Shown: in pieces, positions 1-64,000 of the stretch
Position numbering within the stretch: the stretch's first letter is position 1
How the letters are laid out: the number at the start of each line of letters is the position of its first letter
The notes under the pieces: model-generated
Seen by the model: only the letters and a program-made list of their open reading frames with translations
Databases searched by the model: none
What the model was told of the DNA's origin: nothing
Made by a program: the position numbers and the translations under genes
Source of the DNA: Methanotrichaceae archaeon
GTDB taxonomy: Archaea; Halobacteriota; Methanosarcinia; Methanotrichales; Methanotrichaceae
NCBI GenBank assembly: GCA_963803145.1
Contig: CAWDLW010000012.1
Span: 128,001-192,000 of the forward strand
Length of the DNA stretch: 64,000 bases
Direction: 5' to 3'

Positions 1-1920
1 ACATCGGTGCAATTATAGGTTCTCTGATTGTATTCGATGAAGTTCACTTAATGGAGTTTCAGCGGTCATTTCTGACCGCTACAGAAATGATGAATAGATT
101 CAAGGGCCTAGCTCAGTTTTTCGTAATGACCGCTACTCTGACTGAGCCAACACAAAGATGGCTGACAAAGCAGATTGGCGCTGAATCAGTAACTTGCAGC
201 ATAGATGAGCTTAAAAATGTCCGTGGTTATAAGGAGCGGAGCAGGATTTATTCATTTGAAAAAGAGCCTCTTTCATCAGATGCAGTAATTAAGAATCACA
301 AGCAAAAGACATTGGTTTTATGCAACAGAGTAGACCGATCCCAAAAGATTTATCCGAACTGAAGGAGGCGCTTAAAGATAGAGATATAAAAGTAGCGCTT
401 CTCCATAGCCGCTTTTTCAAGACAGATAGAAGTGTGATAGAGAAGAATCTGCAAGGATGGTTCGGCAAGGAATCAAAGAATCTAAATGCGATACTGGTAT
501 CAACCCAGGTAGTTGAAGCAGGCATTGATATATCCTGCGATGTCATGCATACCGAATTGGCTCCCGCAAATTCTCTTATCCAACGTGCAGGACGATGTGC
601 GAGATATTCAGGAACTGGTAAAGTATTCATTTATGAGCTTGAGGACCCCGCTAACTTCCTCCCTTATGCAAAGAATGAGGTCGATGCCACTCGAAAAGAA
701 GTAAATGATTTTAAAGAAGAGAGCTTGATCCAGATTTAGAAAAGGATCTAGCTGAAAGGGTTCATGCCCCTCTTGAAGATTCAAGGCTAATCGATTCCAT
801 ACAGAATCGCCGTGGAGAAGTAAACGAGGCGATGGATTACGGCCATTCCTCCAATATTCAAAAGCTAATAAGAGAGGTAGACAGCGTCAATATTCTACTT
901 ACGCCAAATCCAGACGACGAAAACTTAGAAAATTCATGGCCAGAGATGCTATCTGTTCCTCGATCAACACTTTATAGGCTGAAAAAAGAGGGCAATGGTG
1001 ATTGGATCTTCAAAATCCCTATATTTAGCGATGATGAAGATTTTAAAGGCTCAAGATGGCAAGAGGTAGAATCAGTTAATGATATCTCTTGGTTGGCGGC
1101 ATTGAACCCGAGATTTGCGAAGTATTCGCAAGAGATTGGGTTGGTATTCGGTGAAGAAGGACAGAGATGTGTATCTTCTACCGAAAAAACCCCTCATGAA
1201 AGCTATAATTATTCATGCGAATCATATCTGGAACATACCAATCTTGTCATCGATGAAGCAAGATCATTGATCCCACTTTACGATAATGGAATAAAAAATC
1301 TAGCTGCTAAATTTCTGTCAGACAGCGGTTCCATTGAAAGAATGCTTCTCCTGGCCTGTGCTCTCCATGATGCTGGAAAATTAAGCACGCAATGGCAAAG
1401 CGCTATGCACACGTGGCAGAGCATCTCAGATCCGAATGCTAAACAATTTGTCAATGGATTACCCTTGGCACATACAACATACGATTCAAGAAGAGATTGG
1501 AGGAGAATGCAGGAACTAAAGATAAATAAAGGTCCACATGCCGCGGAAGGTGCCTATGCCGTTCTGCCAATGATAATCAAAGGATGCCAAACTCAGTTTG
1601 ATGAAAATATAGATTTAGATAATATAGCGATTGCCATTATGGCAGCTATCGCAAGGCACCACGGCCCTAGGACTTCCAACCTTCAACCATCCAAGCTAAT
1701 TCCCGAAGCGAAAAAGGTGCTATCTGATGCAATTGGGTCATTAGGGATGGACCTAGGAGAACTGGATATAAGCGATACGCCCGATCAAGATGAAATCGAT
1801 ACATTCAAGGATTATCTAAAAATAGATCAAATAGAGAAAGGGCTATTTTTATATTGGCTATTTGTAAGGGTCCTTCGGTTGGCTGATCAGAGAGCAACAT
1901 CTAAGATAGGGAGCCCATAA
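1..1920 (+). CDS. cas3: CRISPR-associated helicase/nuclease Cas3, helicase followed by C-terminal HD domain; 5'-partial, two apparent frameshifts (~355, ~725)
   Basis: SF2 motifs across ORFs 51-362/320-739: FDEVHLM, MTATL, LCNRVDRSQ, LLHSRF, STQVVEAGIDIS, QRAGRCAR. Frame of ORF 832-1920 is open from ~724 and carries HD motifs LHDAGK, PHAAEG, RHHG, LRLADQRAT. Confidence 0.9.
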
Positions 1921-3629
1921 TGAGTAAAAAACTGTGTTTTGTGGTCCCAAAAGAGACCAATACATATGCAGATGTCCTCATGACCGTGGGTACATCAGAC
2001 CTTTTAAATGAGATTTATGGAGATGAGGCTCGGATCTCGATCAAAGATAAAGGCGATAGGTTTAACATCGATGTATCTTCCCAGGAAGGGTTAGAGCTGT
2101 TGGATAGATATACACGGCTCGATATTGGCTATCGTTTTGTAAAGCAGAAGGATAATGAGAAGATACCTCTCGGCATAGAGAACTACTACGATTATCCTGA
2201 AGAGAAGAAGAAAGATGACGCCTATTCTAAATTTGAGAAAACTACCGGGAAAAAGAAAACTAAAATTGCCAATAATATAGTTGATGCAGGATTGGATAAG
2301 CCTCCTGCTCCTGATCCCGCTCTTAAGCTTCATAAAATCCTAGCATCTATGCGCAAAGGCTGGAAGAGCGATAAGGAGTTCTACGAATATTTTATCAATA
2401 ATCGCGAAACGGTTACAAAACTAGCCATAAATAACCTAAAGTATTTGGCCGGTTCATGCTCAGAAAAATTAGCGAAGAAAAACTTAATAAGATCGTATCA
2501 GGATCTCAGGTTCTCCTGCCAATTGGCGGAAAGGGCATCAATAGGCCAAAACCGGATTCTACGGGGAAATCTGGCCTGCCTTCAGATTTCATTGATTGGT
2601 TTTCAGAATGGATGAAGTATCGTGGCATGTTTAAGTTCTTGCTTCCCTATAGAAGTGGAGATGATTTCAAATTTTACGTCATAATTCCCAAGGAAATATC
2701 ATTTAATGCCCTAATGGCAATACACAAAGATCTCTTCAATAAGAATTTATGGGGCGGGATAAAGCTAGATATTCAGGCAACTTTGGATCTAGCAAGAATC
2801 TTAATTATGCACTCAGAGGAATATGATAAAGAAAAAGGCTCTTTCAAGATGCTAAAGAGACGCCCCAACCAGATAATCGAAGGGTTATCCCAAGCCTATT
2901 TTAAGAGCCTAGGAACCGCCGCTGCTTTAATGAATTATTCTTTCTTAGGTCTACCTGGCTGGTTCACAATCGAGAATAACGAAACTGCACACGAGTTTAT
3001 AGAAATCATAAATGAGCACGAAAAATGCATTAGCGCTCTTCAGGACGATATATCTAGCGATATCCCTCTTCTTCAAGAATATAGGAGCCCCCTTTCCTCA
3101 GGGGATTATAGGTATTTCCTGGAATTTTTGTCTCTTTATGGAACCTATGTCATACAACGTAGAGAGAGAAATAAGTGGGCAATGCAATTCACAATCCAAA
3201 ACTTGAGGAGGATATTCATGGTGAAAAAAGATTACTCTGAGAGAATATCAAACGAGGGTTTTTTGATTTAGCGACTGCAATAAGGAAAGCTACCGTAAGC
3301 GCTCAATATCGCAAAGCTCAAGGAAATCGAGAGTGGGATATCAAATATGGTTTAGCTCAGGATTGGAAGCGAGTAGTGGAACAACCTGATAAGTTGGTCG
3401 TAGCTATCTCAGATTTCGTTCAGCAGTACAATGCCGAGAACGCAAGACATGAAGAGCAATCGAAAGAAAGGCGAAGCAATGTAACTACTAAAGACCTCAG
3501 TGAGGTTCTGGATTTAATAAAAAATTACGACTCGTACCTGGTAGGATGTTGCTTTTAGCCTATGGATATGCCAGAGAGGTTAGAGAAAAAGATGAACCAG
3601 CTGAGATAAAAGAAGGTGGAACCCAATGA
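1920..3629 (+). CDS. cas8: Type I large subunit (Cas8a-like) with Cas11-like C-terminal part; apparent frameshifts at ~2460, ~3268, ~3547
   Basis: ORFs 1920-2615, 2456-3271 and 3376-3558 join into one protein ending ...LLAYGYAREVREKDEPAEIKEGGTQ* whose TGA overlaps the cas7 ATG; lies between cas3 and cas7; GKGINRPKPD and FLGLPGW motifs. Confidence 0.75.
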
Positions 3630-4605
3630 AAATAAATTCTTTAAGTATATCTGGGCTTTTGACCCTCAATATGCATGCCCTTAATAATGAGGGCTCCGAG
3701 GGAAACTATCTCCAGACGAGGATGGTTGAAATAGTGGATGTAGATGGAGCAGCACATTCAGTAAATGCAATCTCTGGAGATATGTTTAAGCATATCCAAG
3801 CTGATCATTTGTATTCTATTGCTGGAGAAGAAGGTGTCTCTCTGCAATGGGTGCTCAGGCTTTAATCCTAATCGTATTAATATCGATAATAGATTATTAG
3901 ATGAGTATAAACAACGCAAGGAAGTAACTAACTCCGAGATCATCGATTGGGTTATTCGTAATTGTATTGGTGATGATGTCGAAGGAACGATGATAACTCA
4001 AAATATAGGACTTACTGCTGCAGATAAACCACAATCCCGCTCAATAGGCAGAAAATCTGTAGTTGAGTTTGGCTGGGCAGTTGGGGAGCCAGAAAAGACA
4101 AAAACCCGAATCTTATTTCCACGTCAAGTTCGATCAAACTGAAAGAGCTGGCGGTAGAGGCGATGATACTGGCGCAAATATAGGTCAGAACATTTTTCAT
4201 AGGCCCGCATCAAGCGGCAGGTATGCTATCGTTCTTAATACAGATCTATGTCGTATAGGATTCAATGATATTACACGTGAGTACTCAATAAATCTAGAAG
4301 AACGAAAGAAAAGGGCGATAGTCGTTTTAAAAAGTATATTAGCAACATTTCTGAAGCCAGAAGGGGCTCATAGAAACACACAGAATCCACACATAGTGAA
4401 TTTCCAGGGCTGCATTACCGCAAGTTCTACAATGCTTCCAGCTCCAACAGTAAGTGCTCTTAATGATAAGTATTTGGTAGAAATAGGAAATATTTGCAAT
4501 ACTTTAAATGAACTTAGCCCAAATTCAATCACAAAACGGGAGTTCAATAGCCTGCAAGAATTTGTATCTACGATTAAGGAAATAATAGATTCATTAGAGA
4601 TATGA
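3626..4605 (+). CDS. cas7: Cas7, DevR/Csa2 family; apparent frameshifts at ~3845 and ~4105
   Basis: MHALNNEGSEGN, VNAISGDMFKHIQ, DDVEG, RKSVVEFGW, YFHVK, QNIFHRPASSG, PEGAHRNTQNPH. Confidence 0.85.
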
Positions 4606-5360
4606 GTATGACTGAGTTTGCTCAAGAATGGCTGGTCCTAGAATACTTGCCCACTAGCTTATTCTCTCTCAAAATTTCAACAGCTACGAATAAGGGTGGC
4701 AAAACGCTTTTTGTCCCCACGCCTTATTCGATCAAGCTGGCTTTCGTAGATGCGGCGTTCCGTATTGGTGGAGAAAAATTAGCTAAGGAGATCTTCAGCT
4801 CTATCAAAGGAAGCGATATTCGTTTATCTCCACCAGATAGATTATATGTTCTCAATACTTTTATAAAAATCCTTGACGAAAGCAGAGATAAGACTTCAGA
4901 TCCTTACCAATCAACAATTGCTTATAGAGAATTTTGTTATTTCCAAGGCATGCTTGAGATAGCTTTCTCTTTGGAAAATTGCCCTAATGAAGTTCAAGAA
5001 AAAATAAGGGAAATAGCTGCTCACGTAAACTATTTCGGAAAAAGAGGTAGCTTTTTCCAGTATATTAAAAGTAGAACGATTTCAGAATTGCCGCTTGGTT
5101 TTACAGTAAAAGCAACTGATCTGAAAGGAAATATTGGTGGATATGAAGTTATTCAGCCTCTGGATGACATTGGAGAATTAAATTCAAAGGATTTATTCGA
5201 CCGCATTAATACGTTTTCTGATAAAAAGATTGAAAGGGGTAAACATAGAGTATTTGTGCTTACATATTTACCTTATAAAATGGAGAAAAGCTCAACCAGC
5301 TATACAGCGTATGTAAATCCATATCGGTGCGAAACATGCCCCTCCCCCGCCCCAACCTAA
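4602..5360 (+). CDS. cas5: Cas5 (type I-A-like RAMP)
   Basis: SLFSLK...GGKTLFVPTPYSIKLA, STIAYRE, VNYFGKRGSF; follows cas7 with overlapping codons. Confidence 0.85.
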   Translation: MSMTEFAQEWLVLEYLPTSLFSLKISTATNKGGKTLFVPTPYSIKLAFVDAAFRIGGEKLAKEIFSSIKGSDIRLSPPDRLYVLNTFIKILDESRDKTSDPYQSTIAYREFCYFQGMLEIAFSLENCPNEVQEKIREIAAHVNYFGKRGSFFQYIKSRTISELPLGFTVKATDLKGNIGGYEVIQPLDDIGELNSKDLFDRINTFSDKKIERGKHRVFVLTYLPYKMEKSSTSYTAYVNPYRCETCPSPAPT

Positions 5361-5530
5361 ACTCCTTTTTGCTAACTCTCGCCAAGCATTACACCATCAC
5401 CGCAAAGGAAGCCTTATGACACAGCTCATCTCCACAGCCCTCTACAGCTCAGTAGCCCGCAGCCTAACAGGCCCATCCTCCGACATCGACCTCTTCATCG
5501 TGCTTCAGGAGACACCCTCGGGCATACTGG
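5340..5530 (+). pseudogene. Degenerate partial copy of the MNT nucleotidyltransferase at 6267
   Basis: QLISTALYSSVARSLTGPSSDIDLFIVLQETPSGIL vs QLVSIALYGSVARSQAGPSSDIDLFVVLQDAPSGML; DNA similar, G of GS motif lost, truncated. Confidence 0.8.
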
Positions 5531-5624
5531 CCTACTGTCCGTTTGCTCCTGACCAAATGAATGGATACCTGCATTCCAAAAAGTTTATCACGTCTGCTTC
5601 CCCACTAATGGGACAGTGAATTAA

Positions 5625-5885
5625 ATGCCAGTCACAAAGGTCGATGAAAAGGGCAGAGTAGTCCTGCCGGGTGAGCTCAGGCGCAAGCTGAGGATTAACA
5701 CCGGCGACGAGTTCATCGTAGAGGAGCTGGGGCCGGATTCACTCGTCCTGAAGAAGGTAAACCTGCGGGCTCTGATGCAGGATATCATAGAAAAGGCCAA
5801 GAACGTCGATATGGATAAGCTAGAGGCTGAGATTGAGGAAGAGGCTAATCGGCTTGCCAGACGAAAATACAAGATTCTTGATTGA
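5625..5885 (+). CDS. AbrB/MazE/SpoVT-family antitoxin (VapB-like)
   Basis: TKVDEKGRVVLPGELRRKLRINTGDEF. Confidence 0.85.
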   Translation: MPVTKVDEKGRVVLPGELRRKLRINTGDEFIVEELGPDSLVLKKVNLRALMQDIIEKAKNVDMDKLEAEIEEEANRLARRKYKILD

Positions 5886-5973
5886 TACCAATCTGTTCAT
5901 GGCCGCCGCAAAGAGTGGTTGGACTAAGAGCACAGATCTGCTCTCGCTATCCCCATGCGGTTGTGTACAATAA
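5854..5973 (+). pseudogene. Truncated PIN-domain (VapC-like) toxin
   Basis: TTG-started frame MPDENTRFLIDTNLFMAAAKSGW...* overlaps the antitoxin 3' end; PIN N-terminal xxDTN motif; only 39 aa. Confidence 0.65.
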
Positions 5974-6084
5974 GCTCGCCGGGCATCCAGGCAGTCTGCC
6001 ATCGGATGCCTGCAAAGAATAGGGCAGATTCGCAGGAATTCTTCCAAAGAACATTTAAGTTAGCTAGGTTGATATTATAAATCA

Positions 6085-6237
6085 TTGCCCACACTCACAG
6101 CAGTTATCCACAGAGAAGAAGACATGTACATTGCTGAGTGCTCGGAGGTAGGTACGGCAAGTCAAGGTAAGACCATCGAGGAGGCAGTGAAAAATCTCAA
6201 GGAAGCTACAGAGCTATATCTGGAGGAGTTTCCCTGA
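6085..6237 (+). CDS. HicB-like (UPF0150) antitoxin, short or frameshifted at the 3' end; no hicA partner seen
   Basis: Not in ORF track; TTG start, TLTAVIHREEDMYIAECSEVGTASQGKTIEEAVKNLKEATELYLEE. Confidence 0.8.
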   Translation: MPTLTAVIHREEDMYIAECSEVGTASQGKTIEEAVKNLKEATELYLEEFP

Positions 6238-6266
6238 AGGATAGGGAGCGTTAATCACCATAAAGG

Positions 6267-6779
6267 ATGTGTAGTGTGTCACTATCAAAGGCTGAGCTAA
6301 ACGCCATTTTTCGAACGCTTGCAGAGCGTTATGCAACAGCAGCCAAAATGGTCCTCGGAGATCAACTAGTTTCAATAGCCCTCTACGGCTCAGTAGCCCG
6401 CAGCCAGGCAGGCCCATCCTCCGACATCGACCTCTTCGTCGTGCTTCAGGATGCTCCCTCAGGCATGCTGGCCAGACGTCGTCTTCTCCAGCCTGTGCGT
6501 GACTCCCTCACAGCGGAGCTGGAAGGTCTATGGGAACAAGGCATCTACACTGATTTCATCGAGGTGATCCGCTCTAGGACAGAAGTTCTGCAGTTCCATC
6601 CCCTCTATCTGGATATGTCGCAGGATGCCATCCTGCTCTATGATCGTGACCAATTTTTGCATACTCTGCTTGAAAAGGTCAGAGAGCGCCTGCAAAGGGC
6701 GGGCGCTGAGCGCTATGCTATGGGAAAACATTGGTACTGGGATATGAAACAGGCCTTTGTGTCTGGGGAGGTTGTGTGA
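6267..6779 (+). CDS. Minimal nucleotidyltransferase (MNT) antitoxin
   Basis: LYGSVARSQAGPSSDIDLFVV (GS-x10-DxD); start may be GTG at 6276. Confidence 0.9.
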   Translation: MCSVSLSKAELNAIFRTLAERYATAAKMVLGDQLVSIALYGSVARSQAGPSSDIDLFVVLQDAPSGMLARRRLLQPVRDSLTAELEGLWEQGIYTDFIEVIRSRTEVLQFHPLYLDMSQDAILLYDRDQFLHTLLEKVRERLQRAGAERYAMGKHWYWDMKQAFVSGEVV

Positions 6780-6781
6780 TC

Positions 6782-7213
6782 ATGAATCCCAATGCTCCTG
6801 CCAGGCGCATGGTATCAAGAGCTCTAATCATCATTGAGGAGGCAGAGTACCTACAGAGAAAACTTGCCTGGAACATGGTTGTGCGGCGCTCTCAGGAGGT
6901 TGTAGAGCTGGCGTTAAAAGCTGCTCTCCTCTGGGCGCAAATAGAAGTGCCTCGTATCCATGATGTTGGACCCATACTAAAGCAATACTCTGACCGCTAT
7001 CCAGAACCATTTCGAGGGCGTATATCCCATCTAGCATCCATCTCTCGAATGCTGAGAGCAGAGCGTGAGATCAGCTTTTACGGGGATGAACAGAGCGGTA
7101 TACCTCCCGAGAGCCTCTATACTCCAGAAGATGCAAAGGAAGCCCTATCAAAGGCGCACGAAGTGCTGAGTGCCTGCCATGAGCTTATAGGTAAGGATGC
7201 CCTGGATGACTGA
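6782..7213 (+). CDS. HEPN domain protein (MNT-HEPN pair)
   Basis: SQEVVELALKAAL, PRIHDVG, EREISFYG; directly after MNT. Confidence 0.88.
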   Translation: MNPNAPARRMVSRALIIIEEAEYLQRKLAWNMVVRRSQEVVELALKAALLWAQIEVPRIHDVGPILKQYSDRYPEPFRGRISHLASISRMLRAEREISFYGDEQSGIPPESLYTPEDAKEALSKAHEVLSACHELIGKDALDD

Positions 7214-7229
7214 TCTTACTTTCATATGT

Positions 7230-8204
7230 CTAAATCGATATCTCATAACTCCCATTTCCAAACGTAGCCATCTTGCCTATATGGATCAGCTTACCTAACT
7301 CAAGCAAGGCCATGATCTCTCTTGAGAACTCCCCGGAATAGACGATCTCCCCTCTGAAAAATGGTGCCAGGGGTTTCTTCTCAGATCCCTGATCGTGGAA
7401 TCTGCGTTCCATCCATATCTCTTCTGTCTTGGCGCTTGCAATATTCACTCCCCGGCATAGGCTCAGGATAGATAGAACCTCCTCATGGTCATAGAGCATT
7501 CCAGGGCCGTAAAACTCAGCCAGGGCATTTGCCCTGGAGATCAGCCTTCCCATGAGGCCTCTGAAGCTTGGAGCAGCAGTGAACCTGCCGTTCTCCTTGA
7601 TCTGTGTAGGAGTAATGAAATGCATTGATAATTTTCCGGAGTGCTCCTGTGATGCCTCAACCATTTCCCTATAGCTGAGGCAAATTGATCTGTTATAAAC
7701 GGTCTCTCCCTGGAAGATATTTGATCTGGCTCCATACCCTATGGAGTCCACCGCCTCTAAACAGAACTTCCCCTTGCCCTCTCTGAAGCCCAGACTCATT
7801 CCCTTTTCCCCCAGGTTTCTCAGAGCCAAAAGGAAGTAAGGCAGATAAGACATAGCCTTTCCAACGAGGGTGAACCCGAGGACCAGCCCGTCTCCTGGGC
7901 TGTATCTTCCGGGCTTCGGCGGCTCGAAGGCAAAGGGTCTCGGAATCTCCTGGTTCCTCAGCACCTTCGCCCCATCAAATGGACGAGAGTTATAAAAGAA
8001 ATCGTAAGCACATGATGCCCTTTGAAGGCATCCTGAGCAATCATTCCCATGGCCTCCATAGCTCAGGCAGACCATCTCTTTCAATCTGGCCCCAAAGCCG
8101 CTTCTAAGTACATTGCCTGACCAGGGAGGAAGATCTGCAGCTGTGCTGAATCTGATACTGGCCTCATATCTGGCCAGCTCTAGGTTTTTCAGTTCCCTTT
8201 TCAT
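7230..8204 (-). CDS. cas6: CRISPR pre-crRNA endoribonuclease Cas6
   Basis: GNVLRSGFG, Cys cluster CxxC..C, PRPFAF, FITPTQIK, C-terminal Gly-rich loop HIGKMATFGNG. Confidence 0.88.
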   Translation of the reverse strand: MKRELKNLELARYEASIRFSTAADLPPWSGNVLRSGFGARLKEMVCLSYGGHGNDCSGCLQRASCAYDFFYNSRPFDGAKVLRNQEIPRPFAFEPPKPGRYSPGDGLVLGFTLVGKAMSYLPYFLLALRNLGEKGMSLGFREGKGKFCLEAVDSIGYGARSNIFQGETVYNRSICLSYREMVEASQEHSGKLSMHFITPTQIKENGRFTAAPSFRGLMGRLISRANALAEFYGPGMLYDHEEVLSILSLCRGVNIASAKTEEIWMERRFHDQGSEKKPLAPFFRGEIVYSGEFSREIMALLELGKLIHIGKMATFGNGSYEISI

Positions 8205-8767
8205 CGGGATTCCCCATTATTTATTCAAAGTAAAGTCGAAGGCGCCAATGACACATCAGACAGCCATTGGATATTAGAATATAAGCTTTCGACATCACCT
8301 CTATGACTATATTAGCGAGTATTATCTATCAATAGTTAATCTTATCCCCTTCAACCTTATAGCATGAATTTTCCAAAACCTTCCCCCGAAGAGGGGTTAG
8401 GGGCAGCCCGCGCGGCGATTGAGCGCGCTAAGATAGCCGTTAGTTTTAGCCCCTGAAGAAAGTGTAGTCTCTTGAATTAGTTGCAGCCTCAAACGCAAAA
8501 TCAATTATGCCTTCCTACGAAAAATCCATAGAGCGTATCGGTTTTTCATACTTAGAGCACGACGCATAGAATCACGAGGATTTTGTGGTTGATCGTTACT
8601 GAACTCTCATCACCAAGGCACGAAAAATTTACTTTGAGGATTGAAGTTATTAGGCGATTAGTCGAAAGAAGAACTGGAGTAGGATTGCATAACTCGTTCA
8701 AGGCTCGCTTGACTGAGGATAATTGCCTGCAAACGTTTAAGCCTGAGCGCAGCGGAAATATATCAGG

Positions 8768-10012
8768 ATGTCATCTAAAGATATTCTCTCGATTGTTCAA
8801 TCCCACCTCTCCAGGTGTGCCTGCGACATGGGCCTGGATAAAAATGTCTTCGAGATTCTTCGCTCTCCGGCACGTGAGCTTCAAGTCTCTCTGCCGGTTC
8901 GCATGGATGACGGCAGCATCAAGGTTTTTCTGGGCTTCAGGGTTCAATATAACGATGCTCTGGGACCGACTAAAGGCGGAGTAAGATTTCATCCAGATCA
9001 GAGCATGGAAAGTGTCAGGGCTCTAGCAGCTCTCATGACCTGGAAGTGTGCCCTTCACGGCCTTCCCTTGGGCGGCTCCAAGGGCGGAGTCATATGCAAC
9101 CCCAAAGAGCTTTCCAAAGGGGAGTTTGAGCGTCTGAGCCGCTCCTACATCCGTGAGATCTATAGCTTCATTGGGCCTCGCAAAGATATCCCTGCGCCTG
9201 ATGTCAACACGAACGCTCAGGTCATGGCCTGGATGATGGATGAATACTCGAAGATTGCAGGCGAGAATGTCTTCGGCAGCGTGACTGGAAAGCCCGTTGT
9301 CCTCGGTGGGTCTGTGGGCAGAGAGGAGGCCACTGCACTCGGCGGCTGGTACACTATCCGTGAGGCTGCGAAGGCTTTGGGCCTGGAGCTCAAGGGTGCG
9401 AGTGTTGCTGTCCAGGGATATGGAAACGTCGGCTACCATGCAGCCAGGCTTGCTCAAAGATTTGGATGCAAAGTCGTTGCAGTCAGCGACAGCAAGGGCG
9501 GCATACTCTCAGAAAATGGGCTTGAACCTGAAAAGGTCTACAGGCATAAGGCGGAAAGAGGATCTGTTATAGGGTATCCTGGCACAAAGAACATTTCCGG
9601 CGAGGAGTTGTTAGAGCTTGATATGGATATCCTGATACCGGCTGCCCTGGAAGGTGCAATTACTGCGGATAATGCTCCGAATATCAAGGCTAAGATTATC
9701 GCAGAGATGGCCAACAGCCCGACAACGCCGGAGGCCGACGAGATTCTTTTCAATAAAGGCAAACACATCATACCGGATATACTATGCAACGGCGGAGGTG
9801 TAATTGTCTCATACTTCGAGATGGTGCAGAACTTCGATATGTGGTCGTGGGATGAGTCTGAGGTCAATCGCCTGCTGGATAAGAAGATGGTGCAGGCTTA
9901 TGATACGGTGCTGAAGGCTTCGAGGGAATACGACGTAGATATGAGGCAGGCGGCGTATGCTGTTGCTATTAAACGTTTAGTGGAGGCGATGAAGGCTAGA
10001 GGGTGGGTATAA
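8768..10012 (+). CDS. gdhA: Glu/Leu/Phe/Val (glutamate) dehydrogenase
   Basis: GPTKGGVRFHP, GGSKGG, DIPAPDVNT, VQGYGNVG, GGVIVSYFE. Confidence 0.95.
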   Translation: MSSKDILSIVQSHLSRCACDMGLDKNVFEILRSPARELQVSLPVRMDDGSIKVFLGFRVQYNDALGPTKGGVRFHPDQSMESVRALAALMTWKCALHGLPLGGSKGGVICNPKELSKGEFERLSRSYIREIYSFIGPRKDIPAPDVNTNAQVMAWMMDEYSKIAGENVFGSVTGKPVVLGGSVGREEATALGGWYTIREAAKALGLELKGASVAVQGYGNVGYHAARLAQRFGCKVVAVSDSKGGILSENGLEPEKVYRHKAERGSVIGYPGTKNISGEELLELDMDILIPAALEGAITADNAPNIKAKIIAEMANSPTTPEADEILFNKGKHIIPDILCNGGGVIVSYFEMVQNFDMWSWDESEVNRLLDKKMVQAYDTVLKASREYDVDMRQAAYAVAIKRLVEAMKARGWV

Positions 10013-10550
10013 ATATAGTGCTTCTCTCGACCTTTTGGCTTATACCATTCATTGTTCTCTATAAGGGCATCAATTTAATTCCCTTTATTTTCCTTCGATT
10101 AGATAATAAATAATATTTAATAAGGAAATTGGCCGAGGTGGTCGGTAGGCCAATCTTTTGCCAAGCTTACTCATAACCGCGTTAGAGATGTCGTATAATG
10201 GACGCAATGTATCTATTCGTGTTTTGGAGGGAATGATTTCTCTATTGTTGGCCTACCAATTTTTGGAATTAAGTTTACATATGTTTAACTCTTTTGGTAG
10301 TAATGGTAAAATCACCATAAGGGTAAAATAGGTAAACACCTATTAAGGTATAGCAAGGAAAGGTAACGAATGATGTCAGATTGGATTTGGAGAAAGCGCA
10401 TGGATAATCTTTGGAAGGTAGGTCAATTCCCATTGCATATCATCCATACAAGGCTTCTCTCTTCTTGCGCTTCCATCAAAGAGCATTCGCATCTGATTTC
10501 GTTATCTTTCCTATCAATAATTGAAAAATTAAATAATTCAGGTGATCTAA

Positions 10551-10727
10551 ATGGAAGGAATAACTGATTCAATGCGACAATATGGGAAAACTGTTGACGA
10601 GGTTATTAAGAAGAATCCAAAGCATGGTAAGGAATATGGAGTTAAACGTCCTGAGAGCGCAAACATAGTAGCAGTGTTGGCCGGTCTATTTGTACTCTCA
10701 GCAATTATCGTTGAATTAACGCGATAA
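10551..10727 (+). CDS. Small 58-aa protein with C-terminal transmembrane helix
   Basis: Not in ORF track; AGGTGA RBS upstream; MEGITDSMRQYGK...NIVAVLAGLFVLSAIIVELTR*. Confidence 0.55.
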   Translation: MEGITDSMRQYGKTVDEVIKKNPKHGKEYGVKRPESANIVAVLAGLFVLSAIIVELTR

Positions 10728-11274
10728 ATGCTCCAAAAGGATACGGTTTGGGCCTAAAGGTTTAATGCAATTGAGATAAATGGCATTAATTTTTTGGCGA
10801 TATGAGAATGAAATATATCAATGAGGGGTAAAGATGCAGATGAGACAAAATATGTTTCCCGTATGGATTGGGATTTTATTAATAGTCTTAATTATACTAA
10901 TTGCTTGGGGAATTACACATTGAGATCTTTAGAATTAGCTTCCGATATTCAATTGAACCAAAGTGGCTATTGCTATCATGTGGTGGTGGTTCATGATACG
11001 ATAAGTATGAGCATCCAATAGGATAAATTGAACTAGACCTTTTCTCTGCAGATCTCATGCTGCCCTTAACCCGTATCCTTCACACCGAAGCACCCCAACA
11101 CGCCTGCCTAGCAGCTCCCTCAGTTTTGAAGCCATCTTACAGGGAGAAGTACTGAAATCCTGCCGATTTGTGAAATAATCCATCTACCGCGCTCTTCAAT
11201 ACTTTGTAGATCTCCGAATATGTAAAAGTCAGATAATGATCGAATTGTTAAATAAATTGAAAAGAATATCGATC

Positions 11275-11727
11275 TCATTCCGTCGCACAGGACTCGCCCT
11301 CCATCCCGCCCTCGGGCTTTGCCTCCTCCGGCTTAATCTTTCCGATTTTGACCCAGTAATCCTTGATTGCAGCATGCAGCGCATCGGCGCCTAGGTTGGA
11401 GCAGTGCATCTTCTGCGGCGGCAAACCCTCCAGCTCAGTCGCCACATCTTTCCGTGTAATCTTCATCGCCTCATCAAGCGTTTTGCCCTTGGCCATTTCT
11501 GTAACCATGCTACTGACGGCTATCGCTGACCCGCAGCCAAAGGTTCTGAACTTTATGTCATCGATCTTGTCATCCTTGACCTTGATGAAGATCTCCATCA
11601 GATCACCGCAGACAGGATTTCCAACCTTGCCGTAGCCGTCAGGGTTTTCTATTACCCCCACATTCCTGGGGTTCATGAAGTGCTCCATCACCTTTTTACT
11701 GTAACCTATCTGTGCCATCACAATCAC
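11275..11727 (-). CDS. iscU: Fe-S cluster scaffold IscU/NifU
   Basis: YSKKVMEHFMNPRN, GNPVCGD, FGCGSAIA, KMHCSNL. Confidence 0.95.
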   Translation of the reverse strand: MIVMAQIGYSKKVMEHFMNPRNVGVIENPDGYGKVGNPVCGDLMEIFIKVKDDKIDDIKFRTFGCGSAIAVSSMVTEMAKGKTLDEAMKITRKDVATELEGLPPQKMHCSNLGADALHAAIKDYWVKIGKIKPEEAKPEGGMEGESCATE

Positions 11728-11770
11728 CTAATAAATCATATCAAATTCTATCAAATCAGCTTGGTCAACT

Positions 11771-12925
11771 TCAAAGCGGAGAGAAGGCCCTCAGCCTCTC
11801 AACAGTCTTTTTAACGGCATCTGCTACTGCAGGCACTTGATCTACTGTGTTAAATTTGCCAAGCGTCATAAGCATCGAGCCATGGGCTTCAACGTGCTTT
11901 AAGCCTATGGCCAGAAGCACATGTGAAGGCTCAAGGGTCTTTGAGGAGCAGGCTGATCCCGTTGAGACCTGGATATTGAACATGGCATCCAGCGTTAGAA
12001 GTATGCTTTCGCCCTCAATTCGGCTGAACCTGAAGCTGGCATTGTTCGGAAGCCTTTTTGTCGGGTGGCCTGCGAGGTAGGACTCTCCGATCTTTAGTAT
12101 CTCGCCTATCAGCACATCCCTTATATGCCGGAGCCTTTCGCTCTCAGCCTCCATTTCAATTTTTGCAATCCTTGCAGCCTCGCCGAACCCTGCAAGAGCG
12201 AAGAGATCCTCAGTGCCTGGTTGGAGGCCACGCTCCTGGCCGCCTCCGAAGATAACAGGCTGTGTCCTTATGCCAGGCTTGATGTATAGCGCTCCTGCTC
12301 CCTGAGGGCCATAAAGATCATTGGATGATATAGTCAGCAGATCTATGCCATCCTTTTGAACATCAACAGGAATTTTGCCCGCTGCTTGAGTCGCATCGAC
12401 ATGCAGATATTTCCCTTTGGCATGAACGATTCTGCTCACCTCATCGATTGGCTCAATGGTCCCGATCTCAGGGCTTGCATACATCACAGATGTTAAAATG
12501 GTATCCGGAGATAGCATATTTTCAAGGGCAGCCAGATCGATTATGCCTGCCGAGTCCACAGGCACCAGCGAGAGCTGGAAGCCAACCTTCTGAAGGTATT
12601 TCATCGGGTTTAGAACTGAGATATGCTCTATTGCGCTTGCAAGAACCTTTTTTCCCTGATTCGCGTTCCTGGCGGCAGTTCCATGGATTGCCAGATTGTT
12701 GGCCTCAGTTGCAGAGCCGGTGAAGATTATTGTGCTCGGGTCCTCAGCGTTTATCAGCTCTGCAACCTTTGTTCTTGCATCCTCAACTGCCGTTCTGGCA
12801 GCAATGCCTACTGAATGAAGCGCAGAAGGATTGCCGAACTCCTCCGTAAGATAGCGGCCCGCAAACTCACCGACACGCGGATCTACTGGGTAGGCCGACT
12901 GGTAGTCAAGATATATCCCGCGCAT
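11771..12925 (-). CDS. iscS: Cysteine desulfurase IscS/NifS
   Basis: IYLDY, FGNPS, ATEANN, HVDATQ, STGSACSS. Confidence 0.92.
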   Translation of the reverse strand: MRGIYLDYQSAYPVDPRVGEFAGRYLTEEFGNPSALHSVGIAARTAVEDARTKVAELINAEDPSTIIFTGSATEANNLAIHGTAARNANQGKKVLASAIEHISVLNPMKYLQKVGFQLSLVPVDSAGIIDLAALENMLSPDTILTSVMYASPEIGTIEPIDEVSRIVHAKGKYLHVDATQAAGKIPVDVQKDGIDLLTISSNDLYGPQGAGALYIKPGIRTQPVIFGGGQERGLQPGTEDLFALAGFGEAARIAKIEMEAESERLRHIRDVLIGEILKIGESYLAGHPTKRLPNNASFRFSRIEGESILLTLDAMFNIQVSTGSACSSKTLEPSHVLLAIGLKHVEAHGSMLMTLGKFNTVDQVPAVADAVKKTVERLRAFSPL

Positions 12926-12938
12926 AAATCCTCCTGGT

Positions 12939-13328
12939 CTAGAAGCTTATGACCGCATCTGCATCCAAGGCAAGATCATTCAATGTCCCTGCACCTGCGA
13001 TCGTGGCCGCCGGCATAAAATCACCTCTTGGAATTCCCAGCAGCTGAGTGCTCTGCTCACAGACATACATCTTCACGCCAGCGTTTATTGCCTGATCAAT
13101 AACATCCTTAAGGTTCGGGAAACTGCCTATCTTCACCTTCTCGGCCTCACCTTTTTTCATAGCCATTATGCCCTTGATCATGAAGAAGATCGATGCATCC
13201 ACATCCATCGCCTTTGCTGTCATGCCGAGAATGAAGGGCGCATAAAGCCGCTCAGGTGTGTCGAGACCGCTCGTCTGCACATAAAGTATGCTGCTCATAT
13301 CTACCATCTCTCTTTCATTTTCTTTCAT
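12939..13328 (-). CDS. DsrE/DsrF-like sulfur relay protein
   Basis: FFMIKG, GVKMYVCEQS, AGAGTL; between tusA and iscS. Confidence 0.8.
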   Translation of the reverse strand: MKENEREMVDMSSILYVQTSGLDTPERLYAPFILGMTAKAMDVDASIFFMIKGIMAMKKGEAEKVKIGSFPNLKDVIDQAINAGVKMYVCEQSTQLLGIPRGDFMPAATIAGAGTLNDLALDADAVISF

Positions 13329-13365
13329 CTATTGTTTCAGCTTATCTTTATTCAATTTATTTTAC

Positions 13366-13608
13366 TCACTTCATCCTCTTTATCCAGAAGGTCGATATAT
13401 TGCCTGACCTCTCGAACTTAAGCAACTCGTGCCCTGTGCGTTTTGCCCAGCGCTTAATATCCTCCTCTGCCGCAGGATCATCGGCCTCCACCTTCAATAC
13501 TTGTCCTACCTCAATTTTCTCTATCTCCTCTTTTGTTCGGGCAATTGGCATTGGACAAAAGAGGCCGACACAATCCAGCTCTGCATCAGGAGTTATATTT
13601 GAAACCAC
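13366..13608 (-). CDS. tusA: Sulfurtransferase TusA/SirA family
   Basis: LDCVGLFCPMP motif. Confidence 0.9.
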   Translation of the reverse strand: MVSNITPDAELDCVGLFCPMPIARTKEEIEKIEVGQVLKVEADDPAAEEDIKRWAKRTGHELLKFERSGNISTFWIKRMK

Positions 13609-13740
13609 GTCTGATCACCTTTTAATGGGCATGCAACATAAACGCTAGGAGACTCAAAGTTGCATTCGGCTTTATCCATTCTCAACATCGCTTAGAATTT
13701 GTACGTTATTGTATATGTATCTTCTCAAATTATAGGTATC

Positions 13741-14295
13741 TTATTTTAATATCATTTGCAGCCCTGCTACAATATTAGCGGACATAAAGATTAACGCTAT
13801 TCTGCCTAGCCATTTATGAGCTACTCGCATCCTCTTATCTTTAAGTTTGAACTGCATAAATCCTATTATTGGTGTGAGGATGACAAATGACACTGCTCCT
13901 ATGCCGAGGTAAGAGTGGATCTCTCTAACGAAATAAACCTCAAAATACGTTGAGAGTAAAAATGCTGCTGTGAAAATTCCGATCATTGATAGGGATGCGC
14001 CAAGTAGTCCCATCGTCTTATGTGCCTTAAGCCACCATCTCTTGCCCTTTTTATGCCTTGCGGTGAGCATACCTGCTGTCATGAGCATCAGCCCTGTAGA
14101 TACAAGGAATGCGTGATATGGCCAGTGAGGCGGCGGATTATCGCTATCGTTGCCCATTCCATGAGCATACGCACTTCCAGAGAGTGCCATGAAGGATAAA
14201 GCGAGGATGCTTACAAGGATTATTGACTCTAGGATTTTTGATGGAATAAAATTATTTTGGATTTTGTAGCGATGCTCTGAATTTAGATTTCCCAT
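13741..14295 (-). CDS. Membrane protein, cytochrome b561-like
   Basis: Four or five hydrophobic helices, four with a conserved-looking His (YHAFL, AHKTMG, IHSYLG, AHKWLGR). Confidence 0.6.
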   Translation of the reverse strand: MGNLNSEHRYKIQNNFIPSKILESIILVSILALSFMALSGSAYAHGMGNDSDNPPPHWPYHAFLVSTGLMLMTAGMLTARHKKGKRWWLKAHKTMGLLGASLSMIGIFTAAFLLSTYFEVYFVREIHSYLGIGAVSFVILTPIIGFMQFKLKDKRMRVAHKWLGRIALIFMSANIVAGLQMILK

Positions 14296-14535
14296 TGTAT
14301 TTACTTTAGGTATTTAATACTACTTAAAATTTTCTTAAATATAGATAAAAAAGATAAATTTGAAGATATCGTTATTTCTATCAACTAATGTAAAAATTCT
14401 CGCTACAAACTCCGGATGTCTAGTAATCATAATAATATAAATTTCAATGTATTATGTACTGATCATTTCGAAGACCATCAGGAAATATGGGAAAATTTCA
14501 TCTAGATAGAGGCTAAAGAGATTTAAGGTGAGATA

Positions 14536-14700
14536 ATGGATAAATACGTCTGTAAAGTCTGCGGGTACATCTACGATCCCGACAAGGGAGACTCGACACA
14601 GAACATCGCTCCTGGAACATCCTTCGAGGACCTGCCCGACGATTGGCTCTGCCCCGAATGTGGCGTAGGGAAGGATCAGTTCGAGAAAATAGTTGAGTAA
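14536..14700 (+). CDS. Rubredoxin
   Basis: Not in ORF track; [15 protein letters not shown]...[20 protein letters not shown]; AGGTGA RBS. Confidence 0.95.
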
Positions 14701-14765
14701 TCTAGATTAGGGATAATTCCCACATAAACAATATCAGCAATAACAATGGCGTGAAGGGATTGCAT

Positions 14766-15326
14766 ATGCTTAGCCAAAAGATGACAGACGCGCTCAATGG
14801 ACAGGCGAACAGAGAGTTTTACTCGGCCTATCTTTATCTCTCAATGTCTGCTTACTTTGAGTCCTCAGGCATGAGGGGAATGGCAAACTGGATGAGAGTC
14901 CAGGCTAGCGAGGAACTCGTGCATGCCATGAAGATGTATGATTATGTAATCGCCGCAGGTGGCAGGGCGAAGATGCTGGCGGTCGAGGAGCCCCAGTTCT
15001 CCTGGGCATCGCCTGTGGATGCATTCCAGCATGTGTGGAATCATGAACGTGCTGTTACCGGACTCATAAAAGCCCTCGTTGGTGTCTCGCTCTCAGAGAA
15101 GGATGATGCTACAAACAAATTCCTGCTATGGTACATAGATGAGCAAGTCGAGGAGGAGGAATCATCTGATACAGTGCTGAATAAGGTCAAGGCAGCAGGC
15201 AATGATACCAGCAAGCTTCAAGCTGTGGATAAGGAGCTCGGCCAGAGACGTTTCAAGTTCCCTAGGGGATATAACATATTTCCATACGGGGCTGAAGGTA
15301 TGAGCATAGGGTCATTGAAAAAGTGA
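14766..15326 (+). CDS. ftn: Ferritin (non-haem)
   Basis: EFYSAYLYLSM, QASEELVHA, HERAVT, WYIDEQVEEE. Confidence 0.92.
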   Translation: MLSQKMTDALNGQANREFYSAYLYLSMSAYFESSGMRGMANWMRVQASEELVHAMKMYDYVIAAGGRAKMLAVEEPQFSWASPVDAFQHVWNHERAVTGLIKALVGVSLSEKDDATNKFLLWYIDEQVEEEESSDTVLNKVKAAGNDTSKLQAVDKELGQRRFKFPRGYNIFPYGAEGMSIGSLKK

Positions 15327-15480
15327 GAGCTGATGCAAACCGAGAGTCGTGCTCTCGATGATTTTTATTGTTTGCCATGCCTAATTAGTTTAAATTATTT
15401 AGCAGTAATCTATACTTCCTTCTTAAGGATACCTATATTTACCTTCGAAACATTGCTATTTTGCAACCGAGGTAATACCC

Positions 15481-16212
15481 ATGAAATGGACTGCGCTTCT
15501 GATAGCATCTCTGATGCTTCTGTCCCTTTGTGCTATGGGACAACCAAATCAATACAGCACAAGAACAACAGGTGGCGCGCCTACGCCGATAACACCAACA
15601 AGCCCAGAATCTCTGGGCCTCCAGATGCCATCGCCAACAGAATCCTCTCAGGCTCCAACACCGGAGGAGAATTCGCAGGGGCTGATGAGTACAAGTCAGG
15701 ATATGGCCTATTCTGCCTCACCCCAGGGCCAGAGTTTGATGGCTACAGGTTCTACGATCGCCAAAATGGTAGTTCCATCTGGCGGCTATGCGCCAAACAT
15801 TCTCTATGTCTTATATGCGCCCCAGACTGTGGCAGCCTGCAATCTCTATGCATATCTGCCTCTGTGGTTGCAGACATCAAGCTACGGCAGCGCCTGGTTC
15901 TATGAGTGGTACCCGAGTGGACAGTTGGATATCAACTATGCGGGCTTCATAAACTATCCAGGATGGTATAAGAGATGGTTCTTTGCCGATGTGCCGGGCT
16001 GGCATATCCTGCAGTACTATTGCAACGGCTGGAGCAACTACGCCTATGTCTATGTTTATGGCCAGGGACCAGGCTATTGGGTCAACCCCGGACCTTATTA
16101 CCAGCCTAATCCGTTGCCCTATATGCCACAGGAATCAAATCCTCCGATTTATCCCTTCTCGGTCCCGGCAACTGGCCATACTTTCTTCAAATCCAAGATG
16201 ACCCTGAATTGA
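15481..16212 (+). CDS. Secreted Tyr/Trp-rich hypothetical protein
   Basis: Signal peptide, Pro/Ser/Thr-rich linker, WFYEWYPSG...WFFADVPGWH...WSNYAYVYV domain. Confidence 0.7.
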   Translation: MKWTALLIASLMLLSLCAMGQPNQYSTRTTGGAPTPITPTSPESLGLQMPSPTESSQAPTPEENSQGLMSTSQDMAYSASPQGQSLMATGSTIAKMVVPSGGYAPNILYVLYAPQTVAACNLYAYLPLWLQTSSYGSAWFYEWYPSGQLDINYAGFINYPGWYKRWFFADVPGWHILQYYCNGWSNYAYVYVYGQGPGYWVNPGPYYQPNPLPYMPQESNPPIYPFSVPATGHTFFKSKMTLN

Positions 16213-16408
16213 AATTGAATTCGTGACCTGGAATTATTGAATGCTGAGATTAGGGCTGGGATAAAGCTGAGATAAAACTGAGGCAAAACGTGAGCGAGAC
16301 AAGTTCATTGAATACTGCTCGCTCAGTTCCTATTTTATCTATTAAGCTAATTGGTTCCAATGCTGAGATAATAACCATAGCGCTGAATTCAAGATAAATC
16401 AATCCGGA

Positions 16409-16645
16409 TTATGTGCTTTTCTTCTGCCACCTTCCGGATCTTTCATCCTTCTCGTAAACCTGCTTTACAGCCGACCAGGCAACTTTATGGGCAGTCTCTT
16501 CTCGGGAGGCATCCTCTTTGCGCTCCTTCGGATTTGCGTACTCCTCCCATGCATTGTTGAATGCTTTAAGATAAATCTCCTGGGCATGCTCCGGCAGGTT
16601 TTCCCTTACACTGGCAGGAAGATCACTTATACTTTTATAGGGCAA
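16409..16645 (-). CDS. chaB: ChaB family protein
   Basis: PYKSISDLP..VRENLPEHAQEIYLKAFNNAW..AHKVAWSAVK. Confidence 0.9.
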   Translation of the reverse strand: MPYKSISDLPASVRENLPEHAQEIYLKAFNNAWEEYANPKERKEDASREETAHKVAWSAVKQVYEKDERSGRWQKKST

Positions 16646-16758
16646 CTCTAAACCTCCAATAAGAAATTTAGTTCAATTGTTAATTAATTTTTCGTTTTAG
16701 AAGATATACTACAATGATAAACCTCTTAAGGATATACGCCATTCAAGGACCCTAGCCC

Positions 16759-17826
16759 ATGCCGATCAAACTCCGCATAACCACCTTCAATCTGCTAAAC
16801 CTGGATGATAAAAGCGAGCGTCCTCCGACCCTAGAGGAACGGATCCCTGTCATGCGGCCTCAGCTCATCCGTCTGAACGCCGACATTCTCTGCCTCCAGG
16901 AGGTATGCGGCCAGGAAGATCGTGGTCATTTGCGCCTTAGCGCCCTCAATAAGCTTCTTGAATGTACGCCTTATGAGGGCTTCCATAGGGTCTCGACAGT
17001 GGCAGACGATAGGGGGAATGCCTACGAGAACCATAACAACCTGGTTATACTCAGCCGTTACGAGATCGTTGAGCACCATCAATATCTTCATGACTACGCT
17101 CCATCGCCGAGGTATCAGAAAGTTACTGCCCAGCCTGAGGAGCACGAGGCAAAAGAAGTATCCTGGGATAGGCCGATACTTCATGCGAAGATTAGGCTTC
17201 CCAACAACATGACATTGGATGTTATTAATCTTCACCTGAAGTCGAGGCGACCGACGAATATTCAGGGACATAAGATAGATGAAAGAACCTGGAGGACTGC
17301 ATCGGGTTGGGCGGAGGGCGTCTTTATATCATCGATGAAGAGAATCGGTCAGGCGCTGGAGACACGCATTTTGATCGACAGGCTTTTCGACGAGGACCCA
17401 TCAGCCATCATAGCAGTATGTGGCGACTTTAACGAGGAGCTCGATGAGGTTGCACTTGAGGCCATCAGAGGGGATTTGGAGAATACAGGCAATCTCGACC
17501 TGGCAATGAGGGTCATGGTCCCATGCGAGCGCAATATTCCTGAGCCAGCAAGATACTCGTTCCTGCATAACGGCAAGGGCAAGATGCTGGATCACATCCT
17601 TGTATCTAGGACATTACTAGCCTACTTCACGGGCTCTGAAGTACATAACGAACTGCTCCATGATGAATCCATAGTCTTCACTCCAAGGGTGTTTTATCCC
17701 GAGTCGGATCACGCTCCTGTTATAGCGCGATTCGAGCTGCCTGAAGCAAGAATTAAATGGGCGACGGTCCCTCCAAAGGATGAAAGATGCGATAGAAAGG
17801 ATCGGTGGGCGAACTATCAGCGTTGA
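16759..17826 (+). CDS. Endonuclease/exonuclease/phosphatase family protein
   Basis: TFNLLNL, DILCLQE, HLKS, GDFN, LDHILVS, SDHAPV. Confidence 0.88.
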   Translation: MPIKLRITTFNLLNLDDKSERPPTLEERIPVMRPQLIRLNADILCLQEVCGQEDRGHLRLSALNKLLECTPYEGFHRVSTVADDRGNAYENHNNLVILSRYEIVEHHQYLHDYAPSPRYQKVTAQPEEHEAKEVSWDRPILHAKIRLPNNMTLDVINLHLKSRRPTNIQGHKIDERTWRTASGWAEGVFISSMKRIGQALETRILIDRLFDEDPSAIIAVCGDFNEELDEVALEAIRGDLENTGNLDLAMRVMVPCERNIPEPARYSFLHNGKGKMLDHILVSRTLLAYFTGSEVHNELLHDESIVFTPRVFYPESDHAPVIARFELPEARIKWATVPPKDERCDRKDRWANYQR

Positions 17827-18317
17827 AAACGATTCTTACGGAATTTCATCAACTCCAATTCTGTTCTGAGAAACACATTTGATATAGTTATGTCCAATAA
17901 ACGAAAATATTTCTAGATTTTAGCCCAAACTTTTGAATATTTTGTAAAGCTTATAGCTATGCCACTATCTCCCTAAGCATCTCCAATTAGTAACATCCTA
18001 ACCGATAGCTTAATATCCATTGAGGTCTTATTCGACTTTTGTCGAATACGAACTCGTCATGATACGTAGGAGGGAGATGAATCACCTGATATATGGCTTA
18101 CTGCGAACGCTTTCATGATTGTAATGCCTTTGTTATAATATATCTATGGCAAACATCGAAGATGAAAGTGTTCACTAGGGCATTGAGTGCATTACTATGA
18201 ATGGTATTGTATAAGTAGTAACATATGGTATATTCTATTATGATTACTACCACTGTTCATATTATCTAGTAAAGTCCTTGAATAATACTTGGCCAATGGT
18301 CAGGAGGCGAATATTAG

Positions 18318-20510
18318 ATGAGGCTTCTGATAGTATCAAACCGCTTGCCAATTACAGTACTCGATGAGGGCGAGCTTAAATTTAAAGAGAGCGTGGGAGG
18401 GCTAGTCACTGGACTCAAGGCATACCTGGATACCAAGGGCGCCCAGTCATCCATAGATTACACCTGGATCGGGTGGCCTGGAGCAACTATAAAAGATCAA
18501 AATAAAGAAAAACTAAAATCCAAAGTCTATTCAGACCTGCATGCTTATCCTGTTTTTCTATCCGAGGCCGCTATGGACAAATTTTATCACGGATTTTGCA
18601 ACAGAACAATATGGCCACTATTTCATTACTTTACATCCAATGTTGTCTATGATGAAGAAGGATGGGATTATTATAAATCGGTTAATGAGGCATTTTGTGA
18701 AGCAGTCGTGCAGATCGTCCGACCTGACGACGTAGTTTGGATACACGATTACCATTTGATGCTGCTTCCAAAGCTTATAAGGGAAAAGGTTCCTGGAATA
18801 CCGATAGGATTTTTCTTGCATATTCCATTTCCCTCATATGAGGTGTTCCGCCTTCTTCCAAGCATCTGGCGTACTGAGCTTCTTGAGGGACTTCTTGGAT
18901 CGGATCTCATAGGATTTCATACCCATGACTATACTCAGTATTTCATGCGATGTGTCCTCCGCATTCTGGGCTACGAGAATAACATGGGGCAAATTGCTAG
19001 AGACGATCATCTTGTGAGTGTGGGTACATTTCCTATGGGGATTGATTTCCAGAAGTTTTATGATGCGGCGCTCAGCACTGAAGTGCAGGCTGAGAGAGAT
19101 GATCTGAAGAAAGTACTAGGCGGCCATAAGATCATACTTTCGATAGACCGATTGGATTACACGAAAGGGGTCATCAGCAGACTTCTCGGATATGAGCGCT
19201 TCCTGGAAAAGAACCAGCAATGGTGCGAAAAAGCTGTCTTAGTGCTCATGGTAGTTCCTTCTAGAACAAAGGTGGAGCATTATCAGCAGATGAAGAGGCA
19301 GATAGATGAGCTCGTCGGCCGCATAAATGGCAAGTTCGGAAGCATAGACTGGACACCCATATTATACCATTATAAGTTCATTGAATTTAATAAATTAATC
19401 GCACTTTATAATGTTGCCGATGCCGCTTTGGTCACACCTCTGAGAGACGGCATGAATCTAATTGCAAAAGAGTATCTAGCGACGAAGACCGATGGAAAGG
19501 GCGTCCTGATATTGAGCGAGATGGCTGGCGCATCAAAAGAGGTAAGAGAAGCCATCATTATAAATCCGAATGATATTGGAGAGATAGCTTCCGCACTTAA
19601 GGAAGCACTCGAGATGCCTGAGGAAGAGCAGATAAGGCGCAATGGGATAATGCAATCGCGTCTCAGGCGTCATGATGTAACTCAATGGGCGGATAGCTTC
19701 ATCCAGGCATTGCTCTCAATGAAGGAAGATGAAAGGAGCCTTGATTACAAACTACTCGGACCATCTGTAAAAGGACAGATGATAGACGATTTCCTCAAAG
19801 CACAGAAGAGGCTTATACTGCTGGACTACGATGGAACTCTTGTCAAGTTCGCAAGCCATCCACAGGCTGCAAGGCCCACGGAGGAAGTACTGAAAGTGCT
19901 CAGACAGCTCTCTGAGAATCCTAAAAACGAGGTTGTGCTTTTAAGTGGGCGTGACAGGATCACTCTTCAGAGCTGGTTCGGCGTTCTAGGCATCGGTCTG
20001 GTTGCAGAACACGGCGCATGGATAAAAAGAAAGAATGAGGAGTGGAGGATGTCAAAACCGCTGACGAACGATTGGAAACCCAAGATTCTTCCTATCCTTG
20101 AGATGTATTCTGATAGACTGCCCGGTTCATTTATCGAGGACAAAGACTTCTCGTTGGCATGGCATTACCGTATGGCAGATCATGAGATGGCGTCGATTGT
20201 ATCAAAGGAGCTGCTTGATGATCTAGTGAGATTCACTGCGAATATAGGCGTTCAAATTCTTCAGGGTAACAGAGTAATAGAGATAAGAAATCCCGGAATG
20301 AATAAAGGAGATGCAGCTACAATCTGGACTGCAGAAAACGGATTTGATTTTATCTTGGCGATAGGCGATGACTGGACAGATGAAGATATGTTCAAGATTT
20401 TGCCTGAGACCGCATATTCCATAAAAGTTGGCAGGGCGCAATCTCAAGCAAAGTATAACTTAACAGACCAAGACGACGTGATAGATTTGCTGCAGGAGCT
20501 TGCGAAATGA
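18318..20510 (+). CDS. Bifunctional trehalose-6-phosphate synthase/phosphatase
   Basis: VSNRLP, WIHDYHL, DRLDYTKG, DGMNL, then HAD domain LDYDGTL...GDDWTDE. Confidence 0.95.
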   Translation: MRLLIVSNRLPITVLDEGELKFKESVGGLVTGLKAYLDTKGAQSSIDYTWIGWPGATIKDQNKEKLKSKVYSDLHAYPVFLSEAAMDKFYHGFCNRTIWPLFHYFTSNVVYDEEGWDYYKSVNEAFCEAVVQIVRPDDVVWIHDYHLMLLPKLIREKVPGIPIGFFLHIPFPSYEVFRLLPSIWRTELLEGLLGSDLIGFHTHDYTQYFMRCVLRILGYENNMGQIARDDHLVSVGTFPMGIDFQKFYDAALSTEVQAERDDLKKVLGGHKIILSIDRLDYTKGVISRLLGYERFLEKNQQWCEKAVLVLMVVPSRTKVEHYQQMKRQIDELVGRINGKFGSIDWTPILYHYKFIEFNKLIALYNVADAALVTPLRDGMNLIAKEYLATKTDGKGVLILSEMAGASKEVREAIIINPNDIGEIASALKEALEMPEEEQIRRNGIMQSRLRRHDVTQWADSFIQALLSMKEDERSLDYKLLGPSVKGQMIDDFLKAQKRLILLDYDGTLVKFASHPQAARPTEEVLKVLRQLSENPKNEVVLLSGRDRITLQSWFGVLGIGLVAEHGAWIKRKNEEWRMSKPLTNDWKPKILPILEMYSDRLPGSFIEDKDFSLAWHYRMADHEMASIVSKELLDDLVRFTANIGVQILQGNRVIEIRNPGMNKGDAATIWTAENGFDFILAIGDDWTDEDMFKILPETAYSIKVGRAQSQAKYNLTDQDDVIDLLQELAK

Positions 20511-20559
20511 TTAATAAATACGGCAAATCTTTAAGGTTTAATTGTATCGTACAGTAAGT

Positions 20560-20876
20560 ATGACCGATTATGCTCGATTGATTTATAAGGCCAGAGAAGC
20601 TGGAATTGCAGTAATCTACGTTGATCCTACTTATACCTCACAGACATGTCCCAGATGCAATCATATAAGCAGAAATAATCGATATGGCCTGGAGTTCCGC
20701 TGTGAGATATGCGGTTATGAATCTCATGCCGATCGAGTGGGTGCTATGAATATAGAGCACAGAACACGAGACTTGAGGTATATCTTTGAGTCTCAGGGCG
20801 GTACTGTCAGCCCGCCAGACGCAACACGATTTTTTGCGTAGTTGCAAGCCACGGCCTTCAGGCCGTGGTAGTTGAC
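20560..20876 (+). mobile_element. tnpB: IS200/IS605-family remnant: 3' fragment of tnpB plus right-end hairpin
   Basis: YKAREAGI..VDPTYTSQTCPRC..FRCEICG..HADRVGAMNI; hairpin CCACGGCC-TTCA-GGCCGTGG (20849-20868) then TAGTTGAC. Confidence 0.85.
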
Positions 20877-20896
20877 TATCTGTATCTTCTATAGGC

Positions 20897-21079
20897 TCAT
20901 CCTTCCAGCCACTTCTCGAACTGCCTTTGACCGCAGATCTTCTTGATAATGATAGTGCCATCTCTAAGATAGTCAAGATCAAGCTCACAATCTCCATTCA
21001 GCTTGAGTTTATCTCTGATTTCAGCAGGCAGCTCTATTCTCCCGTTGGCATCGAGCTTGATGATCGGCATGTCTCTCAC
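20897..21079 (-). CDS. AbrB/SpoVT-type DNA-binding protein
   Basis: IKLDANGRIELPAEIRDKLKL. Confidence 0.75.
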   Translation of the reverse strand: MRDMPIIKLDANGRIELPAEIRDKLKLNGDCELDLDYLRDGTIIIKKICGQRQFEKWLEG

Positions 21080-21316
21080 TATAAAGAACGTTCGAGGTCT
21101 ATTTTATTAAGCTTTGTTTTAAGATGAGGTTCATATCAGGATGATCTGATGGCACTATAGGCTGTTATTATGCATACAATATGTTAGAATCCGCAGAAAG
21201 ACCAAACGCTCTGATTTAGGAAAAAAGCAAAGCAAATATTAAACTTATTTTGGATATCTAGAAAAACGAATTAAACCTAGTAAATGATCGTTAAACGATC
21301 ATAAATTAATGGGGGA

Positions 21317-22192
21317 TCAGCTTTTGCTGATCATAGTGCCCACGCCTTCGTTTGTCAAAAGCTCAAGAAGAATTGCATGAGATTTCCTGCCATCGATAAT
21401 ATGTGCCTTATCAACGCCGCCCTGGACAACACGCACGCAGGCTTCTACCTTTGGAATCATTCCACCTTTAATAACTCCGCTTTGAACCAGCCTCTCAAAA
21501 TCAGATATAGGAAACTCCGAGATTACTGAATTCGGATCATCAGGATTCATGCGGACGCCCTCAACATCGGTTATAGAAAAGAACTTCTTGGCGCGGAGGG
21601 AGATAGCGATCGCGCCAGCTGCAGTATCCGCGTTCACATTCAGATTGTTGCCTTCATTATCGGCGGCTATCGGAGAAACCACAGGAATGTAGCCTTTGCC
21701 TGCCATGATCATTAGTATCTCAGGGTCCACATCCTCCACCTCTCCTACCCATCCAAGATCCACAGGCTCTTTCCCTTGAATTTTGACAGGCGCCTTTTTC
21801 CTGGCCTTTAGAAACATCCCATCCTGGCCGGATAATCCAATGCCCTTTCCGCCATACTTTCCTATCATTGATACCAGTTCGGCGTTAATATTGCCTAGAA
21901 GAACCATGCGGGCGATCTCCAGCGTCTCTTTATCCGTGACCCTCAGTCCGCTCACAAACTCCGCCTTCTTTCCGAACTTCTCCATGGCCTCTGAGATCTC
22001 AGGCCCTCCACCGTGGACTATTATCGGCTGAATGCCGATGTAACGCAAGAGAACGATGTCTTCAATAAAATCCTCCAAGACGTCCTTGTTTGACATTATG
22101 GAGCCGCCGATCTTGAAGACCATGATTGAGTCGTAGAACTCACGGATATAGGGCAAAGCTTCGATCAGGACCTGTTCTTTCTTAGCCGACAC
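21317..22192 (-). CDS. argB: Acetylglutamate kinase
   Basis: EALPYI, KIGGS, VHGGGP, NVNADTAA, GGMIPK. Confidence 0.95.
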   Translation of the reverse strand: MSAKKEQVLIEALPYIREFYDSIMVFKIGGSIMSNKDVLEDFIEDIVLLRYIGIQPIIVHGGGPEISEAMEKFGKKAEFVSGLRVTDKETLEIARMVLLGNINAELVSMIGKYGGKGIGLSGQDGMFLKARKKAPVKIQGKEPVDLGWVGEVEDVDPEILMIMAGKGYIPVVSPIAADNEGNNLNVNADTAAGAIAISLRAKKFFSITDVEGVRMNPDDPNSVISEFPISDFERLVQSGVIKGGMIPKVEACVRVVQGGVDKAHIIDGRKSHAILLELLTNEGVGTMISKS

Positions 22193-22240
22193 TTTCCATC
22201 TCCTACTATTCTGCTTTCACTATCCTTCCTTACCATATCT

Positions 22241-23953
22241 TTAATCTATGGACATCAGCACATCGCCGGGGGAAACGGTTATGCCCTCTTCAACGTAGAT
22301 CTCCTTGATCATGCCGTCTTTGTTGGCAAATACGTTATTTTCCATCTTCATTGCCTCAAGTATTGCCACTATATCCCCTTTAGCGACCTTATCGCCTTTC
22401 TTCACCTTATATTTGATGATGACACCCTGCATAGGAACAGTGACACCATTTGTCGGTGCCTTGGGCTGGACCTCCTGAATTGTCATGCCTGCAGGCGCGA
22501 CCTTGACAAGATATGCCTCCCCATCGACTTCGATATTGAACGCCATGGGTTCGGCCTTGATATTTGATGTTGATGAAGCAGGTGCCGTGGGCTGCTTCTT
22601 AACAAGAGGCTCTTCTACTGCTGTGCCCTGCAGAAACTTCACTGCAACCTGTGGATAGAGTGCATATGTGAGGTAATCCTCCTCCTTCTTGGCAATGCCG
22701 AGCGCATCCAGCTCCTTCTTGGCCTTCTCGTACTCAGGCTTAAGAAGATCAGCTGGCCTGACTGTTATTGGCTCCTCATCGCAGAGCACCTTTAGCCTGA
22801 CCTTTGGATCGATCATGCCAGGAGACTTTCCATAAAGCCCCTTTACATAGTCCTTGACCTCTTTGGGAACCATCTTGTACCTATCGCCTGTGATAACATT
22901 GAGCACTGCTTGAGTTCCGACAATCTGGCTGGTCGGCGTCACAAGCGGCGGATAGCCCAGGTCCTTCCTGACCTTGGGAATCTCGGCCAACACGTCTTCA
23001 TATTTATCAAGGGCCTTCTGCTCTATTAGCTGAGAGACAAGGTTTGATAGCATGCCTCCGGGAACCTGATAAGCAAGCACATTAGTATCAACACGGGCAG
23101 AAATGGGGTTAAATACTGAAGAATATATCTCCATTACCTTCTCGAAGTATCTCTTGATCTCTGTAAGGGCGCCTAGATCCAGTCCAGTATCATAGAATGT
23201 ACCTTGGAGTGCAGCCACTACGCTTTCAGTCGAAGGCTGAGATGTGCCTCCTGATAGAGGCGATATCGCTGTATCTAATATATCGACACCCGCTTGACAT
23301 GCACGGAAATAGCTCATCTGGGCCATGCCGCTTGTGCAATGGGTGTGGAGGTCTACGGGCAGGTTGACCTCCTTCTTAATGGCCGTGATAAGGTTGTAAG
23401 CATTCTCAGGCGTGATAAGCCCAGCCATATCCTTGATGCAAATAGAATCAGAGCCGAGCCCAGCCAGCTTGGAAGCAAAATCAGTAAACTGCTCGATTGT
23501 ATGAACTGGGCTTATGGTATAGCTTATTGATCCCTGGACATGGGCACCCATACGCTTGGCGACTTCGATCGATTTCTCCATATTTCTGATATCGTTAACA
23601 GCATCAAAGATCCTGAATATATCGACGCCATTCACTGAAGCTTTCTCAACGAATTTCTCAACTACATCGTCAGAATAATGCCTATATCCGACAAGGTTCT
23701 GCCCACGAAGAAGCATCTGCATCGGAGTTTTAGGCATAGCCTTCTTTAGTGCACGCAAGCGCTCCCAAGGATCTTCATTCAGGTACCTAATGCAGGTATC
23801 GAAGGTAGCGCCGCCCCACATCTCCAGAGAGAAAAATCCGATCTCATCCATAGCCTCTGCTATTGGGAGCATATCCCTTGTTCTCATCCTAGTAGCCAGA
23901 AGCGATTGGTGAGCATCTCTGAAAGCCGTATCAGTAAGTTTTACCCTGCCCAT
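22241..23953 (-). CDS. pycB: Pyruvate carboxylase subunit B (carboxyltransferase + biotin carrier)
   Basis: RDAHQSL, WGGATFD, IKDMAG, LHTHCT, EAMKM biotinylation motif. Confidence 0.92.
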   Translation of the reverse strand: MGRVKLTDTAFRDAHQSLLATRMRTRDMLPIAEAMDEIGFFSLEMWGGATFDTCIRYLNEDPWERLRALKKAMPKTPMQMLLRGQNLVGYRHYSDDVVEKFVEKASVNGVDIFRIFDAVNDIRNMEKSIEVAKRMGAHVQGSISYTISPVHTIEQFTDFASKLAGLGSDSICIKDMAGLITPENAYNLITAIKKEVNLPVDLHTHCTSGMAQMSYFRACQAGVDILDTAISPLSGGTSQPSTESVVAALQGTFYDTGLDLGALTEIKRYFEKVMEIYSSVFNPISARVDTNVLAYQVPGGMLSNLVSQLIEQKALDKYEDVLAEIPKVRKDLGYPPLVTPTSQIVGTQAVLNVITGDRYKMVPKEVKDYVKGLYGKSPGMIDPKVRLKVLCDEEPITVRPADLLKPEYEKAKKELDALGIAKKEEDYLTYALYPQVAVKFLQGTAVEEPLVKKQPTAPASSTSNIKAEPMAFNIEVDGEAYLVKVAPAGMTIQEVQPKAPTNGVTVPMQGVIIKYKVKKGDKVAKGDIVAILEAMKMENNVFANKDGMIKEIYVEEGITVSPGDVLMSID

Positions 23954-24445
23954 GAAGGTCTTCTCCTACAACCTTGTACTTAAACCTCTTCAATCTTGCA
24001 GACGAATATGGCTCGTTTAATTGGTCTCTCGCCGCTGTTCATAGCATTTTGACCGGCGATGAAACTATAGGATCTCTGAAGAGATCGCCGTTAGATCTTA
24101 ATTCTCCAGCAGTGGCCACGATGTGTTATATAAATCTGGTGGATTCGATCGTGATCGTAATTGATTGTAATTCATAGGGCCGAATTTATATAAGGCCCGA
24201 TAATTCTATGTTTGCTTCATCTGCCCAATCAGACTCTGCAGATTTACCTCTGATTAAAGATCTGCTGCATATCAAAGCAAATGTGACCAAATAAACTCTG
24301 ATTATAGCTAATTTTAGAACGCCTCACAACCATACCAAGATTCGCATCGCGAAGGTTATATATTCAAATTCTAATCAGCCATCTACAAGGCTTCCCGGGT
24401 TTTGGGCATGGGCTACAAACTATTTCTCATTTCATAGCGCTCAGC

Positions 24446-24515
24446 CTTACTGTGATACTCTTACTGTAATACTCTTACAGTAATACTCTTGCCGTAATAC
24501 TCTTGCCGTAATACT
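24446..24515. repeat. Tandem repeat, 5 x 14 bp (CTTRCHGTRATACT)
   Basis: cttactgtgatact/cttactgtaatact/cttacagtaatact/cttgccgtaatact/cttgccgtaatact. Confidence 0.9.
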
Positions 24516-24982
24516 ATTAGTGTTCAATAGTGTCCAAAGAGCACTTTAGGATGCTTTTATAGACCAAATGGAGATCTTGAATTTATATCTAGAACATAAA
24601 TCCGGAACCCTTTGGTAAAACAAGCTTTAGCCCTAAATGATCAATTTTGCTAGTGTTTCCTCTGTATGATCAGAAAAAGTTATAAATTATCGAGTAATAC
24701 ACTTATGATATAGTAAAAGATGGAATTCGAAGAGTAATGGTGAAGTTCGCGAAGTACAATCACCTCGCCGGATCTCATCTGGGCCGGACACGCTGGAAAG
24801 ATCTAAACCACGGCCGTCTAAGCACAACTGAAGTAATCTTGTTTAGCTGGTTTATTACTAAGATAATAAATCTGAGTCCATGTTCTGACTCTATCAGAAG
24901 CGATTTATACAGATGTGTACAGTTTTGGAATACAAGTGTCTATTAATAATATGAGAGCCTTGTATTTGTTTGGAGATAAAGC

Positions 24983-25390
24983 ATGAGACTTAGAGTAGTA
25001 AGTTCAAGAACTGAGATTCCGGGCCTAAGCCCAAATGAGAAGATGATTCACCTAGCATTCAGGGCATCAAACGTTGATTTCCTTAACTTGATGCAGAAAT
25101 GTCCAAGGCTCAGAATGATCCAGGTACCTCCCTCCTACAAAAAGACCATGTCCAACGCAATCCAGGTATTTTTGGATATGCAGGGCATTGAACTCCTTGA
25201 GGGCGATGTTTGGGGCCACAGAAAGGACCTCGACGAGTACTTCACAGTTGAAGATACAACTATGGAGGAGATCCGCGCCCTTGCAGCCAGCGGTGTAAGC
25301 ACTGATGAGGTTGCAGCCCAGATCCAGAAGAAGGCAAGGCTCGGACCGGACCTGATCAAGTACATAGCCAAGACAAAGCTGACAGCATAA
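24983..25390 (+). CDS. DUF1699 family protein (copy 1)
   Basis: MRLRVVSS..NEKMIHLAFRASN..CPRL..EGDVWGHRKDLDEY. Confidence 0.88.
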   Translation: MRLRVVSSRTEIPGLSPNEKMIHLAFRASNVDFLNLMQKCPRLRMIQVPPSYKKTMSNAIQVFLDMQGIELLEGDVWGHRKDLDEYFTVEDTTMEEIRALAASGVSTDEVAAQIQKKARLGPDLIKYIAKTKLTA

Positions 25391-25884
25391 GCCAGACTTA
25401 GAGCTGGCTTCATAATTTCCCTCCCTCATACCCAACTATTTTTTCAGATTCTTGTTACCCTATTCGGCATAATTCCTGAACACATTTGTTCATTTGATCA
25501 GGTGATTATGAGCCTTTGTGATCCTGTATGAATTCCTTCTGGCATTATTGCCTAAAAAGCAGTATACAACATCTTCCTAAACCGGCACACTTCGGGTAAT
25601 GTATGCAGGAATAAGCATATACAAGCATATAAGCGTGCACATAAAAAAGCATAATGAAATGAATAAGCATCATGATATAAGGGGTCCACCGCTCTATGCA
25701 TAAGCGATATATCTCTGCCTATCTTTTATTATTCTATGAATATTGTCAGTTTTAGTATCATTCAATCTGACATAAACCTATTTATTCCTATGTTTATCGT
25801 CGGCAAATACCGATCTATTCAGAAGTGTACATTACAAGTGTCTATTAATAATATGATAAACTCTTTCATTAATTGGAGATTAAA

Positions 25885-26292
25885 ATGAGACTTAGAGTAG
25901 TCAGCTCAAAGAATGAGATATCAAGTTTGAACCCCAACGAGAAGATGATTCACCTAGCATTCAGGGCATCAAATGTTGATTTCCTTAACCTTTTGCAGAG
26001 TTGTCCAAGACTCAGAATGATCCAGGTACCTCCTTCTTACAGAAAGACCATGTCCAACGCAATCCTGGTGTTCTTGGATATGCAGGGCATTGAGCTCCTT
26101 GAGGGCGATGTTTGGGGCCACAGAAAGGACCTCGACGAGTACTTCACAGTTGAAGATACAACTATGGAGGAGATCCGCGCCCTTGCGGCCAGCGGTGTAA
26201 GCACTGATGAGGTTGCAGCCCAGATCCAGAAGAAGGCTAAGCTCGGACCCGATCTGATCAAGTACATAGCTAAGGACAAGGTTACTGTATAA
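25885..26292 (+). CDS. DUF1699 family protein (copy 2)
   Basis: Near-identical paralogue of 24983-25390. Confidence 0.88.
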   Translation: MRLRVVSSKNEISSLNPNEKMIHLAFRASNVDFLNLLQSCPRLRMIQVPPSYRKTMSNAILVFLDMQGIELLEGDVWGHRKDLDEYFTVEDTTMEEIRALAASGVSTDEVAAQIQKKAKLGPDLIKYIAKDKVTV

Positions 26293-26410
26293 ATCAATAA
26301 ATCAGATTTAGGTCGGCACTCAAGCGGGCTTCTTTTTCCTCTTATAATCTTTTAGGGAATCTACTCATATTGAGTTGTAGAGTATAGAAACCATAACTAG
26401 ACAAAACAAC

Positions 26411-26495
26411 TCATCACAGAGACACAGAGAAAAATACAAAAAGGCTCTGGATAATAATATTAAAATCTCTCTGTGCCTCTGCGTCTCTGTGGTGA
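26411..26495. repeat. REP/MITE-like inverted repeat
   Basis: TCATCACAGAGACACAGAG ... CTCTGTGCCTCTGCGTCTCTGTGGTGA (17/19 inverted match). Confidence 0.7.
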
Positions 26496-26710
26496 ATACG
26501 TATAGGCTCACTACAAAGCACGATTTTATGGATGGCCAAATCAGGGGCGGCCACTTTAAGCGCTTAGGTTATAGATCGTAAAAGATTAGATCAACTAAAT
26601 TGTGGTAGACTACCGGCTTTTAACAATGTTGTAAAGAGTTCTCTTTTCGACATGGGACCATATGTTTGACTCTTTTCAATTCGGTTTAATCGCTTTTGTT
26701 CAACTCGGTT

Positions 26711-26762
26711 TAACCGCAATTTCTAATCGCAATTTCTAACCGCAATTCCTAACCGTTATTTC
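26711..26762. repeat. Tandem repeat, 4 x 13 bp (TAAYCGYWATTYC)
   Basis: taaccgcaatttc/taatcgcaatttc/taaccgcaattcc/taaccgttatttc, preceded by two TTCAAYTCGGTTTAAYCGC copies. Confidence 0.8.
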
Positions 26763-27421
26763 TTATTTGCTCCCAGCTCCAATAGCAGTTGTGAGAATCG
26801 TTCTGGCATGGAAGCCATTGGCACGTGGGATGTCGTGAGCTCAATATAGTTCCATCCTTTTCCATCAGCTGCAATTTTTTGACGGGCACCTTTAGTAACG
26901 ATAGCAAACTCGCTTTCCGTACAGAGGATATAGGTTTTAGGCAGCATCTGTATCTTCTGTGTATCATAATGCAGTTTTTCCACATAGGCTGATGCTTTCT
27001 CCAGTCCAGCAAACGACATAGGATCACACCCGCTGGAGGCAAAAAGGTCAAATAGCGATTGTCCCGGACTGGGCAGTGCCGCATCAACATACACCAGACG
27101 GCTGATTCTCTCCGGCATCCTGGCCGCGACACCTGTTATAACCATGCCGCCGTAGCTGTGCCCGACAAGTATTGCATCCTCCAAATTATTATCGATAATT
27201 ATGGTGCATATTTGGTCAATGTGCCCTGTCAGATTGCTCGTGTGTTCATCCATAAGCGTTGGCGCAAAAACACGACAGTTCTGTGCCTCGAGAACAGGAA
27301 TAATGCTATTCCATATTCTGCCGCCCAGCGTGCCGCCAGATGGATAAACCTCCTTCTTGGCAAGTTTATTCCAGGTATCTGTAGACATATTACCGCCATG
27401 GACAAGAACATAAGTGCTCAT
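26756..27421 (-). CDS. Alpha/beta hydrolase (esterase-like)
   Basis: YVLVHGG, VGHSYGG nucleophile motif, TSHVPM. Confidence 0.88.
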   Translation of the reverse strand: MSTYVLVHGGNMSTDTWNKLAKKEVYPSGGTLGGRIWNSIIPVLEAQNCRVFAPTLMDEHTSNLTGHIDQICTIIIDNNLEDAILVGHSYGGMVITGVAARMPERISRLVYVDAALPSPGQSLFDLFASSGCDPMSFAGLEKASAYVEKLHYDTQKIQMLPKTYILCTESEFAIVTKGARQKIAADGKGWNYIELTTSHVPMASMPERFSQLLLELGANKK

Positions 27422-27523
27422 CGGCTCATCCCTCATGAAGGCAAATTGCCTATGAAAAGAAAAAGGTTTCCCGCCAAATGAGGAATTTGGCTTCAATTCT
27501 AAGTGGATTATCTTTCCCAATTG

Positions 27524-28219
27524 TTATATTATGCCCGTTCCCGATGTTTTCAGGGTATCTATGGGAGGAACAGGCGGCTCAGGCTGCGGATTGAGCGAAA
27601 CACGTTCGAGGCCGCTCGTTGGTTTTCCCAGATTTGATGACATAAAAAGATCCGGGAAATTGGGATGAAGATCTATACTTGATGCATTCAATTCATTCAT
27701 GTCAACCTTCTTCCCGGTCGTTTTGAGGTCAGACATCGCATAGGTCTCTGTCCTCGTCCATTTTGTGCCGCTGAAGCCACCGGTCTCCTGAACCAAAGTT
27801 ATCTTATCGTTTGATTCAATGCCCAAAGTCAAGGAGCCGCTGCCTAAGCTACTGCCTTTTGGAACATCCATCCAATTAATCTCGATTGTGCTGCCAGTAA
27901 TCTTGCCGTAAGCAACATTTGTTCTGGATTGATCTGAAGGCTCTCCAAGCCATGCGAGCGTATTTCCTATCTGTCTGATATAGTACTTGCTTCCATCATC
28001 GCAGTTCCAGGTGCCTGTCAAATCGATAGATGCGGCATCTGTATTGAAGTCAGAATCCTGCTTCACTTGGCTGGTATCGGGCATGGCCTGAATGTGTGTA
28101 CTTCCGGCATCAAAGGTGTTGTTACTGTCTGTATCTGAGCCCAAACAGACCGGTAAAAGAATAATTGCGCCTAAAAATAGCGCCATCAGCTTTCCGATAA
28201 TCGATCTTATTGGTGCCAT
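27524..28219 (-). CDS. Secreted hypothetical protein with beta-rich domain and C-terminal SLNPQPEPP motif
   Basis: Signal peptide; LTGTWNCDDGSKYYIRQIG...WMDVPKG; VSLNPQPEPP. Confidence 0.7.
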   Translation of the reverse strand: MAPIRSIIGKLMALFLGAIILLPVCLGSDTDSNNTFDAGSTHIQAMPDTSQVKQDSDFNTDAASIDLTGTWNCDDGSKYYIRQIGNTLAWLGEPSDQSRTNVAYGKITGSTIEINWMDVPKGSSLGSGSLTLGIESNDKITLVQETGGFSGTKWTRTETYAMSDLKTTGKKVDMNELNASSIDLHPNFPDLFMSSNLGKPTSGLERVSLNPQPEPPVPPIDTLKTSGTGII

Positions 28220-28311
28220 AAATCAACCCCCGTTCACGTGCTGGTTTTATTACTACTAATATCTTCCTCCAATAAGAAAAGTTCATCTCACCTCAGGCTC
28301 ATGTCCAACAC

Positions 28312-29472
28312 ATGAAATGTGACGTGCTGGTGGTTGGCGCATCGCCAGCAGGCATTATGGCTTCGATCTCTGCAGCACGAGCGGGATCAAACGTTATTAT
28401 GATAGATAGAGATCTCGATAGCCTGAATCATCCTGCAAATACCATTTTCGAAGGGATGGCCTCGCGTGCCGGGCTTGAGATCAACGATAGCTATGTGCTG
28501 AAGACGCTTAAGGGCATGCACATACTCTCTCCATCAGGCTATGCTGTAACAATACCGGCAAAGGGCTACTTCCTGGATAGAAAAATGTTTGATGATCATT
28601 ATATCAGTATAGCTGAAGACGCCGGAGTAACTTTGCATCAATGTACAGCCACGCGCATTAAGCTGACCGATGGCATAAGATTTGTTTCAACCAGCATTGG
28701 CGACATCGAGGCGAAAATTGTAGTGGATGCAACAGGTGTTAAGCCGGCTCTTGCGGCCGAGGCTGGACTATCCCCCATGCGCCATCCGAATGATATCGCC
28801 TGGGCAATGGAGGCAACGGTTCAGCATCCGTGTCTGGGAGAGGAGGATTTTTTCCAGTACTGGATAGGCAGCATGGCCCCAGGCTGGAAGGCAACATTCT
28901 CGCCTGCCGGAGGCGATATCGCAACGCTGGGCGTATTTGTCAGGGGCCATGGATCAGATGTTAAACCGTTCTTTCGCAGATTCCTGAGCCACTTCAAGCA
29001 GTACAAATTGAAGGCCTATAGAGATATCGAGAATATGAGGATACTATCTGCACACATAGGCGGCGATCCAATTGCTGTCTTACCTCACGAGATTGTTTCA
29101 GACGGCTTCATGGTTGTAGGCGGAGCTGCAGGTCAGAGCGGTCTCGCATATTCAATGCGGGCAGGTGCGATCTGCGGCGAAGTAGCGTCAAATGCTATCT
29201 TGGATGGCGATGTATCGCACAGGGCACTGACAAGATATGAGCGTCTCTGGCGGTCTGAATTCTACTGGGAGTACCGCCTGGGGAGAGCAGCTCTTGAGAC
29301 ACTGCGATATTTAAAGGATGATGAGATCGATCGGCTTGTTCAGGGAATGTCAGGCAAAGGCCTGATAACAGATGGGCCGCTTTACAAAAAAGCTGTTAAT
29401 GGAGCAATGTTGGCTGCATCTATCAGGCCTAGAATTACGTTCGATCTCATCCTGAACTTGGCAAGGAGTTGA
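28312..29472 (+). CDS. Geranylgeranyl reductase family FAD-dependent oxidoreductase
   Basis: DVLVVGASPAG, LDRKMFD, VVDATG, VGGAAG. Confidence 0.8.
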   Translation: MKCDVLVVGASPAGIMASISAARAGSNVIMIDRDLDSLNHPANTIFEGMASRAGLEINDSYVLKTLKGMHILSPSGYAVTIPAKGYFLDRKMFDDHYISIAEDAGVTLHQCTATRIKLTDGIRFVSTSIGDIEAKIVVDATGVKPALAAEAGLSPMRHPNDIAWAMEATVQHPCLGEEDFFQYWIGSMAPGWKATFSPAGGDIATLGVFVRGHGSDVKPFFRRFLSHFKQYKLKAYRDIENMRILSAHIGGDPIAVLPHEIVSDGFMVVGGAAGQSGLAYSMRAGAICGEVASNAILDGDVSHRALTRYERLWRSEFYWEYRLGRAALETLRYLKDDEIDRLVQGMSGKGLITDGPLYKKAVNGAMLAASIRPRITFDLILNLARS

Positions 29473-29517
29473 AAGACTTAGAAAAGCCCTTTATCTATCG
29501 AGATAAATGGTCCTTCT

Positions 29518-30042
29518 ATGATTGAGCTGTCGAGCGATCCTTACGTTTTAAAGCCCAGAATAGCGCCGATAAGTGAGGCCGACTTCAGGCTACACCTGAA
29601 TATAAGTTGGTGTCGCGGTGTTCTCTTCAATGTTGTGGCCCTCAAGAACTCCTTAGCCATAGTGGAATATGATGCACTGCTCTGGTCCGATGACGCGATA
29701 ATGTTTATTGAGTACAAGGACTCTGTCACGGCCTATAAGGGCTTATCCTCTCGTCGCGTCCAGCAGATGAATAGCTTCGCCAAGAATATCGCTCGTGGTC
29801 TTGGCTATAAAAATTATGTGTTTGTGGTAGTTGTAAAAGGGCTAGACGAGGGAACAAATAAGGGTGGTGTAGAAGTGCTTCCTCTTTATTCTCTCGGAAA
29901 TTACCAGCCTAAGTTTTCCTCAACCATCGCAGAGCTTGAGTACCTGGATAAGGTGATAGGAAAATACTCTCGCGATGGCAAAGAGGATGTTGTCAAGGAG
30001 CTTGAAAAGCTGAAAAAGATCTTTGAGATGGAACAGCCCTGA
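29518..30042 (+). CDS. Hypothetical protein, possible PD-(D/E)XK/NERD-like fold
   Basis: EYDALLWSDDAIMFIEYK motif. Confidence 0.5.
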   Translation: MIELSSDPYVLKPRIAPISEADFRLHLNISWCRGVLFNVVALKNSLAIVEYDALLWSDDAIMFIEYKDSVTAYKGLSSRRVQQMNSFAKNIARGLGYKNYVFVVVVKGLDEGTNKGGVEVLPLYSLGNYQPKFSSTIAELEYLDKVIGKYSRDGKEDVVKELEKLKKIFEMEQP

Positions 30043-30058
30043 GGGAGATCTGGAGATC

Positions 30059-30910
30059 TTGAGGGGATACGCAACTGTCAATGGCGCTGCAACCATACTA
30101 AACGCTGTCGCCATCTGGAAGGGCTCAGCCTTTGGAATCGATCTCAAGACCTCAGCTGAGGTTGAGCTGAACTCCACGGCTCGCATCAAGGGTGATGTGC
30201 CAGGTGTAGACACGCGGCTTATTGAACGCTCTGTTGAGTTGGTTCTCAAACGATTCGGCAACAGCTATGGAGGGGTTGTTCGCACATGGAGCGAGATTCC
30301 AGTTGCAAGCGGCCTTAAGAGCAGCAGTGCAGCCGCAAATGCAACAGTGCTCGCTACCCTCGATGCGCTGGACGAAGAGATGGACCTGATCGAGGCTGCG
30401 AAGATTGGTGTCCAGGCTGCACGCGATACAGGTGTTACCATAACCGGTGCCCTCGATGACGCGCTTGCATCTATTCTTGGCGGAGTAGTAGTAACTGATA
30501 ACAGAGAGATGGAACTCTTAAAGCGTGAAGAACTTGAGTCGGATGTGTTGCTGCTTGTTCCCAATAGAAAGCTGCTCTCGAAAGACACAGATGTCAAAAG
30601 ATCTAGACTGATTGCGCCCCTTGCCGAGCTGTCTTTTGAATTGGCTATGAAAGGCGACTTTAGCAGAGCCATGACGCTAAATGGGTTCATCTATTGTGGT
30701 GCCCTTGGCCTTTCTGTCGAGCCAATGCTGCTCGCTCTAGAGGCAGGGGCATGGGGTGCGAGCCTTTCAGGCACAGGTCCATCCTACGCAAGCTTGATCG
30801 ATGATGACAAGATCGATATGCTTGAGGCCGTTTGGATGGGTCTGGGCGGAAAAGTGATAAGGACAAAGGTTAATAATCGCAATGGAATTATGGGCAAGGG
30901 GTACGATTGA
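30059..30910 (+). CDS. aroK: Archaeal (GHMP-family) shikimate kinase
   Basis: GAATILNA, IPVASGLKSSSAA, TITGALDDA, LSGTGP; TTG start assumed. Confidence 0.92.
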   Translation: MRGYATVNGAATILNAVAIWKGSAFGIDLKTSAEVELNSTARIKGDVPGVDTRLIERSVELVLKRFGNSYGGVVRTWSEIPVASGLKSSSAAANATVLATLDALDEEMDLIEAAKIGVQAARDTGVTITGALDDALASILGGVVVTDNREMELLKREELESDVLLLVPNRKLLSKDTDVKRSRLIAPLAELSFELAMKGDFSRAMTLNGFIYCGALGLSVEPMLLALEAGAWGASLSGTGPSYASLIDDDKIDMLEAVWMGLGGKVIRTKVNNRNGIMGKGYD

Positions 30911-31188
30911 GTCTGCTTGAGCATCGTCAAGAGGTCGCAAAGATCGATGAAAGGATAATAAGGCTGATCCAGCAGCGTGTTGAAATCTCAAAAGAAATTT
31001 TCCTGGCCAAGAAATTAGAGGGCAGAGGGATATATGATCCTGAGCAGGAAAAGCTGGTTTTGACGAGGGCAAATGATATGGCAATAGAGCTTGACCTCGA
31101 TTCGGTCGCAGTAAGGGATATATTCCAGATACTGATTAGGATGAGCCTCCAGAAACAGCATGAGCTACAGGGAGATGAGCAGGAGTAA
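30907..31188 (+). CDS. Chorismate mutase (AroQ type)
   Basis: [25 protein letters not shown]. Confidence 0.88.
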
Positions 31189-31190
31189 CA

Positions 31191-31580
31191 ATGCCGGATA
31201 TAGCTGTTATCTCAGGATCCAAATCAGATCAGGAGATTGTAGATAAAATACTGCGTAGGCTTGAGGAAAAGGGCGCGAGCTACGAGCATAAAATACTATC
31301 AGCTCACAGGAATCCTAAGGAGCTGGAGCAGTATATAACCGAGTGCAATGCTAGAGTCTTCATCGGCGTGGCCGGCCTATCTGCAGCACTTCCTGGCTAT
31401 ATCGCCTCAAGAACAACGCGTCCTGTCATCGGCGTGCCGGTGAGCGCCAAGTTGGGAGGGCTCGATGCACTTCTATCAATAGTCCAGATGCCGCCGGGTG
31501 TGCCTGTTGCCTGCGTGGGGATCGATTCGGGAGAAAATGCGGCTCTTTTCGCGCTACGAATACTGGAGGCCGGTAGATAG
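31191..31580 (+). CDS. purE: AIR carboxylase/mutase PurE
   Basis: [28 protein letters not shown]. Confidence 0.95.
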
Positions 31581-31645
31581 CTATTGATAGGAAGATAGCT
31601 ATTTATACAATGTCTGTGTGATAGAGCGTCCAAAGGTGGGATAGG

Positions 31646-32077
31646 ATGTACAAGCGGATTTTGATCGCCACTGATGGCTCAGATAAGTCAAAGAAGGCTG
31701 CTCAGGATGCTTTTGAAATGGCTAAGTCCTTGGGCGCATCCGTAATAGCGCTTTACGTAGTAAATGAAGTTGTAATTGCAAGCGCAGTCAGACAGCTTGG
31801 GGCAGATAGAAAAGAGGTTGAGAGCAAGCTCTCTGCCACTGGCGAGAAGGCAGTCGAATCCCTAAAGAAGATGGGCGACGATGCGGGTGTTGCAGTGGAT
31901 ACCATTGTGAGGATCGGCGTTCCTGCCAATGATATCATAGATGTATCCGGAGCGGAGAAGGCTGATCTGATCGTCATGGGAAGCCATGGCGAGTCAGGGG
32001 CATCCAAGCTGTTAATAGGCAGCGTCGTGCAAAAAGTTCTTTACTGGGCAACGATACCAGTACTTGTAGTGAGATGA
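31646..32077 (+). CDS. Universal stress protein
   Basis: YKRILIATDGS, DLIVMGSHG, IGSV. Confidence 0.93.
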   Translation: MYKRILIATDGSDKSKKAAQDAFEMAKSLGASVIALYVVNEVVIASAVRQLGADRKEVESKLSATGEKAVESLKKMGDDAGVAVDTIVRIGVPANDIIDVSGAEKADLIVMGSHGESGASKLLIGSVVQKVLYWATIPVLVVR

Positions 32078-32081
32078 TTCT

Positions 32082-32195
32082 ATGAGTGAGGCATTCCTAA
32101 TAGCAGATACGCTGGTTTACACTGGGTTTGCAATTGTATTCATAGTGGGCGTACTTCTGGCATACTTCGTGATCAGCCTAATCGGCGCAAGCTGA
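32082..32195 (+). CDS. Small 37-aa single-pass membrane peptide
   Basis: Not in ORF track; starts 4 nt after the usp stop; MSEAFLIADTLVYTGFAIVFIVGVLLAYFVISLIGAS*. Confidence 0.55.
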   Translation: MSEAFLIADTLVYTGFAIVFIVGVLLAYFVISLIGAS

Positions 32196-32359
32196 GACGG
32201 CTTTAAAAGAGAGCAGCCAGATTGGTTGCAGCTCTTTTATATTTATAGATTCTCTTAGTACTGGTTATATATCTTTTTTAATATTATTTGTATATCCATG
32301 ATTACATTTATGGGGTCTTGATTCGGAAGATGAATTGAATAGGTACCAATGCTGATAGT

Positions 32360-33371
32360 TTAGGGCAGTGTTAAGAGAAATTTTCCTTCCTTCATAATAA
32401 CCTCCTCCTCAACAGTAATTGTAGGATTCCTTACAAGCAAATCGGTATGATATCTGCTACTCGTCTTCCCCAAACCATACGAGTCTCCAAACGCAAAATG
32501 GACAGTGCCTTCTGCCTTTTCATCCATAAGCATATCTCCGATAATTCGGGCGCTAGGATTGAGGCCTATCCCGAACTCCCCCAAGGTTCTTGTCGCAGGA
32601 GCATCGTATTCACATACCTTAGAGAATTGCTGGAAGATTTCATCTTCAACTTCGACGGGCTCCATTCCAGTGATATAGCCATCCTTCACGTGAATGATGA
32701 AGGGATTTGCTACCAGTCCAATTCCGCCTATGCTGCCATCGATTACGATCTTCCCTTCAACTGTTTCTTCAATTGGCGCTGTGAAGATCTCGCCTGCCGG
32801 AATGTTGCCGAATGATCCTGGCTTAGATAGGTCTCCGTCGTCTATCATTATCTTCCGGCTTCCTATGCTGAAGGATATGTCAGTTCCCAAAAGACTGGTT
32901 ATTCGGATATGGCGTCCTGAGATAGCTCGCAACAACTTCTCTTCTCTTTGCCTTAGCTTATCGTAATCGATAGATACCGCTTCTTTCATGTCATCCGTGA
33001 AGCCGGGCATAATACATACTCGGCCTTTTATACTGCAATGGAATGGAGAGAAGAAAGTGCCTGAAAGCCACTTCATGAGAAAGATCCTTTGTTCTGCTCT
33101 CTGTAGCTATAACGTAGATGACAATATCTGAGGAGACCAGAGCCAAAGCCTGAATATCTGTGATCTTTGTTATCGGCCTAATGCTCTCTGGAATAACAAA
33201 AACAGTGACGTCAGCTCCCGACCGCGCAAGGCACCCTGCCAGCTCGTCTGCAATAGCCAACCGAGATATATCCGTGAATATAGTTGCCTCTTCTCCTGAC
33301 TTGGTTTTTAAGCTATATTCGACAATAGCTCTAGCGTAGTTAATTGGCGGGTTCGTTCCTAAAACCTTCAT
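32360..33371 (-). CDS. Leucyl aminopeptidase, M29 (thermophilic metalloprotease) family; one apparent frameshift at ~33027
   Basis: NIPAGE, GEFGIG, DEKAEGTVHFAFG, HTD; removing one A of an A-run joins ORFs 32991-33371 and 32360-33076 (YKGRVCIMPG). Confidence 0.85.
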
Positions 33372-34426
33372 TATTGTGTTTTGAAGTATTTCGGCGCCGT
33401 CTCCAGAGCCCTTGCCATAAGCTCAGCAGATTTATCGATATCGCTCAGGCTCAAAACTTCGACCGGCGAATGGATGTACCTTGTCGCCACGCTCAGGACA
33501 CCTGTGGGAATTCCCTCTTTGGTCAGGTAAATGGCAGTTGCATCTGTTGTCCCTCCGTCCGATGCCTCAAGCTGGACTTGGATATTGAACTCTTTTGCAG
33601 TATCCACAAGCCAATCCACAATGCTTGGGGTGGCCAGTAATCCTCTTCCAGATGCATCAGCTATTACTATTACAGGGCCCTTTCCCATCTCTATTGGAGC
33701 ATCCTTCTTATCGATTCCAGGATGATCGCCGGGTATGGTCACATCAGTCGCAATGGCCAAATCGGGATTCAGACAATATGTGCAAACTTTTGCTCCCTTA
33801 AGGCCGACCTCCTCCTGGACTGTGGCAACCGCATATATCGTTGATTTGCTCTTAGTTCTCTTTACGGCCTCAATCATTGCCACGATGCCGGCACGATTAT
33901 CGAATGCCTTTCCTGTGACTCTATCGCCTTGCAGAGACGTGAAAGTTCTATCGATTGATATGGGTGTGCCGGGTGCAATTCCCAGGTCTTCAGCCTCCTT
34001 CTGGCTCTGGCATCCGATATCGATGAACATATCCTTGGCCTCAATGAGCTTCTTCCTTTCATCCTCCTTCATAACATGTGGCGGCTTTGAGCCTACGACG
34101 CCGAAAATGGGGCCAGATCTGGTGTGGACAATTACCCTCTGGTTGAGAAGAGTTGGATCATACCATCCGCCAATGTGGATAAAGCGCAGAAAACCTTTCT
34201 CATCAACCTGTTTGACCATTAGGCCGATTTCATCCGCATGTGCAGCAATCATTATTGAGGGTTTTTCACCCTTCTTCGTTGCTATGACATTCCCCAAAGC
34301 ATCTACTCTGACATCATCTACATAAGGTCTGATTTCATCCATCACTATCTTCTGGACATTTCCTTCTCGCCCAGATATGCCGTGGGCGTTGCTAAGTTTC
34401 TCAAGCAAAGATCGTATATCGCTCAT
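33371..34426 (-). CDS. M42 family aminopeptidase (TET-like)
   Basis: AAHADE, KAFDNR, VQEEVG, GGTTD, RYIHSP. Confidence 0.93.
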   Translation of the reverse strand: MSDIRSLLEKLSNAHGISGREGNVQKIVMDEIRPYVDDVRVDALGNVIATKKGEKPSIMIAAHADEIGLMVKQVDEKGFLRFIHIGGWYDPTLLNQRVIVHTRSGPIFGVVGSKPPHVMKEDERKKLIEAKDMFIDIGCQSQKEAEDLGIAPGTPISIDRTFTSLQGDRVTGKAFDNRAGIVAMIEAVKRTKSKSTIYAVATVQEEVGLKGAKVCTYCLNPDLAIATDVTIPGDHPGIDKKDAPIEMGKGPVIVIADASGRGLLATPSIVDWLVDTAKEFNIQVQLEASDGGTTDATAIYLTKEGIPTGVLSVATRYIHSPVEVLSLSDIDKSAELMARALETAPKYFKTQ

Positions 34427-34457
34427 AAAATCACCTCTAAAGTATAAACAAGAGACA

Positions 34458-35987
34458 TCATGCAATTCTAACCCGTGCGCCCTCGTTCCTGGATCTAGTG
34501 GTCAGAACCTCTCCACCTACATCACTCATAGCATCTCGTGCCGCTGCCTCTATATCTCTAACTCGAGAATCGGCAACTGCATATACCGTCGGCCCAAAGG
34601 AGCTAAGGCCTGAGCAGGCTGCACCGGCATTTCTCATATCAGCCATAAGCCCGCGAACGATAGGGTGCTGCAGCATTACCTCAACCTTCTTGAACCCAAG
34701 CTCTTGAACTCTGTTTACGGCTTTGCCGAACTCATCAAGATCCTTTTCAACCAGGGAGGGCGCCATCCTCACGAGGATCTGATAGCAGAGCTCGTGGACA
34801 TCGGACAGCGGAACAGGGCAGTAATCCCTGAATATGTCTATCTCCCTCTGGCCATGAGCGCCCTTGGGCAGGTTCGGTATGGCTAGCATTACCTGCCAAT
34901 CCTCAGGAAACTCGTGGCGCACTATCACTGGAGGCGGGCTCACGCCAATGGAGGCAGATGATGGCCTGAAATCAGTCTTGTCCTTTCCCGGTCCGAATGT
35001 ATGGCCTCCATCGATTATGAATCCGCCCACATCAAAGGCTGCAGTGCCTATGCCGCTTGTCCCGCCGCGATGGATTATCCTTGCAATCTCGCGTGCGTTC
35101 GCATGGCAGTCATAAAGCTCGCAAACAGCCTTTGCTGCTGCGATGCCAAGCTGTGTCCCTCCGCCAAGGCCCACGTGCAGCTTGTATCCGTTCCTGATTG
35201 AGATATGTGCGCCTCCAAGGCCGAAATGCTTCATGACGGCTTGTGCAGCAATTTTAGCGCGCTCTGCACTCTCATTTTCGCCAACGACCGTCAGCTCCCT
35301 GGTTCTCCTGGCCTCTAATACTATGTTCGGCTCGTTCAGAGTGATGCCGATTCCACCATCAACGCGGCCGCAGCTGCCTGTCAGATCCGTCAGAGTCAGG
35401 TGGATCCTCGAAGGCGTCTCTATCACTACCTTTCGCTCATCCAGGAAGCTGTTATAAGGAAACATTTCCTTTATCACAATCAACGGCTCTCCATGTCTGA
35501 AGATCTTGTAGCTCCTTGAAAGCATCGGCTCTTTGGGAAATATATTAAATATTCGGCTCATTTCCCTGTCAGCCTGCAACACTTCCGCGCCTGTTATGTC
35601 GCGTCTGGACTCTATCTGGTGCTTCTTCAGTATGATGCCGATTGGTATGTCTGCTTTTGTGAGGTCGTCCCTGAAGTCATGCTCGAGCCTCTTCATGGGA
35701 GTATGCGAAATTGCATAGATTAGAGCTTCTCCCGTATCCTCCCTATTCAGCTTCACAATCCTGTAATTGATCTCCTCTCCAGGGCTAATCTTCAGCTCAG
35801 CCGCAACAGCATTATCTGCGGGCACAACCTGCTGAACCAATGTTTCAATTCCGATTTTGCTTCCGGTTATGATCTCTAATAGACTGGTAACTGAGCCGTC
35901 CGTTCCCAAAAGCATCTTCTGAACAGGACTAAGCCTGCCTACAAGGCTCTCAAGCTCTGAGATCCTACTTGAAATGGGAAGAGGCAT
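34458..35987 (-). CDS. Fused chorismate pyruvate-lyase (DUF98-like) / beta-ribofuranosylaminobenzene-5'-phosphate synthase
   Basis: N-terminal LLGTDGSVTSLLE..PIG domain; C-terminal PSRIH, HVGLGGGTQ, RGGTSGIG, SSFGPT. Confidence 0.88.
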   Translation of the reverse strand: MPLPISSRISELESLVGRLSPVQKMLLGTDGSVTSLLEIITGSKIGIETLVQQVVPADNAVAAELKISPGEEINYRIVKLNREDTGEALIYAISHTPMKRLEHDFRDDLTKADIPIGIILKKHQIESRRDITGAEVLQADREMSRIFNIFPKEPMLSRSYKIFRHGEPLIVIKEMFPYNSFLDERKVVIETPSRIHLTLTDLTGSCGRVDGGIGITLNEPNIVLEARRTRELTVVGENESAERAKIAAQAVMKHFGLGGAHISIRNGYKLHVGLGGGTQLGIAAAKAVCELYDCHANAREIARIIHRGGTSGIGTAAFDVGGFIIDGGHTFGPGKDKTDFRPSSASIGVSPPPVIVRHEFPEDWQVMLAIPNLPKGAHGQREIDIFRDYCPVPLSDVHELCYQILVRMAPSLVEKDLDEFGKAVNRVQELGFKKVEVMLQHPIVRGLMADMRNAGAACSGLSSFGPTVYAVADSRVRDIEAAARDAMSDVGGEVLTTRSRNEGARVRIA

Positions 35988-36081
35988 AAAAAATAAAGAT
36001 ATTGCCTGGAATAAAGTTTTTCCCTTACCAGAACTTTTGTAGTCCTAAGTATGTCAGTAAATATTACGAGGTATGAGATAG

Positions 36082-37338
36082 GTGACATCCAGAATTTCAG
36101 GATTATATAAGCTTCCTCCGGCTGAAAGGCTCAAATCTGTGGCAGAGCAGGCGGGTCTGAGTCAGGAAGACGTATCCCAGATAGAAAATGGACTGAAACT
36201 TGATCAAGCCAACATGATGGTAGAAAATGTCATAGGCATGTTCCAGGTTCCGCTCGGCATAGCTACTAACTTCCTTATAGACGGCAGGGATGTTTTGGTG
36301 CCAATGGCGACCGAAGAGCCTTCAGTTATCGCCGCAGCAAGCAATGGCGCAAGGATGGCACGTGGCGGCGGAGGATTCATGACCAGCAGCACAGGTCCTA
36401 TAATGCGTGCCCAGATCCAGGCCACTCACATCGCCGATCCTAGTGGCGCAAAGCAGGAGATCCTTCTTCATAAGGATGAGCTCATTAAGCTCGCAAATGA
36501 CAAGGACCCAATGCTTGTAAAGTTCGGTGGTGGTGTCAAGGATATCGAGGTCCACATAATCGAATCCAGAGTTGGGCTAATGGTCGTAACTCATCTTATT
36601 GTTGATTGTAGGGACGCAATGGGCGCAAATGCCGTTAACACTATGGCAGAGGCAATAGCACCTAAAATTGAAGAGATAACCGGCGGACGGGTTTATCTGA
36701 GAATAATCTCAAACCTTGCTGATAAGAGGCTCGCAAGGGCAAAGGCTGTTTTCAAGGCCGAAGGAATTGGCGGGGCAGAGATCGTTGATGCGATTATCCA
36801 GGCGGCAGCTCTCGCTGAGGTCGATCCATACAGGGCAGCAACCCATAATAAAGGTATAATGAATGGAGTTACAGCAGTTGTTATGGCTACCGGTAACGAT
36901 ACCAGAGCAGTTGAATCCGGAGCCCATGCTTACGCTTCAGCCAACGGGCGTTATAAATCTCTTACCAGATTTGAGAAAAATAAGGATGGCGATCTCGTGG
37001 GCACGATTGAGCTTCCCATGGCTGTCGGACTTGTCGGCGGTGCTACACGCACTCATCCTGTAGCTAAATCTGCGGTGAAAATCTTAGGTGTTAAGTCTGC
37101 AGATGATCTCTCAAGGATAATAGCATCTGTCGGCCTTGCCCAGAACTTTGCAGCTCTTCGGGCGCTCGCATCTGAAGGCATCCAGAGAGGCCATATGACA
37201 CTTCATGCAAAGAACATTGCTATCCAAGCAGGTGCCGCTTGCGACCTTATCGAGGTCATAGCAGCAAGGATGGCAGCTGAGCGCCGGGTAAGCGTCGATC
37301 GGGCGCTCGAGCTGATCAAAGAGCTGGAGAAGAAATGA
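36082..37338 (+). CDS. HMG-CoA reductase, class II
   Basis: MVENVIG, PMATEEPSV, DAMGAN, ATHNKG, EGIQRGHM. Confidence 0.93.
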   Translation: MTSRISGLYKLPPAERLKSVAEQAGLSQEDVSQIENGLKLDQANMMVENVIGMFQVPLGIATNFLIDGRDVLVPMATEEPSVIAAASNGARMARGGGGFMTSSTGPIMRAQIQATHIADPSGAKQEILLHKDELIKLANDKDPMLVKFGGGVKDIEVHIIESRVGLMVVTHLIVDCRDAMGANAVNTMAEAIAPKIEEITGGRVYLRIISNLADKRLARAKAVFKAEGIGGAEIVDAIIQAAALAEVDPYRAATHNKGIMNGVTAVVMATGNDTRAVESGAHAYASANGRYKSLTRFEKNKDGDLVGTIELPMAVGLVGGATRTHPVAKSAVKILGVKSADDLSRIIASVGLAQNFAALRALASEGIQRGHMTLHAKNIAIQAGAACDLIEVIAARMAAERRVSVDRALELIKELEKK

Positions 37339-38135
37339 AGATAGGAGTTCTGGGTCCTGAGGGGTCCTACTCAGATAAGGCAGCGCGTCTTTGGCTGCCT
37401 GAGGCCGATCTTGCCTACTACAGCGACTTCGAGGATGTTCTCAAAGCCGTAGAGGCAGGAGATGTAGACGTGGGAATCGTTCCGCTAGAGAACAGCCTTG
37501 AAGGAGCGATCGGACTGACCATGGATCTTCTTCTTCGAATGCCTTTGAGCATCAGGGGAGAGGTTAACCTGCCAATAAGGCACTGCCTTGTAGGCAGAGG
37601 GGAGGGCGAGGTGAAGGTAATAATCTCGCACCCTCAGCCCCTGGCGCAATGCCGACAGTATATCAAACTGCATTATCCTAAGGCTGAGGTCAGGAGCACA
37701 GGCTCCACAAGCCATGCAGCACGTCTCGCCCAGGAGTTCCCAGAAATGGCAGCCATAGCAGGTGCTGGCGCCGCTGAGAGATATAATCTTAAGATCTTGG
37801 CAAAGGATATCCAGGATGGGAGCGAGAACGTTACCCGATTCGCCGTAGTTGGCAAAGAGATGGAGCCTGCGACAGGAAGGGATAAAACTTCCCTTGCAAT
37901 TTATCTTGATCGCGATAGACCCGGTGCGCTTTATTCCATTCTCCAGGAGTTTGCCATAAGGGATATTAACCTAACAAGAATAGAATCACGGCCAAGCAGG
38001 CGCGGCCTTGGAGACTATTACTTTTACATAGATCTAGAGGGGCATATAAGCGACCCTATAATCGAAGAGGCTCTGGCTATAATAAAAGATAAGGCTGCGA
38101 TGATCAGGGTCCTGGGGTCCTACCCCAGGGCATAA
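37335..38135 (+). CDS. pheA: Prephenate dehydratase
   Basis: LGPEGSYS, PLENS, NVTRF, IESRP, LGSYP. Confidence 0.95.
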   Translation: MKIGVLGPEGSYSDKAARLWLPEADLAYYSDFEDVLKAVEAGDVDVGIVPLENSLEGAIGLTMDLLLRMPLSIRGEVNLPIRHCLVGRGEGEVKVIISHPQPLAQCRQYIKLHYPKAEVRSTGSTSHAARLAQEFPEMAAIAGAGAAERYNLKILAKDIQDGSENVTRFAVVGKEMEPATGRDKTSLAIYLDRDRPGALYSILQEFAIRDINLTRIESRPSRRGLGDYYFYIDLEGHISDPIIEEALAIIKDKAAMIRVLGSYPRA

Positions 38136-38140
38136 GTATC

Positions 38141-39031
38141 ATGAATTGGCTTTTCTTCGCCCTGTTGAGCACAGCATCTCTTGCTGTAACTGTCATAATA
38201 GACAAGCTTCTGCTCAATCGCTATGTTCGGAACTCTATAGCCTACCTTATCACATTGATAATAATACAGCAGTTCTTCGCTGCACTGATCCTTATCTTCC
38301 ACGGTGCAAGCTACGATTATCCCACATCCATATACGGAATGCTTGCGGGCACTGCCCAGGCTGCTATGTACGTGGCTTATATCCGTGCGCTGAAAATAGA
38401 AGAGGCATCCAGGGTTACATCTCTCATATTCGTTTATCCTTTGTTCGTCTTCTTGGCAGCGGCAGCACTGCTCGGCGAAACATTGACTGCAAAGGATTAT
38501 GTGGGCGGTCTGATACTAGTTTTAAGCGCTCTGCTGATATCGTATAGGCCATCAGCCACTAGATCCATTGTTTTATCTCCAGCGCTAAAACATATTGTAT
38601 TTTTCTGGTTGTTTTCCACCTTATACGCAATCGGTGTAAAGTATCTTCTTACATTCATGGATGGATGGCATCTTTTCATATGGTCATCCCTGGGGACTCT
38701 GCTGGCGGTCATACCATTAATTGCAGAGCGCGAAATAAGAACAGAGGTCATGGGGTTCTTGAAGATAGGTCGTCTTTTTATCGGCGCTGCAGTTCTTGAG
38801 GAGGTGTTTGATTTTATAGGGAGGATCTCATCGATATTTGCACTTGCCCTCGGTCCTGTCGCCCTCGTATCGGCAGTCGGCGCCCTTCAGCCTGCTATAA
38901 CTTTGATCTTTGTGCTGGCTTTGGGCCTTTTCATGCCTGGGCTGCTTGAAGAGGAGATCGATAGGAGGACTCTGGCCTTAAAGCTCATTGCTGGGATATT
39001 TGTAGTAATAGGGGTTTACCTTGTGTCATGA
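38141..39031 (+). CDS. EamA/DMT family transporter
   Basis: ~10 hydrophobic helices, duplicated EamA-like halves. Confidence 0.85.
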   Translation: MNWLFFALLSTASLAVTVIIDKLLLNRYVRNSIAYLITLIIIQQFFAALILIFHGASYDYPTSIYGMLAGTAQAAMYVAYIRALKIEEASRVTSLIFVYPLFVFLAAAALLGETLTAKDYVGGLILVLSALLISYRPSATRSIVLSPALKHIVFFWLFSTLYAIGVKYLLTFMDGWHLFIWSSLGTLLAVIPLIAEREIRTEVMGFLKIGRLFIGAAVLEEVFDFIGRISSIFALALGPVALVSAVGALQPAITLIFVLALGLFMPGLLEEEIDRRTLALKLIAGIFVVIGVYLVS

Positions 39032-39159
39032 TCCCTCGAATCGTGATCTCTGTCTCTTCAACAGGGAATCTTTCTTATACTAAGCTGGCTTGAAAAAGGG
39101 TTGCCTGGCTATTGGATTTATCTATGATCTATCTATACAGGCTGGAGGGTGCAAACGCT

Positions 39160-41301
39160 ATGGATCCTTTTGAAGGCAAGTTTCCTTATATACCTGAGAG
39201 GATATCGCGCCTCAGCGAGCTGGCATGCAACCTCTGGTGGAGCTGGCATCCGGAAGCGAAGGCTCTGTTCCAGATGCTGAGCGGAAACGGTACCGAATTC
39301 AAGGCCCAGAACCCTGTGAGGCTGCTTCATGATATCGATAGATCTATTCTGGACGATGCCGCTAAAGACTCGCGGTTTTTGAGGCATTATGATGCCGTCA
39401 TTACCAGGTTCGATTCTGAGATGAACGCATATGGAAGCTGGTTCTACTCAAAGATTGCCGACCCCGAAATGAGCCCCATTGCCTACTTTTCGGCTGAATT
39501 TGGACTCCATCATTCGTTACCCTTCTATGCCGGAGGCCTCGGCTTTCTGGCAGGCGATTTTCTTAAGGAATGCAGTGATCTAGGCGTTCCTGCAGTCGGC
39601 GTCGGCTTCATGTATCCTGAAGGCTACCTGCATCAGAGGATCTCATCCGATGGTTGGCAGATGAACGAGAGTGAGACCCTCGACAGGATATATGCCCCTA
39701 TCAGCCATGTGCTGGATAGAGATGGGAGTCCGCTGACCATCAAAGTGCCAACTACTGATCTTTCCGTCTACTTCGAGGTCTGGAAGGCTCAAATAGGCAG
39801 GGTGCCTCTTTACTTGATAGATACCGATATAGAGGGAAATGATCCCTGGAACAGAGGAATATCAGCCAGGCTCTATATAGGGGACCAGGACCAGCGTCTG
39901 GTTCAGGAGATAATCCTGGGAATCGGCGGTACTCAGCTTCTACATGCTCTAGGAATAAAACACTCTATTCTTCACCTCAATGAGGGTCACTCTGCCTTTG
40001 CCATCTTTGAAAGGATCCGGGAGCTGGTGGAGAAGGGCAAGAGCTATAGGGATGCTGCTGAGCAAGTCAGATCCACAACAGTATTCACAACGCATACGCC
40101 TGTGCCTGCAGGACACGATGTCTTTCCTTTCCTTTTAATGGATAAATATTTCAGTTCTTATATACCCATGCTTGAGCTTGATAGAGATTCATTCTTCAAG
40201 CTCGGAGTCGATCCAAAGGACCCGCTTGCAGGATTTAATATGACGGCCTTTGCTCTCAGGATGTCGGCCTACTGTAATGCCGTCAGCAAAAAACACAATG
40301 AGGTTACAAGAGCGATGTGGCAGCATCTCTGGCCAAACTTGCCTGAGGAGAAGCTCCCCATTGGCTATATAACCAACGGGGTCCACGTTCCAACCTGGGT
40401 CGATTCGAGGATCTCAGCCATTTTCAACAAATACCTCGGCCCAACATGGATCGCTGATCACGATAATCCATCTATCTGGCAGCTTGTGGATGATATTCCT
40501 GATTTAGAGCTATGGCAAACCCATAGATTGCTGAAGATGGTGATGATAACAGTCCTACAGGAAAGAGCTAGGCTCAGGTGGATGGAAGACCGAGCAGACC
40601 CTAATATAATCCTGGCATCGGGTATGCTGTTCGATCCAGGAACCCTGACTATCGGCTTTGCCCGCAGATTTGCAAGCTACAAGAGGGCTACTCTTATTAT
40701 GCATGATCTGGAGAGGCTCAAGAGAATACTGAATAATCACAAAAAGCCGGTGCAAATCGTATTTGCTGGAAAAGCACATCCTGCGGATAATTATGGCAAA
40801 CAGCTGATCCAAAGCATCTTCAATATCGCCAAAGAGCCGTCCTTCGGAGGTCGAATAGCCTTTATTGAGGATTACGAAGAGGAGCTTTCCCAGTACCTGG
40901 TTCATGGCGTGGATGTCTGGCTCAATAATCCTCTGCCTCCATTCGAGGCATCAGGCACAAGCGGAATGAAGGCGGCTATCAACGGCGTGCCTCACCTGAG
41001 CATACTCGATGGCTGGTGGCTCGAGGGATATAACGGCAGAAACGGCTGGGCATTTGGCGGCACAAATGGAAACAACTCCGATGCAACAGATGCAGAAGAA
41101 CTTTATTCCATCCTAGAGAAGGATATAATACCTCTTTATTACGATAAAGATGAGCTGGGCATACCACATCCTTGGGTAAAGGTCATGAAAGAATCGATAA
41201 AGAGTGCAGCCCCTTACTTCAGCTCCAGAAGGATGGTAAAGGATTATGCGCTGAAGTTTTATCGAGATGCGCTTAAGTCCGCAGACCGAATAAAGGCATA
41301 A
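39160..41301 (+). CDS. glgP: Alpha-glucan (glycogen/maltodextrin) phosphorylase
   Basis: YFSAEFG, YAGGLG, HLNEGH, EASGTSGMK. Confidence 0.93.
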   Translation: MDPFEGKFPYIPERISRLSELACNLWWSWHPEAKALFQMLSGNGTEFKAQNPVRLLHDIDRSILDDAAKDSRFLRHYDAVITRFDSEMNAYGSWFYSKIADPEMSPIAYFSAEFGLHHSLPFYAGGLGFLAGDFLKECSDLGVPAVGVGFMYPEGYLHQRISSDGWQMNESETLDRIYAPISHVLDRDGSPLTIKVPTTDLSVYFEVWKAQIGRVPLYLIDTDIEGNDPWNRGISARLYIGDQDQRLVQEIILGIGGTQLLHALGIKHSILHLNEGHSAFAIFERIRELVEKGKSYRDAAEQVRSTTVFTTHTPVPAGHDVFPFLLMDKYFSSYIPMLELDRDSFFKLGVDPKDPLAGFNMTAFALRMSAYCNAVSKKHNEVTRAMWQHLWPNLPEEKLPIGYITNGVHVPTWVDSRISAIFNKYLGPTWIADHDNPSIWQLVDDIPDLELWQTHRLLKMVMITVLQERARLRWMEDRADPNIILASGMLFDPGTLTIGFARRFASYKRATLIMHDLERLKRILNNHKKPVQIVFAGKAHPADNYGKQLIQSIFNIAKEPSFGGRIAFIEDYEEELSQYLVHGVDVWLNNPLPPFEASGTSGMKAAINGVPHLSILDGWWLEGYNGRNGWAFGGTNGNNSDATDAEELYSILEKDIIPLYYDKDELGIPHPWVKVMKESIKSAAPYFSSRRMVKDYALKFYRDALKSADRIKA

Positions 41302-41401
41302 GAAAGTCCACGCTAGATACGCGCGTCCCGTCGTGTTTTTGGTGAAGGCGGGAGAGGCCCTGTCTCCCTATCAATATAGCTAGCCCACCAAGCTTAAGTG
41401 C

Positions 41402-43393
41402 CTATTCCTTCAGATATCGGTCAAACCAGCGCAACATATGGCTCCATACGGCGACCTGGCGGTCAACCCGCCGCGGAAAGTGTGACTCTTCAGGCAGGAG
41501 CAGCATTTCAGTATCAACTCTCTGCCTTCTCAGCGCCGTGAAGACCTGCTCCGCCTGTTCCGGACAACAGCGATAATCACCTTCACTGTGGATGATCAAC
41601 GTGGGTGTTCTGGCATTGCCGATGTACTTCATAGGGGAGTATCGCCAGTAATCATCAAAATCATTCCAGGGTGTTCTACACCAACCAACACCTTGCTCCG
41701 CTATAAACCAAAGGTCCAATGTGCCGTACCAACTAACCCAGTTGCTGAGACTCGATATGGGAACGGCGGCTTTGAAGCGGTTAGTGTGGCCGATTATCCA
41801 ATTGCTCATATAGCCACCGTAGCTGATTCCGCTGACCCCCATTCTTTCCCTGTCTACGTAGGGCTTCTTCTCAAAAGCATCAACCCATGCCATCAGGTCA
41901 TCGTAGCAGGCCCAAGGCCCGACGTTTTCGACAGCGTTCCGGCATTCTTTGCCGTATCCCATACTCCCCCTAGGATTGCAGTAAGTGACCACATACCCAT
42001 TAGCCGCCAAGAATTGGCTATGAAACGTAAACAGGTAGCCCCATTGTGTTGGAGCGCCGTGGATCAACAGCACCAGGGGGTATTTCTTTGTCTCGTCAAA
42101 GTCTGGAGGCTTGAGAACCCAGCCCTGCAGCTCGTTACCTGATGGCCCTAGCATCCGGACCTCCTCAATCTCTCCGAGCTTGCGAGCAGAGAGCAAGTCG
42201 GCATTTATGCCGGTAAGCTGGCATGACTTGCCAGTGGTCATATCCCTGACCCAGACGTCCGCGGGGTTCTTCTCATCTCCCCAGATATAGGCCAGCCTTT
42301 CTCCCTTCTTGTCCAGAGTGAAACCCACCACAGCCCCTTTGTCACCGACGATAGTTTCCAGCTTGCTCCCATTGCGGCCTACGGCAATCGACACGAGGCT
42401 CTGTTTGCCGTGGTCATCCACCTCAAAGTAGAGGAGACCGCTGTCCTGAGACCAAGTAGGTGGCGTGGTGGGGGCTATAAGAATCCCGGCGACATCGCTT
42501 AAAATCCAATTGCCCACCTCAACATCAAACGGCTCCGTAACCTTCTGCGCCTTACCAGTGCCGTCTGCTGGCACGATCCATACGGCAGGTTGTCTCTTCT
42601 CTTTGTGGTACTGAATATCTACGAGATCCATATCACAGTAATATGCTAGCCATCTGCCATCAGGTGAGTACGATAGACCATCTTTCTGCCCTTGAGGCGT
42701 TTCCAGCTTGCGGAGGTCTCCATCTGAGACCTTCATCATGTAGATATCATTATCGTATGGAGTCAGGTCCGGCTCTGGGCTGCGATTTGATATGAAGGCT
42801 ATCTCCCTGCCATCCGGTGACCAGCACGGCGATAGGTTCTGATGGTCGTCACCCTCGGTCAGCTGTCTGGCTCCTCCGGTAGCAGCATCAACGAGCCAGA
42901 TATGGTAGCGCTCTGTCGGCAGGAAGCCCTCTACCATATCTTTGTAGACGAGTCGCGTGATCAAGCGCACCACGGGCACTTTAGGGCCCTCGCCTTCCTT
43001 ACGGAACGCGAGAACGATTTGCCGACCTTCAGGAGACCACTGGAAGCTACCTATTGAGCCATTCATATCAGTCAGTGGCCTGGCGTCACCTCCGGACATA
43101 GGAATGGTGCATAGCTGCATGTTGCCAGGGCCTCTCAAAGACAGGAATGCAATTTCTTTGCCACTGGGAGACCACCGCGGCATCGTGTTAAAACCACCAC
43201 TTGTCAATCGCCGGGCCAGCCCTCCTGCGGTTGGCACGAGCCAGATGTCAGCAAGCCTCCCCAGCGCTTCTTTGCTCACATTTAGGACACAGTACGCAAC
43301 TTGGCTTCCGTCCGGCGATATCTCGGGGTTGGAGACTACCTTGAGTTGGTACAGATCTTCTGGACTGATATTCGTGCTAACATTATCTGCCAA
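41402..43393 (-). CDS. S9 family peptidase (acylaminoacyl/dipeptidyl peptidase) with beta-propeller
   Basis: WSPDG repeats; GISYGG, DYRC, ESH catalytic triad. Confidence 0.92.
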   Translation of the reverse strand: MADNVSTNISPEDLYQLKVVSNPEISPDGSQVAYCVLNVSKEALGRLADIWLVPTAGGLARRLTSGGFNTMPRWSPSGKEIAFLSLRGPGNMQLCTIPMSGGDARPLTDMNGSIGSFQWSPEGRQIVLAFRKEGEGPKVPVVRLITRLVYKDMVEGFLPTERYHIWLVDAATGGARQLTEGDDHQNLSPCWSPDGREIAFISNRSPEPDLTPYDNDIYMMKVSDGDLRKLETPQGQKDGLSYSPDGRWLAYYCDMDLVDIQYHKEKRQPAVWIVPADGTGKAQKVTEPFDVEVGNWILSDVAGILIAPTTPPTWSQDSGLLYFEVDDHGKQSLVSIAVGRNGSKLETIVGDKGAVVGFTLDKKGERLAYIWGDEKNPADVWVRDMTTGKSCQLTGINADLLSARKLGEIEEVRMLGPSGNELQGWVLKPPDFDETKKYPLVLLIHGAPTQWGYLFTFHSQFLAANGYVVTYCNPRGSMGYGKECRNAVENVGPWACYDDLMAWVDAFEKKPYVDRERMGVSGISYGGYMSNWIIGHTNRFKAAVPISSLSNWVSWYGTLDLWFIAEQGVGWCRTPWNDFDDYWRYSPMKYIGNARTPTLIIHSEGDYRCCPEQAEQVFTALRRQRVDTEMLLLPEESHFPRRVDRQVAVWSHMLRWFDRYLKE

Positions 43394-43574
43394 GTTTTTC
43401 CCTCCTCATTTTTTCAAAATTGTTTAGTATTTCCTATATGTTAGATAGAGTGTTGGTTAGGTAAATAGCAATTCCAATAACAATTTACCTTATGCTTTCG
43501 ATTGATCATCGACCATAGTTCAGGCCAGATAACTATTTGATATACTGATAGAGCCTAAGGGCTGAAAAGGTGGT

Positions 43575-44129
43575 ATGATGAGATCTCATTTGATCATAGT
43601 TCTTGTAATATTGATGCTGGCAGAGATAGGTACATCTTTAGCAACCCATGAGTCTGGGAAGCTCGGACCCTATGTGGTTTCCTTCGATATGAACACGACC
43701 TCGCAGTACAAAGTCATCGTTGATCCGCCAACGAGCGGTGCTACCTCTGACGGCGCGAAGTTCACCAGATACTATCTATCTGTCGATGGCGATGACGGCT
43801 ATGCTTCTATTATTTTAACGGGATATCAGAAAAATATGTCGGATGGCATTGATGCAAACAAGGATATCGTTACATCAGCTCTCACAGCGCTAGGTGGTAC
43901 GGACTCTAAGATCTATCCATCAACGGTGGGAGTTGACGGCCAGCAGGCGGTCCTTGGAAGCTGCAAATATCCTACAGGCGAGACTATATTCATCGCGAGC
44001 TATTCCCCTGATGCAGCTCCGATGAATGGAACTTACATCGGAAAAACTGATTGCAGATTTGTATCCACCTATTCATGGGATGTGACCAGAAATCTGCTGG
44101 GCACACTCCATGTAGAAGTGCCTAAATAA
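43575..44129 (+). CDS. Secreted hypothetical protein
   Basis: Signal peptide; GPYVVSFDMNT...STYSWDVTRNLLGTLHV. Confidence 0.7.
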   Translation: MMRSHLIIVLVILMLAEIGTSLATHESGKLGPYVVSFDMNTTSQYKVIVDPPTSGATSDGAKFTRYYLSVDGDDGYASIILTGYQKNMSDGIDANKDIVTSALTALGGTDSKIYPSTVGVDGQQAVLGSCKYPTGETIFIASYSPDAAPMNGTYIGKTDCRFVSTYSWDVTRNLLGTLHVEVPK

Positions 44130-44457
44130 TCGAATAATGGTATAATAACATCTTCATGCAGTCTCGCGTGAGATCGATGACTCGCGTAATGCCCGGATAA
44201 ACGAATACAATGCATATCCTCATTCATACCACCTAAAGAGACTGAGGAGAAAAATGACCCGCAGTCATATCTATATTATACTTATCATAAAACTAGGCGC
44301 TATCTGAATATCTTGTGCATTTAGAACCAGCTTTTCCATACCTGCAACCTCGTGGAGGATTCATGTAGGTATTAGATGATACCTACATAAAAACCAGCTT
44401 TTAATATTACGGCCACGATAGGTAGTATTTGGAGGAATTGAAATTAGCAAAGTCAAG

Positions 44458-44994
44458 TTGATATTATCCATAATGGCGCTAGGAATGCTGATGGCAATTG
44501 GCGCTGCGAATGGAGAGGACCATCCATACGATGGGCCTGGAGCAGATTACCAGAATAACGCACCGATGTATGATCAATATGCACAAAACCAGTATGGGCC
44601 GGACCAATATGGGCAAGGACAATATGGGCAGGGCCAATACGGCCAGTCTGGATATAATTCCCAATACGGCTCAAGCTCTTCGAGCCAGGTGCTCACGCCG
44701 CCGACCAGCACATACAATAACTACAACTACTACGATTGGCTCTCCCCAGGAACTGCGTACTGGCCGTATTCGTATCCTGCATATTACAACTATAACTATG
44801 ATAACTACTGGTGGTATAGCCATAATCCAAAGTACTATTACACAACACCGATCAAGCACTACTACACCTGGTATCCGGCAACGTATAACTGGGATCCATG
44901 GTATGCCGCTAATGTCTACGGCTTCGGCTCTACGACCTATTACTACTCGAACAGATGGTCCTATCACAGCGGAGGATTCTTCTTCGACCCATAG
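44458..44994 (+). CDS. Secreted low-complexity Gln/Gly/Tyr/Asn-rich protein
   Basis: Signal peptide; QYG repeats; Tyr/Trp-rich C-terminus; start uncertain. Confidence 0.65.
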   Translation: MILSIMALGMLMAIGAANGEDHPYDGPGADYQNNAPMYDQYAQNQYGPDQYGQGQYGQGQYGQSGYNSQYGSSSSSQVLTPPTSTYNNYNYYDWLSPGTAYWPYSYPAYYNYNYDNYWWYSHNPKYYYTTPIKHYYTWYPATYNWDPWYAANVYGFGSTTYYYSNRWSYHSGGFFFDP

Positions 44995-45239
44995 GCCAGA
45001 GGATGATAAAAAGTTATTAAGCAAGATCAAGATCCAAGAACAACCGAGATCCATAGGCTTTAATATAGCGCCTGAAGGACTGCAGCCATCAGCTTTATGG
45101 ATACATAAGAGCTGGGCATAGGCTCCAGGGGGTAACCTGTGTCCGGCAAAAGGCAGTGCCCTTTAACTATTTTATTGGCATAGCAATCTTAGAGAATTGC
45201 CTATTGATCAGCCTGAAGGCAGGATCGGTTTTTCATCAT

Positions 45240-45626
45240 TTATTCTGCTTTGAAGAAACGCCAATCGTCAGTCTCCAAAGCTTCTCTAAGCTTCTGTTTT
45301 ATCTCGTGAGGAAGCGGATAATTTCCGCTCTTGTCGCAGATCGCACTTATCAGATCTTCATGACTTACGCCCAAGAGATCATGATCTAGGGCGAATGAGG
45401 CCGTAACTTCATCGCGCTCTGCAGTTATGACCGTGATCATCAGTCTGGCTCTATCCTCCAGGCAGTTGATAAAAAAATAGGACATTCCACGAAGATCGGC
45501 TAGGTTACTACATAGTGATCTGTAGTCCTCAACGGATCTGACCTGAGTTAACCTAAATGCCTCAAGAAGTGGCAAATCGAACCTGATCTTTTTTGGATCG
45601 AAGATGACCTTTTCTCTAGGGGGCAT
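45240..45626 (-). CDS. Hypothetical protein
   Basis: 128-aa ORF with an upstream TATA-like element (TTTTATAC on minus strand). Confidence 0.6.
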   Translation of the reverse strand: MPPREKVIFDPKKIRFDLPLLEAFRLTQVRSVEDYRSLCSNLADLRGMSYFFINCLEDRARLMITVITAERDEVTASFALDHDLLGVSHEDLISAICDKSGNYPLPHEIKQKLREALETDDWRFFKAE

Positions 45627-45817
45627 AAGATAAATATCGTTCTCTAGCCGTATAAAAGTGCTAGTAAGCCTATGAGGATTATAATTTTGGCGTAGAGATA
45701 GACTATCTCGAAAAATTTATCTATATTCAATGCTAAAGGAACTATTATATTTCCGATCGAATTGCTTTCGTGTCATGAATTGAATATCGTTAAAGTTCAA
45801 ACTCAGGGAGATGAATT

Positions 45818-46642
45818 ATGCTGCATGCCAGAGACCTGAATGATGAGGGGGTTTCCCATTATAAACAGGGTGAATATGAGACGGCTATAGAATTCTTCGA
45901 TAAGGCTCTGAAACTGGACCCAATGCTCGCGCCTGCTTGGAGCAATCGGGGATTGGCTTTATCAGAGCTCGGCAGGTATGAGGATGGGATAGAATCATTC
46001 GAAAAGGCCCTTAAAATCAAACCCGACTATATTCTGGCATTACAGGCAAAGGGAGTTGCACTCTGCAGAGCGGGCATGGATGTAGAAGCTATAAAGGCTT
46101 ATGAAAGAGCATTGGAGATCGATCCTCAGTTCACAGCCGCCTGGATAGGCAAGGGTGTTGCACTTTATCATCTGCGTAAGGACAATGAGGCTATCGAGTG
46201 TCTTGACAAGGCTACACAGCTTGACCCCCTTGATACAATTGCCTGGGTAAATCGGGGAAGGGTCCAACATGACCTGCATAGGTTTAATGAGGCCCTCAAA
46301 TCCTATGAGAGAGCAATCGCGCTTGATCCCGATTATGCGAAGGCATGGGAGAGCAAAGGTCTTTTGCTATACGACCAGGGGGACTACGATGGAGCACTTG
46401 AAGCATACGACAAGGCACTGGAGCTCGATCCATTATTCAAAACAGCCTGGGAAGGAAAAGGGGTTGCGCTCTATGAGCTCGGAAGGTATGAAGAGGCATT
46501 AAAATGCTATGAGAGGGCTGGCGAGCTCAATCCAACAGATCCTGCCATCTGGATAAAGAAGAGCCTTACGCTGCAAGCACTGGGTAGGAATGCAGAGGCT
46601 AATGATGCAATGGAGATGGCTAGGGGGATGGGAGCCGGATAA
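45818..46642 (+). CDS. Tetratricopeptide repeat protein
   Basis: ~7-8 repeats of AWxxKGxAL...AxxxYxxALxxDP. Confidence 0.92.
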   Translation: MLHARDLNDEGVSHYKQGEYETAIEFFDKALKLDPMLAPAWSNRGLALSELGRYEDGIESFEKALKIKPDYILALQAKGVALCRAGMDVEAIKAYERALEIDPQFTAAWIGKGVALYHLRKDNEAIECLDKATQLDPLDTIAWVNRGRVQHDLHRFNEALKSYERAIALDPDYAKAWESKGLLLYDQGDYDGALEAYDKALELDPLFKTAWEGKGVALYELGRYEEALKCYERAGELNPTDPAIWIKKSLTLQALGRNAEANDAMEMARGMGAG

Positions 46643-46818
46643 CCTTCCTGCGAGGCTATCCAAATATATTCTTTAGAACTATCTTTTTGCTTTTGTATCT
46701 CCGTGGCTTGGTTTATCATTTTTAGTCAGGCAAACCAAGAGCGTTTCACAAAGGCATAAATAGCATAAAATTGAGATTGGCAAAAAATATTAGTATCAAA
46801 AAATTATAACTCCTCTCT

Positions 46819-48156
46819 CTATCTCAGTTCTATCGTGCCAATCTCTTGCCTATCAGTCGTCAAGTTGGCGATCACTACTGAACTGTTTGTATTTCCGGCA
46901 GCATCCTTCGCCATTACCTTAACATTATCACCATCTGCAATCCATGGAGCTGTGCTGTTCGCCAGGTAATCAGCGAAATCGCAATCTATGCTGAACCAGC
47001 CAGAGGAGCTTGGATCCGCGGTCTTCACAACGCCTGTTCTCTCGTTCGTTGCAGTGATAGTAACATTAGCAGGATCTGTAGCATTGACATTTCCGATTAT
47101 CGGATGTAGCTTGTTTGTTGTGTATTCAGAGAAGCCCATTCGGTCAAAGCTGTAGCTTACGCCGTTCCTGGGCTTTAGAGATCCGTTGAACTGGGATACC
47201 TGCTCGAAGACAATATAGCTCGGCATAGGCGCTGGAAAATTCACTGGCAGAGGCACATTCTTGAGCACATTTATCATCAGCTCGAGCTTGTATTCGCCAT
47301 TGTCGGCCTCGACTTTGTAGGCAGTGGGATACATCCTCGACGTGATCTGATCTAGCGAGAAGTCTGCGTAGTTCAGCTTAACCTGAGAGCTTGAGAACTT
47401 GATTGTCTCTCCAGCGTGCTGTATTCCCAGAATGGTGTTTCTATCCTCGCCTAACACATCCCCTAGCGTCAGGCTGAAGCCATCTTTAGGATTCGATACC
47501 TGTGCCCAGTTCCACTTAGCATCATTGAATGCCCACCTGCCCCAATTGTGATCATGATAGCCGACGGCGTCTATGCTTCTCGTCTGGTTGCCCAGGATTA
47601 TGGTTCCTTTGACGGTTGCAGATGGCATATAGACCAGCCATTTCATCCAGTCGCCCTTGAGGTGGCCTACATGCATCTGAACTGGTGTAGGGAACCAGGA
47701 GCTGACTGCGATAGTATATGTAAGATCCCATGCAATAGGCGTATCTGACAGAGTATCTCTTGCAGAGCCGAATATCCTGTAGGCTGATGTATTCAGAGCA
47801 CTGAAGCCGTTTTGATCGATATCGATTGTTGGATTGCTGCGATCTCCTCCGAAGCCACGGCTGCTATGTATGCCCAAAAGAGGCGGCATGCCGTCTACAA
47901 GCACAAGTGCAATCGCCTGTATCCTCCGCTGACCGGTTAAATTATCAGGATCGCTCAGGAAGTAGTTAAAGAAGAACTGCGTATCGTTTGAAACTCCATT
48001 GAAGTACCACCATTCGTTATAGAGCTTATCATCAATGTTGTTGGCCATGTAATGATAGGCATCATCCTTTAAGGTTGGTTCTGCAGCCAAGCCACTGCAG
48101 CACGAAAAGATGAATACTGTTAATGCTGCTAATAGATAATTTTTATAAGTTCTCAT
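46819..48156 (-). CDS. Secreted AttH/tocopherol-cyclase-like (lipocalin-fold) protein
   Basis: Signal peptide; EWWYF, GYHDHNWG, WNWAQ motifs. Confidence 0.65.
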   Translation of the reverse strand: MRTYKNYLLAALTVFIFSCCSGLAAEPTLKDDAYHYMANNIDDKLYNEWWYFNGVSNDTQFFFNYFLSDPDNLTGQRRIQAIALVLVDGMPPLLGIHSSRGFGGDRSNPTIDIDQNGFSALNTSAYRIFGSARDTLSDTPIAWDLTYTIAVSSWFPTPVQMHVGHLKGDWMKWLVYMPSATVKGTIILGNQTRSIDAVGYHDHNWGRWAFNDAKWNWAQVSNPKDGFSLTLGDVLGEDRNTILGIQHAGETIKFSSSQVKLNYADFSLDQITSRMYPTAYKVEADNGEYKLELMINVLKNVPLPVNFPAPMPSYIVFEQVSQFNGSLKPRNGVSYSFDRMGFSEYTTNKLHPIIGNVNATDPANVTITATNERTGVVKTADPSSSGWFSIDCDFADYLANSTAPWIADGDNVKVMAKDAAGNTNSSVVIANLTTDRQEIGTIELR

Positions 48157-48248
48157 TTAAGCGCCCTCCTTCCCTGAACCCGCGCCTGAGGACTAATGGC
48201 TTTTGTATTATTTAACAATATTTCTAGGTTCTATGCTCCTTATTATTA

Positions 48249-48677
48249 TCAATCCAAAAGTTCAACTGCTTCCTCTGCGGTCGCAGCCTTCAGCGTTCCA
48301 GGAATATCCCAGCTACCAAGGCTTATCACGCGTTTTCCCATCTTCAGGGCGAGGGCAATTTCCGAGAGAGTTCCATACTCTCCAGGCAAAGCGATAATTG
48401 CATCAGCGCTTTTTACTATTATCACATTTCTAGCATGGCCCATGCCTGTGGATATGGCTATCCCGACGCATTTATTTGCATCCCATTTTTCGCCCGGAAG
48501 TATGCCAACGGCTATGCCTCCTGCATCCTTAGCACCGCAGCAGACCGCCTCCATCACACCAGTCAGGCCGCCGCAGATCGGCGTATGGCCGTTTTCTGCA
48601 AGCAGCCGACCTAGGGTATATGCGGTCCTTTTAACCTCAGAGCTGCACTCAGCCCCACCAATTACAGCTATCTGCAT
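48249..48677 (-). CDS. LOG-family Rossmann protein (TIGR00725-like)
   Basis: CGGLTGVMEA, TGMGHARN, GEYGTLSE. Confidence 0.9.
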   Translation of the reverse strand: MQIAVIGGAECSSEVKRTAYTLGRLLAENGHTPICGGLTGVMEAVCCGAKDAGGIAVGILPGEKWDANKCVGIAISTGMGHARNVIIVKSADAIIALPGEYGTLSEIALALKMGKRVISLGSWDIPGTLKAATAEEAVELLD

Positions 48678-48782
48678 TCAGCGTTCAGCCTCCTCAATTA
48701 TACGGCCATTACCGTAAATATCTATCGTCTTGCACCGTCTTTTAGCGCAAAGTATTCATATACCTCCCAAGAGTTATTTTTT

Positions 48783-51578
48783 GTGAACACATTCAGTCGG
48801 CTCTATCCCTCAATTGGAAAGATGCTAGCGGAGCAATCGATCACAGAGCCGACGCTGCCGCAAAAGCTGGCGATTCCTGAGATCTTGGATGGCAGAAACA
48901 TTCTTCTGATAGCTCCTACGGGCACCGGCAAGACTGAAGCTGCAGCTCTTCCAGTTCTCCATAAAATCCTAGCGGAGGAGCGTTCTGGAACACAGGCTAT
49001 CTATATCACGCCTCTGCGCGCCCTGAACAGGGATATGCTCAGACGTTTCGAAGAGTGGGGTGAGCGGCTGAACATATCAATCGCAGTTCGCCATGGAGAT
49101 ACAAGCAAAAGCGATAGAAGAAGACAGTCATTGAGTCCGCCTGATCTTTTGATCACTACCCCAGAAACTCTGCAGGTGATGCTCACTGGAAAGCGGCTGC
49201 GCAAAAATCTATCGAGCGTGAAGACAGTAATAGTCGATGAGATCCATGAGCTTGCATCATCAAAGAGAGGATCGCAGCTCTTTGTCCTTCTCGAGCGGCT
49301 GGTCGAGATCGCCGGCGAGTTCCAAAGGATCGGCCTGTCTGCTACTGTCGGATCGCCTGAGCAGGTTGCAAGGCTTCTTGCAGGCTCGCAAAGGCCATAT
49401 AAAATCATCAGGGCAGATATCCAGAGGGCTAGCGATTTTAAGATTGTCAGCCCTAACCCTACGCGAGCAGATTATGCTCTCGCAAGCCAGCTGGAATGCG
49501 ATCCTAGGTTAGCTGCACAGATTGGTTGGATCAGGGAGCAGGTCAAACTAAAGAAGTGTCTTATTTTCGTCAACACAAGACAGGCGGCTGAAGTTCTGGG
49601 CTCCAGGTTCAGGCTGCTTGGAGAGCCGATAGGAGTTCATCACGGGAGCCTCTCAGCCGAGACCAGGGTCGAGGCGGAGGAGGCGTTCAAAGGAGGCGCT
49701 CTTCGCGGCCTTATCTGCACATCATCAATGGAGCTTGGAATCGACATCGGTGATGTCGATCATGTCATCCAGTACAGCTCTCCTCGTGAGGTCTCAAGGC
49801 TGCTACAGCGAGTAGGTCGTTCAGGCCATAAGATAGGCCGAACGGCAGAAGGCACAATAATTGCCACATGCCCGGATGATATCGCCGAAGCATGTGCAAT
49901 TGCAAGACGAGCTGGAGAGGCAATGCTCGAAGAGATTCAGATTCACGAGAAGCCGATGGATGCTCTCGCAAATCAGATTGTAGGATTAGAGCTGGACTTC
50001 GGCGACATAAGCCTCCAGCAAGCTCATAGAATCATAACCAGGGCTTATCCCTTCCGTGACCTAACGCTTGATGAGCTGAGGAAAGTAGCAGAGCAGATAG
50101 CCGAAAGCAGACTTACACGAATTCAGGGTGATATCCTCCAGAGGACACGTAAGGCCCGCGAGTACTACTACGAGAACCTCTCGATGATTCCCGATGAGAA
50201 GAGATACAATGTCTACGACATCATCGGCCGCAAATCGATAGGAACATTGGATGAGGCATTTGTAGTCAGCTATGCCCAGCCTGGTGCAACTTTTGTAACA
50301 AAGGGCGAGATCTGGGAGATCTCGGAGATCGACGAGGACGAGATCAAGGTCATGCCTATTCAGCGCAGCGGCGAAATTCCATCCTGGAGCGGTGAAGAAA
50401 TACCTGTTCCATTCGATGTGGCACAGGAGGTAGGCAGGATAAGGGAAAGTGTCCGACTATATCTGGAATCCGATGGCAAGGATGCTGCTGTAAACTGGCT
50501 GACCGAAAGCTATCCTGTTGATCGTGAGGCTGCAGCAGAGTTTATCGATCTGATAGAGATGCAGATAAGGAAAAATCTGCCGGTCCCCGATGACAAACAT
50601 ATCGTTATTGAGGGAGGCGGCACCGAAGTTATCATAAACTCATGCTTCGGCCACAAGACAAACGATACCCTGGGAAGGGCAATAACGGCTATGCTCTCTG
50701 CAAAGTTCGGATCAAGCGTTGCTTCAGAGATAGATCCTTACAGGATAGAGCTGACATTGCCGCGTTCCGTGATCGCTGAGGAGATCGCAAAAACGATCAT
50801 GGAGCTGAAACCCGAGCATCTGGAGCCGATCCTTGAGATGACCCTCAAGAATACCACTCTGCTCAAGTGGAAGATGGTTCATATCGCCAGGAAGTTCGGA
50901 GCTCTATCTAGGGATGTGGACTTCCAGAGAATTAGCATAAACAGGCTGCTCTCAGTATTCGAGGGAACGCCAATGTACCGTGAAGCAATACGGGAAATAT
51001 ACCAGGATCGGTTAGATCTCCCCCGTGCCAGGCAAATACTCGAAGAGATTCACAAAGGCAACATCGTTATTACCACCAGCAGCCCGAGTCCAATAGGTGC
51101 CAGCGGCAGGGGAGGCGGCAGAGATGTGACGTCGCCGGAGCATGCAGATGGCGCAGTAATAGAGCTTCTGAAATCAAGGATCATGAACGATTCCGTGATA
51201 TTATTCTGCGTCAACTGCAAGAAGTGGAAGTCGCTCCGTGCAGTGGGCCGCGTTCCGGAGCAGCCTGAATGTCCCATCTGCGGCTCCAAGATGGTCGCAG
51301 CCCTCAAGCCCTGGGAAGAAGAGGAGATAAAGGTAGTCAAGAAGCCCGAAAAGAAGAAGACGCCAGAAGATCGTCGAAGGACAAAGCGGGTCTTCAGGAA
51401 TGCCAATCTTGTCTTGAGCTATGGCAAAACTGCGGCAATTGCGCTTGCGAGCCGCGGACTTGGGCCCGAGACCGCGGCAAGAGTAATCGGCAAGCTTCGA
51501 ACAGATGAGCTTGAGTTCTATCGGGATATCCTGAAGGCGGAGAGGGAGTATGCGAGGACGAAGAGGTTCTGGAGTTAA
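48783..51578 (+). CDS. lhr: Lhr-like ATP-dependent DEAD/DEAH helicase
   Basis: APTGTGKT, TTPETL, DEIH, SAT, HHGSL, QRVGRSGH, C-terminal Zn finger. Confidence 0.92.
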   Translation: MNTFSRLYPSIGKMLAEQSITEPTLPQKLAIPEILDGRNILLIAPTGTGKTEAAALPVLHKILAEERSGTQAIYITPLRALNRDMLRRFEEWGERLNISIAVRHGDTSKSDRRRQSLSPPDLLITTPETLQVMLTGKRLRKNLSSVKTVIVDEIHELASSKRGSQLFVLLERLVEIAGEFQRIGLSATVGSPEQVARLLAGSQRPYKIIRADIQRASDFKIVSPNPTRADYALASQLECDPRLAAQIGWIREQVKLKKCLIFVNTRQAAEVLGSRFRLLGEPIGVHHGSLSAETRVEAEEAFKGGALRGLICTSSMELGIDIGDVDHVIQYSSPREVSRLLQRVGRSGHKIGRTAEGTIIATCPDDIAEACAIARRAGEAMLEEIQIHEKPMDALANQIVGLELDFGDISLQQAHRIITRAYPFRDLTLDELRKVAEQIAESRLTRIQGDILQRTRKAREYYYENLSMIPDEKRYNVYDIIGRKSIGTLDEAFVVSYAQPGATFVTKGEIWEISEIDEDEIKVMPIQRSGEIPSWSGEEIPVPFDVAQEVGRIRESVRLYLESDGKDAAVNWLTESYPVDREAAAEFIDLIEMQIRKNLPVPDDKHIVIEGGGTEVIINSCFGHKTNDTLGRAITAMLSAKFGSSVASEIDPYRIELTLPRSVIAEEIAKTIMELKPEHLEPILEMTLKNTTLLKWKMVHIARKFGALSRDVDFQRISINRLLSVFEGTPMYREAIREIYQDRLDLPRARQILEEIHKGNIVITTSSPSPIGASGRGGGRDVTSPEHADGAVIELLKSRIMNDSVILFCVNCKKWKSLRAVGRVPEQPECPICGSKMVAALKPWEEEEIKVVKKPEKKKTPEDRRRTKRVFRNANLVLSYGKTAAIALASRGLGPETAARVIGKLRTDELEFYRDILKAEREYARTKRFWS

Positions 51579-51926
51579 GATCGATTGCTCCTCTGATCTT
51601 GAAATCTTCAGATCCGCAGGAGAGCATATCGCTATGATCACTTTAGATTATCTCAATCGTCTATATGTTCCAATAATTCTTCACCATTAGTTTTGTGGCC
51701 CAGAGGTATGTTTTAAATCTCCCTCCTTTACTTACCGCTGGGTCATCTCTTCTCTGATCATCTAACATAGCAAGATCAATGAAGTTTGTGACTCAAGGCC
51801 GATGAAACTGATGCGCTCATATCCACGATAAAGCCCTAGGGCCATAGGCTACAGCTATATGGATATGCTTGCCTTCCAATAAGCCATTAAACCATCAAGA
51901 TAATCAGCACCCACAAGGTGCAAAAC

Positions 51927-52031
51927 ATGGTCGAAGTTGGAGATGCCGCTCCAGAGTTCTGTCTGCCGGCAGGCGACGAGCAAGAGGATGCCTTAGCTCA
52001 TACCGTGGCAGATGGGTTGCGCTTTATTTTT
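51927..52031 (+). pseudogene. Peroxiredoxin (Bcp) 5' fragment
   Basis: MVEVGDAAPEFCLP, then in another frame YRGRWVALYF; truncated before the catalytic Cys. Confidence 0.7.
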
Positions 52032-52691
52032 AAACGTAATACCCCACAGCTTGTTGTGGATGGGATAAAGGGCATCCGTATACAACTTAGGGATGGATCA
52101 GCTAGCCAATTGTGATTTAATGCGGCGACGCCTCGCATGCCTCACTGTTTGCAGCGTGAGATAAAATACCGGTAAGAACCTTTTTCATCGAACTTGGAAG
52201 GATCACCTATAATTATATTATCCTTGCCATTCTGTTAGCTGTCGCTTTACATTTTCAAAGGTTGGGTCTTTGATCCTTTCGAAAATTTTAAGCGCAGACT
52301 GAGCATAGTCAACAGCCTTAGATTGTTCCCCTATCTTATATAATACGAGGCTTATATTCCATAAGGCATTGCCCTCTCCAGCAGGGACTCCAATCTTACG
52401 GAAGATTTCTAATGATTGCTCATAGGATTCGATGGCCTGGCGAGATTCGCCTAGTCTCTCATAGGCCACACCAAGGTTGCCTAAAACGTTTGCCTTTCCT
52501 TTAAGATCTCCAATATTATTAGCAATTTCTAATCTCTTTTCATAATATTCAATTGCCTGGATAGGTTCGCCTAACGCACAGTATGCAATGCCTAAATTAT
52601 TTAAATCTGCACATTCTCCTTTCAGATCTCTTAATTCTCTGTCAATTATCAGAGCTTTCTTATAAAATTCAATAGCATATTGAAGCTTACC

Positions 52692-53829
52692 GAGGATTCC
52701 TATTTACTTGTATCCTAAGGGCGGTTTTTTTAAATCGACTCTAGATTTGCCTTACGATGTTCGCTATTCTTGGTCTAACCTGTTTTTTTTCAGTTAATTC
52801 TCGATAGCATCCGCTATCCCTAAATGACATTTGCCTTTTTAAGAGTACAAAGCTGATACAAGTTAAAAGCGAAAGCGGTAACTATCATTTTCACATGCAC
52901 TCTTCTGACTGATGTAACAAGCACTCTTCCAGCCTCGAAAACCCTCTTGATTACAGCATGGGGCCTTTCGCCAGGCGATCTGAGGATACTGATCAACTGA
53001 TTGCGTTCTTTATCAAGATCAGAAAGAGGTTTATCAGTAGTCCTGCGCTTCATTGTAAAATCAATACCTTTGGCCTTCACACCGAAATATCCTCTATCTC
53101 TGAAAACTGGCACGCCAGGGATAGAGAGATCAACCTGACTGTCATGCAGTGATGCAGTCGAGGTCTCTATATCACGTATTAGGCTGTAATCGATATCAGT
53201 TATTTGATGTAACTTATATCCGAAGTGAGTTTCATTGCCTTTCTTAGCCCATGTGCCATCCTTGCTGCGACGTGTCTTAGCCTCATCGCCACGTGGTTTC
53301 TTTGACTCCGATGATCCTGGATCTGCTTCTATAAAGGTAGCATCCTGAACAATTCCGCGTCTGATCTTCAATCCTTTTGCATCCAACTGTCTTTGAAGTT
53401 CAGCCCAAACAAGCCTATCTGTTCCTGTCTCCGCCATTCGTTCTTTGAATGACCATATAGTTCTGGAATCAGGGAACTGATCAGGAAAACCAAGAAATGC
53501 CATAAATGATATGCGATCAGCCATTTGCCGTTCAACAGCCAGATCGCTCAGGCCATACCACTGCTGGAGAATCAGGATCCTGAACATTAGAATAACATCA
53601 CAGTTGGGCCTTCCTCCCTTCTCGGTCTTATTAGTATACATCCCTTCCAGAAGAGGACGAAAGGGAACCCAATTGATCAATCCAGATACTTGAGCTAATT
53701 TAGACTCCTCTTGCTTTGCATTTAGACCTTTCAATACCCAAGTAGTAAAAGAATCCATAACAATAAATACTATTTGCTGTATTTAACACTTTCGATGCTA
53801 AAGCAGGGGGTAGGTTTATAGGAATCCTC
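52692..53829 (-). mobile_element. IS5-family insertion sequence, 1138 bp
   Basis: TIRs GAGGATTCCTATTTAC / GTTTATAGGAATCCTC (14/16); 4-bp TSD TACC at 52688-52691 and 53830-53833. Confidence 0.95.
52820..53758 (-). CDS. IS5-family DDE transposase (intact, 312 aa)
   Basis: GGRP..LQQWYGLSD..PDSRTIW, VQDATF, FGYKLH, DRGY, RSPGERP. Confidence 0.95.
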   Translation of the reverse strand: MDSFTTWVLKGLNAKQEESKLAQVSGLINWVPFRPLLEGMYTNKTEKGGRPNCDVILMFRILILQQWYGLSDLAVERQMADRISFMAFLGFPDQFPDSRTIWSFKERMAETGTDRLVWAELQRQLDAKGLKIRRGIVQDATFIEADPGSSESKKPRGDEAKTRRSKDGTWAKKGNETHFGYKLHQITDIDYSLIRDIETSTASLHDSQVDLSIPGVPVFRDRGYFGVKAKGIDFTMKRRTTDKPLSDLDKERNQLISILRSPGERPHAVIKRVFEAGRVLVTSVRRVHVKMIVTAFAFNLYQLCTLKKANVI

Positions 53830-55850
53830 TACCTATTGATAGATAAATAGTCCCTATATTCCCTAGAACTGTTTCTTCTCCGACAAGATCTTTAATTTCT
53901 TGGGAGATCTTAAGGCTTTTATTATAGAAATCTAATGCAATATGAGGCTTACCTAGTTTTAAATATATATTACCTAGATCACATAATGCTGTATATTCTC
54001 CCTTGATATCCCTTAAATAACATGAAATTTCCAATCGCTTTTCATGCATCTGAATACCCTGTTGAAATTTCCCAGTTTGCGAATAGATTCTGCCTAAAGA
54101 ACTCAAAGCTTTGCTTGCCCCTCTTAAATCCCCTCTCCCTAAATGGATTTCTAAAGCCTTCCGATACGATTCATCAGCTTTTTTTAACTTCCCCAGATGC
54201 TGATAAACCCTACCGAGATTGCCACAGGCGTTGCCTTCGCCATACTTATCTCCAATTTTATGGGCTATATGAAGAAATCTCTTAAAAAGTTTAAGGGCAT
54301 TATGGTAATCTCCAAAATGAATATTGGCGTTACCCATATTGCCTAGTACATAACACTCTAATTGGCGATTTCTAATCTTATGGGCGACAGCAAGTGCCTG
54401 ATTATAATAATCAATAGCAAGATGCATATCTCCTAGATCAGCACAAGCTAAGCCTAACAGATTAAGGAAAGCTCCCTCGTTGTTGTAATCTCCAATAGCA
54501 AGCGCAGCCTGTAAGCCTGCTTTGGCTACCTTAACTCTTTCTGTTGAATAGCCTTGTAAATCTAAGTAATTATCGAACATTAAGGTTATTTTACAGACAG
54601 CATCCCATTCACTAGCATCAAGGCAAGCAGATTGTAGCGCTAAAATATGAGCGCGATTAGTATCAATGATGATCTTACCTGGTAGACCCGGACCCCCTTG
54701 CTCCTTTAATAAGTTACAGTAATATTGAGCAAGGCGTAATAACATATCATGCTCCGTTACTAGATCTTTTCGTGCGTATGTATATGCTAATGTATGCGCT
54801 ACGTGATAGAACGTATCAGGTCTTATTATCAAACCGTAATCTACTAGCTCCCCCAAATGGCGATCAGCTTCATGTCTAGGTATATTTAAGGCTGTAGCGA
54901 TGAGTTCTGGACCAAAAGGGCTCATTGCTAATATGCCAGCCACCCTAAATGAGGCGCGTGATAACTCACTTAGCTGATCTAAGCTACGCTTCATTAATAC
55001 AGGTATACTTTGATGCTGCCGCTCTCCTAGGTCTAGGGCTGCCAGAGGTGTGGCCTCAAGCCATGCAAGATAATCCTCGGCTTGTTGATGGCATTGAGAC
55101 ATATATTTTCCTGCTAGAACGATCGCAAGGGGTAAGCCCCCCAGGAATTCACAAATCCTATTAGCTGATACTTCATCGGCTGCATAATTATGCCCCCATG
55201 CACGTAATAGCTGGATAGCTTGGTCTTGTGGTAAAGGTGATAAATCACTCCAATCGGCAGGAGCATCTCTATGACGTCGACTAGTAATGATAATACCACA
55301 ACTCACAGCAACCTCTAAGATTACATCCAAATTATCGGCAGATTCAGCACCATCTAATATAAGAAGGGCTTTGCGACCTGCCAATGCACGGCGAGCAGTA
55401 TCGATTGGGCTGGGTCGTGGATCTTCTCCAAATGCACGGGCTAATGCCTCTAAGGCAAGACTGGCCTGGGGTTGATGGTAAAATGTATGAAAAATCACTC
55501 CATCTGGAAATTGACTGGGGGGACTATTATCAGGGGCAAGGCGCCAAAGTATCTCAGATACAAGAGCAGTCTTGCCGATACCTCCTGGACCACATAATGT
55601 AACTGCATAACCAGGCTTTAATGAATCTAATAAGGTTGCAAGTTCCTTTTCACGGCCAACAAAATGGTGGGTTCGGGGCGGCTTCTGCAGAGGGATATGT
55701 AGTGAAAGAGACGGCGCGTTAATAATGACTGGCCCATGAAACTTTCCAGAAAGCACTGGGCCATCTGCATTTCCCCTTATGTTAGTCTGGGAACCATCTC
55801 CAGCTTTATCCTGTTGGCTCATGGTGGATTCCCTTTATTATCCGATATTT

Positions 55851-56288
55851 TCATTTGGATTCTCTTGCGTTAACTGAACCGTGGAAATTGCCTGAAAGCA
55901 CAGGGCCATTTACATTACCAGCGATGTTTGTCTGTGAGCCATGGATTATTTGTCCACGCTGATCGAAAACACTGCTGGCTGTACCTTTCTCTTCAATTGC
56001 TTCAATTAACTTGCCTACTTCTTCAGCGAACTTCGTGTCCTTTTCCATTTTTTCAGCTAAGACATCCTTAAGTGCTGCCTGCCTATCTTCTGACTCAGGT
56101 TTCTCTTTTGCGCGAGCTAGCGTTTGCTCGGCGAATGTGTCTCCTTTGAATTTATTCTCGACTGCCTGGCATAATTCCACAAACTTTTTGCCGAGTCCCT
56201 CGCCAGCAGTTTTGATAAATGAATCTCCTCCCTTGGCAAGATAGGGGGCTGCTGCAGCTGCGATTAATCCAACATCGACAGGTAACAT
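55851..56288 (-). CDS. Small helical (Bell/HeLo-like) putative effector with C-terminal amyloid-like motif
   Basis: Hydrophobic N-terminal helix (VGLIAAAAAPYL), helical body, C-terminal GSQTNIAGNVNGPVLSGNFHGSV matching the NLR N-terminus; ends 28 nt before the NLR ATG. Confidence 0.8.
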   Translation of the reverse strand: MLPVDVGLIAAAAAPYLAKGGDSFIKTAGEGLGKKFVELCQAVENKFKGDTFAEQTLARAKEKPESEDRQAALKDVLAEKMEKDTKFAEEVGKLIEAIEEKGTASSVFDQRGQIIHGSQTNIAGNVNGPVLSGNFHGSVNARESK

Positions 56289-56441
56289 ATTGCCCGAACC
56301 TCGGATGCTTTCTTAGGGGTATGGAGTGATAAATTTTATCCTATCGCTTATTGTAAAACCTACTGAACATAATGGGCTGTTAATATGATTAATATGGCGG
56401 TATCTTAAGCCTGAATGCCTTTAACAATTCACTAAAGGAGA

Positions 56442-57760
56442 CTATTTATCACGCTTTTGTTTTTCAATAGGGCTGTCGAGCGTAACTTCATGAATGAAAG
56501 TTCCTGAAAGTACGTGTCCATGCACATCGCCGTAAATATTCGTTATGGCTTTTGCTCCTATGAACAAAGAGGTTAATAAGACCAGCTTTAAAGTTTCAAA
56601 TCTCTGTTCTAATGTTGCTGTATCTTGAGATTCTAATAGAGCAAGGGTTTCAAGATACTCTTGTGCCTCCTTGGGAAATTTTTTGCAGTGAAGCTTCAGA
56701 AGTGGAACAATCTCCAGCAAATAACGATCTGCAGCTATTGGTGAGCTGATATCTTTCAACCCCTTAGTTGCATCGTAAGTAAGCTTTCCGAAATCTTCAA
56801 GAGCAGTTCCCTTAGAGCTTTTACAGAGCTTCCGTGCTGCATCCTCTACATCCTTAAATATAGTCTTGATTTTATCATCGATGATCGGGATTCCCCTTTC
56901 AACCATAGCAGCATCTACTACCTTGGAAGCAAAAGGTGCTCTGCCCCTTACCCTCTCCAAGCAATCCACTGCCTGGAAGCAATATCTAGTGTAGGCTTTG
57001 AGATCCTGTTTCCGAGATATCATATCTTCCACGGTATATGTCTTGACCTCCCAGAGAGCCTTAGATAGGTTATCCACAGCTTCAAGGAGGATCTCCTCCA
57101 TACTCTCAGAGACTTTTACTGCCTCCTTAGCCTCTTAGCCTCAGCTAGATATCTCTGGATCTCCTCTGCCTTAGATACATCTCTAAACAAAAGACTGTGT
57201 AGTGATTTATAAAAGGGCAGACAAAAAACAGCATGGTTCTCATTTCTCCAATTCCCCGGGCTATCCGAGGATTTTTGGAAGAATTCGATCGCTTCTTCTA
57301 GGTGAGCTTTGAGATCCCTATCATCGGCCTCAGTTGCCTTGAAGATGCATGCCCGACCTAAGGAATGATAGGAGATAGACCTGATGGCTTCATCCTTCTC
57401 CTTAGAGAGCCTATCTAATTCTCTCCAAACTAGAGACTTGTAAGGCAAGCTAGGGAATAACGATCCAAGCACGCAGCCTACTTCCCATCGTACATAGCGA
57501 TTCCGGTCATTAGCTAATCTGTGAAGATCCTGCCATACAAGATGATCGCTAGGCAAGTTAGGGAACGCCAACTCAATCGCGGCAACTGCATATTTTCGCA
57601 CAAGAAAATGGTGATCCTGGGTTAGCCTATGTAGGTCTTGCCAGGCAGCTTCTTTGTCATCCAGATGGTCAAACTCGTTTCCGAGCAGTGTTGCAGCATG
57701 TTGCCTATGTTCTGTACTCTCAGAAATTGACATCTCATGGATCTCTGCGTAGGATACCAA
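56442..57760 (-). pseudogene. HEAT-repeat protein with C-terminal amyloid-like motif, frameshifted by an 8-bp duplication
   Basis: AWQDLHRL..D...VR HEAT-like repeats; TTAGCCTC x2 at 57127-57142; removing one copy joins ORFs 57116-57760 and 56442-57101 (436 aa); C-terminal TNIYGDVHGHVLSGTF. Confidence 0.8.
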
Positions 57761-57890
57761 GGACTAGCACCAGCGAGTACATACTTAAAAGAGCTTATAA
57801 GTTTATGCCTTTCCATGGCCGCCGCTAATCTACATCTTTTAGATACTAACGAGATATAACTATCATGGATCAAAACCACTAATATTCCTC

Positions 57891-58115
57891 TTAGCCTTTA
57901 TTCTCCTTTCTCATCACCTCCACCCGCACCGAAAACACTGCCGACTCTAATGGCTCATCCAGCGTATAGAATGCCTCTCTTGAATGCTTCTTGGCCATTT
58001 CGGCGATCATCTGACCGTAAATCTGGTCTTCCTTCTTCAGCGCCTTCGAAGCCTTCAGCCACCTTGTCGAGACTTCCTTCACGGCCATTCTCACGATCTC
58101 AATACTTCGGCCCAC
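57891..58115 (-). CDS. Small helical protein resembling the MGR-start proteins usually encoded beside archaeal PolB2 genes
   Basis: MGRS..VRM..K....RW.KA.KALKKEDQ..G...A.MAK.HS...F....EPLESAVFSV; family recognised from memory only. Confidence 0.55.
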   Translation of the reverse strand: MGRSIEIVRMAVKEVSTRWLKASKALKKEDQIYGQMIAEMAKKHSREAFYTLDEPLESAVFSVRVEVMRKENKG

Positions 58116-58154
58116 GCTATCTACCTATAGGAGAGGGATAACTTTAGCGATTAA

Positions 58155-58400
58155 AGGACAACTCGTAACATAGGGTCCTTATAATTATATTTGGCATCCC
58201 TCTTATACCGGCGGCCTGCTAATTTTTGTAAGGGTATCCTTGGCGATTGGGACTTGGCTTGGGGCGATCTTTGCTCTTGCTGCAAACTTGATAGCTTACC
58301 GTTACCGCATTCGAGTTGAAGAAGAGGCGTTGCAAGAGGCTTTTGGCTCCGATTACGAAGTGTATAGAAGAAGAACTTGGAAATTATTTCCAGGCTTTTA
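58155..58400 (+). pseudogene. Isoprenylcysteine carboxyl methyltransferase-like 3' fragment
   Basis: GQLVT*GPYNYIWHPSYTG ... RIRVEEEALQEAFGSDYEVYRRRTWKLFP; stop and frameshift. Confidence 0.7.
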
Positions 58401-58679
58401 AAAGAAGGCACGAAGAAAGCATGGCCAAAGTTAGAATCCCTTGTGGCTGCGAGTATCAACCTTAAGGAGAAAACAGCATGCTGCAGCTCAAAAATCGATA
58501 TTTGCGAGTATCAGCGAGTATCAAAATGACCCCAATATGGGTAATCACTGATATACTCATTGCCTGCAAAAGCAAGAGCCAATAATCATTCGCGGCGACA
58601 GCTATGATTAGGTGCAAGGAGTTAGAAGAAAAAGATATGGTGTATAAAGTAGAGTATAGAAAAAACATGGATGGCATGG

Positions 58680-58892
58680 ATGGTAACGCATTATCACTCA
58701 GACCATGCTGGGTTGGCCCAGGAGGTTAAACTGAAGGGCGTCCGGCTTGTCGTCCTAGAAAATCGGATGCCATTTATCCCAAAGCTGCGAACATAGATGA
58801 AGCCAAGCAGTCCTTACATTGAGATTGCTCTTGATGATAACCTCAGTCTCAGCTTCAAAGACAGCCGAGCTTTCTTGCAGCGTTTTGCATAA
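58680..58892 (+). pseudogene. Metallo-beta-lactamase-fold hydrolase fragment
   Basis: VTHYHSDHAG (HxHxDH) motif, internal TAG, no intact N-terminus. Confidence 0.6.
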
Positions 58893-59048
58893 TGGGCCTG
58901 TCAGGCGTCTGAAGAGCCCGACGATTAATAGGACGAATGATAGTAGCTATTAGGATAATCTTTAATAATTTCCCATTAAATTATGGCTAAGATACATGAT
59001 AAACTTAGAATTGTTATGCGTAACTATCTCAAGGTGGAGGTTAATAGA

Positions 59049-59705
59049 ATGAGGCTGACAAGCGTCTTGTTATTGGCCATATTGCTTTTATGTTTATCTG
59101 TTCATGCTGCTGATGATGATTATTACCTAGGCGCTGCCGCAGTGCCAAGCATTCCAGCGCCGAATATGGATGTGCCAAGTCCTGTCGTCTCAGCCCCGAA
59201 TATGGGCATGACGGATACAAAACCTGCGCCTTTAGTTAAGCCAAACAACATTAATCCGAGCAATAATCTTAATCCAACCTCCAATCAAACCTCGAATAAA
59301 GTCGGCAATGTGAGCGCCGATCAGACTCAAGTGGCACAAATACAACAAACAGCCAAGACAATGGATGTAAGCGGCAAATGGTTGATAATGTTCGACGATG
59401 GATCTGACAGGTCGCTTGATCTGACACTATGGCAATCTGCCGGAGCTGCAGGAATCATGGGTTTCGGCACTTTGACTGAAGAGGGCACAAAGAATTCTGT
59501 GACTGCCAGCGGATCTGTAACAGCTGAGGAGCTCAAATTAACCGCTAAGCTAGCCACGCCCGAACAGGCCAATCTGAAGTACGACGAGTGTGATCTCGAC
59601 CTGCATAATGTGAATGATACCCTATCAGGAACTTATGTCCTGAGATCCGCCGGTCAGTTTTTAGTGAAGGGGAATGCAACAGCAGAGACGGCTCCCGCTT
59701 CATAG
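59049..59705 (+). CDS. Secreted hypothetical protein
   Basis: GGTGGAGG RBS, signal peptide, Pro/Asn-rich linker, beta-rich C-terminal domain. Confidence 0.7.
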   Translation: MRLTSVLLLAILLLCLSVHAADDDYYLGAAAVPSIPAPNMDVPSPVVSAPNMGMTDTKPAPLVKPNNINPSNNLNPTSNQTSNKVGNVSADQTQVAQIQQTAKTMDVSGKWLIMFDDGSDRSLDLTLWQSAGAAGIMGFGTLTEEGTKNSVTASGSVTAEELKLTAKLATPEQANLKYDECDLDLHNVNDTLSGTYVLRSAGQFLVKGNATAETAPAS

Positions 59706-59967
59706 ACATTTAAGAATTCAAAATCTAGAGGGATCTGCCTCCTTCATAGGCATTAGCTTTTTGAATTTTTTTATAAAGGCTTATGCTAATGCACTGTCAT
59801 TATTGGCTATCTTAGCTGTTATTTGGTTAATGGAGTAATCCCCAGTTTGCCAACGGAAACATTAATTAGCATTAACTTCCATTAATAAAAACTAAATAAA
59901 GGATAATGATCCTTGCCTATTAGACATAGTTCACAGCGAAATTAAGGCGCAACGGCGGAGTTACTTC

Positions 59968-62421
59968 ATGGATGACAGCATAATAATGAAAAAGTTGCTA
60001 CATGAAGCTTTTAACAATAAAAAACAGTTAATCTCTTTCCGAAGCGCCCTAATACTTGGGGCCTGCATTATTCTTGGTAACATAGTGATAGTTGTCTCGC
60101 TAAGAGATAACCTAGCGCTTATCAGGACAGTTGGCGATTTTGTAGCTCCTCTAATAGAGCTTTTTTCGGTATTCTGTATGGCCTATGCAGCTAGCAATTT
60201 CAAAAAATCAGGAGAGCAGGTATGGCTCGCCTGGGTTATTCTCGCTGCTGCCCAGTTCTCTTATGCGATTGGAGATGTTGTATGGTCCATAATCGAATTA
60301 GGACAACATCGATTACCCTTCCCATCGCGAGCGGATGGATTTTATCTGATGTTTTACCCTCTATTTGCTGCAGGTATTCTTCTTTTGCCCAAAAGACCCA
60401 TGGCCTCAGGTGACAGGATTAAGGTACTATTGGACACTGGCATCGTGATGATTGCCTCCATTTTGCTGTTTTGGGCATTCTTGATCGCTCCGGCCGTTAA
60501 GTCCTTTTCGGGGACAGATGCCTTTACTGTGATTCTTGCTGTGGGCTATCCCATAATGGATCTGCTGCTAATCTTTACGCTGATAGAGCTATTGCTCAGA
60601 AGGCTAAGTTACACAGAAATCAGCCCGTTGGCTCTATTAACAGCTAGCATAGTGATAATGATCATCACTGATATAATTTTCATGAACCAATCATTACAGA
60701 GGAAGTACATCTCAGGTGGCTTGTTGGACACGGGGTGGTATGCAAGCTTTTTATTGATGGGGCTTGCCGGCATACTTCAGGCAAATTCACAGCGATTCAA
60801 TCTACCATCCCTATCTTTAGTACCTGAACCCAAGCCTAGATACGTCCAGTTTACGTGGCCTCTTTATTTTCCTTATATATTGGCGGGAGTTGCCTACATT
60901 CTTCTTATCTACAATTACAATCACCCGTTTCCCATAGCATTTTCCACTATGGCTCTAAGTGTGGGCTGCATCGTTGGCCTTGTAATCATCCGTCAGATTG
61001 TTGCCTTAAAAGAAAACTCCAGGCTGTATGGGATGACCCTAAAGGAGATTGCTGAACGCAATAAAAAAGAAGAAGAGATCAAGAGGCTCAACGAAGAGCT
61101 GGAAGTTCGGGTTATCGAGCGCACTGCAGAGCTCGACGATACAAACAAAAGGCTGCGAAATGAGATCCTTGAACGTGAAAAGACTGAAGAGGATCTGCAT
61201 AAGGCCAAAGAAGCAGCGGAAGCTGCAATGACAGCTAAATCTGAGTTCCTCGCCATTATGAGCCATGAGATAAGGACCCCAATGAATGCAGTCATTGGAA
61301 TGACCGGTTTCCTCCTGGATTCTAATCTCGATAAAGAGCAGCGTGAACACGTTGAGATTATAAGAAATAGCGGCAATGCTCTTCTCTCTGTAATAAATGA
61401 TATTCTTGACTTCTCTAAAATCGAGAACGGTAAGATGGTGCTGGAGAGCCAAGCATTTGATCTTAGAAGTTTTATTAAAGCCAGCATGGATTTGGTAGCT
61501 AACAATGCCGCCGAGAAAGGCCTGAAGCTGGTATGTATAATAGAAGATTCTGTGCCTAGTGCAATCATAAGCGATCCGACTAGGCTACGTCAGATCTTGG
61601 TCAATCTGCTCAGCAACGCCGTCAAGTTTACTGATAAAGGCGAGGTCGAGATATCCGTCACCTCCCAGACGATTAAGGATGGCAGATGCGAGCTTCACTT
61701 TGCTATCAGGGATACTGGGATTGGGATACCAAAGGATAGAATGGACAGGCTCTTCCAATCATTCAGCCAGATCGATATGACCACCACTCGGAAGTATGGT
61801 GGAACAGGTTTAGGACTGGCCATAAGCAAGCGCCTTGTCGAAATCATGGGCGGCAAGATCTGGGCGGAAAGCGAGTCGGGGATAGGATCTACATTTCACT
61901 TTATGCTTTCGGTTGATACGTCATTGGATCATTTCCCCAAGCCTGAAGAGGCTCCTTATCGATCAAAGGGCAATGTTCATGCTAACGCTAATGCTAATTT
62001 GCGCATCCTCCTTGTAGAGGATAATGTGATCAATCGGAAGGTCATGTTGCATATGCTCAAGAAGCTGGGCTATAGAGCAGAGGTAGCTGCAGATGGCATG
62101 GAGGCTCTCAGGATTCTAAATCTCGAGCATTATGACATTGTGCTTATGGATATACAGATGCCGGGGATGGATGGCATTGAGGCCACAAAGGAGATACGCA
62201 AACGTTGGCCCAATGGGCCGGTGGTCGTTGCTCTCACTGCCTATGCATTGGATGGTGACCGAGAGCGATGCATGGAGGCAGGCATGGATGGATACATTAG
62301 CAAGCCTGTGAAGATAGAGGAGCTGGAAGCTGTGCTGCTGAATTGCGAGGATAAAATAGCAGAACGATCGGGTTCCTACAAAAAGGAGAGCGAGATAACT
62401 GGGCTTGTCAATAACACCTAG
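59968..62421 (+). CDS. Membrane-bound hybrid sensor histidine kinase with receiver domain
   Basis: Multi-TM N-terminus; [32 protein letters not shown]; LVEDN..MDIQMP..KP. Confidence 0.95.
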
Positions 62422-62511
62422 GCTGAGATATGAGCACTAGCTCCGTTTTACAGTGGTCTCTCCTCCTAGAAAACGCCATCGATGTTCGGCGAATCTGTTG
62501 GCACGGGCTGG

Positions 62512-63189
62512 TTATAGTCCCACATTTCCACAATCCTGTTGCTTGTTTATGATGTTGGGTGCTGTCTTCCATGATGATTCTCCCTTGTGACTCCGGATCG
62601 ACTGAATCTCCTCGGCCGACCAATCTGGAATATGCAGATTCAATTGTTTCACTTTAACGACTAGCGTGGGCCAATCTCCAGGGTTTGGAGCTATCTGGGT
62701 GTATTCCTCCTGCCAAGGTGTCCCTGCCAGGTTTTCAGGCTTTAAATTCTCCATTCCTGCAACGAGCCCTGGTTGGAATCCGCTATTGTTGTAGGTAACT
62801 GAGGCGACCACAAGCTTGCGCACCAGATCAGGCTGATGGATGGCAATCTGAAGGGCTATGCCAGCACCCATGCTGTAGCCGAAGACATCAGCTTCCTTTA
62901 TCCCGATGTGCCTCAGCAGGGCGGCCGTATCCTCCGCCATCCGATTGATAGTCAGCGGGCGATCGATGTCAGCCGTGTGTCCATGTGCCTGCTGCTCGAT
63001 TGCGATGACCTGACGGGTCCTGGCAAGGGACGGCAGGAGCTTTCCGAAAGATGTGCCGATTGCCGATAATGCACCGTGAAGCAGGACCAGCGGCCTGCCA
63101 GTGCCGTGGATCTCGTAATACATATTGAGACCATTCACAGATGCATAGCCCCTCTCAGAGACAGTTGTTATCTTGTTCTTTGTCATCAT
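62512..63189 (-). CDS. Alpha/beta hydrolase, probably 3'-truncated
   Basis: LVLLHG, GYSMG; sequence after WSAEEIQSI diverges and lacks the usual Asp/His catalytic segment. Confidence 0.75.
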   Translation of the reverse strand: MMTKNKITTVSERGYASVNGLNMYYEIHGTGRPLVLLHGALSAIGTSFGKLLPSLARTRQVIAIEQQAHGHTADIDRPLTINRMAEDTAALLRHIGIKEADVFGYSMGAGIALQIAIHQPDLVRKLVVASVTYNNSGFQPGLVAGMENLKPENLAGTPWQEEYTQIAPNPGDWPTLVVKVKQLNLHIPDWSAEEIQSIRSHKGESSWKTAPNIINKQQDCGNVGL

Positions 63190-63199
63190 GATTTTCCTT

Positions 63200-63772
63200 T
63201 CATCTTTTATAGTGAAGCAAAACGTTTCCGGACTTGAAGGTCTTTGTTTCTAAAAGCTCAAGGTCAAGCTTTTTAACTCCGGCAAACAGCGTTTTTCCTG
63301 CTCCCAAAATAACAGGAGTTACCGCAATCAAGTACTCATCAAGTAATCCAGCCGCTGTAAGTTGCTGCACAATTGTGCCGCTGCCAAATATTAGGATATC
63401 AGATCCTTTTTCCTGTTTCAACTTGTCTACCTCTTCTGCTACATCGCCCTTAACCAGTTTGGTATTCTCCCAAGAAACTTCTTTCAAGGTCTTTGAGAAA
63501 ACTACTTTGGTCATCTGATTTAGCTCGTTTGCAGTAGTCCGTGCATCTTTGGGAGCTTTTGGATCAGCAGCGATCTTTGGCCAGACACTTTCAAATAGCT
63601 GAAAAGTCACTCGCCCGAGCAAAACAGTACCGGGCGAAACCATGCCTGGTCGGCTCATTTCGTGTAGCGCTTTATCAAGTTCGGGGTCCCTTATAAACCA
63701 ATCAATTTCTCCGTTTGGCCCAGCAAAAAAGCCGTCAACGGAAACTCTATTAAACATTATAACTTTTCTCAT
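63200..63772 (-). CDS. Dihydrofolate reductase-like / RibD C-terminal domain protein
   Basis: VSVDGFFAG, LLGRVTF, KVVFS, IFGSG, PVILGAG. Confidence 0.9.
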   Translation of the reverse strand: MRKVIMFNRVSVDGFFAGPNGEIDWFIRDPELDKALHEMSRPGMVSPGTVLLGRVTFQLFESVWPKIAADPKAPKDARTTANELNQMTKVVFSKTLKEVSWENTKLVKGDVAEEVDKLKQEKGSDILIFGSGTIVQQLTAAGLLDEYLIAVTPVILGAGKTLFAGVKKLDLELLETKTFKSGNVLLHYKR

Positions 63773-64000
63773 GATACTCACTCCATTCTTTTTAATAGCT
63801 CTCTTAGGTTTCAACCAGCTGATGATCTATTTAATCCGGGTCCCGACAAAGTCGTAGGCCACTGTACTCTGATGCTATTTATTGCTTTTTTGATTGATGA
63901 ATGAAACCGACGCTTAAGCCTTAAAGAACGTTATGAGTATCGGGGCCAGTATTTTTGGCGAGATTTCGTGCGCCTGGCCCTCAAGGGTTTTCCGCTCTGC

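Follow-up and report, generated by a model that had tools for sequence, protein, structure and literature searches.

Introduction

Do two adjacent genes of a Methanotrichaceae archaeon encode an effector and an NLR receptor that communicate through a short amyloid-type motif, a mode of NLR-to-effector signaling that is established in fungi? The question is raised by a locus within the window (that is, the whole stretch of 64,000 nucleotides that was analyzed), in which a first-pass annotation had noticed that the end of a 145-aa ORF resembles the beginning of the neighboring NB-ARC/TPR protein, and had interpreted the two as an amyloid-signaling pair. We consider it quite probable that the locus is composed of a Bell-domain effector and an NB-ARC/TPR receptor linked by such a motif (Table 1). 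The architecture, the pairing, the co-variation of the motif copies, the selection acting on them, and the helical fold of the effector all support this interpretation; its remaining parts, amyloid formation and cell death, are what we infer.

Table 1. Position of the features of the locus in the window.
Feature	Position	Strand	Description
NLR gene 3' remnant	52218..52691	-	TPR repeats and original stop; TPR_12 E 9.3e-11 on 52218-52469
Insertion sequence (IS), 1138 bp	52692..53829	.	Perfect 12-nt terminal inverted repeats
NLR gene 5' part, residues 1-664	53830..55822	-	Motif, Pro-rich linker, NB-ARC, first TPRs
NB-ARC domain, residues 63-257	55052..55636	-	Pfam PF00931, 31.1 bits vs. cut-off 23.5
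NLR-side motif	55727..55795	-	Residues 10-32; HMM of the motif from outside genomes, E 8.3e-9
Effector gene, 145 aa	55851..56288	-	Bell-type helical domain, residues 1-105 (55974-56288), and disordered tail
Effector-side signaling motif	55872..55967	-	Residues 108-139, segments 1 and 2
ORF219	56442..57101	-	Helical domain (1-183) and third motif copy, residues 186-206 (56484-56546)
HEAT-repeat ORF, 214 aa (HEAT214)	57116..57760	-	Pfam HEAT_2

The Motif Shared by the Two Proteins

Residues 117-139 of the effector (55872-55940) read GSQTNIAGNVNGPVLSGNFHGSV and are followed only by the six residues NARESK, with which the protein ends, while residues 10-32 of the NLR read GSQTNIRGNADGPVLSGKFHGPV and are preceded by MSQQDKAGD; 18 of the 23 residues are identical, exactly as the first-pass annotation had stated. 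The two genes lie on the same strand, separated by a gap of 28 nt, and the claim that the proteins are not similar beyond the motif holds as well, since their tblastn comparison gave a single HSP of 34 residues and nothing further alike. The signaling motif of the effector embeds two segments, segment 1 (FDQRGQIIHGSQTNI) and segment 2, the latter being the 23 residues in common with the NLR. Conservation within the family peaks in segment 1, where Q113 and Q119 are invariant, and F108, D109, Q110, G112, T120, N121, and I122 are each found in at least 90% of the effector family. By eye only, an element G-x-h-h-x-G can be recognized twice in the effector tail (GQIIHG and GPVLSG).

The motif is rich in G (2.1x), N (3.2x), V (1.8x), and Q (1.7x) and poor in K (0.09x) and L (0.22x), a composition that agrees with the description of the BASS motifs. 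Proline is 1.5x enriched, and BASS motifs have been described as proline-depleted (Dyrka et al. 2020, 10.1101/2020.01.06.895854). A sequence so short and so biased in composition might resemble another one by chance, or the likeness might go back to a local duplication that occurred recently; we regard either origin as negligible. Indeed, the Smith-Waterman score of the effector/NLR motif pair is 100 vs. 21.6 +/- 4.6 for shuffled sequences (maximum 50 in 5000 shuffles), and the same pairing recurs at all the related loci that could be evaluated (see below). Moreover, the codon-level alignment of the two copies retains 17 of 24 residues but 49 of 72 bases, and the use of different codons at 11 of the 17 identical residues excludes a recent duplication or conversion. 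The shared residues are held by purifying selection.

How far the motif extends within this genome was assessed with an HMM built on 79 effector tails, all from other genomes, and run on all 72,419 six-frame ORFs of at least 30 aa of the host genome. At E < 0.01 it matched five sites, i.e., two Bell-type ORFs, two NLR N-termini, and the ORF at 56442-57101, the best match elsewhere having an E of 0.61; all five ORFs are part of the two systems described below. A protein homology search with NLR residues 1-42, restricted by its word index and by a length filter, returned four candidates and matched the query alone. The complex predicted for effector residues 100-145 and NLR residues 1-50 scored 0.02 vs. 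a mark of 0.32, a value that counts neither way.

The Effector Protein

According to the AF2 model, which was computed with 105 relatives, the effector forms six helices (residues 6-19, 21-27, 30-47, 51-62, 67-83, and 85-105) with pLDDT mostly of 87-95 over residues 6-105, and pLDDT is below 50 over residues 103-145; the helical bundle anticipated by the first-pass annotation is thus predicted, followed by a disordered tail. The most hydrophobic 15-residue windows of the protein are located at its N-terminus (MLPVDVGLIAAAAAPYLA), and an acidic residue occupies position 5; most relatives, beginning with MDP, have it at position 2. The Bell type is characterized by an all-helical region of about 100 aa that opens with a hydrophobic helix, and by an early acidic residue; all three traits are found here.

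The family of the effector is formed by Methanotrichaceae proteins of about 140 aa with a helical domain and a disordered tail rich in G, N, S, and V. The search for homologs retrieved 164 homologs/clusters at E <= 0.01, and the profile of the 105 relatives retrieved 1140 clusters at E <= 1e-3, embedding proteins of about 130-140 aa that share the same N-terminal helix and carry diverse tails rich in G, N, Q, V, and I; the library of these clusters carries no names, and the named link with bacterial Bell domains comes from the literature and from a lead in the ESM Atlas. The nearest clusters of the latter are cyanobacterial and actinobacterial, and the Pfam family HetE-N is annotated on 26% of the first one. 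The HetE-N model itself (PF20701, gathering cut-off 25 bits) matched none of the 105 family members at E <= 1 and nothing in the genome of the window, the named control genomes being likewise silent, and among 30 distant relatives it gave one match of 17.4 bits, below the cut-off. Overall, the precomputed labels of the effector homologs and the Atlas neighbor suggest a distant relation to HetE-N.

The comparison of the effector model with the PDB (Foldseek) gave no matches at E <= 1e-3, and a wide fold search (VIA) reached a best Z of 5.3, with no significant match. The coiled-coil domain of ZAR1 (6j5t_G; Z 5.1, rmsd 3.0, 75 aligned residues) was rejected, falling below the chance level of helical bundles. 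The search of solved structures with the family profile had a best E of 0.072 and yielded nothing usable, the only Pfam matches of the effector at E <= 10 were weak ones to two unrelated families, and neither PADLOC nor NCBIfam matched the effector or ORF219.

The NLR Gene and Its Interruption

The receptor is a STAND NTPase of the NB-ARC type, in which the Walker A motif (GPGGIGKT, residue 78) and a Walker B-like stretch (LLILDG) are followed by repeats assigned by Pfam to TPR_12 (E 5.4e-30) and to TPR families with E from 1e-30 to 1e-12. The position of Walker A leaves no space for a further N-terminal domain, in agreement with the idea that the NLR possesses no other N-terminal effector domain. 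Amyloid-motif families were absent from its Pfam scan at E <= 0.1, NCBIfam and PADLOC recovered generic TPR/STAND models alone, below their cut-offs, and Tandem Repeats Finder detected no array. An FxSxx-COOH/RiPP reading of the best NCBIfam match (130 bits vs. a cut-off of 300) was discarded, there being no maturase gene among the ORFs scanned.

The frame of the NLR is cut by an insertion sequence that had been missed previously. Indeed, the ORF as listed (53816-55822, minus strand, 668 aa) has its last four codons inside this element, whose transposase ORF (52820-53758, minus strand) matches Pfam DUF772 and DDE_Tnp_1, with the 4-bp sequence TACC duplicated on its two sides (52688-52691 and 53830-53833). 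The genome harbors 13 copies of the element at 98.4-100% identity, and six other copies are identical to this one; together with the intact target duplication, these identical copies indicate that the insertion is recent. The in silico removal of the element and of one copy of the duplication restores a single frame of 820 codons, from whose TPR array about 156 residues are severed by the insertion. This copy of the NLR is probably disabled or deregulated. Among the sequencing runs listed, a single DNA run contained 7% of the words, and none was of RNA; a scan for sigma-70 promoters and terminators was set aside as not meaningful for an archaeon.

A Third Motif Copy and a Second System

A further copy of the motif, which the first-pass annotation had overlooked, is located near the end of ORF219 (ITNIYGDVHGHVLSGTFIHEV). 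It is weaker (E 4.1e-4 with the motif HMM) and shares 12 of 24 residues with the Bell copy and 11 of 24 with the NLR copy. The AF2 model of ORF219 exhibits helices up to residue 193 and a tail (186-219) with pLDDT below 50; it had no Foldseek match at E <= 1e-3, and the ESM Atlas offered no usable match to ORF219. HEAT214 is collinear with ORF219, but the junction sequence between the two contains a stop and a shift of frame, and in relatives (loci L031-L039, tblastn) their equivalents constitute one long gene. ORF219 thus appears to be a chimera, that is, a HEAT-repeat family domain whose tail has been swapped for a copy of the motif.

A second, paralogous effector/NLR system, which is intact, is present on another contig (C34) of the same genome. 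The Smith-Waterman score of the effector tail is 96 with its own NLR and 81 with the NLR of C34, and since the motif of the latter is nearly as similar as that of its own partner, the effector could still respond to the intact paralogous receptor. Around the locus of the window, PADLOC recognized no defense system, and the neighbors, an Lhr-type helicase and a histidine kinase, do not represent a defense-island context.

It is possible, even though we would not favor it, that the locus is at present a decaying remnant without function, the effector gene being merely not yet degraded. Such an idea is in agreement with the recent cut of the receptor, with the split of HEAT214 and ORF219, and with the fact that no RNA data were found. 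However, the effector is still encoded by an intact ORF, and codons 1-664 of the NLR are preserved together with the motif, Walker A, and NB-ARC; an NLR missing some repeats need not be inert, and the effector might still serve the receptor of C34. The matter concerns the present activity of the locus rather than the identity of the system.

Conservation of the Pairing in Related Loci

The set of related loci comprises 28 members, all from Methanotrichaceae-type records, of which 23 possess downstream sequence and could be evaluated. The co-occurrence of the motif at the C-terminus of the effector and at the N-terminus of an NLR, which the first-pass annotation had led us to expect, was found at all 23: the tail of the effector recurs at the start of an adjoining or fused P-loop NLR. 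At 22 loci a same-strand P-loop ORF lies downstream, in which about 55-70 residues separate the motif from Walker A, and at the remaining one (L019) the two proteins are fused; strict HMMs recognized the NLR side in 11 of the 23. The motif scores of cognate and non-cognate combinations were 72.0 and 50.6, respectively, and none of 10,000 permutations scored as high as the cognate pairs. The effector and NLR copies thus co-vary across relatives. The same co-variation would be equally expected under a direct, non-amyloid binding.

The effector has a match in 40 of 104 other Methanotrichaceae genomes. The family includes short, long, and 'EANAPV' motifs, multi-motif effectors, and all-in-one fusions, and the short-type loci occupy a fixed chromosomal site beside adenylate kinase. 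One locus (L003) combines one Bell effector with two NLRs, and two others (L004 and L013) encode a Bell-CHAT protein with two tandem motifs, each of them matched by a different NLR.

Proposed Mechanism and Alternative Explanations

On the basis of these data, we suggest a mechanism in which the TPR array would sense some trigger and the NB-ARC module would oligomerize, gathering several N-terminal motifs. These might then adopt a cross-beta (beta-arch) fold and impose it, as a template, on the disordered effector tail, whose refolding would release the hydrophobic first helix of the bundle; the freed helix, in turn, might attack the membrane and kill or arrest the cell. By analogy with studied systems, the long, BASS2-like variant may form amyloid and the effector may act on membranes and cause cell death; an immune or antiviral role of the pair is likewise conceivable. 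As for experimental data on this family, the NLR-side peptide AEB69175.1(5-29) of Methanothrix soehngenii exhibited cross-beta FTIR signals and Congo-red binding (PMC8086366); it corresponds to segment 1 only (FDQRGQ...Q.N[IV]AG) and derives from a short-type NLR.

A different possibility is that the motif is a plain docking peptide, establishing a beta-strand addition or an adaptor-type contact like STAND effector-associated domains, with no prion-like templating. The pairing, the co-variation, and the selection show that the two copies have to correspond, but not by what kind of contact; moreover, the motif is enriched in proline, and the tails of the effector and of ORF219 are predicted to be merely disordered. 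Nevertheless, we judge this explanation quite unlikely, given that aggregation with a cross-beta signature was observed for the M. soehngenii peptide and that the published BASS profiles picked up the long tails (PMC8086366). The composition and length of the motif also agree with those of described amyloid signaling motifs, and the use of distinct segments of a single effector tail by several NLRs (L003, L004, and L013) fits templating modules.

Even if the two proteins do signal through templating, as we suggest, the pair might not be antiviral and might instead control programmed death or differentiation in Methanothrix filaments or aggregates, or non-self recognition. Dyrka et al. 2020 associate Bell/NLR pairs with a multicellular habit of growth and not with phage defense; the absence of a defense-island context and the fixed position of the short-type loci beside adenylate kinase are in agreement with this. 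However, only one prokaryotic Bell-type/amyloid pair, a bacterial one, has been tested for its function, and the outcome was antiphage abortive infection (10.1101/2024.11.07.622273); furthermore, a patchy presence (40 of 104 genomes), many variants, and IS insertions are typical of conflict systems. We therefore hold a non-antiviral role to be rather improbable.

Possibly Composite Tails and Their Significance

The tails of these proteins contain a BASS3-like segment (FDQRGQ..QTNI), a BASS2-like one (GNVxGPVLSGxFxGPV), and, in some loci, a third one (DFRG..IYKPS..QHFGD). It is tempting, albeit speculative and in our opinion still doubtful, to imagine that Methanotrichaceae tails are composites of exchangeable segments and that the segment carried by an NLR decides which effector it fires. 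If this idea was correct, one effector would integrate several receptors, as at L003, L004, and L013; cross-talk might take place between the locus of the window and the system of C34; and new clients might be acquired by motif capture, as in ORF219, whose domain comes from a family of tail-anchored HEAT-repeat proteins. The whole would represent an evolvable amyloid signaling network in an archaeon, not a set of isolated pairs.

To our knowledge, the evidence from archaea has so far consisted of two pairs tabulated in a supplement (Dyrka et al. 2020) and one peptide assay (PMC8086366). What is new here is the cut of the TPR array of an NLR by an IS, the third motif copy in ORF219, the intact second system, and the putative composite tail. 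For the window alone the result is modest, i.e., one further, freshly disrupted copy of a described system; taken with its relatives, it shows a large archaeal effector family under selection, whose small peptides and gene pairs are offered for the study of archaeal amyloid templating and receptor-effector specificity.

Comparison with Known Systems

The first-pass annotation overrated the novelty of the pair. Indeed, Bell domains and two Bell/NLR pairs had already been reported in Methanosarcinales in 2020 (Dyrka et al. 2020, 10.1101/2020.01.06.895854), and the M. soehngenii proteins AEB69174.1/AEB69175.1 (10.1101/2020.01.06.895854; PMC8086366) belong to the same protein family and share the layout of the window pair. 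Such pairs have been characterized by a motif of about 25 aa that closes the effector and recurs at the start of an NB-ARC or NACHT protein with TPR or WD repeats, the two genes lying within 5 kb and mostly collinear and near each other (Dyrka et al. 2020); the locus of the window conforms to this. By eye, about 15 differences were counted over about 143 positions between the first 150 residues of AEB69175.1 (PMC8086366 supplement) and the NB-ARC part of L019, and the Bell part of L019 is 50% identical to the effector of the window. However, the M. soehngenii NLR is of the short type, with the Pro-rich linker directly after ...INVAGDATL, whereas the NLR of the window lacks the FDQRGQ part and has the later 23 residues instead (TNIxGNxxGPVLSGxFHGxV); furthermore, the locus of the window is disrupted by an IS and harbors a third motif copy.

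The suggestion that the motif might be a family of its own is probably not correct, since near-identical long tails are present in a published BASS set. Cluster C02 of the BASS training sets, which are defined as HMM-matched Bell-side fragments, includes long Methanothrix-type tails (C02_s098 and C02_s110; PMC8086366 supplement). From its size we infer that C02 corresponds to BASS2, C02 being the largest set and BASS2 counting 329 sequences in the paper (Dyrka et al. 2020/PMC8086366). The 23 residues of the window share 13 positions with C02_s284 (...TNTISGGVQHGPVIQGQSFHGSI...), with three one-residue gaps, by eye. Dyrka et al. 2020 describe BASS2 for Bell/NLR pairs of Actinobacteria and Cyanobacteria. 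The archaeal tails differ from BASS2 in having VLSG in the place of the VQ[AG]RD core and an extra upstream segment. This upstream segment, segment 1, has been published as an archaeal motif 'resembling BASS3' that the HMMs of BASS1-10 missed (10.1101/2020.01.06.895854; PMC8086366). The comparison with other amyloid motifs proposed in the first-pass annotation was negative in Pfam: the RHIM and PP models, with their core of the G-[IV]-Q-[IV]-G type, did not match the effector at E <= 10 or the NLR at E <= 0.1, HMMER filters being able to drop short, weak matches, and no match to the HET-s prion domain/HRAM, which forms two pseudorepeats of 21 residues in its effector, was found in either protein.

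As in the fungal HET-S/NWD2 pair, an N-terminal motif of the NLR would template the C-terminal motif of an effector encoded by the adjacent gene, and the HET-S effector, too, is helical and membrane-targeting, with a tail disordered before conversion. The two pairs are not related in sequence, the domains being here Bell instead of HeLo and NB-ARC/TPR instead of NACHT/WD. The E. coli Bab/Agp system (BASS11) similarly couples a small Bell-type effector to an adjacent sensor whose N-terminus matches the C-terminal amyloid motif of the effector, and it performs an amyloid-triggered abortive infection in which death depends on the motif (10.1101/2024.11.07.622273). It differs from the pair of the window in the sensor, which is a TPR-GreA/B-C-PIN protein and not an NLR, in the length of the effector domain (about 80 aa), in the motif family, and in its bacterial host. 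The pair described here is probably a new member of this published kind of system rather than the bearer of a new motif family.

The Motif Shared by the Effector and the NLR

The window locus is best supported as an NLR/Bell signalling pair, the features of which are collected in the table. The 145-aa effector carries the stretch GSQTNIAGNVNGPVLSGNFHGSV near its C-terminus (followed by NARESK), and the NLR, whose ATG lies 28 nt downstream of the effector ORF, carries GSQTNIRGNADGPVLSGKFHGPV near its N-terminus; the interval 55727-55940, which the first-pass annotation had assigned to an amyloid-signalling pair, thus spans exactly motif to motif. Its claims that 18 of the 23 residues are identical, that the similarity is confined to them and that the NLR has no other N-terminal effector domain were all borne out: a tblastn comparison of the effector with the NLR protein found nothing besides the motif and, with Walker A at residue 78, the NTPase is preceded only by the motif and a Pro-rich linker. 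NB-ARC covers residues 63-257 of the NLR protein (31.1 bits; cut-off 23.5), which also matches several TPR families (TPR_12, E 5.4e-30). The Walker B-like stretch at residue 153 reads LLILDG, with Gly at a position that in many NB-ARC proteins is a further acidic residue or Asn; the paralogous NLR on contig C34 of the same genome has LLLLDN. The flanking genes checked include no recognised defence genes beside the locus; the neighbours are a Lhr-type DEAD-box helicase and a membrane hybrid histidine kinase/response regulator.

Coordinates of the features discussed (window numbering; related loci in the numbering of their own records) and matches to the motif HMM
Feature	Positions	Strand	Motif HMM E
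Effector ORF (145 aa)	55851-56288	-	4.8e-13
Motif, effector residues 117-139	55872-55940	-	
NLR gene as interrupted (ATG at 55822)	53816-55822	-	8.3e-9
Motif, NLR residues 10-32	55727-55795	-	
IS element (1138 bp)	52692-53829		
TACC duplication	52688-52691 and 53830-53833		
NLR parts joined on excision	53830-55822 and 52218-52687	-	
ORF219 (219 aa)	56442-57101	-	4.1e-4
Motif, ORF219	56484-56546	-	
HEAT part	57116-57760		
Lhr-type DEAD-box helicase	48783-51578	+	
Hybrid histidine kinase/response regulator	59968-62421	+	
Second system, contig C34 (L001)	5462-8442		
Second effector, contig C34			5.1e-15
Second NLR, contig C34			7e-8
Locus L003	4893-9944		
Locus L004	4869-10358		
Locus L008	1736-5381		
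Locus L013	4977-10407		
Fused locus L019	2447-3406		

The two copies of the motif are more than a chance likeness and are not the outcome of a recent copying event. Their local alignment score is 100, against 21.6 +/- 4.6 (maximum 50) in 5000 shuffles. The 24 aligned codons encode 17 identical residues, yet only 49/72 bases are identical, and different codons are used at 11 of the 17; since silent sites are near saturation while the peptide is kept, selection keeps both copies alike. A motif HMM, for which only 79 effector tails from other genomes were used, was run on all 72,419 six-frame ORFs (30 aa or longer) of this genome and gave five matches at E < 0.01 (see table), the next best having an E of 0.61. 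The scatter over unrelated proteins that the first-pass annotation had named as counter-evidence was thus not observed with this HMM in this genome.

Pairing and Modularity in Related Loci

Related loci number 28, the records being all Methanotrichaceae, Methanothrix, Methanosaeta or uncultured Methanosarcinales. The pairing could be counted in 23 of them, leaving out L006 and L014 (the sequence stops within the effector gene), L023 (the tail is altered and the locus stops 27 nt further on), L028 (a 33%-identity match that has 70 nt of sequence downstream) and L029 (a fragment). The expected co-occurrence of effector and NLR copies was found in 23/23: in 22 loci a same-strand P-loop ORF follows the effector, with the motif about 55-70 residues ahead of Walker A, and L019 has an in-frame fusion of the effector with NB-ARC. 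Strict effector-derived HMMs (E <= 0.01, genome-sized search) detected the NLR side in 11/23 loci, with zero matches on unrelated ORFs; divergence is greater among short-type copies on the NLR side (FDQKxQSVxTQTNI...).

The two sides also vary together. 'EANAPV' is present on both in L005 and L007, ...FSGQF.GPVAQGGDANDFRG on both in L004, and FHG on both in the window pair only. Over 22 pairs the mean cognate score was 72.0 versus 50.6 for non-cognate pairs, a value reached by 0/10,000 permutations, which we take as support rather than as a probability because the loci are kin and the two main variants carry much of the signal. The short-type pairs (L008 and others) directly follow adenylate-kinase-like and tRNA-synthetase-like genes, named by eye, suggesting that they occupy a fixed position on the chromosome and not a mobile island; a conserved 222-aa minus-strand ORF of these loci is the kinase gene read in antisense.

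Other arrangements were observed as well. The second, intact system of this genome comprises a Bell-type effector, a 139-aa ORF and a 644-aa NB-ARC/TPR NLR that carries the motif; half a motif (FDQRDQIIDGPQINI) opens the 139-aa ORF, the further domain of which is fused behind Bell and motif in the proteins P0055 and P0090 (BLASTP E 5e-35). In L004 and L013 the effector consists of Bell, motif 1, motif 2 (DFRG..IYKPS..V.QHFGD, likened by eye to the BASS3/RHIM-like D[LF]RDAKG start) and a CHAT protease domain. Of the two NLRs that come next, one matches motif 2 at its N-terminus (scores 61 and 79; shuffle maximum 42) and the other, encoded after it, matches motif 1. In L003 a single long-tail effector precedes two NLRs, the first with the short segment only (..INQHGQKVVGPQINVAGDAT..) and the second with the long form (..QTNIAGGVEGPVLSGEFHDRV..). 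Lastly, Bell, a single copy of the motif and NB-ARC (and TPR) form one continuous frame in L019 and in the proteins P0032, P0134 and P0140, where the motif is an internal linker.

The Effector Family

Homologs of the effector numbered 164 at E <= 0.01 among 261 candidates. Among the 120 of these 164 matches listed, most are 133-146 aa long and the few named organisms are Methanothrix or Methanotrichaceae. The tails occur in three variants, namely long (...FDQRGQTVHGxQTNIAGNVxGPVLSGTFSGPVN...), the 'EANAPV' form and short (...FDQRGQTVGTQTNIGNVQGSVNIGTK). Only eight columns are invariant when 105 members are aligned, and the tail residues Q113 and Q119 are two of them. The helical fold anticipated for the effector was recovered by AF2, which, with this alignment, predicted a confident bundle (helices 6-19 to 85-105), whereas pLDDT falls below 50 in the tail (residues 103-145); predicted tail disorder thus joins architecture, pairing, co-variation and selection among the properties established here. 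Compared with solved structures, the effector model had 0 Foldseek hits at E <= 1e-3 and a best VIA Z of 5.3.

The effector profile matched 40/104 other genomes of the same family, 2/177 of one other family of the class and 0/110 in the remaining families. Against 1.84 billion representatives it retrieved 1140 clusters at E <= 1e-3; the distant ones, of about 130-140 aa, start with M-[DE]-P-..-LA...APYLAKAGE and have several recurrent G/N/Q/V/I-rich tails at the other end, which is how Bell domains carrying BASS motifs are described in the literature. The Methanothrix-type Bell plus motif was also found fused to NB-ARC/TPR, CHAT, PNP_UDP and DUF4062. The closest ESM-Atlas clusters (cyanobacterial, actinobacterial and acidobacterial; score 0.94, 197 shared features) provide a lead only; Pfam HetE-N occurs in 26% of the first cluster, and 0/105 family members match it at E <= 1.

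The Interrupted Receptor and the Third Motif Copy

The NLR gene is split by an IS element with perfect 12-nt terminal inverted repeats and a DDE transposase, and a 4-bp duplication borders it on both sides. In this genome the element occurs in 13 copies at 98.4-100% identity, six others being identical to that of the window. In silico excision of the element and one duplicate restores one 820-codon frame, in which the TPRs run on to the stop, and the C-terminus of the remnant (...KRQLTEWQG) resembles those of the intact L001 and L008 NLRs. The target duplication, the identical copies and the restorable frame show that the insertion is recent; it costs the NLR about 156 residues of sensor repeats. 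The effector tail resembles the intact C34 NLR (SW 81, 16/33) nearly as closely as its own partner (SW 96), so that cross-activation by the former is conceivable.

ORF219, just upstream of the effector, ends with a third, weaker copy (...AKAITNIYGDVHGHVLSGTFIHEV...), which shares 12/24 and 11/24 residues with the other two. Residues 2-183 of the ORF show homology to a helical domain lying inside long HEAT-repeat proteins (open frames of about 420-960 aa, in 35/105 genomes of the family, this one counted), which have many HEAT repeats upstream of that domain and, in L031-L039, a conserved FCLPFYRS-type region; in the closest relatives a coiled coil and a hydrophobic C-terminal helix follow the domain. 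The homology ends at ...LVLLTSL, from where a motif-bearing tail replaces the usual one, and AF2 models a helical domain with a disordered tail. ORF219 might have become, via motif capture, a second client of the NLR, which we regard as a somewhat doubtful prospect. Alternatively, ORF219 may be rearrangement debris. The HEAT part in the window is short, and a stop and a frame change lie between it and ORF219.

Comparison with Known Systems

The Bell domain and BASS1-10 were defined by Dyrka et al. (10.1101/2020.01.06.895854); that paper reports Bell domains in Methanosarcinales, with an M. soehngenii Bell protein in the alignment, and two archaeal Bell/NLR pairs that were missed by BASS HMMs and found by pairwise alignment. 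According to PMC8086366, the synthetic M. soehngenii peptide AEB69175.1(5-29), 'resembling BASS3', showed cross-beta FTIR bands and Congo-red binding. This peptide (...FDQRGQKVIGQQINVAGD...) corresponds to segment 1 of the tails of the present family, and the stretch ahead of the shared 23 residues is the BASS3-like archaeal motif already in print. Compared by eye, the beginning of AEB69175.1 as printed and the NB-ARC part of L019 disagree at about 15 of some 143 positions.

The training sets of the same work are Bell-side fragments matched by each family's HMMs, BASS2 being the largest (329 sequences). Two long Methanothrix-type tails (C02_s098 and C02_s110) are included, and a third entry, C02_s284 (...TNTISGGVQHGPVIQGQSFHGSI...), has by eye 13 residues in common with the window's 23. 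Since C02 is the largest set seen (indices to 317), we infer that it is BASS2. The suggestion that the motif may be a family of its own therefore probably does not hold, the shared 23 residues being BASS2-like under this assignment, and the C02 tails together with the AEB69175.1 peptide answer whether it matches a described family. Full-text searches for Methanothrix, amyloid and NLR returned only these two papers, and those for archaea, amyloid signalling and Bell domain since 2021 added just a review and one study on fungi.

Aggregation of a family peptide (PMC8086366) and death by Bell-type effectors (10.1101/2024.11.07.622273) are derived from the literature, and everything past binding we infer for the window variant. 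The prokaryotic functional precedent is E. coli Bab/Agp, in which phage-triggered death needs the amyloid motif (10.1101/2024.11.07.622273). The original observation is real and was correctly interpreted; its value lies in how large and modular the archaeal family is and in the testable peptides, not in the window's disrupted copy, and the system is of a kind and family already described.

Follow-up and report, generated by a model that had tools for sequence, protein, structure and literature searches.

A divergent copy of an NLR-associated, amyloid-type motif on a frameshifted HEAT-family gene beside a Bell-like/NLR pair in a Methanotrichaceae archaeon

Amyloid-motif signalling from an NLR to a cell-death effector is known mainly from pairs of genes, and in characterised systems the sensor carries its motif at the N-terminus and the effector at the C-terminus. 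The closest described systems include the bacterial and archaeal Bell/NLR pairs of Dyrka et al. 2020 (10.1101/2020.01.06.895854). That text reports a motif (BASS1-10) common to the C-terminus of a small helical Bell protein and the N-terminus of the collinear NB-ARC/TPR protein beside it. [quoted passage not shown] Two archaeal pairs from Methanosarcinales had no match to BASS1-10 in that text, so the motif described here may likewise belong to an unnamed family; the word "HEAT" occurs 0 times in that text. In Chaetomium globosum, 3 adjacent genes, PNT1, HELLP, and SBP, are described as sharing one amyloid PP-motif (PMC7885112). The antiphage pair Bab/Agp of E. coli is presented as one in which Agp (TPR-GreA/B-C-PIN) activates a Bell-related effector through the shared motif BASS11, with BASS11 also reported alongside EAD7, CHAT, TIR, NACHT, and NB-ARC (10.1101/2024.11.07.622273). 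EADs, as outlined in PMC7159879, are homotypic adaptors recruiting effectors, with one small adaptor shared by a core component and the effector protein next to it.

We analyzed a window of 64,000 nucleotides from a Methanotrichaceae archaeon, in which a third motif carrier, drawn from a repeat-protein family and without an enzymatic domain, stands beside a Bell-like/NLR pair, and this third carrier sets the locus apart from the BASS Bell/NLR pairs. An earlier note on this DNA knew of no description of a trio of HEAT, Bell, and NLR motif carriers; three-part motif clusters as such are not new, with precedents both in the published description of PNT1/HELLP/SBP (PMC7885112) and in relatives of this archaeon, which hold clusters with 3 or more motif genes. 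Like the fungal cluster as described, the present one combines an NLR, a (here putative) membrane-targeting cell-death protein, and a further C-terminal carrier; unlike it, the third protein is not a lipase and clear effector, as SBP is, but a HEAT plus helical protein from a family that places effectors where the motif now sits, and the two clusters come from different domains of life and use different motif families. The likeness to the reported Bab/Agp pair lies in a non-NLR alpha-solenoid repeat protein proposed as sensor for a Bell-type effector, although the Agp motif is N-terminal, Agp has a PIN nuclease, and that pair has no NLR alongside.

The Bell-like/NLR pair and the adjacent HEAT-family gene

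The HEAT-family, Bell-like, and NLR genes are adjacent and co-oriented, and the following features were annotated.

57760..57116, minus strand: 5' piece of the HEAT-family gene, 214 aa, holding roughly three HEAT repeats and the first part of the conserved core (from the ORF list and Pfam)
57126..57141, minus strand: 8-bp tandem duplication, AGGCTAAG twice, shifting the frame between the two gene pieces
56442..57134, minus strand: 3' piece of the HEAT-family gene, helical core and motif-bearing C-terminal tail
56484..56552, minus strand: motif copy of the HEAT-family protein, spanning 23 aa (KAITNIYGDVHGHVLSGTFIHEV), spacer of 5 residues, matched by two profiles
55851..56288, minus strand: Bell-like putative membrane-targeting effector, 145 aa, intact, starting 153 nt past the HEAT-gene stop
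55872..55940, minus strand: C-terminal motif copy of the Bell-like protein, GSQTNIAGNVNGPVLSGNFHGSV, profile 1 E = 5.6e-12, 18/23 identical to the NLR copy
53816..55822, minus strand: NB-ARC/TPR NLR, 668 aa as now read, starting 28 nt past the Bell-like stop (Pfam)
55727..55795, minus strand: N-terminal motif copy of the NLR, GSQTNIRGNADGPVLSGKFHGPV, profile 1 E = 2.2e-10, also a DNA pattern match
52692..53829, no strand assigned: insertion sequence (IS) of 1138 bp in the TPR region of the NLR, with a DUF772 plus DDE_Tnp_1 transposase at 53758..52820 (Pfam)
52218..52691, minus strand: 3' remnant of the NLR, further TPR repeats to the original stop (Pfam TPR_12 on 52469..52218)

The Bell-like protein, with the N-terminus MLPVDVGLIAAAAAPYL, had 164 homologues at E<=1e-5, mostly of 133-146 aa, several of them labelled Methanothrix and some Methanothrix soehngenii by their sources. 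No Pfam family and no NCBIfam match was found for it, and a sequence search of the PDB returned chance rows only (E>=0.057). The 668-aa neighbour is by its domain order, an NB-ARC NTPase followed by repeats, an NLR or STAND protein (NB-ARC, 31.1 bits against a cut-off of 23.5, residues 63-257; TPR_12, 103.9 bits, E = 5e-30), with partial NCBIfam matches. Its open frame stops just inside the IS, which has perfect 12-nt terminal inverted repeats and TACC on each flank, and the TPR reading resumes directly past the element to end in QLTEWQG before the stop. We identified 13 full-length copies of this IS in the genome at >=98.4% identity, 7 of them at 100%, and the insertion appears recent because it is identical to other copies. 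Sharing of the motif between a Bell-like C-terminus and an NLR N-terminus was also found on contig C34 of this genome and in other genomes, and the pair follows the arrangement of NLR-associated amyloid signalling motifs (BASS/FASS). The whole locus is missing from the syntenic place in two congeners, and the island that carries it is flanked by repeats.

Three AWQDLHRL-type repeats lie in the 5' part of the split gene, which gives a Pfam HEAT_2 match of 30.1 bits (cut-off 27.7, E = 6e-7) and runs on into the start of the core (…SLGRACIFKATEA…FCLPFYKSLHSLLF…), and its premature stop results from a frameshift. The frames of the two ORFs differ, with frame 1 terminating in RYLAEAKRLRRQ before its stop and frame 2 open from 57134, where it starts EAKEAVKVSESMEE; homologues cross the break point in one single frame. 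An ORF of 219 aa on the minus strand (57101..56442, ATG at 57101) holds the core in residues 1 to ~183 and ends in AITNIYGDVHGHVLSGTFIHEVTLDSPIEKQKRDK, and repair across the duplication gives a protein of 436 aa (209 + 8 + 219). The HEAT_2 match, the 8-bp duplication, and this length bear out the earlier description of the carrier as a HEAT-repeat plus helical protein of 436 aa. Public reads from 3 runs of one study (word shares 0.12, 0.05, and 0.00; none RNA) yielded three 151-nt contigs matching the stretch, in two of the three runs, none of which spans 57126-57141. Programmed frameshifting is unlikely, as a -1 shift would be needed and the 16-nt overlap has, by eye, no X XXY YYZ slippery site. 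Apart from the break, which therefore looks recent, each piece is an open frame that still resembles its homologues. With a frameshift in the HEAT gene and the IS inside the NLR, there is at present no intact three-part circuit here; the trio is decaying or switched off in this genome, and the Bell-like gene is intact.

The motif copy of the HEAT-family protein

The gene upstream of the Bell-like ORF had been said to end in a motif 12/20 identical to that of the effector, and this was confirmed on the minus strand, where the 20 residues TNIYGDVHGHVLSGTFIHEV are encoded at 56543..56484 and share 12 of 20 positions, by eye, with the Bell-like TNIAGNVNGPVLSGNFHGSV (12/23 over the wider span of 23 residues). 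We searched the complete six-frame ORF set of the genome (4.13 Mb; 72,419 ORFs) with two profiles: profile 1 was built from 18 motif copies at 14 loci, all in other genomes, and profile 2, again without this genome, from the 33 distinct motifs found among public Bell-like homologues. Both returned the same five places, namely two Bell-like genes, two NLRs, and the HEAT ORF, the last being the sole match that is neither Bell nor NLR. The HEAT ORF was the fifth of five matches to profile 1 (E = 8.7e-5, 24 bits; next E 0.27) and scored E = 1.2e-5 with profile 2 (next E 0.52). The four canonical copies score 33-53 bits with profile 1 and 26.5-53 bits with profile 2, and the HEAT copy 24-27 bits. 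A strict regular expression matched 4 places in the six-frame ORFs, three of which are the adjacent HEAT, Bell-like, and NLR genes. With the same five places in both profiles and a gap to the next match, the resemblance is not a chance one, and by its sequence the HEAT-protein motif is assigned to the same family as that of its neighbours.

The HEAT copy is also the most divergent motif known, with a mean of 11.6/23 identities to 22 canonical copies (range, 9-14), which average 15.4/23 among themselves. It shares 12 of 23 residues with its own Bell-like neighbour and 11 with its own NLR, which share 18 with each other, and copies of other genomes are nearer to it (14/23) than those of its neighbours; a check for neighbour-specific co-variation among motif copies found none. 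The retained residues are T4, N5, I6, G8, V10, G12, V14, L15, S16, G17, F19, and V23, so that the central core is kept, and the near-invariant sites G1, Q3, P13, G21, and P22 deviate. At 7 of the 23 positions, including the G1, Q3, and P13 sites, the HEAT copy holds residues found in 0/22 and 0/33 canonical motifs, and it is without the conserved upstream stretch FDQRGQ..HG.Q. In the AF2 model of the 219-aa ORF, helices extend to residue 194 and residues 194-219, the motif-bearing tail, are almost all at pLDDT <50; the tail is below 50 in both monomer models and is predicted to be disordered, with the remainder confidently helical.

In 12 other genomes of the family Methanotrichaceae, the motif marks NB-ARC/TPR N-termini as well as Bell-like, caspase, and CHAT proteins, lying at the N-termini of NLRs and at or after effector domains. 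Pfam annotation of 15 ORFs from the relatives' motif loci gave 10 with NB-ARC, 4 with Peptidase_C14, 2 with CHAT, and 0 with HEAT. Every effector-side carrier seen (Bell-like proteins and the caspase at locus L090) bears the motif C-terminally. Bell motifs fall into spacer classes, among them a 5-residue (47/118) and a 4-residue class (26/118), and the motifs of HEAT-family proteins match these length classes: the window copy and both its neighbours have the 5-residue spacer, and two metagenomic homologues, P0008 and P0016, the 4-residue spacer, with the P0016 motif 13/17 identical to a 4-spacer Bell motif.

The HEAT and helical-core family of Methanosarcinia

A search with the 219-aa ORF gave 241 homologues (E<=1e-3), almost always longer HEAT proteins that align to its residues 1 to ~180, and 102 of the 150 listed representatives have at least 150 aa N-terminal to the core. 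The family layout is an N-terminal HEAT array, a conserved helical core of ~250 aa (containing FCLPFY), and a variable C-terminal module, and the window gene is a member with its polypeptide split by the frameshift. P0008 was matched at E<=1e-10 in 158 of 392 genomes of the class. The window protein is a HEAT-repeat protein by its HEAT_2 match above the gathering score and by the alpha-solenoid fold of the P0008 AF2 model (pLDDT 87.5), for which Foldseek found the PP2A A subunit and importin-alpha (E ~1e-4, TM 0.3-0.37). Searches with the helical core gave nothing at E<=1e-3 against the PDB (Foldseek), generic helical bundles in VIA-align wide (best Z 9.3, below the meaningful level for helical proteins), a hypothetical protein in the protein atlas (best score 0.76), and nothing in NCBIfam. 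The window pieces, P0008, and P0004 gave no match to an NTPase family, the models being an all-helical solenoid plus bundle; the HEAT protein is thus not an NLR, having no P-loop NTPase module, and may work like a sensor.

The usual C-terminal module is a coiled coil ending in a hydrophobic or membrane tail, and many members have hydrophobic tails. Other members end in PNP_UDP_1 (P0083, P0096, P0098), a methyltransferase (P0017, P0043, P0056, P0066, P0099, P0104, P0121), PRTase-CE plus EAD7 (P0064), EAD7 plus TPR (P0095), or CN_hydrolase (P0147). The motif was identified at the C-terminal end in only 3 among the 150 listed representatives. P0008 (496 aa, full length and intact) and P0016 (a fragment) bear it at the same core junction as the window gene; both are singletons in the clusters, on contigs of 7,343 and 1,146 bp. 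The coiled-coil segment present in relatives is missing from the motif variants. The three bearers are not monophyletic, and the well-supported branches require 2 or more changes, so the C-terminal module was swapped more than once.

The earlier idea that homologues would carry the motif at their C-termini thus held for P0008 and P0016 and failed for 147 of the 150 listed representatives. The motif was absent from homologues in all 33 other family genomes that have one and from 18/18 longer homologues. A query of P0008 residues 330-496 found only P0008 itself, a scan of genome contigs turned up 4 loci, each with a tail-type homologue lacking the motif, and a metagenome scan for motif-bearing homologues gave at least 1 locus, again of the tail type. 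One candidate carrier (G191, with an alignment reaching P0008 residue 494) proved to be a tail-type protein instead. Another Q/N/G-rich tail (P0030, P0088) was set aside, the DNA pattern for IGNGN.Q giving scattered single matches across the 392 genomes; three such places that were inspected were not coding in frame or lay outside the ORFs examined. Co-location of homologues with NLR or Bell genes, also anticipated earlier, was not borne out around motif-less homologues, where 0 of 12 loci had NB-ARC, Bell-like, or motif matches and controls were detected in 5/5. Between the window locus and these 12 motif-less ones, only the motif-bearing copy of the window adjoins a Bell/NLR pair.

Possible roles of the third motif carrier

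The HEAT protein probably once joined the Bell-like/NLR circuit as an extra component. The case consists of one broken gene and two metagenomic homologues, and the earlier proposal of a third member of an amyloid circuit stands only in part: the motif is significant, sits in the output position, and recurs alike in P0008 and P0016, but the HEAT gene and the NLR are broken and the copy is divergent. Tentatively, at a probability of roughly 0.4, we read the intact HEAT protein as a second, NTPase-less sensor with the motif as its output adaptor to Bell. In the window copy, the amyloid-type, NLR-associated motif replaces the usual output of coiled coil and hydrophobic tail. Once activated through sensing by its HEAT array, the protein would let its predicted disordered C-terminal motif join or cross-seed the cross-beta assembly used by the NLR, and that assembly would switch on the Bell-like executioner, so that two different sensors would converge on one effector. 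Against a sensor stand the C-terminal place of the motif, which is that of an effector, the lack of an oligomerising NTPase and of the relatives' coiled-coil segment, the divergence of this copy, the rarity of the motif in the family, the missing locus in two congeners, and the broken state of the trio.

If signalling ran in the other direction, the HEAT protein would be a second effector or cargo: the activated NLR would template it together with Bell and draw it to the assembly or the membrane, much as happens with the lipase SBP in the fungal PNT1/HELLP/SBP cluster. We consider this somewhat unlikely, even though it accords with the C-terminal motif of all effector-side carriers seen, with the clusters of several motif genes in relatives, and with a fungal NLR reported to govern a pair of motif-bearing effectors (PMC7885112). 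No enzymatic or pore-forming domain was found in either the HEAT part or the core, and these look regulatory instead, because effectors of this family are carried by the C-terminal module; moreover, a 153-nt gap separates the HEAT gene from the tight Bell-NLR pair (28 nt). Its divergent motif could also make the protein a regulator or decoy, one that would keep Bell off by titrating the NLR motif or by capping or poisoning the fibril. Deviation at near-invariant sites with the central core kept might suit a non-propagating heterotypic binder, but we hold this role to be quite improbable: the literature examined offers no precedent, relaxed selection on a broken gene is the simpler account, and the near-canonical P0016 copy (13/17) indicates that divergence is not a family trait.

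Decay might be the whole story, with a pseudogene in a decaying accessory island bearing a relic motif, acquired by an older fusion or by recombination with the neighbouring motif-coding end and never selected as part of a three-part system. The frameshift, the recent IS in the NLR, the repeat-bordered island that congeners lack, the divergent motif, and the want of any close intact relative (the nearest has 62% identity and lacks the motif) all fit this account. We nevertheless judge it unlikely: the motif persists at the same core junction in two independent metagenomic homologues, of which one is intact and full length, none of the motif's core positions has been lost, and the ORF pieces are otherwise open and homologue-like, the break looking recent. 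A chance or compositional likeness of a G/N/S-rich tail, unrelated to the neighbours' motif, is scarcely credible. The motif is short and this copy scores far below the others, but only five matches stand out among the 72,419 ORFs with two independent profiles and a gap to the next, and the present one adjoins two of the other four, lies at a protein terminus, and shows a pattern repeated in P0008 and P0016.

On a wider and more speculative view, which we would not expect to prove right in full, the HEAT plus core proteins of Methanosarcinia could be modular sensors for immunity or conflict, a large NTPase-less family not yet described, in which a diversifying HEAT array would be joined to a plug-in output (membrane tail, PNP_UDP, PRTase-CE, methyltransferase, CN-hydrolase, EAD7, or amyloid motif), with the amyloid fibril integrating HEAT and NLR inputs onto one Bell. 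If so, this would be a many-sensors-to-one-effector amyloid hub in archaea. This methanogen HEAT family is very large and unstudied, and its swappable C-terminal modules look like those of conflict systems. Should an NTPase-less repeat protein feed into the fibril or be recruited by it, the motif would be a general plug, not specific to NLRs, and comparable with death-fold or EAD adaptors. EADs, as they are described, are folded, mostly helical domains, unlike the predicted disordered segment of ~23 aa of amyloid-motif type found here; like the motif, however, EAD7 fills in P0064 and P0095 the C-terminal region in which the window copy carries it.

Three adjacent motif carriers, one of them a frameshifted HEAT gene

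The HEAT gene, the Bell-like gene, and the NLR were identified as four features arranged head to tail, the HEAT gene being divided into 2 open reading frames (ORFs):

57760..57116, minus strand: 5' HEAT ORF, 214 aa, with three AWQDLHRL-type HEAT repeats (Pfam HEAT_2, 30.1 bits vs 27.7 cut-off)
57101..56442, minus strand: 3' HEAT-gene ORF, 219 aa, ending ...AITNIYGDVHGHVLSGTFIHEVTLDSPIEKQKRDK, with no family in Pfam or NCBIfam
56288..55851, minus strand: Bell-like protein, 145 aa, 153 nt past the HEAT gene, ending ...GSQTNIAGNVNGPVLSGNFHGSVNARESK
55822..53816, minus strand: NB-ARC/TPR protein (NLR, by Pfam), 28 nt past the Bell-like gene, starting MSQQDKAGDGSQTNIRGNADGPVLSGKFHGPV...

The earlier note had correctly placed the HEAT-gene motif at 56484-56543, with 12/20 identity to the effector motif. 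A strict motif regular expression matched 4 places among 72,419 six-frame ORFs (minimum 30 aa) of the 4.13-Mb genome, 3 of them in the adjacent window genes and 1 on contig C34, in another Bell-like gene. With a motif profile built from 18 gapless copies (14 loci, all in other Methanotrichaceae genomes), five ORFs passed the inclusion threshold, namely the Bell-like genes on C34 (E = 1.8e-12) and C12 (5.6e-12), the NLRs on C12 (2.2e-10) and C34 (1.3e-7), and, at 8.7e-5, the ORF of the HEAT gene, with the sixth-best match at 0.27. The identical five ORFs were recovered by a second profile of 33 distinct motifs from 46 of 118 public Bell-like homologues, the source genome's two being excluded (HEAT ORF 1.2e-5, next 0.52). 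By the regular expression and both profiles, built without the source genome, the HEAT-gene motif is more than a chance match, and a chance resemblance is very improbable.

The window HEAT copy is an outlier of the motif family, with a mean of 11.6/23 identities to 22 canonical copies (15.4 among the canonical copies themselves), 12 to its own Bell-like protein and 11 to its own NLR (18 between these two), residues at seven positions that are absent from the 22 and from the 33 canonical motifs, and no conserved lead-in FDQRGQ..HG.Q. The copy may have diverged because the broken gene is decaying, or because its role differs. The spacer of the Bell motif (TNI to G/A-P) has 5 residues in 47, 4 residues in 26, and belongs to neither class in 45 of the 118 homologues. 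The window HEAT copy has 5, as in both neighbours, and 4 are found in P0008 and P0016, the other motif-bearing HEAT-family members, with P0016 being 13/17 identical to a 4-spacer Bell motif.

The HEAT gene is split into two frames because of an 8-bp tandem duplication (AGGCTAAG twice, 57141-57126); the first frame ends ...RYLAEAKRLRRQ*, and the second is open from 57134, reading EAKEAVKVSESMEE... Homologues cross this point in a single frame, the core is preceded by at least 150 aa in 102 of the best 150 homologues listed, and all matches from a HEAT-family search of Methanotrichaceae genomes fell within long open frames. The 2 ORFs are one broken gene, and in silico removal of one duplication copy gave a single open frame of 436 aa, the length that had been proposed after repair. 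A programmed -1 frameshift across the duplication is unlikely, since no slippery site was seen. Public read contigs matched three 151-nt pieces of the stretch, with 0/3 at the duplication junction.

Architecture of the HEAT family and exchange of its C-terminus

A search of 1.84 billion representatives with the 219-aa ORF gave 241 homologues at E<=1e-3, which with few exceptions align to residues 1 to ~180 and within proteins of 400-1000 aa, and P0008 as query had matches at E<=1e-10 in 158/392 class genomes, often several in each. Members have HEAT repeats at the N-terminus, then a conserved core starting in the first ORF (…FCLPFY…) and spanning most of the second, and end in a variable part, typically of 100-200 aa. 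The AF2 model of intact P0008 was all-helical (pLDDT 87.5, with <50 for the motif tail, residues 462-496) and matched only HEAT/ARM solenoids in Foldseek. In the model of the window 219-aa piece, helices extend to residue 194 and the remaining tail is disordered; a fold search with this piece gave no informative match.

In many members, the C-terminal module is coiled-coil-like with a hydrophobic/membrane tail, as judged by eye and, in 23 of the best 150, by a crude score. Other modules seen were PNP_UDP_1 (3 proteins), methyltransferase (7), CN_hydrolase (1, weak), PRTase-CE with EAD7 (1), and EAD7 with TPR (1). The modules appear to be of the effector and adaptor kinds known from prokaryotic conflict systems, in which effector-associated domains (EADs) are described as homotypic adaptors recruiting effectors (PMC7159879, in part). 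The last 30 residues of a close relative, P0011 (630 aa), form a Gly-rich end (…ISIVGDGNVILGSG…) after a hydrophobic tail that faintly resembles the motif, and the C-termini of P0030, P0088, and P0119 are other Q/N/G-rich stretches.

The expectation that homologues would carry the motif beside Bell/NLR genes was borne out in part. Only 3 of the best 150 representatives have the motif end (the window ORF, full-length P0008 of 496 aa, and P0016, a 152-aa fragment), in each case at the identical junction directly past the core. None of the homologues in 33 other family genomes aligned beyond residue 183, and 18/18 longer homologues spanned <=83% of the query. In other genomes, the stretches of 4.8-17 kb surrounding the 12 closest homologues that lack the motif had NB-ARC, Bell-like, or motif matches at 0/12 loci, with 5/5 control loci positive. 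The one motif-bearing copy of visible context adjoins Bell/NLR genes and these motif-less copies do not, which fits the trio idea with n = 1; P0008 and P0016 each lie on a single JGI contig. The core tree placed the three motif bearers in one well-supported subclade, yet not as a monophyletic group, and its supported branches require at least 2 changes of tail; therefore, the C-terminal tail has been swapped more than once. This swapping and the shared spacer lengths count in favour of a functional role, and the outlying sequence of the window copy counts against one.

The motif family in Methanotrichaceae

A degenerate DNA motif pattern had matches in 30/392 class genomes (a reversed-pattern control gave about ten across all genomes, 9 counted), and convincing in-frame matches were confined to the window's family, in 15/104 genomes, the source genome aside. 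We identified 21 motif-bearing ORFs in 14 loci examined from 12 matching genomes. Pfam annotation of 15 ORFs of these loci, one of which (L079:6365-8440) is an adjoining NLR without the motif, identified NB-ARC in 10, HEAT in 0, Peptidase_C14 (caspase) in 4, including an all-in-one caspase-motif-NB-ARC-TPR protein, and CHAT in 2, both ordered Bell-like, motif, CHAT. Because NB-ARC, caspase, CHAT, and Bell-like carriers were found, the motif is a genuine NLR-associated family serving several effector types. The text of a 2020 preprint on bacterial amyloid signalling sequences (BASS; 10.1101/2020.01.06.895854) likewise describes bacterial motifs used with several effector types, and it reports Bell domains for Methanothrix as well as two pairs from archaea that fall outside BASS1-10. 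Relatives hold clusters with at least 3 motif genes, including NLRs with a Bell-motif-CHAT gene in genome G040 and an NLR, a caspase-motif gene, and a second NLR in G057. Motif clusters of three parts are, as such, already known.

A second Bell-like/NLR pair with the same motif lies on contig C34 of the source genome (L093:5321-8439), with an IS110-type transposase immediately upstream. Between its 2 genes, a 149-aa ORF (6006-6452) opens with the lead-in half of the motif only (…FDQRDQIIDGPQINIAIGD…), followed by ~110 aa without a Pfam family, and is possibly an extra component of another kind. At L079 (G040:C61, 6365-9705), the Bell-motif-CHAT protein has a second conserved stretch past the motif (…GGDANDFRG…), which is also present at the N-terminus of the adjoining NLR (…MDFRDSKGAII…), in L083/L084 (…GGDAIDMRG / GGEAVDMRG…), and, shortened, in L092 (…GDANDFRGSKGAVI…). 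Because of this repetition at the neighbouring NLR and other loci, one effector may carry two different tandem motifs for different NLRs. The all-in-one protein (L087, G014:C45, 3465-6761) is a single 1099-aa frame ordered caspase, motif, NB-ARC, TPR, the motif being retained between effector and NTPase. About 20 Bell-like homologues (P0171, P0193, P0218, and others) had a precomputed Pfam hit to PF20701.5, which our own scan of three of them and the window Bell-like protein did not reproduce, even at E<=10.

Putative role and genomic setting

We favour, at a probability of about 0.4, the reading that the intact HEAT protein was a second sensor without an NTPase, with the motif as its output module. 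The motif fills the slot held in relatives by membrane tails, enzymes, or EAD7. As outputs, recruiting the membrane-targeting Bell protein in trans through a motif and having a membrane tail in cis would amount to the same thing. A similar arrangement is described for E. coli Agp/Bab, in which a non-NLR repeat protein triggers a Bell-related effector via a shared amyloid motif (10.1101/2024.11.07.622273, in part). The main rival, that the NLR templates the HEAT protein as a second cargo, is rather doubtful; the C-terminal position of the motif speaks for it, as does the Chaetomium precedent, in which the NLR-templated cargo is a lipase, SBP (PMC7885112, in part), a role that the HEAT protein would take here. 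It is unlikely that the motif is a functionless relic, and a decoy or fibril cap has a low probability.

Amyloid formation and cross-seeding of the three motifs are putative. Literature joining an amyloid signaling motif and a HEAT repeat returned, in the records seen, fungal NLR papers only, and "HEAT" does not occur in the main texts of the 2020 BASS preprint (10.1101/2020.01.06.895854) and the 2025 ASM-detection paper, supplementary tables aside. The observation of the HEAT-gene motif is well founded and leads into a large unstudied protein family.

Both the HEAT gene and its NLR are broken in the source genome, unlike the Bell-like gene, which is intact. The NLR is interrupted by an insertion sequence (IS):

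52692-53829: IS, 1138 bp, inside a TPR repeat of the NLR, with a DUF772/DDE transposase

The IS ends are perfect 12-nt inverted repeats with TACC flanking both sides, and the TPR reading resumes directly past it to the original stop at 52218 (remnant 52218-52691). Since 7 of 13 full-length copies in the genome are identical, the insertion is recent, and the element looks active.

The Bell/NLR/HEAT region is accessory. Two congeners align to window positions 47000-51580 at 86-89% identity, with synteny stopping beyond, and hold no counterpart of the block, just distant HEAT paralogues elsewhere. The block is flanked by multi-copy repeats and IS copies. Short flanking repeats at ~57912-58115 and ~52018-52160 gave 13 and 3 genomic BLAST hits, respectively, with numerous others in congeners, and a 74-aa ORF (57891-58115) falls within one of them. 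The tail-type HEAT paralogue of one congener (L096, G002:C1, 3320-19236) lies beside an SNF2 helicase with NOV_C, an HD protein, DUF1156, and DUF499, a neighbourhood that, from its domain content, looks like a defence island.
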